A stretch of 29,418 nt of DNA from a virus (IMGVR_UViG_3300033073_001657:1-29418); one strand, 5' to 3'; counted from the stretch's first letter, positions 1 to 29,418 are shown. Notes: generated from the letters alone by a model not told the origin. Translations and numbers: made by a program.

Positions 1-590
1 TTCTTTCCTTCCTTTAGCATAGCTGAAAAGATTCCCTTAATTTCAGTTGCTCTTTTTGATATTATTGCAGCCGCTTCATCGAGTGATCCTTTAATCCAAG
101 GTTTAGAAAATGGAATTTTTGAACCGTTCGATGCTAAATAATTAGATGGGCTAGATAATTCGCTAGGTCTAAACTCAGTAGTTTTATTATCCTGTTTTCT
201 TAACCATTCCAAATTAGATTTGACTGTTTCCAAATTAGTCCAAGGTTCAAGTTTTAGGATAAGTTCGTCGACTCTTGTACTAGATTCAACCCTTTTAGTC
301 AAGTCTCCCTGCCAATACGTCATGGATTGGTACATGTCATCTGGCGTAGTAATAACTTCATTTGCTTCTTTACTTCGGCCAGCTGGTTTACCTGCTGTCT
401 GAAACCACTCCATCATATGAGAATATTCGGGGTGTGATTTTACAGAAGGGTCATCCGTTTCTTTAAGTTTAGAGACAATTGCTTGTAGATCATCCCTTAC
501 TCCCTCAAATAAGGGTATTCCAAGAATACTAGCAGCTTCCTTTTCTTCATATAATGATCTCCATTTAGAATAGTCCAATAGATAAGGCAT
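1..590 (-). CDS. Hypothetical protein, truncated at the left window edge; possible head-internal protein
   Basis: Not in the ORF track. Read by hand from ATG at 590: MPYLLDYSKWRSLYEEKEAASILGIPLFEGVRDDLQAIVSKLKE..., open to position 1. Preceded by GATAAATAA at 606-614. Confidence 0.8.
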   Translation of the reverse strand, partial: MPYLLDYSKWRSLYEEKEAASILGIPLFEGVRDDLQAIVSKLKETDDPSVKSHPEYSHMMEWFQTAGKPAGRSKEANEVITTPDDMYQSMTYWQGDLTKRVESSTRVDELILKLEPWTNLETVKSNLEWLRKQDNKTTEFRPSELSSPSNYLASNGSKIPFSKPWIKGSLDEAAAIISKRATEIKGIFSAMLKEGK

Positions 591-605
591 ATTAAATAGT
601 TTTAA

Positions 606-614
606 TTATTTATC
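606..614 (-). promoter_or_regulatory. T4-late-like promoter motif GATAAATAA
   Basis: Intergenic, 15 nt upstream of ATG 590; resembles the T4 late consensus TATAAATA. Confidence 0.55.
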
Positions 615-649
615 TTTAATTTTTTTATCTCTTTTAGTATTTTATTAAT

Positions 650-1450
650 ATGCCAGAACTTGCAGAGATAAAAATAATGGCGGATTTCATAAATTCCGCA
701 TGTGAAACCAAAGATTTCACATCAATCGCCTTTTCAGAAAGCGCAGTTGCTCGTAAACTAAGAATAGTTCAGCCGACTGATCTTCAAATATTTAAGATTA
801 CTGCTGAATCACGAGGTAAAGAATTAGTCCTCTCAATAATTCAAGGAGGTCAAGTCTTTATGAAGATTAGCTGTTCGATGGGCATGTCTGGTCACTGGGT
901 GCTGTGTCATCGTGACTCGATGCCAAAACACACTCACATGAAATTTAATAGTGTAGATCAATATAGTCTATGTTTAGTTGACACTCGTCGATTTGCTAGA
1001 TGGAGGGTTGTAGAAGATTGGGCTCAAAACCGAGGACCGTGTCCAGTCAGAGAATTTAGTGCATTTAAACAAAATATCTTATCCAATCTAGAGAAACGGG
1101 AATTTAGTAAACCGATTCATCTCGTGCTCATGAATCAACTATATTTTAATGGAATAGGAAACTATCTCCGAGCAGAGATCCTCTTTCATGCAGCACAGGA
1201 TCCTTTCGTAGATGCTCGTACCGCAATCACCATGAATCCTGCAATACTTGATCTTTGCGAACAGCTTCCTAATGAGGCATATGTTTTAGGCGGAGGCCAA
1301 TTAAAGGACTGGAAAAATCCATTTGAGGCTCCTGAAGGAGGTTTTGATGAGTGGATGCAATGTTACGGTAGAGCTAAGTGGTTTACCGACAAGAACGGTA
1401 GACGAATGTGGTATCATGAAAGCCAACTTGAAACCTCTATCGATTTTTGA
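650..1450 (+). CDS. nei: Fpg/Nei-family DNA glycosylase/AP lyase, NEIL1-like (zincless finger)
   Basis: N-terminal MPE catalytic motif, RGKEL, MGMSG, DTRRFARW, H2TH motif FNGIGNYLRAEILF. C-terminal WMQCYG...DKNGRRMWY has no four-Cys zinc finger. Confidence 0.92.
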   Translation: MPELAEIKIMADFINSACETKDFTSIAFSESAVARKLRIVQPTDLQIFKITAESRGKELVLSIIQGGQVFMKISCSMGMSGHWVLCHRDSMPKHTHMKFNSVDQYSLCLVDTRRFARWRVVEDWAQNRGPCPVREFSAFKQNILSNLEKREFSKPIHLVLMNQLYFNGIGNYLRAEILFHAAQDPFVDARTAITMNPAILDLCEQLPNEAYVLGGGQLKDWKNPFEAPEGGFDEWMQCYGRAKWFTDKNGRRMWYHESQLETSIDF

Positions 1451-1467
1451 GTTCTATTAATGTATTT

Positions 1468-1476
1468 TATAAATAA
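1468..1476 (+). promoter_or_regulatory. T4-late-like promoter TATAAATAA
   Basis: Exact T4 late consensus TATAAATA just upstream of ATG 1484. Confidence 0.5.
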
Positions 1477-1483
1477 ATCAATA

Positions 1484-1666
1484 ATGTTTGAAAAATTACG
1501 TCAGCCTACTCTTTCAAAGAGAGAGCGCATAATAATCAATGAATGTTGTCGACAGGTATCCGATTCTATGAAAAAAGAAGATCAAAAGAATGGATTGGAT
1601 CCTGAAATAAAAAAGATACATCAAGATATTGAAATAATAATGAAAAAACTTCAACCTACACTATGA
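1484..1666 (+). CDS. Small hypothetical protein (start probably ATG 1484 rather than 1460)
   Basis: Fills the gap between nei and the helicase; ATGA overlap with the helicase start at 1663-1666. Confidence 0.6.
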   Translation: MFEKLRQPTLSKRERIIINECCRQVSDSMKKEDQKNGLDPEIKKIHQDIEIIMKKLQPTL

Positions 1667-3255
1667 GTGATATCCCTCTTGAGTTTTCCCCAAGACCCCA
1701 ACAGGTCCAAATTCTGGACTTTGTAAAATCATCCATTAAGGATGGAAAGAAATTTATTATGGTGGATGCTCCGACTGGTGTAGGAAAATCATATGCTGCT
1801 ATCATGATTGCAGAATGGTATCGTACTGAACATTCGAAAAAAGCCAAGACTGATATCGTCACTAATACTAAAATTCTTCAAGATCAATACGTAAAGGATT
1901 TTAAGTTTGCTGCAAATCTTAAGGGTAAAAATAACTATTGGTGTCGTCATCAAGGCATGGGTTGCGGTGATGCTCAAGTAATCAATAAAGCAAACGATAG
2001 ACGATGTAACATCTGTCCTCATAAGATTGCACAGTCAAAGTTTCTAAAGAGTCCAATAAGCTTAGCTAACTTTCACTTAGTTACTGCATATTCGATGTAT
2101 TCACCAGAAATGTTGGCTGAACGTAATTCTAAGCTCTTGATAATCGATGAGGCCCATGCGTTTGAGGAGACCTTTTGCGATTTTATCATGTCGACATATT
2201 CTGAGCGTAGCTTAAAAATACTCGATATTTGGCAAGACTGGATGGAACGGGACCTAGATAATATCTCATCATTAACCGAACTTTCTGATTGGACTCGAGA
2301 CGTTCTTGTTCCACTATTAGCACAAAAGGCTGAAGATCTATTGGAAGAAGCTAAAGAAACTCGTCAAAAAAAGAAGAAGATCGACCTAATCAAAAAAGCC
2401 GATCATGTTGACAAGTCAATGTGTAAGTATAATCGATTTGTAAACGACCGAGAAAATTATAAGACGAATTGGACTTTTGAAAAAGACTTGGACCAATATG
2501 GCAAGACCAGAATCCTAGTCGAACCGATTTGGGGAAATCTCTATCTTAAAGAGTTATTTTGGGATGAATACGATCACGTGATCATGATGTCAGGTACTCT
2601 ATTAGATCGTGAATTATTCTCATTTATCATGGGAGTAGAAGATCATGAATCTACTTATCTTGACCTGCCTTGTCCATTTGATGCAGCTAAACGTCCAGTG
2701 ATCTATGTAAGATTCGGTAAAATGTCATACTATAATAAGAAGGAGACCTTTGCCAGAGCAGTTCCGATAATCGGAAAGATTTTAGAAAAGAATCACGAAC
2801 ATAAAGGCATAATTCACACAGCAAATTATGAATTTAGTAAGTGGATTCAAAACTCTATTCAAGATACGCGTTTAATATTCCATGATTCAATAACTAGAGA
2901 AAAGTCTCTAGAAGATCATCTTACTTCAAAATTGGAAACTGTGCTAGTCTCTCCATCAATGATTAATGGAGTCGACTTAAAAGATGAGCTTTCCAGATTT
3001 CAAGTAATTTTAAAAGTGCCTTTTCCAAATCTTGTTAGTACAAAGATAAAGAAGAGGCTTGATACTCGCCCAGAATGGTACAATTGGAAGACCCTGGTGG
3101 ACCTTCTTCAAGCTTATGGTAGATCAATAAGAAATGATGAAGATTGGGCAGAGACTTATATTTTAGACGAGTGTTTTGACCAGATTCTTGAAAATAAAAA
3201 CGTGCCTAAATACTTTTTAGATGCACTAAAGATAAAAAAATTAGCGAAAAAATAA
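1663..3255 (+). CDS. DinG/XPD-like SF2 helicase
   Basis: Walker A DAPTGVGKS, Cys cluster (WC..GC..RCNICPH) in the Fe-S region, IIDEAH, MSGT, GVDLK, QVILKVPFP, motif VI QAYGRSIR. Confidence 0.9.
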   Translation: MSDIPLEFSPRPQQVQILDFVKSSIKDGKKFIMVDAPTGVGKSYAAIMIAEWYRTEHSKKAKTDIVTNTKILQDQYVKDFKFAANLKGKNNYWCRHQGMGCGDAQVINKANDRRCNICPHKIAQSKFLKSPISLANFHLVTAYSMYSPEMLAERNSKLLIIDEAHAFEETFCDFIMSTYSERSLKILDIWQDWMERDLDNISSLTELSDWTRDVLVPLLAQKAEDLLEEAKETRQKKKKIDLIKKADHVDKSMCKYNRFVNDRENYKTNWTFEKDLDQYGKTRILVEPIWGNLYLKELFWDEYDHVIMMSGTLLDRELFSFIMGVEDHESTYLDLPCPFDAAKRPVIYVRFGKMSYYNKKETFARAVPIIGKILEKNHEHKGIIHTANYEFSKWIQNSIQDTRLIFHDSITREKSLEDHLTSKLETVLVSPSMINGVDLKDELSRFQVILKVPFPNLVSTKIKKRLDTRPEWYNWKTLVDLLQAYGRSIRNDEDWAETYILDECFDQILENKNVPKYFLDALKIKKLAKK

Positions 3256-5117
3256 TGGCTAAGAAATCAATAGAAACAAAGTATCAAAAATTAACTGATG
3301 TCGAGCACGTTTTGCTTAGACCGTCGATGTATATCGGATCAGTCGCGATCCATACTGGAGAACAATATCTCTATGATGGAGAGAAGGTGACGATTGAAGA
3401 AGTTAATTATAATCCAGGATTTATTAAGTTATTTGATGAAATTGTTTCTAATTCAGTAGACGAACATCGTCGAAATCCTAAGTTAAATGAGATCAGAGTA
3501 ACGATCAATCTAGATACAACTGAGATCTCAGTTTGGGATAATGGTGGAATTCCAGTAGAGAAGCATCCAGTTCACAAAGAGTGGATTCCAGAAATGATTT
3601 TCTCAAATCTAAAAGCTGGATCCAATTTTGATGACTCTGAACAGCGAACAGTTGCTGGTACAAATGGAGTAGGTTCGACCCTAACGAACATCTTTAGTAA
3701 AAAGTTCTCAATATCTACTTGTGATGGTAAAAACAGGTTTGATCAGACGTTTACTGATAACATGGGTAAGAGAACTACTGCAAAAATAACTCCAGCCAAG
3801 AGAGGATTTACTGAAATCTCCTTTTTTCCAGATCTTGAGCGATTTAAGATGCGATTAATCGATGAAAAGTCCTTTCAAATACTATTCAAGCGCTGTCTAG
3901 ACCTAGTTGCATGTAATAATAAGCTTACATTAAAGTTAACTAGGATCAAAGACGGTGTAAAAAAGGATTTTGTACTTAAGTTTAAGAGTTTTGAAGAGTA
4001 TATTCAGTTATATGCGGAAGAATACTTTTTTGAAGAGACTAGAGATTGGAAAATTGGCTTCGCTAAGTCTGAAAATGGCTTCCAGAACGTAAGTTTTGTC
4101 AATTCCGTACACACAAAGGACGGTGGGACTCATGTAGAATACATTACGAATCAGTTAATCTCTCAATTGAGAGAAATGATTAAGAAAAAGCATAGAGTTG
4201 ACGTAAAACCGAGTGATATTCGTAATCATCTTTATGTTTTTATCGATTCAACTGTCGTAAACTCATTTTTTAGCTCACAAACTAAGGAAAAATTGATCAC
4301 TGAGGTCAAAGATTTTGGCACTAAACATGAAGTGACTGATAAATTAGCTAAACTCGTCTTTAAATCTGAAATAATACAGTCAGTTTTAGACTGGATTGAG
4401 AAAAAAGCCCTTGCTCAAGAGAGGGCTGAGCTTAGAAAGCTAAATAAAGATCTTGATAAGACTAAAATACCTAAATTGATCGATGCTCAGCGAAAAGGAG
4501 ATCGCGGTGTCTGTATTTTAGGAATATATGAAGGTCTCTCAGCAGTTTCAGCAGTTCGTAAGTTTAGAGACACTCAAATAATTGGTGCATTTCCTCTAAA
4601 GGGTAAATTTATCAATGTAAGTGAGATGAAACCCTCTGAAATCGCTAAAAACGATGAAGCTGTGCAGCTAATGGCCTCACTTGGACTTAAATTAGGCGAA
4701 GAACCTAAAGGATTACGATACGGTCGCATCTATATCTATACAGATGCTGATCCAGATGGAAGTCACATTGCCGCAACCCTAATTAACTTCTTTAATCGCT
4801 TCTGGCCTGAACTTTTTGATCAAGGTCGCGTATACAAAGTAATGACTCCACTAGTTGTCGCTAAAAAAGGCAAAGAATCTCTTAATTTTTACACAAATGA
4901 TGAGTTTGACCTTTGGCAAAAGAAAAATAAGTCAACTTCTTGGGACATTGAGTATAAAAAGGGACTTGGAGCATTAGAAGACGCTGAATACGAAGAAATA
5001 ATCAAAAATCCCTACCTTGTTCAAATAAAGAACGACAAAGACTATAAAGAATCGCTTGAATCATGGTTTGGAAAAGATTCTCAACCTAGAAAGGACAGGA
5101 TTCTTGGAAATAATTAA
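3255..5117 (+). CDS. gp39: Type IIA DNA topoisomerase large subunit (GHKL ATPase + TOPRIM; T4 gp39+gp60 equivalent, unsplit)
   Basis: EHVLLRPSMYIGS, FDEIVSNSVDE, DNGGIP, GTNGVG, SSQTKE, EGLSA, PLKGK, TDADPDGSHI, YKKGLG. Confidence 0.95.
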   Translation: MAKKSIETKYQKLTDVEHVLLRPSMYIGSVAIHTGEQYLYDGEKVTIEEVNYNPGFIKLFDEIVSNSVDEHRRNPKLNEIRVTINLDTTEISVWDNGGIPVEKHPVHKEWIPEMIFSNLKAGSNFDDSEQRTVAGTNGVGSTLTNIFSKKFSISTCDGKNRFDQTFTDNMGKRTTAKITPAKRGFTEISFFPDLERFKMRLIDEKSFQILFKRCLDLVACNNKLTLKLTRIKDGVKKDFVLKFKSFEEYIQLYAEEYFFEETRDWKIGFAKSENGFQNVSFVNSVHTKDGGTHVEYITNQLISQLREMIKKKHRVDVKPSDIRNHLYVFIDSTVVNSFFSSQTKEKLITEVKDFGTKHEVTDKLAKLVFKSEIIQSVLDWIEKKALAQERAELRKLNKDLDKTKIPKLIDAQRKGDRGVCILGIYEGLSAVSAVRKFRDTQIIGAFPLKGKFINVSEMKPSEIAKNDEAVQLMASLGLKLGEEPKGLRYGRIYIYTDADPDGSHIAATLINFFNRFWPELFDQGRVYKVMTPLVVAKKGKESLNFYTNDEFDLWQKKNKSTSWDIEYKKGLGALEDAEYEEIIKNPYLVQIKNDKDYKESLESWFGKDSQPRKDRILGNN

Positions 5118-5122
5118 ACTTA

Positions 5123-5239
5123 ATGAAATATTACAACGAATTTGAAAGAAGACCTAAATTCATCTTTATTTGGATGGTAATTATGGGATCTGTCGTGGGT
5201 CTACTTTCTTGGACACTTAAAACTTTAGGGATAGTCTAA
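5123..5239 (+). CDS. 38-aa single-pass membrane protein
   Basis: Below the ORF-track cutoff. MKYYNEFERRPKFIFIWMVIMGSVVGLLSWTLKTLGIV*, with basic residues before a hydrophobic helix; fills the intergenic gap. Confidence 0.6.
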   Translation: MKYYNEFERRPKFIFIWMVIMGSVVGLLSWTLKTLGIV

Positions 5240-5264
5240 GTAGAAGATAGAAAAATCCCGCAAC

Positions 5265-5606
5265 ATGACATTTGAAAGATTTAAACAAGTCGTTGACCAA
5301 ATGGTTCAAAATTCAGCTAAACTCGACCGTTCATATGAGAATGGAATAGATCTAATCGAGTTTACAGAGGGTTATAACACAGTAATCAACTATCTTTGGG
5401 GAAACTTATTAACTCTTGAGGGTTTAGACTGGTTTGACTGGTTCATGTATGAAAAAAACTATCTACAGGACGGTAAAGGAAATCCAGAAATGCAAGCCTT
5501 TTCTAAAACCAATAATGATGAGCAAGTTGAAATCTGTAAAGATTTAGAAGGTCTTTATAATTATCTTAAAGAAAACAATTATTTTAAATGCGAAAGCCAG
5601 AAATAA
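5265..5606 (+). CDS. Hypothetical protein
   Basis: 113-aa co-directional ORF between the two topoisomerase subunits. Confidence 0.75.
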   Translation: MTFERFKQVVDQMVQNSAKLDRSYENGIDLIEFTEGYNTVINYLWGNLLTLEGLDWFDWFMYEKNYLQDGKGNPEMQAFSKTNNDEQVEICKDLEGLYNYLKENNYFKCESQK

Positions 5607-6955
5607 AAACAGTCACTGACTATTTAGATAACGACTATAAAGAATACGCAGTATATGTCGTTGAGGAAAGAGCCATTCCATCAGTGATTGATGGATTTAA
5701 ACCAACTCAACGTAAAGTAATCTTTGTTGCAAATAAGGTCTGGAAAAACGGTTCAGAGAAACCAATGAAAATATTCCAATTAGCTGGTAGAGTAGCAGCC
5801 GACGCTTTTTATCATCATGGCGACGGATCCTTAAACTCAGCTATTATTGGAATGGCTCAAAAGTTTAAAAATTCTATGCCAGTATTAGAAGATATCGGTC
5901 AGTTCGGATCTCTACGTTCTCCAGAAGCAGCTGCGCCTCGGTACATTGCAACTAAGCTACATAAGAACTTTAGACTCTTATATAAAGATTTTGAATTATT
6001 AGAATCTCGATACGAAGAAGGTAATGAAATCGAACCTAAATACTTCTTACCAATTATTCCAACCGTCCTCCTGAATGGTGGTAGCGGGATTGCAGTAGGA
6101 TTCGCAACAAATATATTAAATCGAAATCCAATTAGCCTGATAGATGCCTGTTTAAAATCGCTAGACGGAAAGAAATATGCTGAACCTACTCCATGGAATC
6201 GAGAGTTTATTGGAGATTGCGAGCTAATTGATCCTGAAAAGTTTTCTTGGATATTTAGTGGTAAATATGAAGTAAAAAATACGACTACTGTAAACATCAC
6301 CGAACTTCCTCCATCAATTACTTATGAGAAATTTGATCAACATCTGATAGATCTTGAGGATTCAAGAAGAATAGCAAGCTATGAGAATAACTGTAAGTCG
6401 AATATCAATTATGTTCTTAAATTTAGAAGAGAAGATCTTAAAACTTTAAATGATTCCGCTAGATTAAAGAGATTGCTTAAGATGGAAGAGCGCCAGACTG
6501 AGAACTTTACGGTTCTTGACGAGTTCGGTAGACTTAAGATATTTAATACGGCTAGCGAAATTATCGAATATTTTGTGAAATTTAGGCTCTCTTTTTATGA
6601 AAAAAGAAAGCAATTTATCATCGATGCTCTAGTACAAGAACTTATTGTTCTTTCAAATAGAGCACGTTTCGTAAAAGATATAATCACTAATAAACTTAAA
6701 ATTAATAATGTTCCTAGAAGAGAGATTATCCTCTATTTGGAGACAGGTGATTTTGATGAAGTAAATGGATCATATCAGTACCTATTAGGAATGCCGATTC
6801 ACTCACTTACTAAGGAAACGTATGAAGACTTAATAAGTGCAGAAATGCAAAAAAAGAGGGAACTTGAAGAGATCCGAAAGAGAGAACCGTTGCAAATGTA
6901 TAGGGAAGACTTACAAGAATTGAAAAAAGCCCTACAAAAAGAGTATAATAACTAA
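5588..6955 (+). CDS. gp52: Type IIA DNA topoisomerase medium subunit (T4 gp52 / GyrA-ParC-like breakage-reunion)
   Basis: ERAIPSVIDGFKPTQRK, YHHGDGS, GQFGS, AAAPRY (catalytic Tyr), PIIPTVLLNG, ITELP; no GyrA C-terminal pinwheel. Confidence 0.95.
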   Translation: MRKPEIKTVTDYLDNDYKEYAVYVVEERAIPSVIDGFKPTQRKVIFVANKVWKNGSEKPMKIFQLAGRVAADAFYHHGDGSLNSAIIGMAQKFKNSMPVLEDIGQFGSLRSPEAAAPRYIATKLHKNFRLLYKDFELLESRYEEGNEIEPKYFLPIIPTVLLNGGSGIAVGFATNILNRNPISLIDACLKSLDGKKYAEPTPWNREFIGDCELIDPEKFSWIFSGKYEVKNTTTVNITELPPSITYEKFDQHLIDLEDSRRIASYENNCKSNINYVLKFRREDLKTLNDSARLKRLLKMEERQTENFTVLDEFGRLKIFNTASEIIEYFVKFRLSFYEKRKQFIIDALVQELIVLSNRARFVKDIITNKLKINNVPRREIILYLETGDFDEVNGSYQYLLGMPIHSLTKETYEDLISAEMQKKRELEEIRKREPLQMYREDLQELKKALQKEYNN

Positions 6956-6966
6956 AAATCAATATA

Positions 6967-7233
6967 ATGAAAAGAATATCTATTTTTATCTTGCTTGCAA
7001 TCTCTCTTGTTGCATGCACTGAAAACGCAAGAGTAAAAAATTGGGGAGGTGACGGAACGATCAATCTTCCTGCTGGCCGCAAATTGGTTAATATCACTTG
7101 GAAAGAGACTCAGATCTGGTATCTGACTCGTCCTATGAATTCAAATGATGTCGCGGAAACTTATCAATTCCATGAAGAATCAAGTTTTGGTGTAATGGAA
7201 GGAACTTATACGATTATTGAAACAAAAAAATAA
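6967..7233 (+). CDS. Predicted lipoprotein
   Basis: MKR + hydrophobic stretch + lipobox LVAC at residue 17. Confidence 0.75.
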   Translation: MKRISIFILLAISLVACTENARVKNWGGDGTINLPAGRKLVNITWKETQIWYLTRPMNSNDVAETYQFHEESSFGVMEGTYTIIETKK

Positions 7234-7463
7234 TGGCCGAGTTTTCAAAACAATATTGTGATCGTCATTTGCAAGATTTGCCAGGAGATTTTGATATCTC
7301 TGAGGTAACCAAAGATCTACCTGCTGATCATTTCATTCAGTATATCTGCGAAGGTTATGGTTTTATTGCAATCGGTAAAAATGAGTCTGGTGAGATACTT
7401 TTTGCCTTCAGGAAGGACGATGAAGAAATTGAATGGAAACCATATCATGAAGTAATAGTATAA
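7233..7463 (+). CDS. Hypothetical protein
   Basis: 76 aa; TAATG coupling with the upstream gene. Confidence 0.7.
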   Translation: MAEFSKQYCDRHLQDLPGDFDISEVTKDLPADHFIQYICEGYGFIAIGKNESGEILFAFRKDDEEIEWKPYHEVIV

Positions 7464-7467
7464 ATAA
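7459..7467 (+). promoter_or_regulatory. T4-late-like promoter TATAAATAA
   Basis: Exact consensus overlapping the upstream stop, just before ATG 7470. Confidence 0.45.
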
Positions 7468-7469
7468 TC

Positions 7470-7724
7470 ATGAAAAAAATAACATTAATCCTTTTATTAT
7501 CGGCAAGTATTAACTTAAGTTTTTCACAAGAGCCGGTTTCTAATGAATACGTCGTCGCGACAGCAGACCGTTCAACAGTATACATTGTTAATAACTCAAT
7601 AGGTAAAATGATCTATGATAGTTGGATAAGCGATCCGATATACAATGGGTTTAAACCTAACGTTATCCTAGTAGATGATTTGAAAAAGTACAGAAAAAAA
7701 GTAAAAAAGAAAAATAAAAAGTAA
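7470..7724 (+). CDS. Hypothetical exported protein with signal peptide and Lys-rich C-terminus
   Basis: MKKITLILLLSASINLSFSQ signal-peptide-like N-terminus; C-terminal KKYRKKVKKKNKK. Confidence 0.7.
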   Translation: MKKITLILLLSASINLSFSQEPVSNEYVVATADRSTVYIVNNSIGKMIYDSWISDPIYNGFKPNVILVDDLKKYRKKVKKKNKK

Positions 7725-7726
7725 TT

Positions 7727-8155
7727 ATGACGATTGCACAAGCACTAAAAGAAAAGAATAAGAAAGTAGCAAAGATTCAAAAACTTTGGGAAAAGATCCA
7801 TCGATATAACTCTATCCAAGAAGGATCAGAAAGACCGTATAGTACTTCTGAGTTATTTCAACAAGTTCACGCTGAAGTTGGGCTACTTGTTGAGTTGAAA
7901 ACTAAAATTCACGAAGCATCCTCTCCAGTTAGAGGAGACATTTTCTCCCTTTCAGAAATGAAAAATTTCGTACAAAGAGTAAAATCAGTAAGCACAACAC
8001 AGGGAGCTTTTCGTGACAGATATGAAAGTACTACCTCCATAATGGTTGCAGAACTTGATATCAAGTGGCAAGATGCAAAGATCGAAGAGCTTGAAGAAAA
8101 AATAGAAAAGCTTCAAGAAAAATTAGATCAGTTTAATCATACTGCCCAGATTTAA
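7727..8155 (+). CDS. Coiled-coil protein resembling the DIP1984-like family
   Basis: MTIAQALKEK, YNSIQEGSERPY, LVELKTKIHEAS and ELDIKWQDAKIEELEEKIEKLQEKLDQFN match the pattern I recall for DIP1984-like proteins (MKLAEAL...VQEG..P...). The ORF itself is clear; the family call is moderate. Confidence 0.6.
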   Translation: MTIAQALKEKNKKVAKIQKLWEKIHRYNSIQEGSERPYSTSELFQQVHAEVGLLVELKTKIHEASSPVRGDIFSLSEMKNFVQRVKSVSTTQGAFRDRYESTTSIMVAELDIKWQDAKIEELEEKIEKLQEKLDQFNHTAQI

Positions 8156-8160
8156 GAAAC

Positions 8161-8346
8161 ATGGGCAATCTTAGTTAGAGTAGAGTATCATAAGCTTTTA
8201 CTAGACAGCAAAGTCTATTACATTCTTGAAAAGATGGTACGATCGTGATCCTGAACTCAAACTTCCTGATACAAGAGCTCAAACAGTAATACTTATTCTC
8301 TCAAAACTCGGTAGCTAATTTTACTTTCTCTTCTAAGAGAGCCCAC
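8161..8346 (+). ncRNA. Candidate structured RNA downstream of the DIP1984-like gene
   Basis: No ORF. The ends pair: 8162-66/8341-45, 8169-74/8333-38, 8177-80/8328-31, 8182-87/8322-27. Internal stems at 8202-06/8213-17, 8218-21/8286-89 and 8224-28/8272-76. CTCAAA at 8256, 8278 and 8300. Confidence 0.6.
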
Positions 8347-8354
8347 CATACTAA

Positions 8355-8380
8355 AAAAGAGGACGTATTTGTCCTCTTTT
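8355..8380. terminator. Bidirectional intrinsic terminator
   Basis: Perfect inverted repeat AAAAGAGGAC-GTATTT-GTCCTCTTTT between convergent gene blocks. Confidence 0.85.
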
Positions 8381-8385
8381 GTTGT

Positions 8386-8988
8386 TTAGCTAATATATTT
8401 AATAATTCTTAGTGGGTCTGAATATTCAGAAGGAGGACTTGCGTCAGTTGGATCCTGTACACCGTCTAAATCATAATCATTATAAATAGATCCATAACCA
8501 ATAGTTCCATTAGGTGAACTTCCGCCTTGTGGTAAATCAGACTGATTAGTCAATTGCTCCATTAATTTCCATCGAACTACCGTTTCTCCAGTAACAAGTT
8601 TTAAGGTAATCGATTTTCTTTTTTCTTGTAATATCGTACCTACTCCTATTGAGTATCCTGGATTTCCAGATGGTTGTGAGGCAGCAGTTTCCGTATATAC
8701 TTCATCATAAAAGTCAATTAAATCTTCAATATTTGAAAATATTAAATCGTTTCCGTTAATTGAATGGATATTACTTGTCTGTGCTATTACTGACTCTACA
8801 TCAGCTATTGGATATATCCAAGAAGTATTAATTATTACGATATATTTATTAAGTAGTGCACTAGATCCAGCAGCTGCCGCTGCCATCGCTGCACTATACA
8901 TAGCTTGTTCGAAAAGAATTTGCTCTTCCATTTCTTTACGAGCTTTCAATTGTTCCGGAGTCTCATGTCCCCAATTTATAAATGACAT
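8386..8988 (-). CDS. Hypothetical protein
   Basis: 200-aa ORF with an Ala-rich linker (AAMAAAAAGSSA); last gene of the minus-strand head block. Confidence 0.75.
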   Translation of the reverse strand: MSFINWGHETPEQLKARKEMEEQILFEQAMYSAAMAAAAAGSSALLNKYIVIINTSWIYPIADVESVIAQTSNIHSINGNDLIFSNIEDLIDFYDEVYTETAASQPSGNPGYSIGVGTILQEKRKSITLKLVTGETVVRWKLMEQLTNQSDLPQGGSSPNGTIGYGSIYNDYDLDGVQDPTDASPPSEYSDPLRIIKYIS

Positions 8989-9008
8989 ACCATTTTATTA
9001 TTTTAAAG

Positions 9009-9728
9009 TTAGATCTTTATTTTATAGGCAGTTGTCTTAGCGACTCCTTTTAATTCTTTTAGCGGTTCACATGAGTGTAACTGTAATTCTGAAAGTAATC
9101 GACCACTTCGCTTACGTTTACCTTCCCAACATCTTTGTTGATAATCAATAATCTCTAGCTTACGACTCTTCTTAGAAACCAAGTCTTCGATTTTCTTCTC
9201 TTCATCTTTAGGCAAAGCATCGGTAAAACTAAAGGACACATATCCAGGTTCAGAAACAGTCGATTCCATTCTAGATGCAGTGTTTACTGTGTTTCCAAAA
9301 TAGTCCCATAATTTCTTGCCTTGAATATCAGTCTGTTTCTTATATAGTGGGCCCCAGCAGATTCCTAATCGGATTGTCATGTTCTTATCCTTAATCTTGA
9401 TCGGATCGTTCTTAAGGTCTTCCTGTATCTCCATGCCTGCTTCTACCGCTCTAAGTAAAGAGTCCTTTCCTTCAAAGCTTACCATATAGCTATCACCAAT
9501 CGTTTTTACTATCATTCCATTGAATTTTGAGACGACCTTTATCATTCTTTTACTATGCTCTTCTAGTGCATCAAACATGCCAGATTGGTGTAGTTTCCAT
9601 AATTTGGAACTCGACTTAACGTCCGTAAAAAGTATAGCCTGTTCTTTCTCTTCAAGCTTTTTTAGAGAGTCAATGCTCTCCCAAATTGGATATGAGACTA
9701 AGTATTTCATTGATCGAGGATCTTGCAT
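9009..9728 (-). CDS. Class III adenylate cyclase (stand-alone catalytic domain); alternative start at ATG 9710
   Basis: ILFTDVKSS (metal Asp 1), IVKTIGDSYM (Lys + metal Asp 2), IRLGICWGP, WDYFGNTVNTASRME (Asp, Asn, Arg). Confidence 0.9.
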   Translation of the reverse strand: MQDPRSMKYLVSYPIWESIDSLKKLEEKEQAILFTDVKSSSKLWKLHQSGMFDALEEHSKRMIKVVSKFNGMIVKTIGDSYMVSFEGKDSLLRAVEAGMEIQEDLKNDPIKIKDKNMTIRLGICWGPLYKKQTDIQGKKLWDYFGNTVNTASRMESTVSEPGYVSFSFTDALPKDEEKKIEDLVSKKSRKLEIIDYQQRCWEGKRKRSGRLLSELQLHSCEPLKELKGVAKTTAYKIKI

Positions 9729-9740
9729 CTTTAATTGTAA

Positions 9741-10109
9741 TTATTTTAGAGTCAATAAATACTTAAGCTTATTGATTGCGCCTAGCATCTCATCTCGTAG
9801 GTTTAAAAGATCGCTGTCCTTATTACTATCTAGCTTATGATTAAAAGATAATAAGAATTCAGTGATAGTCTCTAAGAATTCCTCTATGTTAACCTCTCCA
9901 ATGTTTCCCAATAAGATAGCATCTGATTCTCCTTCTAGGGCAACTCTTCCATATTTACCCATATATGTTTCCATAAACTCGTCTGATAGGTCACTAAGGG
10001 TATCATAGATTCCACCGTATGCTTGATGTTTAGCATAAGATTGCGTTTGCCAATGAAACACTTTAAATTGAGACTGTATCCCTAAGAAGGTTGACATTAA
10101 ACTTGTCAT
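9741..10109 (-). CDS. Ferritin/Dps-like four-helix protein (DUF5856-like); start probably ATG 10109
   Basis: KVFHWQTQSYAKHQAYGGIYD...DEFMETYMGKYGR and DLLNLRDEMLGAINKLKYLLTLK. The longer 10148 start would run through the promoter motif. Confidence 0.75.
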   Translation of the reverse strand: MTSLMSTFLGIQSQFKVFHWQTQSYAKHQAYGGIYDTLSDLSDEFMETYMGKYGRVALEGESDAILLGNIGEVNIEEFLETITEFLLSFNHKLDSNKDSDLLNLRDEMLGAINKLKYLLTLK

Positions 10110-10128
10110 AATTTTTATAAGTTTTTTA

Positions 10129-10137
10129 TTATTTATC
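10129..10137 (-). promoter_or_regulatory. T4-late-like promoter GATAAATAA(TAAAA)
   Basis: Lies between the capsid terminator and ATG 10109. Confidence 0.6.
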
Positions 10138-10146
10138 TCAATAAAC

Positions 10147-10177
10147 AAAAAAAGAGGACTCTTTCGAATCCTCTTTT
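10147..10177 (-). terminator. Intrinsic terminator after the major capsid gene
   Basis: Minus strand GAGGATTC-GAAA-GAGTCCTC followed by 7 T. Confidence 0.85.
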
Positions 10178-10202
10178 GTATTAAGATTTACTCTTTACTT
10201 GA

Positions 10203-11849
10203 TTATGCTATTGTAGCAAATGGTAATGAACCAGTAAGAGTCGCGATAGCGTCTGAAGTTACATCAATACTAATGTATTGAGTTTCAGGGTGCCATCCTG
10301 CTTCAGTAATCGCGTATCTTGATTTCATACCGATTTTTGGAGAGAATGTTCCTTCAGAGATAGTCTGAAGAGATTCAGCCATGATGTATGGCATGAATTT
10401 AACACCTGGTTCTTCGTCAGCACCTTTACGTCCAATTACGATTCTTGAGTCTCCCCAAGCCATGTTAGGATCAACGTAAACTTGTACTCCATAAACTTTA
10501 CCAGCTGGGTAAAGGTTACCTGCAACTCCACCCATATCAGTTGGAACTTGTGCGATTGAGTAACCAGCAACATCAGCCATTGCAGAAGCAACACGTCCGT
10601 TAGTTACTAAGAAAGTACCAGCTCCAAAACGTCCTCTGTGGTAAATCAAGTTTGCCATTTCAAGAACTTTTGTAACCAATCTTCTTTGTAATGTAGAAGT
10701 GTTATCAAATCCACCAGCTTGTAGGTCAAGAGTATTAATACCTCCACCTTCAACTAGGTTAACTTCAGTTGCGTGAACATCAGCTAATTGTAATACTCGG
10801 TCAACTAATCTTTTGTTGATTGATTGAGCTAAGTCATTAACCGCTACGTTTTCCAACATAGAGATAACGTCATAATTCCAAACTCTGTTCAAGTCTTGGA
10901 TTTGCTCAACTGTTGCAGAGATAGATACTTGATCAGTCTCAGCTTCAACAAACTTAGTGAACATTCTTAATCCCATTTGACGGAATTTAGAGTTCTCACC
11001 ATCTGCTCTTTTCATTGATCCAGGTACATTTCCTGTATCAGGAAGGTATGAACCATTGAATGCAGTAGTTGCATAATCAGCATCAGATACTGAAGTAAAA
11101 CCAGAAATATGATTTTCTAGTGCAGAAACTAGAGATACTGCAGTTGCATTACCAGATGTATCACCATTGATAGTAATAGTGTTACCTACGATTGAGTTAG
11201 CTAATGTGCTTCCTGCATTAACTTCATCAACTACTTTAGCGATCAATTGACCATCTACACGAGAGTATCCTACGAAATCAAGTGTAAAGTCTCCTGCACC
11301 ACCACCACTAACTGTGATAGAATCACCTGGATTTGGAGTTGGATTGAAGTCAGCTGCCGTAACGCCTTCGATTTTAACTAAATAAGGATCGAAATCACCA
11401 GCACCAGTTCTACCACCTGCATATAAATAATCCAAGTAAGGAAGGAATCCAACTGGAGAATCCATAGGGATAACTGGAACTAGGTCGAAACCAATAGTTT
11501 TTGCTGCTACTTGAATAGCAACTGGTAAAAGTGATGGAAATTTATCACCAGAACCATTAGCGTCTGCGCCGAATGAATTTTTAGCACCTGCAGTGAACGG
11601 AGTCATTGCTGATGTTGGAGCAGATGGATTTCCCATAAAACCACCAAGAGAACCTGGAGTTTGGAAAAATACACCTGGAGCAGTGTTTTCAAAGATCGGT
11701 GTAGTGTTATCAAAAATCGCGTGGTTGTGAGCATACTCAGCTAACCATGGAGTTTTAGCAACATCCGCACCGTAACCTTCTAAAATCGGCTGCCATGTGT
11801 TCGTTAAGCGATTGTCGCTTGAACGCTTGAAAATTTTAGTACGTGCCAT
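10203..11849 (-). CDS. gp23: Major capsid protein, T4 gp23-like
   Basis: DLVPVIPMDSPVGFLPYLDY, VEAETDQV, ENVAVNDLAQSINKRLV, AGKVYGVQVYVDP, FMPYIM, FSPKIGMKSRYA. Lies directly after the protease/scaffold gene and is followed by a terminator. Confidence 0.9.
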   Translation of the reverse strand: MARTKIFKRSSDNRLTNTWQPILEGYGADVAKTPWLAEYAHNHAIFDNTTPIFENTAPGVFFQTPGSLGGFMGNPSAPTSAMTPFTAGAKNSFGADANGSGDKFPSLLPVAIQVAAKTIGFDLVPVIPMDSPVGFLPYLDYLYAGGRTGAGDFDPYLVKIEGVTAADFNPTPNPGDSITVSGGGAGDFTLDFVGYSRVDGQLIAKVVDEVNAGSTLANSIVGNTITINGDTSGNATAVSLVSALENHISGFTSVSDADYATTAFNGSYLPDTGNVPGSMKRADGENSKFRQMGLRMFTKFVEAETDQVSISATVEQIQDLNRVWNYDVISMLENVAVNDLAQSINKRLVDRVLQLADVHATEVNLVEGGGINTLDLQAGGFDNTSTLQRRLVTKVLEMANLIYHRGRFGAGTFLVTNGRVASAMADVAGYSIAQVPTDMGGVAGNLYPAGKVYGVQVYVDPNMAWGDSRIVIGRKGADEEPGVKFMPYIMAESLQTISEGTFSPKIGMKSRYAITEAGWHPETQYISIDVTSDAIATLTGSLPFATIA

Positions 11850-11876
11850 TTGTTAAAATGATTTTTTTATTTTTTG

Positions 11877-13850
11877 TTACAATCTAGAGTTTGCGCCTCT
11901 TAGCATAGTCTCTAAGTAACCTTGAGAGTAACCTCTCTGCATCTCAACAACCTGATCTACAGGTATTAGGCCTTCTGTACTTTGGCTTTCGTTGAGTTGT
12001 TGCATTTTTTTATTGTTATGTTTTTGAATTTCAATTCTTTCATTGATACCTCTCATATCAAGATCATCCCAAAATGCTTTAACTTGGTATGGAGTGTTTA
12101 CGTTATAAAGTTGTGCTTTAGCGTGAACTTTACTTTTTTCACTCTCATTCATTTCATTCCAAGTAGGTTTGTATTCTGCTGGCATGAATCTGATATAAGT
12201 AGGGATATTTTGCTCTTTGTGGTTTACCACTGCTTCCATGATTCCAACGATATCATTTTCGTTAAACCATACTGATCCGTTAAGAGCTTCAACAATTGCT
12301 TGTTTAGTATTTGATTCTAATCCAAAGAAAGATTTCTTATTAGCTTCGCTCATAACCTTTAAGAAAGGATATTTGCTTTCAAGAACAGCTTTAGAAGATT
12401 TATCATTTACTTCAGTGATTACTTGATCAACTTTAGAGATTAAATTATCAATAGAGTTAGATTCATCTAATTTAGAAACTCCTCCTAGAACGTTTCTTAC
12501 TCCTACTGTATTTCCTTCTCCTAAAGATTCAGCGATGTATTCAGCATAACCGATAGTTTTACCAACTGTCTCAGCTAAATATTGAGCATAATCACGATTC
12601 AAGTTAATGTTTTCAGAAAGATATTCTCCGAATTCGATTGAACGATTAGTTCCTTCAGCAACATATTCAGTGTATTGAATATTTTTATCTAGCTCTTCAG
12701 CCAAATAATTTTGGTATTTAATAGAGTTATTTACGTTTTCTTTGATATATTCAGCGTAATTAATTGACTCATTTAATTTTTCAGAAATGTAACTTTGGTA
12801 GTTAACTGACTGATTCAATTTTTCTCCTAAATAAGAAGAATATTCAATTGAATTGTTAACTGTTTCAGATACATGTTCAGTATAACTAATTGACTCATTC
12901 AATTTATGAGAAAGGTAATCAGCGAAATTAACGACTCCTTCTAATGATTCTGCTAAATAATTAACAAATCCAATTAGTTCAGAATTACTAGTTCCAGTTG
13001 ATTTAGCAGACTCAAGAATAGACTTGTGATTCTTAATTTCTTTCTTAATCCCATTGAATTGTGTTTTAAGAACTTCTGAATATTTGTCCATTTGTTCTTT
13101 TGTTACAAACTCGGCCATCGTGTTGTTATTTTTTTGTTCTTGCAAAGTCCCTTGGAATTGTATTCCTGAACTATTTTCTAATTTATTTATCTTATAAACT
13201 TTAAAATTATCCGCGAAGTTTAAACTTTCCGAAATATCCATTAATCCAGATTTTTGAATAAATGAATTTTCTTTCATTGCGTTATAGCTTTCAGTAATCA
13301 TTGAAAAATCGCTCTTTAAAGACTCGCTAACAGTTTTACGTAAGATCGCTTCAGTAAATCCAGGTTCACCTACTAAATCGTAAGTAAAAATTCGTTGTAG
13401 TTTTACATTACCGCTCTCACTAACTTGACCAGCTGCTCTTGAAGAAACAGATAATTGAACTCCTCCATCAAGTAACGCTTTCGCTAATTTACCGTGTGGA
13501 GTGTTTTCTAATAGTCGAACTTTAATGTATACTTTGTCACCACCATCATAATTAAGAGCTTCGATAATATGAGAAGCTTCGCTTAATTTTGGTTCAAAGT
13601 GTTGAGGATGGTCTACCGTTCCTACCAACTGTCTTTTTGAGATCTTATCTTGAAGATAAGTAAGGTGTGGAAGGTATTCTGATTTTTCATAGACTCTTCG
13701 GTTATTGTTCATTTGACCGAATACTGCACATACTCCTTCAAGTACTGCACCTGATGCTGATGACTCTCTTACTTGAAGTTTTTCACCAACATTTTCAACG
13801 ACTAGCACCCAGTCGCCATAGTTAATTTGTGCTGAATTTAGATTTGACAA
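11877..13850 (-). CDS. gp21: Prohead core protease (gp21-like) fused to a scaffold-like region (TTG start)
   Basis: VLEGVCAVFGQMNNNRRVY, LVGTVDHP, VQLSVSSRAAG, YDLVGEPGF in aa ~35-170, then a helical repeat region. Confidence 0.88.
   Translation of the reverse strand: MSNLNSAQINYGDWVLVVENVGEKLQVRESSASGAVLEGVCAVFGQMNNNRRVYEKSEYLPHLTYLQDKISKRQLVGTVDHPQHFEPKLSEASHIIEALNYDGGDKVYIKVRLLENTPHGKLAKALLDGGVQLSVSSRAAGQVSESGNVKLQRIFTYDLVGEPGFTEAILRKTVSESLKSDFSMITESYNAMKENSFIQKSGLMDISESLNFADNFKVYKINKLENSSGIQFQGTLQEQKNNNTMAEFVTKEQMDKYSEVLKTQFNGIKKEIKNHKSILESAKSTGTSNSELIGFVNYLAESLEGVVNFADYLSHKLNESISYTEHVSETVNNSIEYSSYLGEKLNQSVNYQSYISEKLNESINYAEYIKENVNNSIKYQNYLAEELDKNIQYTEYVAEGTNRSIEFGEYLSENINLNRDYAQYLAETVGKTIGYAEYIAESLGEGNTVGVRNVLGGVSKLDESNSIDNLISKVDQVITEVNDKSSKAVLESKYPFLKVMSEANKKSFFGLESNTKQAIVEALNGSVWFNENDIVGIMEAVVNHKEQNIPTYIRFMPAEYKPTWNEMNESEKSKVHAKAQLYNVNTPYQVKAFWDDLDMRGINERIEIQKHNNKKMQQLNESQSTEGLIPVDQVVEMQRGYSQGYLETMLRGANSRL
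12507..12968 (-). repeat. Eleven tandem 14-aa (42-nt) degenerate coding repeats in the scaffold region
   Basis: FVNYLAESLEGVVN / FADYLSHKLNESIS / YTEHVSETVNNSIE / YSSYLGEKLNQSVN / YQSYISEKLNESIN / YAEYIKENVNNSIK / YQNYLAEELDKNIQ / YTEYVAEGTNRSIE / FGEYLSENINLNRD / YAQYLAETVGKTIG / YAEYIAESLGEGNT. Confidence 0.9.
13183..13191 (-). promoter_or_regulatory. Possible internal late promoter GATAAATAA
   Basis: Inside the protease-scaffold linker, ~65 nt upstream of in-frame ATG 13118. Confidence 0.4.
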
Positions 13851-13868
13851 AGCCCAAAATATTTTTTA

Positions 13869-13877
13869 TTATTTATT
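13869..13877 (-). promoter_or_regulatory. T4-late-like promoter (T)AATAAATAA(TAAAA)
   Basis: Intergenic, upstream of the protease TTG start. Confidence 0.6.
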
Positions 13878-13896
13878 AAGAGCTATTTGAAACTTT

Positions 13897-14907
13897 TTAA
13901 GTTTTATTTTCGTAATCTGATAATATCGATTTTAATTTTAATAAATCTTCATTCGATATGTCTTCTATTTGAGGCAACACGACATTAAACTTGACTAAGT
14001 ATTCTCCAATCTTTCCTTGATCGTTTAATATTCCTTCATTAGGTATTGAGAATTTTAAATTTGAAGCAGACTTGGGATTATTAAAATCGACTTCATACTT
14101 CTTATTTACCAGGGTTTCAATCTTTGTCTTTTCTTCACCTGCCAAGACTCTAATTAGCGGAATATCGACTGTGTGGATTATTCTATTCTCTTCAATCTTT
14201 ATTTTTTCTGGAACTATTAATTCTAATGTGACTAATAGATCTCCCATTAGAGGAACCTGTTCAATATCGCCCCATATGTTTAATTGACTGCTGACATCCT
14301 CATTTCCAAGCTTAGGCACTCTTGCCGATACTATATAAGCTTCACCATCTCTTTTGATAAGAATATATTTTGATCTTAGATCAATAGTTATCGCTATATC
14401 CCTCTCCTCTTCTATTTTATCAAAGGTCAAAAGGTTGCCTGATTTTCCAGTATAATTGATTTTTTCTCGAGTAAAGCTCAGTTCAATCTTTTTTCCCAAC
14501 ATTGCATCCTTTAACTCTAGCTTATCATGAACATATATGTTTAGATGATCTGTGCTTGGTGGAGCGGAATGAGTTTTACCCTGAGTTTTTCTAGCTCTTT
14601 CAGATGATCTTCTCCTAAAGTCAGAGTCTGAAAAATTTCTAACGAAATCATCAAATCCAAATCCACCAGAAGTCTCGCTAAATCTGCTTGAATTCCAAGG
14701 ATTTGAGTTCTTTTTATCGTATTCTGCTCTCTTCTTCTCATCACTCAATACCGTATATGAATCTGAAATCTTTTTAAAGAGTTCCTCTGACTCCTTATCA
14801 CCATTCGTTTTATCTGGATGATATTTTATTGCGAGTTTTCGATATGCTTTTTTTATCTCGTCTTGGGTAGCAGTTTTTGAAACTCCTAAGTTCGTATAGT
14901 GATCCAT
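13897..14907 (-). CDS. dnaJ: DnaJ-like chaperone (J domain + C-terminal domain, no Zn finger)
   Basis: [32 protein letters not shown] (HPD motif), G/F-rich GGFGFDDF, C-terminal IPNEGI...[12 protein letters not shown]. Confidence 0.9.
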
Positions 14908-14970
14908 TAATTGGGATTTTTTCTAAACTTGATCTAATTTATATTGTATAAGAAAAAAAGAAAAGGTTCT

Positions 14971-15732
14971 ATGGAAAAGTCTAAGGTGTGTGTATCAATA
15001 GATTGGAAGGCGACTGATTCTCTAAATAGTCTAACGATATTAAAGAATTTAATTAAGTCATTTGATGGTACTCGAGTCGATTATATCACTCTTGATCTCT
15101 ATAAATGCTCGATGATTAACGTTAATATGTGCGATGAACTTGATAATTTTTGTAGAGAACGAGGAATCTCATGGTTTCCAATAGTCACCTCAATTAGAGC
15201 AATTAACTTAACTCGACCTTATTATTCTAAATTACCGAACGGTAAAATTGGCTACATGGTAGGGATTCCTTCCGACTGTATTAAAGACACGAGTCTTCTC
15301 AGCCACGCTAGGGATAGTTCAGATTATCTGGTCCTATACACTGGCGGATGCACACAAAAAGAGATCGATCGAGCGATTGAGGCCGCTCAACCAGATCTAG
15401 TTATTCATCACTCTCAAGGAGAAGTCAGATTAGATTACATAAAATATCTTCAGGGAATTACGATCGAATTTGAAAAACGATATATTACTGGATTTAAAAA
15501 TAATTACCTAACGAGCTCCTCTCTTCTACTTGCTGCTCATATGCTGGACGCAAAGTTCCTAGAATTTACAATTGAAGTAACAGATGATGTCACTGAATAT
15601 TATCTGGATAGCCCAGGAGTATTCGATCAGTATTATCAATTGGTAAATGATCTTGATCTAATAGATAACTCTAGAGGAGGTTATGAGGCCCGCAAGCTAA
15701 GTAAACGGGAAAAAGAACTTAAAGGAAAATGA
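14971..15732 (+). CDS. Degenerate NeuB (sialic-acid synthase)-like TIM-barrel protein
   Basis: GIPSDCIKDTSLL..., LVLYTGGCTQKEIDRAI and AAHMLDAKFLEF follow the NeuB pattern (KIAS...LL, LSTGM.T..EI..A, AA.ALGA..IEKH). ATG 14971 preferred over TTG 14944. Confidence 0.5.
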   Translation: MEKSKVCVSIDWKATDSLNSLTILKNLIKSFDGTRVDYITLDLYKCSMINVNMCDELDNFCRERGISWFPIVTSIRAINLTRPYYSKLPNGKIGYMVGIPSDCIKDTSLLSHARDSSDYLVLYTGGCTQKEIDRAIEAAQPDLVIHHSQGEVRLDYIKYLQGITIEFEKRYITGFKNNYLTSSSLLLAAHMLDAKFLEFTIEVTDDVTEYYLDSPGVFDQYYQLVNDLDLIDNSRGGYEARKLSKREKELKGK

Positions 15733-16016
15733 AGATCACATTAAAAAATATCAAACACTATATCGAGGGCAATGTCAAGATGCTTGGAGACAAGATGTAT
15801 CTCCTACCTGAACACGAAAAGGAACAGGTCGCATATCGAGCAATGATTTGTAAAGATGAATGTGTAAAACTTGGATACTGTGTCTATTGTGGATGTGATA
15901 TTCCAGGTAAATTATACGTTAAGGATTCATGTAACGGAGGAGAACGCTTTCCTGACCTCATGAAAAAAGAGGAGTGGGAAAAGTTTAAACTTGATAATGA
16001 GATTAGCCTGGAATAA
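15729..16016 (+). CDS. Cys-rich hypothetical protein (probable metal binder)
   Basis: ICKDECVKLGYCVYCGCDIPGKLYVKDSC; ATGA overlap with the upstream gene. Confidence 0.7.
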   Translation: MKITLKNIKHYIEGNVKMLGDKMYLLPEHEKEQVAYRAMICKDECVKLGYCVYCGCDIPGKLYVKDSCNGGERFPDLMKKEEWEKFKLDNEISLE

Positions 16017-16590
16017 GAGATAATCCTTGAGTAACGATTGATAATGTTTCTACCAGTTTCAATATTGGCGCAGGTAATTCAAATTTCAATTTATTTGCCA
16101 ACATCATCACAGTCGTTAAGGAAGATAGCACAATATTTAGAGTCTTAAGAAGACTCTTTTTTGTTTGTAGAGCAATTCCTAAAGTATATGCTGGATTTGC
16201 TGAAGACGGCGGAACAGAAATTGCAGTAGGAACAACTGTTAATGCCATAGTTGTTTGAACCTCAGTCGGAATAGAATCAAGGGCCTCCTTTGCCGTCTTA
16301 TATTCCTGTTTCATTTTAATGATCTCTTCTTCAACCATCGGTTTTAAGTTTTTCTTCGCATCTTCAATTGCTTTTTTCTTAGCCTCATCCACCTTTGCCG
16401 CAGCTTCATCCTCAGTCATTCCTCTTTCAATGTTTTCTTCTTTTACCTTGTTCAGGTTTTCAAACTGACTCTTTAAAGCATCGTTTTTTTGAACTAAATT
16501 ATCTAGTACCTTGTCTACATTCAGGCCAGGTATATTTTCGCCTAATTTTCCTAATTCAGATATTGCTTTAGTTTGATCTTCTATTGCCAT
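16003..16590 (-). CDS. Hypothetical protein following the baseplate spike gene
   Basis: 195 aa with a charged coiled-coil N-half and a hydrophobic/amphipathic C-half. Confidence 0.7.
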   Translation of the reverse strand: MAIEDQTKAISELGKLGENIPGLNVDKVLDNLVQKNDALKSQFENLNKVKEENIERGMTEDEAAAKVDEAKKKAIEDAKKNLKPMVEEEIIKMKQEYKTAKEALDSIPTEVQTTMALTVVPTAISVPPSSANPAYTLGIALQTKKSLLKTLNIVLSSLTTVMMLANKLKFELPAPILKLVETLSIVTQGLSLIPG

Positions 16591-16596
16591 AACAAT

Positions 16597-17256
16597 TTAT
16601 TTAGTTTTTGACCATTGACTTAAGTAATCGAGCGTCATCAATGGAAGAGGAGGAGAACCTGCCCCTGAATGTGTGTGAGAATTAAACAAAGACATAAATG
16701 CATTTCCTTTTATCAAGGCTTCAGTCGCATCTTTACCTAATTCTATATTTGGCGAATCGACAACCACTTTATTATCAGTTTTTATAGTTATCAGGTTATC
16801 TGGCGCCAAGTTTATGCTTGCTCCTTTTACCGAGATCGTTAGTCCTTTACTTACGCTAAACCATAATTTTAATTCCTGATCTCCGTCAAAAAGAACAATG
16901 TGACTTCCTTCATATTCAGTATTCAATTCTTCCTTTACGTCTTGTGCCAATTCATGAATAGCAAAGTATTCAGGAGAATAAGGATTACCGTTATCAAACT
17001 TTACTGCAACGATACTTCCGACTTTAGGAATAGAAATAGAGCCAGCCTTGCCCTCCTGTCCAAAGAAGAGACTCTTATTTTTAGGATAAGCCCATGGAAT
17101 ATCCTCAGCGGGTAAATCGTCATGAATGCTATATACTCTAACTCTAGCTCTACCCTCTTTTCTAGGATCGTCTATAAGCTCGACTACACCTAAGAATTGC
17201 TTGTCTCTTAAGTCATCGATATCTCTATTTGATATGTCGTGATTTCTGTCTAGCAT
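16597..17256 (-). CDS. Baseplate central spike (gp5 N-terminal OB-fold / gpV-like)
   Basis: FLGVVELIDDPRKEGRARVRV, DIPWAYP, SIPKVGSIVAVKFDNGNPYSPEY, C-terminal NSHTH (HxH apex). No lysozyme domain. Confidence 0.85.
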   Translation of the reverse strand: MLDRNHDISNRDIDDLRDKQFLGVVELIDDPRKEGRARVRVYSIHDDLPAEDIPWAYPKNKSLFFGQEGKAGSISIPKVGSIVAVKFDNGNPYSPEYFAIHELAQDVKEELNTEYEGSHIVLFDGDQELKLWFSVSKGLTISVKGASINLAPDNLITIKTDNKVVVDSPNIELGKDATEALIKGNAFMSLFNSHTHSGAGSPPLPLMTLDYLSQWSKTK

Positions 17257-17288
17257 ATTTAATTTTTACTTTATCTAATCATTAAGTT

Positions 17289-18398
17289 TTACCTAGGATT
17301 ATTTGTAGGATATATGTCACCAATATTTTTAATATTCGGTCCGCCGAAAGCTGCACCTAGTGCAGGATTCACAAGACCGCCGACTAATTTTAATTTTTCT
17401 TGTAATCCCTGTACTCCCTTATCCACGAATCCTCCGACGTATGGAAGATCAGACGCTCCATTCACTTTAGATTGGATATTTGCTGCAGTATTCAATGCGC
17501 TCCATGGATCATTTAGTGCATTAATAATAAGATCATCTGAAATTTTTGAAGAATCATGATATTCACTTTCTTCTTCAAAATATCCTACGTTAATTTTAAA
17601 TTTATTCGTAGCCGGTTCAGTTGATTTAGTCGTATCTATGCTTAATTCGGTCCCACCTGCAAAAGTCTCTGAGAAATCAAACTCACATTGTCTACACTTA
17701 AATTTCATGTATCCAAATTGTTTCATCGGGTTACTTTGATCCAATTGCTGATTTCCTAATAGTGAGCCTAATCCTGCACTAGCATCAGTAAGTGTCTTAT
17801 TTAAACCGCTCGTATCTATTCCTAGAGCACTTGTCATATTACTAAAAGAACCAGCCGGATTATATCGAATGTTTCTAGCTTCAGCGATGTATATGTCAAC
17901 ACAGAACCATCGTAAGTTATCAGGTATCATTTCTCTCATGTATACTTTATCGTATACTGCAGATCTATATAAGTTAGCAATTTCAGTTATCCTTAAGTCT
18001 ATTGCTTCAAGTGTTTCAATAGTTAGGACAGCTTCCTTTCCCTTCCAGGCAGTTGTCATATCTGTCGCATTTGACCAAAGTGTATCTAATCCTTTAATGG
18101 ATTGAAAATACCATGGTGCATTAAATGTTAAATATTCCAGAATGGACTTGAATTTTGCTAAGTTCGCCTCCTTGTCTTTATATCCAATTGATCCTAAGTA
18201 TGTCTGAGCACTATAATAATTATTCTCTGATCCCTTTTCAAAGAGAGGACTCATATTCAATAACTCTTCTCCCAAACCTAAGCTTTCAAATCTAAAATCC
18301 AACGCAAATGTTAAATATGTCGGCTGATCATATGGGTCCATGAAAAAACCCTTTTTGAAATTATCGACTTTATTTCTTACTCCATAAAAATTATGCAT
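17289..18398 (-). CDS. Probable tail/baseplate structural protein (tube-like fold possible)
   Basis: 369-aa ORF between the hub and spike genes; beta-rich N-terminal two-thirds. Function inferred from position only. Confidence 0.45.
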   Translation of the reverse strand: MHNFYGVRNKVDNFKKGFFMDPYDQPTYLTFALDFRFESLGLGEELLNMSPLFEKGSENNYYSAQTYLGSIGYKDKEANLAKFKSILEYLTFNAPWYFQSIKGLDTLWSNATDMTTAWKGKEAVLTIETLEAIDLRITEIANLYRSAVYDKVYMREMIPDNLRWFCVDIYIAEARNIRYNPAGSFSNMTSALGIDTSGLNKTLTDASAGLGSLLGNQQLDQSNPMKQFGYMKFKCRQCEFDFSETFAGGTELSIDTTKSTEPATNKFKINVGYFEEESEYHDSSKISDDLIINALNDPWSALNTAANIQSKVNGASDLPYVGGFVDKGVQGLQEKLKLVGGLVNPALGAAFGGPNIKNIGDIYPTNNPR

Positions 18399-19902
18399 TA
18401 GCTGTAAAAATTATTTTATTTGGAGTCCACTCTCTTCTAGCTAAGATGAGCTCTGTGTAAAAAGAATGTTCATCAGTGGGATCAAACGTATATCTTGCTT
18501 CTTTTACATAATACCAACCAGTAAGCTGTGAATCTAACACTTCTCCCTCCATTTTTTGACTATTTGTGTCTATCTGGTCCTCTCCAGTAGGATCAGTTTC
18601 TTTACGTATTTTTTCTCCTAATGATGAAGTTAGTAACACAGGTATCGTCATTCCTCTAATCACTTGAAAATTTACCCCTTTCAAAAGAACTCTAAGTTTT
18701 ATTTTTTCAAGCTCTTTTAAATTATGTGAATTAAAAACTCTAGCCGCATTCCAATGCTCGTGAGTATTACCATAATTAATATTCATCCATTTCTTATTAC
18801 CAACTTCTTCCATTCCTTCATCATCTGGAATCAACATTGACGAATCAGGTAGATTTGGAGTATTCGTAGGAGCAACAAAAAATTCCTTAAACTTATTAAG
18901 TTTTCCATTCTTTACTTCTACTGGTTCGAAGTGATCATAATAATAAATCTTTTTCTTATATCCGTCTCTTTTAAGAACTGCACCCTGATCAGATATTAAA
19001 TTTGCTTCATATATGTAATTAGGTTGTTTTAAATTCTTTCTTAGATTCGTTAAGAAATTGACGACTGTCGCCTCAGCAAATGCAGTATTTACTGGATCGT
19101 TCTTCTGTGTTTGTGATACGCCAATCGACAAAGGATCCGAGTTACTTGAAAACATTTCATCCACTTCAGTTTGAGCCATCTGTTCATTTACATTAATTAA
19201 ATTAAAGATTAACTCTTTACTTATAAACCCTGAAAAGAACGATTCATCATCTTGATATACATAATTTATTATATCTTTTAGGAAATTCGCTGGACTAGTA
19301 TTGTAATTTATCCAAGTCATAGTATCAACTGGTGTAAAATCATTTTGCGCATATCCTAATCCTAAATCAGAACACACTGCCTGAATAGTTTCAGATGAAG
19401 TCATATTGGGATAACTCTTAGATACATTGTTGTACAATCTAGGAACAAACAGCTCGGCCTTAATCATATACGTTATTCCTTTGCTTAAAGTCAAGTTAAT
19501 TCCTCTATTCTTAACAGGTATTGATTTTACACTAGTAATTAAATAATCTGACCTAACTGGTTTTAATTTATCATTTCCACTATTTATGAATATGCTTAAA
19601 ATCAAATTTCTTTTTGGAAAATAATTTCCAGAAAATTCTCCGGCAGAGTCAGTAAATGTTATATCTACCTTTGGAATAAAACCCGACTCGTCTATGACTA
19701 GATATTCGATATCTGTTACTACTTGCCCTGCCAATTTAACAAAAGGTGTATTTACACCGGCCTTTTGACTAAAATCCTGATGATTCTTATTTTTTCTAGT
19801 AATCGATGGAGTTGTGCTCTCATTCGAGTTATCAAAATCATCCAGAGTTATCAATTTAATCGATGGCTGGCTATACGTTTTTATTATTTGTTTAAATGCC
19901 AT
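18391..19902 (-). CDS. Probable baseplate hub protein (gp27/gpD-like)
   Basis: Sits between LysM/gp53-like and spike genes. IPKVDITFTDS near the N-terminus; C-terminal GWYYVKEARYTFD...FYTELILARREW is typical of hub proteins. Confidence 0.6.
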   Translation of the reverse strand: MAFKQIIKTYSQPSIKLITLDDFDNSNESTTPSITRKNKNHQDFSQKAGVNTPFVKLAGQVVTDIEYLVIDESGFIPKVDITFTDSAGEFSGNYFPKRNLILSIFINSGNDKLKPVRSDYLITSVKSIPVKNRGINLTLSKGITYMIKAELFVPRLYNNVSKSYPNMTSSETIQAVCSDLGLGYAQNDFTPVDTMTWINYNTSPANFLKDIINYVYQDDESFFSGFISKELIFNLINVNEQMAQTEVDEMFSSNSDPLSIGVSQTQKNDPVNTAFAEATVVNFLTNLRKNLKQPNYIYEANLISDQGAVLKRDGYKKKIYYYDHFEPVEVKNGKLNKFKEFFVAPTNTPNLPDSSMLIPDDEGMEEVGNKKWMNINYGNTHEHWNAARVFNSHNLKELEKIKLRVLLKGVNFQVIRGMTIPVLLTSSLGEKIRKETDPTGEDQIDTNSQKMEGEVLDSQLTGWYYVKEARYTFDPTDEHSFYTELILARREWTPNKIIFTANA

Positions 19903-19904
19903 TA

Positions 19905-20489
19905 TTAAATGCCAGTTTTATTTTTCAATTGATCCTGTACTCTATTTCGAGTAGAAGATTGATTAGTATTTGTTGAACTAGTCTGAGTCATTTCTCCACC
20001 GAGAATTACTCTCCCATTTACTACTTTTACGTTCTGTACACCAGTTAAATTAACATTCGGTGGAACTACCTCAGAAACCTTTGTCCTAATTGAATCAAGT
20101 CTCTGTTTATCTTTACTTGTTTTAGGCTTAATGACAGCATCTTCATTTTTCTTAGCAGGGTCAGTTCCTTTTTCTGATACTATTTTTGGTGGAACTACCA
20201 TTTTTGAAAGCTCATTAGATGCTGGAATCAATAATATCTCTCCCTGGTTTAAAGAAAAAGGATTAGATATTCCATTAAATTTTAATACTGCATCCCAACT
20301 ATCTTGTGAAGAATATACGCGTTCTGCCAATAAGTCGGGTCGCATCGTCTCATATTCTGACACAACAATCGGGCCAGCTGAAATACTCGTTTCTCCAAAT
20401 TTAAACGTAGAACTAATTAAGTCGGTCATTGATTCACCTAATAAATTAGTAACGATTCTTTTTACTTTTAATAATTTAGAACTTAACAT
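19905..20489 (-). CDS. Baseplate wedge gp53 / LysM-like protein
   Basis: VVSEYETMRPDLLAERVYSSQDSWDAVLKFNGISNPFSLNQGEILLIP. Confidence 0.75.
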   Translation of the reverse strand: MLSSKLLKVKRIVTNLLGESMTDLISSTFKFGETSISAGPIVVSEYETMRPDLLAERVYSSQDSWDAVLKFNGISNPFSLNQGEILLIPASNELSKMVVPPKIVSEKGTDPAKKNEDAVIKPKTSKDKQRLDSIRTKVSEVVPPNVNLTGVQNVKVVNGRVILGGEMTQTSSTNTNQSSTRNRVQDQLKNKTGI

Positions 20490-20491
20490 AA

Positions 20492-22396
20492 TTAATCAAC
20501 AGTATATAATTTTAAAAAATAATCAGGTAGAATTTTAGATGCTCCAAATCCGGGTCCATATATTGAAGAGACGCTCGGCTCAAAGTATTTAGCAACTTCT
20601 TTTGCTCTAGACATTGACGTCTCCACGTTCTGTGCAGAAGTAGTTGCAGCCGGCTTAGCAGCAGCCTCTAATCCAGTAGAAGTCGGTAGAGTCCCAGTTG
20701 AATCTAATAGTCTTCTACTGTTATATTCACCATATGAGTTTCTTGTACTTGCAGGTGGCTCAAGAGCAGTAAAGTACATGTCACCGCCGCCGTGATTAAA
20801 CATAGACTCAATGTCCTGTTTTGCCCTAGGTCTTCCATGATCTAAAGTGACTGTGAATTTCACTTCAGTTGGGAAATCATCTGCTCCAAGTTCATCTGAA
20901 AAATTAATTGATGTGCTTTTTAGAATTAAGTTACCTATTGCTGCCACTGGATCCATCGGATTACCCACCATTAAGTGCCATTCGCCTACTGCTCGACCAT
21001 CAGCTAATGCTCTCATTACTAGTGGAGTCTGGTGTAGATTGCCTATTCTTGAAGCAATCAGATTCTGTCCAACTCTACTTCCTGCAAAATCACCTGCAAT
21101 CTTTTTCATTTTTTCTACAACACCGTCTCCTCCTTTTGCAGTATTTCCAACATTATTTAAAAATTCCTTAAGATCTGCTCCGCCTGCTTGTACCATTTGA
21201 GAAAGCATTGACATCAATTGCTTTGATGCATCAGCATAGTCTCCTTTTTCCATAGAGTCAGTATTAAATCCAGGCAAAAGCGGACCAGTCTGTTGAAAAT
21301 AACGATATCCTCCTCCCCAAAAAGATGCTCTATTATATGTTAATGATAAAAAATTACTAATCAAATCTAGCATTACGATCTTTGGATTAAGACCGGCAAG
21401 TTGACCGTTTGCTCGTAGTCTATATTCAAAAGTTAATGCAATCTCATTTTTAAAATCATATCCTCTATCTCTAATATACGTCTGATCAATCACATTCAAA
21501 GGACCTCTTACTCTATTTGCATACGAACCATCATCAAATTGTTTCTTTAGATTTTCTTGCAAAGTTTTATCATATCCAGATATAGCAAAAGGATTAGTCT
21601 CTCCCATGCTTCCAAAGGATGCAATTAACGCTTGTCTAGCCGTCTCATTTTTTATACCGGCAGCATCTAATAAGCTCTCTAATTTAATCTCATTTCCTTG
21701 AACATCCTGTATTTTATCTTCGCCTTCACCAGGATACAGCTTCCAATTGAATCCCCAAGTCATGCCAAGAATCTTAGATAATGAGTTGTCAGTATCTCCA
21801 CCCCACCATGTGACTGCTTGTGCAATCGGAATAAGCGGTAATTTATCTGAACTTACTTGTAAATTATCTTCAACTGGCATCGGATATCTACGTAAAGTCA
21901 ATAGTCTATTATTTGGAATTTTACCATACCATTTACATTGGGTAAAATCTTGAAGAGAATAAGGATATGGATATAACGGACCTTTATGATTTGATGCAAA
22001 TTCAGCTTGTTTATTTGCCCATTTATAAATATTAATTGCACTTGGGTTCTGAACTACCATTTTCTCCTTGCGTTGTTCTCGAAGAGCCGATGCGTTTAAT
22101 TGCAATAATGCTTTTGAGCTATCATACGTTAGTCTATGTCCAGATAAGTTATAGTTACCTGTAGTATTCGCATTCGCACCTGAACCAAATTCAGAATATC
22201 TAAAAATATAGAATGGATTAAACAGAGAAGAAGTCCCGATTATTGGTATCTGTTCACCGGATGCTCCATCAACCTTTGCATTCTTCTCAACAGTTCCGCT
22301 ATCGGTTTGCTGTTGTTGTGAAGTAGTCGAATTAACGGATGAAAAATTTAGAATATCTGCAGAAACTCCATTTACTCCTAATATCGGTCCTTTCAT
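20492..22396 (-). CDS. Probable tail/baseplate structural protein (gp48/gp54-like possible)
   Basis: 634-aa ORF, first gene of the baseplate operon and downstream of a late promoter motif. Function inferred from context. Confidence 0.45.
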   Translation of the reverse strand: MKGPILGVNGVSADILNFSSVNSTTSQQQQTDSGTVEKNAKVDGASGEQIPIIGTSSLFNPFYIFRYSEFGSGANANTTGNYNLSGHRLTYDSSKALLQLNASALREQRKEKMVVQNPSAINIYKWANKQAEFASNHKGPLYPYPYSLQDFTQCKWYGKIPNNRLLTLRRYPMPVEDNLQVSSDKLPLIPIAQAVTWWGGDTDNSLSKILGMTWGFNWKLYPGEGEDKIQDVQGNEIKLESLLDAAGIKNETARQALIASFGSMGETNPFAISGYDKTLQENLKKQFDDGSYANRVRGPLNVIDQTYIRDRGYDFKNEIALTFEYRLRANGQLAGLNPKIVMLDLISNFLSLTYNRASFWGGGYRYFQQTGPLLPGFNTDSMEKGDYADASKQLMSMLSQMVQAGGADLKEFLNNVGNTAKGGDGVVEKMKKIAGDFAGSRVGQNLIASRIGNLHQTPLVMRALADGRAVGEWHLMVGNPMDPVAAIGNLILKSTSINFSDELGADDFPTEVKFTVTLDHGRPRAKQDIESMFNHGGGDMYFTALEPPASTRNSYGEYNSRRLLDSTGTLPTSTGLEAAAKPAATTSAQNVETSMSRAKEVAKYFEPSVSSIYGPGFGASKILPDYFLKLYTVD

Positions 22397-22410
22397 TATC
22401 TCAGTTTTTA

Positions 22411-22419
22411 TTATTTATT
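22411..22419 (-). promoter_or_regulatory. T4-late-like promoter (T)AATAAATAA(TAAAA)
   Basis: 14 nt upstream of ATG 22396. Confidence 0.6.
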
Positions 22420-22439
22420 AGGATTTAAAAGAAGTAAGA

Positions 22440-24383
22440 TTAGCCCTTACTTTTCATAAAATCATTAAAGTTTGAAACTTTCGTTACAATCTTTTTCTTT
22501 TTACTCTTTTTACCTGGACCAGCCAATGCAAAAGTATCCATGTTATCGGTCGGTAAGGTGTCAGGCGTCTGGAAAGTAGCCCCTGGAGCAACTCCAGCCG
22601 CATCTTCATTTGCTTTCTTTTCAGCTGTCTTGTAGAATTTAGGGCCTTCTCCTTTTTCATATGGAGTAAGTCCTACTGCATCTAATCTCATTTTATTGGT
22701 CGCTTTTTCAACTCCTTTTTCAAAGTCTCGACCTCCCTGTTTGCTTACGCCATATACTCCACCTTTAATGATACTATATAGACCATTAAAGACCGCTTGA
22801 TTTTGGTCTGCGTTCTTTTTAGCCAATGCCATATCACCACGATCTGGGATAGTTGAAAACAAACCAACGGCTATCTGACCTAGTCCTTTAAGAAAGTTCT
22901 TTAGTGGGCTCTCAGCGATTCGATCTGCCTCACTAACAGCTAATCTTACCTTTTGATAAAGAGGAAGACGGAGGTCAGGTTTTAGCTGGATACCTTTAAA
23001 GTTCTTCATGTTAAAGTCTTTAGAAAGATAATAATTTTTGATCTCTTTCTCCTTCTCTTGAGTAATTGATTTGACCTTAGCTATCGCGTTATCCGTATCT
23101 CTTTTTGATAATTCGCCATCGACTTCGCTCTCAATATATTTAATTATCCATACACTACTGATCTGTAGATATGCCAATTGATTCTCTTCAAGTGCACTCT
23201 CTTGGGTTCTAGCTGAATTGTTGAATTGTGCAATCCTTGCCGAATCTATCAATACTTCTTTGATCGAAGCTTCTAACCATGCAGTATTTTGGCTTTCGAG
23301 CTTCTTAAACAGTTTATAGTAATCTCCACCTGGAGGAGTTATTTCGCCATTTGACATAGGTGGAAGAAGCGCTGAACTCAATGCGCTCATTAGTTTTTCC
23401 TTGATCCTATTCTTTTTTCTTAGACTTGGTCTCTCATTCTTAGTGATCTCCTTCTCTTTTGCCTTGATTGGGCCAGCAAAGAATTTAGAATAGCCTAGAG
23501 CATCGATTAGAGGTTTCCAATCGACTTGTAGTCTCTCCATAGTCTTCTCGTCATTCGGCAAGTTTGAAATTACGTGCTCTGTATCTTTCATTGAACCGGC
23601 AACTTCCTTTCGGATCGTATCTTCTGTTCTCTGTACGAGCTTAGTTAACTTTTTCTTATATGAATCATTCGCTAGAGCCTTAGCCTTTTCTGCGATCTCA
23701 GGATTCTTTTCAAGGAGGTCTGCAAGCTCCTCTTTCTTCATTACTTTCGATTCTCCATTTGAGTCTATTACTTCAAACTCATTAGTCTCAACTGTATTAT
23801 CGATGCTTCCGATCTTATTGACCTTAACCGTCGGCTGATCAGATTCAGTAGAAGTGATTAGAGCAGCATCTAATTGTTTTAATGCCAAGAGTAAATTGGT
23901 CTCTTTATCTAGTTCTGGCAAGTCCGATGCATACTTAAATATTAGGTGCATCTTATAGATTCTTCCCTTAACGTCAGCTTCTCTTAAAATAAATTTCTTA
24001 TATCCTTCAAAATTAAGAGACGGGTCAGTCTTCTTCTTATCTGATGATAGAGCACTTAGACTCTTTTTAGATTTAGTTAAGTATTCGCTCATCCACTCAA
24101 CTTTTCCAGGAGCAACTAACGCAAGTAATACCTTCTGTAATTCAGGCTGGTCCTTTATTTTTTCCAGTGTAAGAATATCTACCTTCTGTAAGACTTGTTC
24201 AATTGATTCAAAGGAAGTTGTTCTAGCGATTCTATCTGAGGTATCTCCGCCTATTCCTGACTCAATTATATTGAGAAGTTGGTCAAATTCAGATGATTTA
24301 TTATCGTCTTCCTTCTCTTCAGTCTCATTTACTATCGACTCGTTGATTCTAAGCCAGTTTCTTAAATATGCTTCAAAACTCAT
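22440..24383 (-). CDS. Large hypothetical helical protein, probable virion/head-internal protein
   Basis: 647 aa; N-terminus MSFEAYLRNWLRINES, C-terminus KKSKKKKIVTKVSNFNDFMKSKG. Confidence 0.75.
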   Translation of the reverse strand: MSFEAYLRNWLRINESIVNETEEKEDDNKSSEFDQLLNIIESGIGGDTSDRIARTTSFESIEQVLQKVDILTLEKIKDQPELQKVLLALVAPGKVEWMSEYLTKSKKSLSALSSDKKKTDPSLNFEGYKKFILREADVKGRIYKMHLIFKYASDLPELDKETNLLLALKQLDAALITSTESDQPTVKVNKIGSIDNTVETNEFEVIDSNGESKVMKKEELADLLEKNPEIAEKAKALANDSYKKKLTKLVQRTEDTIRKEVAGSMKDTEHVISNLPNDEKTMERLQVDWKPLIDALGYSKFFAGPIKAKEKEITKNERPSLRKKNRIKEKLMSALSSALLPPMSNGEITPPGGDYYKLFKKLESQNTAWLEASIKEVLIDSARIAQFNNSARTQESALEENQLAYLQISSVWIIKYIESEVDGELSKRDTDNAIAKVKSITQEKEKEIKNYYLSKDFNMKNFKGIQLKPDLRLPLYQKVRLAVSEADRIAESPLKNFLKGLGQIAVGLFSTIPDRGDMALAKKNADQNQAVFNGLYSIIKGGVYGVSKQGGRDFEKGVEKATNKMRLDAVGLTPYEKGEGPKFYKTAEKKANEDAAGVAPGATFQTPDTLPTDNMDTFALAGPGKKSKKKKIVTKVSNFNDFMKSKG

Positions 24384-24402
24384 GTGATCTTTGAGATTTT
24401 AA

Positions 24403-24411
24403 TTATTTATC
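24403..24411 (-). promoter_or_regulatory. T4-late-like promoter GATAAATAA overlapping the upstream stop codon
   Basis: 19 nt upstream of ATG 24383. Confidence 0.5.
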
Positions 24412-24594
24412 TCTCTTTTTAAACTGCTCATATGGAATTACCCACATGTTTCGTTTAACTTCACCTTGCATGAAGTCATAAACGGATTTTCCGCCTTTAC
24501 TCTCCTCTGGGTGTTGAAGTACTGCGTTTTCTAGCTTCGCTTTACCTTTTCGGTAATCTTCAAAATTTTGCTGACTCTTGTTTTTCTTAGACAC
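24403..24594 (-). CDS. Small basic hypothetical protein (GTG start)
   Basis: 63-aa co-directional ORF filling the gap. Confidence 0.6.
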   Translation of the reverse strand: MSKKNKSQQNFEDYRKGKAKLENAVLQHPEESKGGKSVYDFMQGEVKRNMWVIPYEQFKKRDK

Positions 24595-24603
24595 ATCACT
24601 TGA

Positions 24604-24771
24604 TTATTTTAAAGTATCGATTGGCTCATTATCATTTCCACACTTATGGCATACATATAAATCATCGCCTCCATCAACGATTGCCCAATTCCATCCACAA
24701 TTATCACATATGATACGAGTATCCGTTACCTTTTCAAATATGTAAGTAACGTGGTTTAAAATATACTTCAT
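24604..24771 (-). CDS. 55-aa zinc-ribbon protein
   Basis: Below the ORF-track cutoff. MKYILNHVTYIFEKVTDTRIICDNCGWNWAIVDGGDDLYVCHKCGNDNEPIDTLK*, with CxxC...CxxC. Confidence 0.8.
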   Translation of the reverse strand: MKYILNHVTYIFEKVTDTRIICDNCGWNWAIVDGGDDLYVCHKCGNDNEPIDTLK

Positions 24772-24793
24772 AAAAATAGTACTTATTTCTAAG

Positions 24794-24802
24794 TTATTTA
24801 TT
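24794..24802 (-). promoter_or_regulatory. T4-late-like promoter AATAAATAA overlapping the upstream stop codon
   Basis: 22 nt upstream of ATG 24771. Confidence 0.4.
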
Positions 24803-26357
24803 TCAAAGTAGTATATTCTCCATTTATAAAGTTAATGTGTTGAGCTTTAGAGTCTTCGTGAATTATCACGTGAGATTGTAACCATGCACTAGCTCCTATG
24901 TTGTACCCGACTCTTAAATGAGTTGATGTTCCTACAGCTAGAGCTCCGTCCTTTCTTCCTGGCGAGTGATAATGTCCTACTACGATCTTATGATTCAGCT
25001 TTCTAAATTGCTGTAAAGATCCTCTACTACCATTCGAACCAATGTCTCCATGTTGACCTAATTCCCATCCATTAACAATATAACTGTCGCTTCTTCCTAG
25101 AGTTATAAAGTGTGGATATTTATTGTTTATCACCCATGGAATCACACCGTTTGGCGCTTCGCCGCTTAGAATAGCCGACGAATATTGCATGTATTCTAGC
25201 GAGTTTTTAGGAGTGACTGTTCTTCGCCAATCAGTATTTTTTAACCACCGGTCCACGAAATCATCATGATTGCTTCGAACAATGATAGTATTATAATCTT
25301 CAAACTCAGCTAAACACTGAAGTAATTGTTCAATCTCTTTCTTTAGAGAATTGGTACCATCTATCTCTTTTTGATATTGAAGGAATGGATCCTTCTCTTC
25401 ATGGTGACTAATTGATTTTCCATCAAATACATCATGTAATATCACGTGTTCTGGATGAAGATCCTCCATTAATTCTAGAGTCTTGTTAAGTACTCTAGGA
25501 TCATGACTACCGATATGAAGATCTCCCCAAACGATTGCAGATACTCGTTCAATCCTAGTAACTTCTTCTTGTTTTACTCTATAGAAAAGATCAGTAAAAC
25601 TTCCATCATCAGTTGCAGTGACCTGTCTCATAAAGAATATCTCTCCATTCTTGATCTCTACGATTACAAAACCTAGAGTATGGTGAAACTCTCCCTTTTT
25701 ACCCGATTTAGAATCAGTGTAATTCTTAATCGTACATGCTCCAGTGGTAACCATCATTTTTGGAGCATTTCCCTCAAGTACTGGAATCATCTCCATTTGT
25801 ACTTTAGGAGAACCAAAAACACAAGAGTTAATTCCACTTAATCCTTCCATTCCAGTCATTGGATTAACTGCAGTCGGTTGAATCTTCACGTCTGACATGA
25901 TAGATAAGTACTTATGAATGTCATGACGATTTGCGTCTAGATACCCTAATACTTCGTCTGCCCAAACTTCCTCATACTCTTGATTAGAAGTCCAAACGCT
26001 AGTTGGGTTTTTATATCGACCAGCAATCACATGAATATCAGCATTGATAAATTCAGCATATGCTTTAATATTATTTAGAAATTCAGTATGAACTGGTGTA
26101 TTGTTTTGTGCCCAAGTTATTATGAAGCGCTTAGTCTTCTTATTATACTCTCTTACTTGAGCTATTTTGAGTTGAGGTGAATCCTCTTGTATTCTTGTGG
26201 TGAGTTTGAGCTTTGAGACCCATTTTTCAATCGTTCGTCTAGAGCATTCGAATCTTTCAGATAAAGTTGAGATACGTTCATCCCAGGAAAGTTCTTTGTT
26301 GTAATAAGTCTCGCATATGTAAACTTTGTCAGATTCATCTAATTCATTAAACCTCAT
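24798..26357 (-). CDS. Calcineurin-like metallophosphoesterase with N-terminal HTH-like region
   Basis: WGDLH, HDVFDG, RSNHDD, QHGD and VGHYH correspond to the five metallophosphoesterase motifs. N-terminal LSERFECSRRTIEKW is HTH-like. Confidence 0.8.
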   Translation of the reverse strand: MRFNELDESDKVYICETYYNKELSWDERISTLSERFECSRRTIEKWVSKLKLTTRIQEDSPQLKIAQVREYNKKTKRFIITWAQNNTPVHTEFLNNIKAYAEFINADIHVIAGRYKNPTSVWTSNQEYEEVWADEVLGYLDANRHDIHKYLSIMSDVKIQPTAVNPMTGMEGLSGINSCVFGSPKVQMEMIPVLEGNAPKMMVTTGACTIKNYTDSKSGKKGEFHHTLGFVIVEIKNGEIFFMRQVTATDDGSFTDLFYRVKQEEVTRIERVSAIVWGDLHIGSHDPRVLNKTLELMEDLHPEHVILHDVFDGKSISHHEEKDPFLQYQKEIDGTNSLKKEIEQLLQCLAEFEDYNTIIVRSNHDDFVDRWLKNTDWRRTVTPKNSLEYMQYSSAILSGEAPNGVIPWVINNKYPHFITLGRSDSYIVNGWELGQHGDIGSNGSRGSLQQFRKLNHKIVVGHYHSPGRKDGALAVGTSTHLRVGYNIGASAWLQSHVIIHEDSKAQHINFINGEYTTLK

Positions 26358-26401
26358 ATTAGGAAAGTTTTGTATATTATATTAGAGAATCAATTAAAGT
26401 T

Positions 26402-28276
26402 TTACGCTATATCTTCTGGTTGATCCTCCTTCATATCAGGCTCAATAAAACGTGAATCCTGATTAGCTTCATTTACGTTAAGTGTCTTTCCCACCTCATT
26501 TTGTAGATTAAAAAACTCGGCTGAGATTGAGGCAGGTGTCTCTTTCTTAAATCCTTCAAAGTTTGAAGTTTTAATCATGTCAATTATCTCTTCAGACTTT
26601 ACAAAGCTCGGAAGTTCGACTATTTTAAAGTCCTTTGATATTCTTAATGGAATATCTCTCTTCTTAATATAATCAAACTGTAAAGCATAATCCTTTACTC
26701 GACGATCAGTGGTTCCCCATAGGATCGGTTCGTATTTTGGTCTAAGTTCTTTTATGATATCTGATATCTGCCCGCTAGGGACAATCATGACGTTCGCAAT
26801 CAATTCAGGATATTCCTGCTGAACTTTATTCAGCATTAATCTAGTTAGGCCTAAAGAAAAAGGCGACTTTTTTGTAGGGATCTCCCTCTTTATTGCAATA
26901 AAAACTGTCTTGTTTCCATTCTTCTCCTTCAATGCTTTGGCTGCTTTGATATGACCCATCGTTACTGGCTGGAATCCTCCAATTAGGATATTTATGGGTT
27001 CAGCTTCTTGTTTTTCTCCAATCTGTTTTGCGTGTTCGACTTCACTTAAGGCTATGTAATCATTAGGTGCTCCTATAAATTCACTAAAGCTTGGAAATAG
27101 ACCTTCATATACAGCGTCTCCCATTATGATATTCTTGATCTTTTGAACGATCAAGTTAAGTTGAGAAATCATTTCAGGTGTAAAGAAACCTACACTAGAT
27201 TTCTTTCTTACTTTTCTAAAGAAGTTAAGAAGAACCTTATAGATCTCCAGGTTAGTCGAATTCTTTTTAATTAAGTTTACAACTTCAGGATCACCTACTA
27301 GATTCACATCAAGTTCAAATTCAGGACGCTTTAAGTATTCAGGTACCTCTAATTCAAGACCATCATACTTTTCAGAATAGTCGGCTAAAAAGTCTTTAAA
27401 GATCTTATTGATCAAGTCAATATACTTTTGTTCATATGACTCTGAATCAGATATCATCTTACGTAAGTCATCAATATCGTACATCTCAAAGTGATTCATC
27501 AAGTCGATGACGATCAACCAGATATAATCTTGTGAATTTGAAGTCTTAGGCTGAACCTCTTGCGATCTGTGCTGAAAGATCGGATCGACTAATTTTGCTA
27601 AAAATGCTTCGTTTTCTGAATCTTCTCCATAAAATCTAAAGACGATCGTTTCAAGTTCTCTATCTGAGAATTCAGAAGTTTCGTCTGGGCAAAGAACGGA
27701 GATGATGTATTTAGTGAATGATGTAGTCTTAAATTTTTCTTCAAGATCCTTTTGTTCAGTATAAACAAATTCTAATATCTTACTCTTTTGTTCATCATCT
27801 AATTTACCTTCAAAAATAATAGGTGGAGCGTCTACTTCTAAATAGCTAGCCCATCGAGTCAGCTGATCCTTTGATTGAAGAGTTTCAACAATCTTACCAT
27901 TTTCATCCAATCGATGAATGTAAGAGAGAACCAAGTTATTTTTAGGCAGATCTGCTCTTTTGCTTGATCTAATATCGCTCTTAGTAAAATACTCAAATCC
28001 AAAAAAGAAGTTAGCTGGAATACGTTGTCTCTTTTCATCAGACAAGTTATGAAAGTGCAGGATTGCAGGATTGTAATATTTCATCAAGACCTGATCGACA
28101 TACGTAATCTCACCAGACTTTTTAAAGTACTTAAACTTGTCTTCCTGAGTCTTCTTTACTCCAAAGAAGGCTCCATCAACTTTCTCATTGATTATCACAT
28201 ATTGATTAAGTAATCCATTTAAGAAAGATTCGCCCTTCTTTTCATAGATCTCCTTTAAGTTGTTTATTCCTGCCAT
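26402..28276 (-). CDS. Fusion of ATP-dependent RNA-ligase-like nucleotidyltransferase and HIGH-family (cytidylyltransferase-like) domain
   Basis: Ligase motifs: I NEKVDG, III FGFEY, APPIIFEG, IV ETIVF, V AKLVDP. C-terminal domain: ILIGGFQPVTMGH, KKSPFS, WGTTDRRVKDY. Confidence 0.7.
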   Translation of the reverse strand: MAGINNLKEIYEKKGESFLNGLLNQYVIINEKVDGAFFGVKKTQEDKFKYFKKSGEITYVDQVLMKYYNPAILHFHNLSDEKRQRIPANFFFGFEYFTKSDIRSSKRADLPKNNLVLSYIHRLDENGKIVETLQSKDQLTRWASYLEVDAPPIIFEGKLDDEQKSKILEFVYTEQKDLEEKFKTTSFTKYIISVLCPDETSEFSDRELETIVFRFYGEDSENEAFLAKLVDPIFQHRSQEVQPKTSNSQDYIWLIVIDLMNHFEMYDIDDLRKMISDSESYEQKYIDLINKIFKDFLADYSEKYDGLELEVPEYLKRPEFELDVNLVGDPEVVNLIKKNSTNLEIYKVLLNFFRKVRKKSSVGFFTPEMISQLNLIVQKIKNIIMGDAVYEGLFPSFSEFIGAPNDYIALSEVEHAKQIGEKQEAEPINILIGGFQPVTMGHIKAAKALKEKNGNKTVFIAIKREIPTKKSPFSLGLTRLMLNKVQQEYPELIANVMIVPSGQISDIIKELRPKYEPILWGTTDRRVKDYALQFDYIKKRDIPLRISKDFKIVELPSFVKSEEIIDMIKTSNFEGFKKETPASISAEFFNLQNEVGKTLNVNEANQDSRFIEPDMKEDQPEDIA

Positions 28277-28288
28277 GAATTTATCTTT

Positions 28289-28840
28289 TTAGATTTCCGG
28301 TTCAGTCGGTTTTTGTGTAGTTTGAGTTTGATCCTGTGCTGGTTTTTCTTCTGGCTTAGGTGCATCCATCGCTTTTCTAATACTTAAAGAATCAATTCCT
28401 ATTGAGAGACTTGCGATATTGTCGGAATCTTCTGGATTCGCTGTAAAATACTCAATGACCTTTTTAAGGTTTAAGTTAAGATCAGATTCACCAAATCCTC
28501 CATCCATCTCTATTTTTTGTCTTAATGTTTTAGATGCTTTCCAAGTTCCGCTATAGCTCAATGACCAACAATAGAATCTTACCTCTTCTTTCTTGCTATC
28601 GTAATAGTGTACAATATCTTTGATTCTTGCAATCACTCCATTAGCATCTCTATAGGTTATAGTTCGACCTAAATTGTCTGAAGGTATTCCGAATCTTACT
28701 TTATCTGAAAGAACTTCCATTAATTGCTCGATTCTTTCGATTATTTCGTTTTCTTTATATCCTTTTAATGGAGCGCTCAATTCAGCCTCTTCTGCTTCTT
28801 TAATATATTGTAAATAGCCTAACGTATATTTGGTTGCCAT
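28289..28840 (-). CDS. Hypothetical late protein
   Basis: 183 aa; N-terminus MATKYTLGYLQYIKEA; low-complexity P/Q/T/E C-terminus. Confidence 0.75.
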   Translation of the reverse strand: MATKYTLGYLQYIKEAEEAELSAPLKGYKENEIIERIEQLMEVLSDKVRFGIPSDNLGRTITYRDANGVIARIKDIVHYYDSKKEEVRFYCWSLSYSGTWKASKTLRQKIEMDGGFGESDLNLNLKKVIEYFTANPEDSDNIASLSIGIDSLSIRKAMDAPKPEEKPAQDQTQTTQKPTEPEI

Positions 28841-28856
28841 CCTAAATTATTTTTTA

Positions 28857-28865
28857 TTATTTATT
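28857..28865 (-). promoter_or_regulatory. T4-late-like promoter (T)AATAAATAA(TAAAA)
   Basis: 16 nt upstream of ATG 28840. Confidence 0.6.
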
Positions 28866-28872
28866 ATGGCTA

Positions 28873-29418
28873 TCAACCCCTATTTAGTAGATCATTTAGC
28901 ATTCTATTGAATTGAATCGAACTCTCTTCATCAAAATGATTAGTCATACGACTGAATTCGTTATTTCTTTTTATATCAGTGATTTGAGTGTTGAATTCTG
29001 AGAATATTCTCTCAAAGAGTTCTTTCTCATGATCAGCGTTTTCAAAGTTACCAAAGTAGTCTTTTTCTCTTTTTGTAATTTCGATAGTTTCATCACGATC
29101 CACGTACAACAACTTAACATCATTAAAAAGATCGCTAGAGAGAATCTTTCTAAATTCTTCCAATAATCTAAACTGACCCATTCGCTCTCGATAGATCGAC
29201 CATACGTATGCTGAAAAGATACACCGATCAAAGACTAGGACCTTATCTTTTAATAGAGTATTATTAAGTTCAAGAATAGTTAAGACATTTGCGATACTGA
29301 AATAGTGAACTCCAGGACCAGTTTCTTGATCTCTCATCTTAAGTTCATCGATGTATTTCGCGAATTGAAACTTATAATAGTGAACATTTGGATTCTTATT
29401 CTCTTCAAAAAACTTTTC
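28873..29418 (-). CDS. Thymidylate/dNMP-kinase-like protein, N-terminus beyond the right window edge
   Basis: The frame stays open from 29418 (EKFFEENKNPNVHYYKFQFAKYIDELKMRD...). VLVFDRCIFSAYVWS resembles the TMK DR motif; the P-loop would lie outside the window. Confidence 0.6.
   Translation of the reverse strand, partial: EKFFEENKNPNVHYYKFQFAKYIDELKMRDQETGPGVHYFSIANVLTILELNNTLLKDKVLVFDRCIFSAYVWSIYRERMGQFRLLEEFRKILSSDLFNDVKLLYVDRDETIEITKREKDYFGNFENADHEKELFERIFSEFNTQITDIKRNNEFSRMTNHFDEESSIQFNRMLNDLLNRG

What the first reader, a model, noticed from the sequence alone, without database searches (positions are those of the whole stretch)
7727..8380. Candidate protein + structured-RNA module: DIP1984-like gene followed by a ~190-nt self-closing RNA with 22-nt-periodic CUCAAA motifs
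Seen: this is the only long non-coding stretch in an otherwise gene-dense window. It starts 5 nt after the stop of the 142-aa coiled-coil gene and ends just before a strong terminator. Its ends form an interrupted ~21-bp closing helix (TGGGC/GCCCA, TCTTAG/CTAAGA, AGAG/CTCT, AGAGTA/TACTTT). Inside are a hairpin TAGAC-AGCAAA-GTCTA and stacked helices TTAC/GTAA and TCTTG/CAAGA. CTCAAA recurs at exactly 8256, 8278 and 8300, and the middle copy bulges out between two helices. TCCTGA also occurs twice (8249, 8264). Inference: the element is a co-transcribed ncRNA whose repeated single-stranded CUCAAA sites could be bound by several copies of the adjacent protein. That would make a ribonucleoprotein, an RNA antitoxin/titration module (type III TA-like logic) or an autoregulatory 3' element. 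I know of no described function for this pairing.
Basis: partly seen in the sequence, partly recalled or inferred. Interest (0 to 1): 0.82.

Follow-up and report, generated by a model that had tools for sequence, protein, structure and literature searches.

The report
Heptad-repeat RNA behind DIP1984-like gene
Directly after a small phage gene of unknown function lies a conserved, folded non-coding RNA of about 186 bases carrying a row of 7-base units. The same gene-plus-RNA pair recurs in well over a hundred phage and bacterial loci, sometimes inside the RtcB RNA-repair operon. It matches no catalogued RNA family, so it is probably an undescribed RNA-protein particle.

Summary
Between the stop of the 142-aa gene (7727-8155) and the terminator (8355-8380) lies a roughly 186-nt element (8162-8348). 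Its ends form a 27-bp interrupted helix.

The window alone is not convincing: fold z is -1.5 and CTCAAA is not enriched. Comparison settles it:
- The element follows this gene on the same strand in essentially every one of about 230 related loci that has enough flank.
- All 35 modelled base pairs show compensatory changes (84% paired against 61.5% in shuffles).
- No reading frame is conserved.
- Rfam 15 has no match.

The conserved core is an invariant UAC, three GAU, and about eight 7-nt units (lag-7 z = 25.6).

The protein has the DIP1984 fold (PDB 3KDQ) and is predicted to self-associate. In Verrucomicrobiota, Kiritimatiellia and Victivallaceae genomes (the PVC group) the pair sits between rtcR and rtcB/rtcA, the slot that Rsr and Y RNAs hold in Salmonella. 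In one phage clade the next gene is an RNA-repair HAD domain.

Most likely it is a protein-RNA particle acting in RNA damage or repair. Binding and expression are not shown. This scan has already reported the same pair on other DNA; I found no published description.

The parts
7727..8155 (+). Gene for a 142-aa helical protein, a DUF6847/DIP1984-like family member
   Evidence: Pfam PF20935 29.8 bits against a cut-off of 27. NCBIfam DIP1984_fam 39.3 bits, below its cut-off of 70. AF2 model pLDDT 92.7. Best solved fold 3KDQ: Foldseek TM 0.70, VIA Z 13.2, rmsd 3.1 over 140 residues.
8162..8348 (+). The whole conserved non-coding RNA element (about 186 nt). Its true 5' and 3' ends are not mapped.
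   Evidence: Covariance model R1 matches 8161-8351 and full-length matches lie at the same place in relatives. One copy in the 95.9-kb record. No Rfam match.
8162..8196 (+). 5' strand of the closing helix (27 pairs in 6 segments)
   Evidence: Folds. All pairs show compensatory changes in 29 sequences, with helix segments 72-95% paired.
8313..8345 (+). 3' strand of the closing helix
   Evidence: As for the 5' strand. G-U pairs outnumber A-C mismatches 93 to 39, which fixes the + strand.
8202..8217 (+). Hairpin P2 (5 bp, 6-nt loop)
   Evidence: In the centroid fold. 5 of 5 pairs have changes on both sides, 79% paired (helix 8).
8219..8221 (+). UAC, invariant in the 13 close relatives (A3) and present in 23 of 29 rows of A7
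   Evidence: Invariant columns in alignment A3; consensus in A7.
8233..8249 (+). Three GAU (8233, 8241, 8247), conserved across all subgroups
   Evidence: Alignments. Consensus of 99 distinct sequences.
8256..8309 (+). Array of about eight 7-nt units: CUCAAAC UUCCUGA UACAAGA g CUCAAAC AGUAAUA CUUAUUC u CUCAAAA CUC. It is predicted to be mostly unpaired.
   Evidence: Family periodicity lag 7 z = 25.6, lag 3 depleted. Bacterial subset lag 7 z = 18.4. Unpaired probability 0.66 here against 0.21-0.26 in the clamp strands. No Watson-Crick covariation inside the core.
8345..8348 (+). ACCA directly after the closing helix. This is a tRNA-acceptor-like end found only in the window's subgroup.
   Evidence: CCC-R-CCA is kept in about 20 of 29 sequences of A7, even where the helix changed to GGGU/ACCC. 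It is absent from subgroups B-D. ARAGORN finds no tRNA or tmRNA.
8355..8380 (+). Intrinsic terminator (11-bp stem, then a T run). An A run lies before it, so it can also serve the convergent gene 8386-8988.
   Evidence: Scan. The stem sequence differs among relatives but the hairpin is kept.

Best explanation
The stretch encodes a non-coding RNA of an undescribed family. It is made as the 3' end of the DUF6847/DIP1984-like gene's transcript and ends at the terminator.

Its two ends pair into a long clamp. The clamp holds out a loop of about 115 nt (8197-8312) with one small hairpin, an invariant UAC, three GAU, and a mostly single-stranded rail of about eight 7-nt units.

I propose that copies of the adjacent protein, which self-associates, dock along this rail at one site per 7 nt. 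This is the way HutP and TRAP read evenly spaced triplets. The result would be a protein-RNA particle.

The particle would work in the response to RNA damage. In bacteria the pair sits where Rsr and Y RNAs sit in RtcR-controlled rtcBA operons. In the phage it would shield or help mend tRNA or other RNA attacked by host ribonucleases.

Shown: the RNA is conserved, structured, non-coding, periodic and genetically coupled to the gene; the protein has the DIP1984 fold; RNA-repair genes recur as neighbours.

Inferred: co-transcription, protein-RNA binding, stoichiometry and biological role.
For: (1) Conservation. Sequence-profile or model matches lie on the + strand just after the gene in 152 of 232 searched loci, with no match elsewhere in them. 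The searches span phage, metagenome and genome collections and protein identity down to about 39% in the phage and metagenome loci. All but three of the unmatched phage/metagenome loci, which are cut short after the gene, and every bacterial locus I read (one, L212, has a stop inside the match, so no downstream sequence was read) show the same layout.

(2) Structure. On 29 sequences, 84.2% of cells pair against 61.5% in shuffles. There are 211 double changes against 60. Slid controls pair at 33-51%. All 35 pairs have compensatory changes.

(3) Strand and coding. G-U 93 against A-C 39. No conserved frame or start codon. Lag-3 periodicity is depleted.

(4) Rail. Lag 7 z = 25.6 over 179 distinct elements, with harmonics at 14-15, 22 and 29-30. 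An independent bacterial subset gives z = 18.4. The rail is predicted unpaired and shows no pairing covariation.

(5) Coupling. The gene is the only neighbour shared by 79 phage loci. Of 11 loci found from the RNA side, 10 have the gene upstream. RNA nucleotide identity is roughly equal to that of the gene.

(6) Protein. DIP1984 fold. Invariant basic and polar residues: ALKxKNK at the N terminus, N28, S29, H62, K79, and nearly invariant R98 and Y99. Four-copy model: score 0.64, best of 3 controls 0.20. That mark was reached by 20 of 30 proteins solved as pairs of one chain and by 1 of 23 solved as single chains. Runs agree in at least 94% of contacts and partner pLDDT is at least 87. Caveats: the calibration used two copies, my own alignment was used, and the relative 3KDQ is solved with several chains, so the pass may come from memory.

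(7) Context. The order rtcR, gene, about 310 nt, rtcB, rtcA occurs in a Verrucomicrobiia genome. Rtc genes flank the gene in 9 PVC-group loci. HAD_SAK_2, an RNA-repair HAD domain, is the next gene in a cluster of 19 phage loci. A HEPN protein lies two genes downstream in a planctomycete. The Salmonella operon is rsr-yrlBA-rtcBA under RtcR (PMC7790460).
Against: - No binding, expression or end-mapping data exist for this RNA.
- The protein fold has no known RNA-binding precedent.
- The window's own rail is degenerate: only three clean CUCAAA units, and lag 7 z = 1.1 in the window alone.
- This 95.9-kb phage record (about 38% complete) has no RtcB or Ro60, and its neighbours (topoisomerase, small lipoprotein-like ORFs, a cyclase) say nothing about RNA repair.
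- Most planctomycete and Bacteroidota loci are not in rtc operons.
- The covariation counts come from an alignment fitted to the model.
- Profile matches to GC-rich bacterial elements are marginal (E 8e-4 to 0.2), so homology of the phage and bacterial RNAs rests partly on shared layout.
Confidence: 0.55

Rival explanations
1. The RNA works without the adjacent protein, as a decoy, sponge or sensor. Its rail of UCAA-type units would be bound or cut by another factor, such as a host anticodon nuclease, a HEPN RNase or an RNA chaperone. The protein would have a separate though related role.
For: The conserved single-stranded rail. Defence and RNase neighbours in bacteria. For the analogous YrlA RNA, a role as competitive inhibitor of an anticodon nuclease has been suggested (PMC7790460). 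U-CAA-R-A resembles the loop of a tRNA with anticodon CAA (my own reading, untested).
Against: The near-absolute linkage and 0-8 nt spacing to one protein family across phyla is what a direct partnership predicts. The units are not presented in 7-nt hairpin loops. No other conserved neighbour exists.
Confidence: 0.2
2. It is a cis-acting 3' UTR element that controls stability, processing or translation of the gene's own mRNA (autoregulation). It would not be a stable free RNA or particle.
For: It starts 0-8 nt after the stop codon and ends at a terminator.
Against: About 190 nt with sequence conservation equal to the coding region and an eight-unit periodic rail is far more than stabilising 3' hairpins need. 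The pairing survives insertion of a small ORF or 130 nt between gene and RNA (L053, L056, L061, L068, L023). The window subgroup keeps an ACCA end that suggests excision.
Confidence: 0.12
3. It is a type III-like toxin-antitoxin pair in which the RNA neutralises a toxic protein.
For: A protein gene with a repeat-bearing RNA in mobile elements and defence islands.
Against: The RNA lies downstream, not upstream behind a terminator. TRF finds no tandem repeats. The units are 7 nt, not about 36 nt. The protein is a helical hairpin bundle with no nuclease family match. The pair occurs inside housekeeping-type rtc operons.
Confidence: 0.04
4. It is not an RNA at all: either a DNA-level element (protein-binding iterons or an origin) or a decayed or small ORF.
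For: Periodic short repeats can be DNA sites. A 30-codon TTG frame (8226-8318) exists.
Against: Compensatory changes keep pairing, with G-U pairs allowed on the + strand only. Orientation relative to the gene is fixed. The frame is open for only 11-61 codons and mostly lacks a start. A 7-nt period is not a DNA helical repeat, and lag 3 is depleted.
Confidence: 0.03

Closest known systems
Ro60 (Rsr) with bacterial Y RNAs (YrlA/YrlB), including the Salmonella rsr-yrlBA-rtcBA operon under RtcR (PMC4201824, PMC7790460)
   Same: A protein gene with its own non-coding RNA of about 100-200 nt beside it. The RNA ends pair into a long stem. The pair is found in bacteria and in phages. In PVC-group genomes it occupies the same slot between rtcR and rtcB/rtcA. 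The window subgroup's G-C helix followed by ACCA recalls the tRNA-like features of YrlA.
   Different: The protein is a 142-aa helical hairpin bundle (3KDQ fold), not a TROVE/vWA ring. There is no TROVE gene in this record. The RNA has no tRNA-like domain, matches no Rfam Y RNA model, and has a 7-nt periodic rail that Y RNAs lack. The stem is not conserved in sequence.
HutP on the hut terminator RNA and TRAP on the trp leader (Bacillus): oligomeric proteins reading evenly spaced triplets
   Same: Short conserved triplet-like motifs (CAA/UCA) are repeated at a fixed short period in single-stranded RNA (7 nt, as I recall for HutP: triplet plus 4-nt spacer). The partner protein is predicted to oligomerise.
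   Different: No homology of the protein to HutP or TRAP. The rail is enclosed in a stable clamp inside a separate RNA after the gene, not in a leader that controls termination. Binding is unproven.
Type III toxin-antitoxin systems (ToxIN)
   Same: A protein and a repeat-bearing RNA encoded side by side, in phages and defence islands.
   Different: Gene order, repeat length and arrangement, and protein fold all differ.
CsrB/RsmZ-type sponge RNAs
   Same: Many copies of one short motif on one RNA, able to hold several protein copies.
   Different: Those motifs (GGA) sit in hairpin loops and bind CsrA, which is encoded elsewhere. Here the motifs are strictly phased and the RNA is welded to one protein gene.

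Membership tests
DUF6847 / DIP1984 protein family (PF20935, NF038048, PDB 3KDQ) | Match to the Pfam model above its gathering score | tested here: met
   29.8 bits against 27, residues 15-141 on profile positions 6-140.
DUF6847 / DIP1984 protein family (PF20935, NF038048, PDB 3KDQ) | Match to the NCBIfam DIP1984_fam model above its curated cut-off | tested here: not met
   39.3 bits against 70, E 6.8e-10. It is a distant subfamily rather than a core member.
DUF6847 / DIP1984 protein family (PF20935, NF038048, PDB 3KDQ) | Same fold as the solved member 3KDQ | tested here: met
   Foldseek probability 1.00, TM 0.70. VIA Z 13.2, rmsd 3.1, 140 residues aligned, next hit Z 9.0.
Heptad-rail RNA that trails DIP1984-like genes (undescribed; known only from this scan's notes) | Lies directly after the gene on the same strand, before a terminator | tested here: met
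Heptad-rail RNA that trails DIP1984-like genes (undescribed; known only from this scan's notes) | Ends pair into a long helix kept by compensatory changes | tested here: met
   (27 clamp pairs, all with changes on both sides).
Heptad-rail RNA that trails DIP1984-like genes (undescribed; known only from this scan's notes) | Row of about 7-nt periodic units in the enclosed loop | tested here: met
   Family lag 7 z = 25.6. The window's copy aligns unit for unit but is degenerate; alone it gives lag 22 z = 2.6.
Y RNA (Rfam Y RNA models; YrlA) | Match to an Rfam Y RNA model | tested here: not met
   No match at gathering score in the window, and none up to E 10 in 7900-8600.
Y RNA (Rfam Y RNA models; YrlA) | Encoded near a Ro60/TROVE gene | tested here: not met
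   No PF05731 match in the 95.9-kb record, which is only about 38% complete.
Y RNA (Rfam Y RNA models; YrlA) | tRNA-like domain | tested here: not met
   ARAGORN finds nothing. Only an ACCA tail after the stem in this subgroup.
Type III toxin-antitoxin (ToxIN-like) | Tandem RNA repeats of about 30-40 nt upstream of the toxin gene | tested here: not met
   The RNA is downstream. TRF finds no tandem repeat.
Type III toxin-antitoxin (ToxIN-like) | Toxin is an endoribonuclease that processes the repeats | tested here: inconclusive
   No nuclease family or fold match. Activity was not testable.
tRNA / tmRNA | Cloverleaf, or tRNA-like domain with a tag frame | tested here: not met

The most novel reading that the evidence does not exclude
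DUF6847/DIP1984 proteins and their heptad-rail RNAs form a widespread, so far unrecognised ribonucleoprotein. A protein oligomer is laid out along a phased single-stranded rail held in an RNA clamp. The particle stands in for Ro60-Y RNA in RtcR/RtcB RNA-repair operons. T4-like and larger phages carry it as a counter-measure to host RNA-cleaving immunity.
Probability: 0.35. Interest if true: 0.88.

Novelty: new variant of a known kind. Interest (0 to 1): 0.78.

Why it matters
If the pair is a particle, it would give a function to a large orphan protein family. That family has 1702 clusters at 50% identity and a crystal structure that has lain unexplained since 2009. It would also add a new, very widespread structured RNA family to the catalogue.

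It would name a second, unrelated protein-RNA accessory of the Rtc RNA-repair system, whose Ro60/Y RNA arm is itself still poorly understood.

For phage biology, it would be a candidate RNA-based counter-defence or RNA-repair aid carried by freshwater T4-like phages.

The strict 7-nt phasing makes the binding model directly testable.

Tried and rejected
- **Rfam 15:** nothing at gathering score in the whole window. Only chance-level rows up to E 10 in 7900-8600.
- **ARAGORN:** no tRNA or tmRNA.
- **Small ORF (8226-8318, frame WYDRD..ELK):** rejected. The frame is open for only 11-61 codons, is mostly without a start, has 1-2-nt indels between close relatives, and shows no 3-nt periodicity.
- **Minus-strand RNA:** rejected by G-U against A-C counts and by fixed orientation.
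46.9% paired against 45.1% in shuffles, no covariation.
- **CUC/GAG helix (8256-8258 with 8275-8277):** only weak support (helix 9). I do not rely on it.
- **Pairing inside the core:** mutual information finds no Watson-Crick covarying pairs.
- **RNAalifold on plain MAFFT alignments:** recovered only parts of the clamp.
- **Second, broader covariance model:** I used nhmmer profiles instead.
- **Expression:** no RNA holder listed. The four 'RNA?' runs that I laid are low-depth contigs, probably DNA, and do not cover the element informatively.
- **Phage collection:** only one distant tblastn hit for the protein.
no match to PF20935 or to my profile. The tool notes that an empty answer shows nothing.
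- **Literature:** no paper holds DIP1984, DUF6847 or PF20935. 'Septicolysin' papers only name the gene on Acinetobacter plasmids. '3KDQ' gives only false hits. No paper holds both RtcB and septicolysin.
- **Burroughs and Aravind 2016 survey of RNA-repair systems:** could not be read. It is not held under the identifiers I tried from memory, so a mention there is not excluded.
- **One locus (L281):** has an RNA-profile hit without the gene. It lies in A-rich sequence beside a terminase-like gene and looks like a false positive. Not resolved.

Full report
**What is in the window**

The window is a fragment of a T4-like phage genome. It encodes a Gp23-type capsid protein and both type II topoisomerase subunits. 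The record is 95.9 kb and about 38% complete.

The gene at 7727-8155 encodes a 142-aa helical protein. After its stop there are 230 bases without a credible ORF, then the convergent gene 8386-8988.

- the four segments of the closing helix;
- the hairpin 8202-8217;
- CTCAAA at 8256, 8278 and 8300;
- TCCTGA at 8249 and 8264;
- an 11-bp terminator at 8355-8380.

The closing helix and the hairpin are in the minimum-energy and centroid folds.

The window alone would not convince anyone. The fold z-score is -1.5 on either strand. CTCAAA is not enriched in the window. TRF sees no tandem repeat.

**Comparison settles that the element is real**

Relatives of the protein were collected from three collections:
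- viral contigs, 85 loci;
- metagenome contigs, 80 loci;
- genome contigs, 67 loci.

In close relatives (81-83% protein identity) the intergenic stretch is conserved block by block. The terminator stem and everything after it are not. The closing helix changes by paired substitutions.

Sequence profiles of the element match once per locus, always on the + strand just after the gene. After three rounds they match 152 loci, with no match elsewhere and none on the minus strand.

I read the unmatched phage and metagenome loci, and a sample of the GC-rich bacterial ones. All with enough flank show the same layout. Three phage/metagenome loci were cut too short after the gene, and the bacterial locus L212 has a stop inside the match, so nothing downstream of it was read.

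Nucleotide identity of the RNA to relatives (68-87%) is about the same as that of the coding region (70-80%).

**Structure, strand and coding**

I built a covariance model with 35 pairs: a clamp of 27, a hairpin of 5, and a 3-bp CUC/GAG helix. It finds full-length matches at the expected place in 29 diverse loci.

On that alignment:
- 84.2% of cells pair, against 61.5% in shuffles;
- there are 211 double changes, against 60;
- the slid controls pair at 33-51%;
- every pair has compensatory changes.

The alignment is fitted to the model, which inflates these counts somewhat. The slid controls and the wholly different clamp sequences in subgroups B, C and D and in planctomycetes argue the same way.

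G-U pairs outnumber A-C mismatches 93 to 39, so the RNA is read from the + strand.

The one frame that looked conserved (WYDRD..ELK) is open for only 11-61 codons and usually has no start codon. Lag-3 periodicity is depleted, not enriched.

Rfam 15 has no match. ARAGORN finds nothing.

**Anatomy of the conserved core**

Inside the clamp lie, in order:
- the hairpin P2;
- an invariant UAC (8219-8221);
- a variable stretch;
- three GAU (8233, 8241, 8247);
- a row of 7-nt units.

In most relatives the row reads CUCAAAA UUCAAGA UUCACGA g UUCAAAA and so on, then UCAAAAnUC.

Self-similarity over 179 distinct elements peaks at lag 7 (z = 25.6), with harmonics at 14-15, 22 and 29-30. The 44 distinct bacterial elements, taken alone, give z = 18.4 at lag 7.

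The window's copy is a worn member: CUCAAAC UUCCUGA UACAAGA g CUCAAAC AGUAAUA CUUAUUC u CUCAAAA CUC.

The rail is predicted mostly unpaired: 0.66 in the window against 0.21-0.26 for the clamp strands. It shows no Watson-Crick covariation.

**Coupling of gene and RNA**

Among 79 phage loci, the gene is the only ORF family they all share. The next most common neighbour is in 25 loci.

I also started from the RNA side with a 16-mer of the rail. Of 11 loci that also match the RNA profile, 10 have the gene directly upstream. The eleventh looks like a false positive.

The record holds one copy.

The RNA starts 0-8 nt after the stop codon, or overlaps it, in most loci. The pairing survives a small zinc-ribbon ORF or a 130-nt insert between the two.

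**The protein**

- It passes Pfam DUF6847 (29.8 against 27) but not the stricter NCBIfam DIP1984 model.
- The AlphaFold model (pLDDT 92.7) has four helices and a small beta-hairpin.
- Its only clear structural relative is 3KDQ, the uncharacterised Corynebacterium diphtheriae protein: TM 0.70, Z 13.2.
- Invariant residues are mostly basic or polar (ALKxKNK, N28, S29, H62, K79).
- A four-copy model passes the tool's mark: score 0.64, best of 3 controls 0.20. That mark was reached by 20 of 30 proteins solved as pairs of one chain and by 1 of 23 solved as single chains. Runs agree in at least 94% of contacts and partner pLDDT is at least 87.
- Caveats on that model: the calibration used two copies, my own alignment was used, and a relative is solved with several chains, so memory is possible.
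- The family is large: 1702 clusters at E up to 0.001.

**Context that hints at function**

- In a Verrucomicrobiia genome the order is rtcR (divergent), the gene, about 310 nt, rtcB, rtcA.
- Rtc genes flank the gene in 9 loci of Verrucomicrobiota, Kiritimatiellia and Victivallaceae, even with only 1.2 kb of flank.
- This is the slot that rsr and the Y RNA genes yrlBA hold in the Salmonella operon. [quoted passage not shown] Y RNAs are likewise encoded next to Ro60 in bacteria and phages (PMC4201824).
- In a cluster of 19 phage loci, the gene after the RNA carries HAD_SAK_2, a domain named for RNA-repair proteins.
- A planctomycete locus has a HEPN protein two genes downstream.
- The Arcicella locus abuts a type I restriction island.
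- The window's own neighbours give no such hint, and the record has no RtcB or TROVE gene.

**Mechanism and rivals**

I rate three things as shown:
- a conserved, structured, non-coding, + strand RNA of a new family;
- its obligate genetic pairing with this protein subfamily;
- its 7-nt rail.

I infer, at about 55%, that the self-associating protein docks along the rail to form a particle. I infer, with less confidence, that the particle serves RNA-damage responses and, in the phage, counter-defence.

The rivals are:
- an RNA that acts on another factor as a decoy or sensor (0.2);
- a purely cis-acting 3' UTR element (0.12);
- a type III-like toxin-antitoxin pair (0.04), which fails on gene order, repeat type and protein fold;
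- a DNA element or small ORF (0.03).

**Novelty**

No paper in the library mentions DIP1984, DUF6847 or PF20935. Nothing links RtcB with 'septicolysin'. I could not read the 2016 survey of RNA-repair systems.

Earlier agents of this scan have reported the same gene-plus-RNA pair on other DNA: bacteria, archaea and phages, with heptad rails and Rtc neighbours. My results were obtained on this window's relatives and agree with them.

I could not reproduce the note that phage T5 has the pair.

Measured against public knowledge, the element appears undescribed. It works like known protein-RNA pairs (Ro60-Y RNA; HutP or TRAP with phased triplets), but both of its parts are unrelated to them.

Noticed in passing
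window 9009-9728 (-): Stand-alone class III nucleotide cyclase (Guanylate_cyc, E 3.6e-21). It also matches Pycsar cyclase models (PycC, E 2.6e-11). It lies two genes from the RNA, in a phage.
   Followed up: partly
window 8345-8348: In the window's subgroup, the G-C-rich end of the clamp is followed by a conserved ACCA, with a 5' AU leader before GGGC. This is a tRNA-acceptor-like end that could direct RNase P and 3' trimming. It is absent from the other subgroups.
   Followed up: partly
L053, L056, L061, L068 (about 1940-2160); L023 1930-2056: A small Cys-rich (zinc-ribbon-like) ORF, or in L023 a G+C-rich insert of about 130 nt, sits between the gene and the RNA without disturbing either.
   Followed up: no
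L038 2461-3042 and 18 further phage loci: The gene after the RNA in a cluster of 19 phage loci carries HAD_SAK_2 (the 'Swiss Army Knife' RNA-repair HAD domain, E 1.3e-20). An Hsp70 gene lies upstream (L038 99-1409).
   Followed up: partly
L238 9682-11271; L234 9684-15404: Bacterial neighbours of the pair: a HEPN_LA2681 protein in a planctomycete, and a type I restriction-modification island with a PBECR3 gene in Arcicella aurantiaca.
   Followed up: no
window 7727-8155: The coding sequence itself shows 21-nt self-similarity (z = 4.0), as expected of coiled-coil heptads. This is unrelated to the RNA's 7-nt period.
   Followed up: no
window 13897-14907 (-): Phage-encoded DnaJ homologue (DnaJ plus DnaJ_C domains). 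Relatives of another subgroup encode Hsp70 beside the DUF6847 gene.
   Followed up: no
window 24604-24771 (-): A 55-aa ORF with two CxxC pairs (zinc-ribbon-like) fills part of the only other sizeable gap between large genes.
   Followed up: no
window 9741-10148 (-): DUF5856 protein (E 3.3e-18) between the cyclase and the capsid gene.
   Followed up: no
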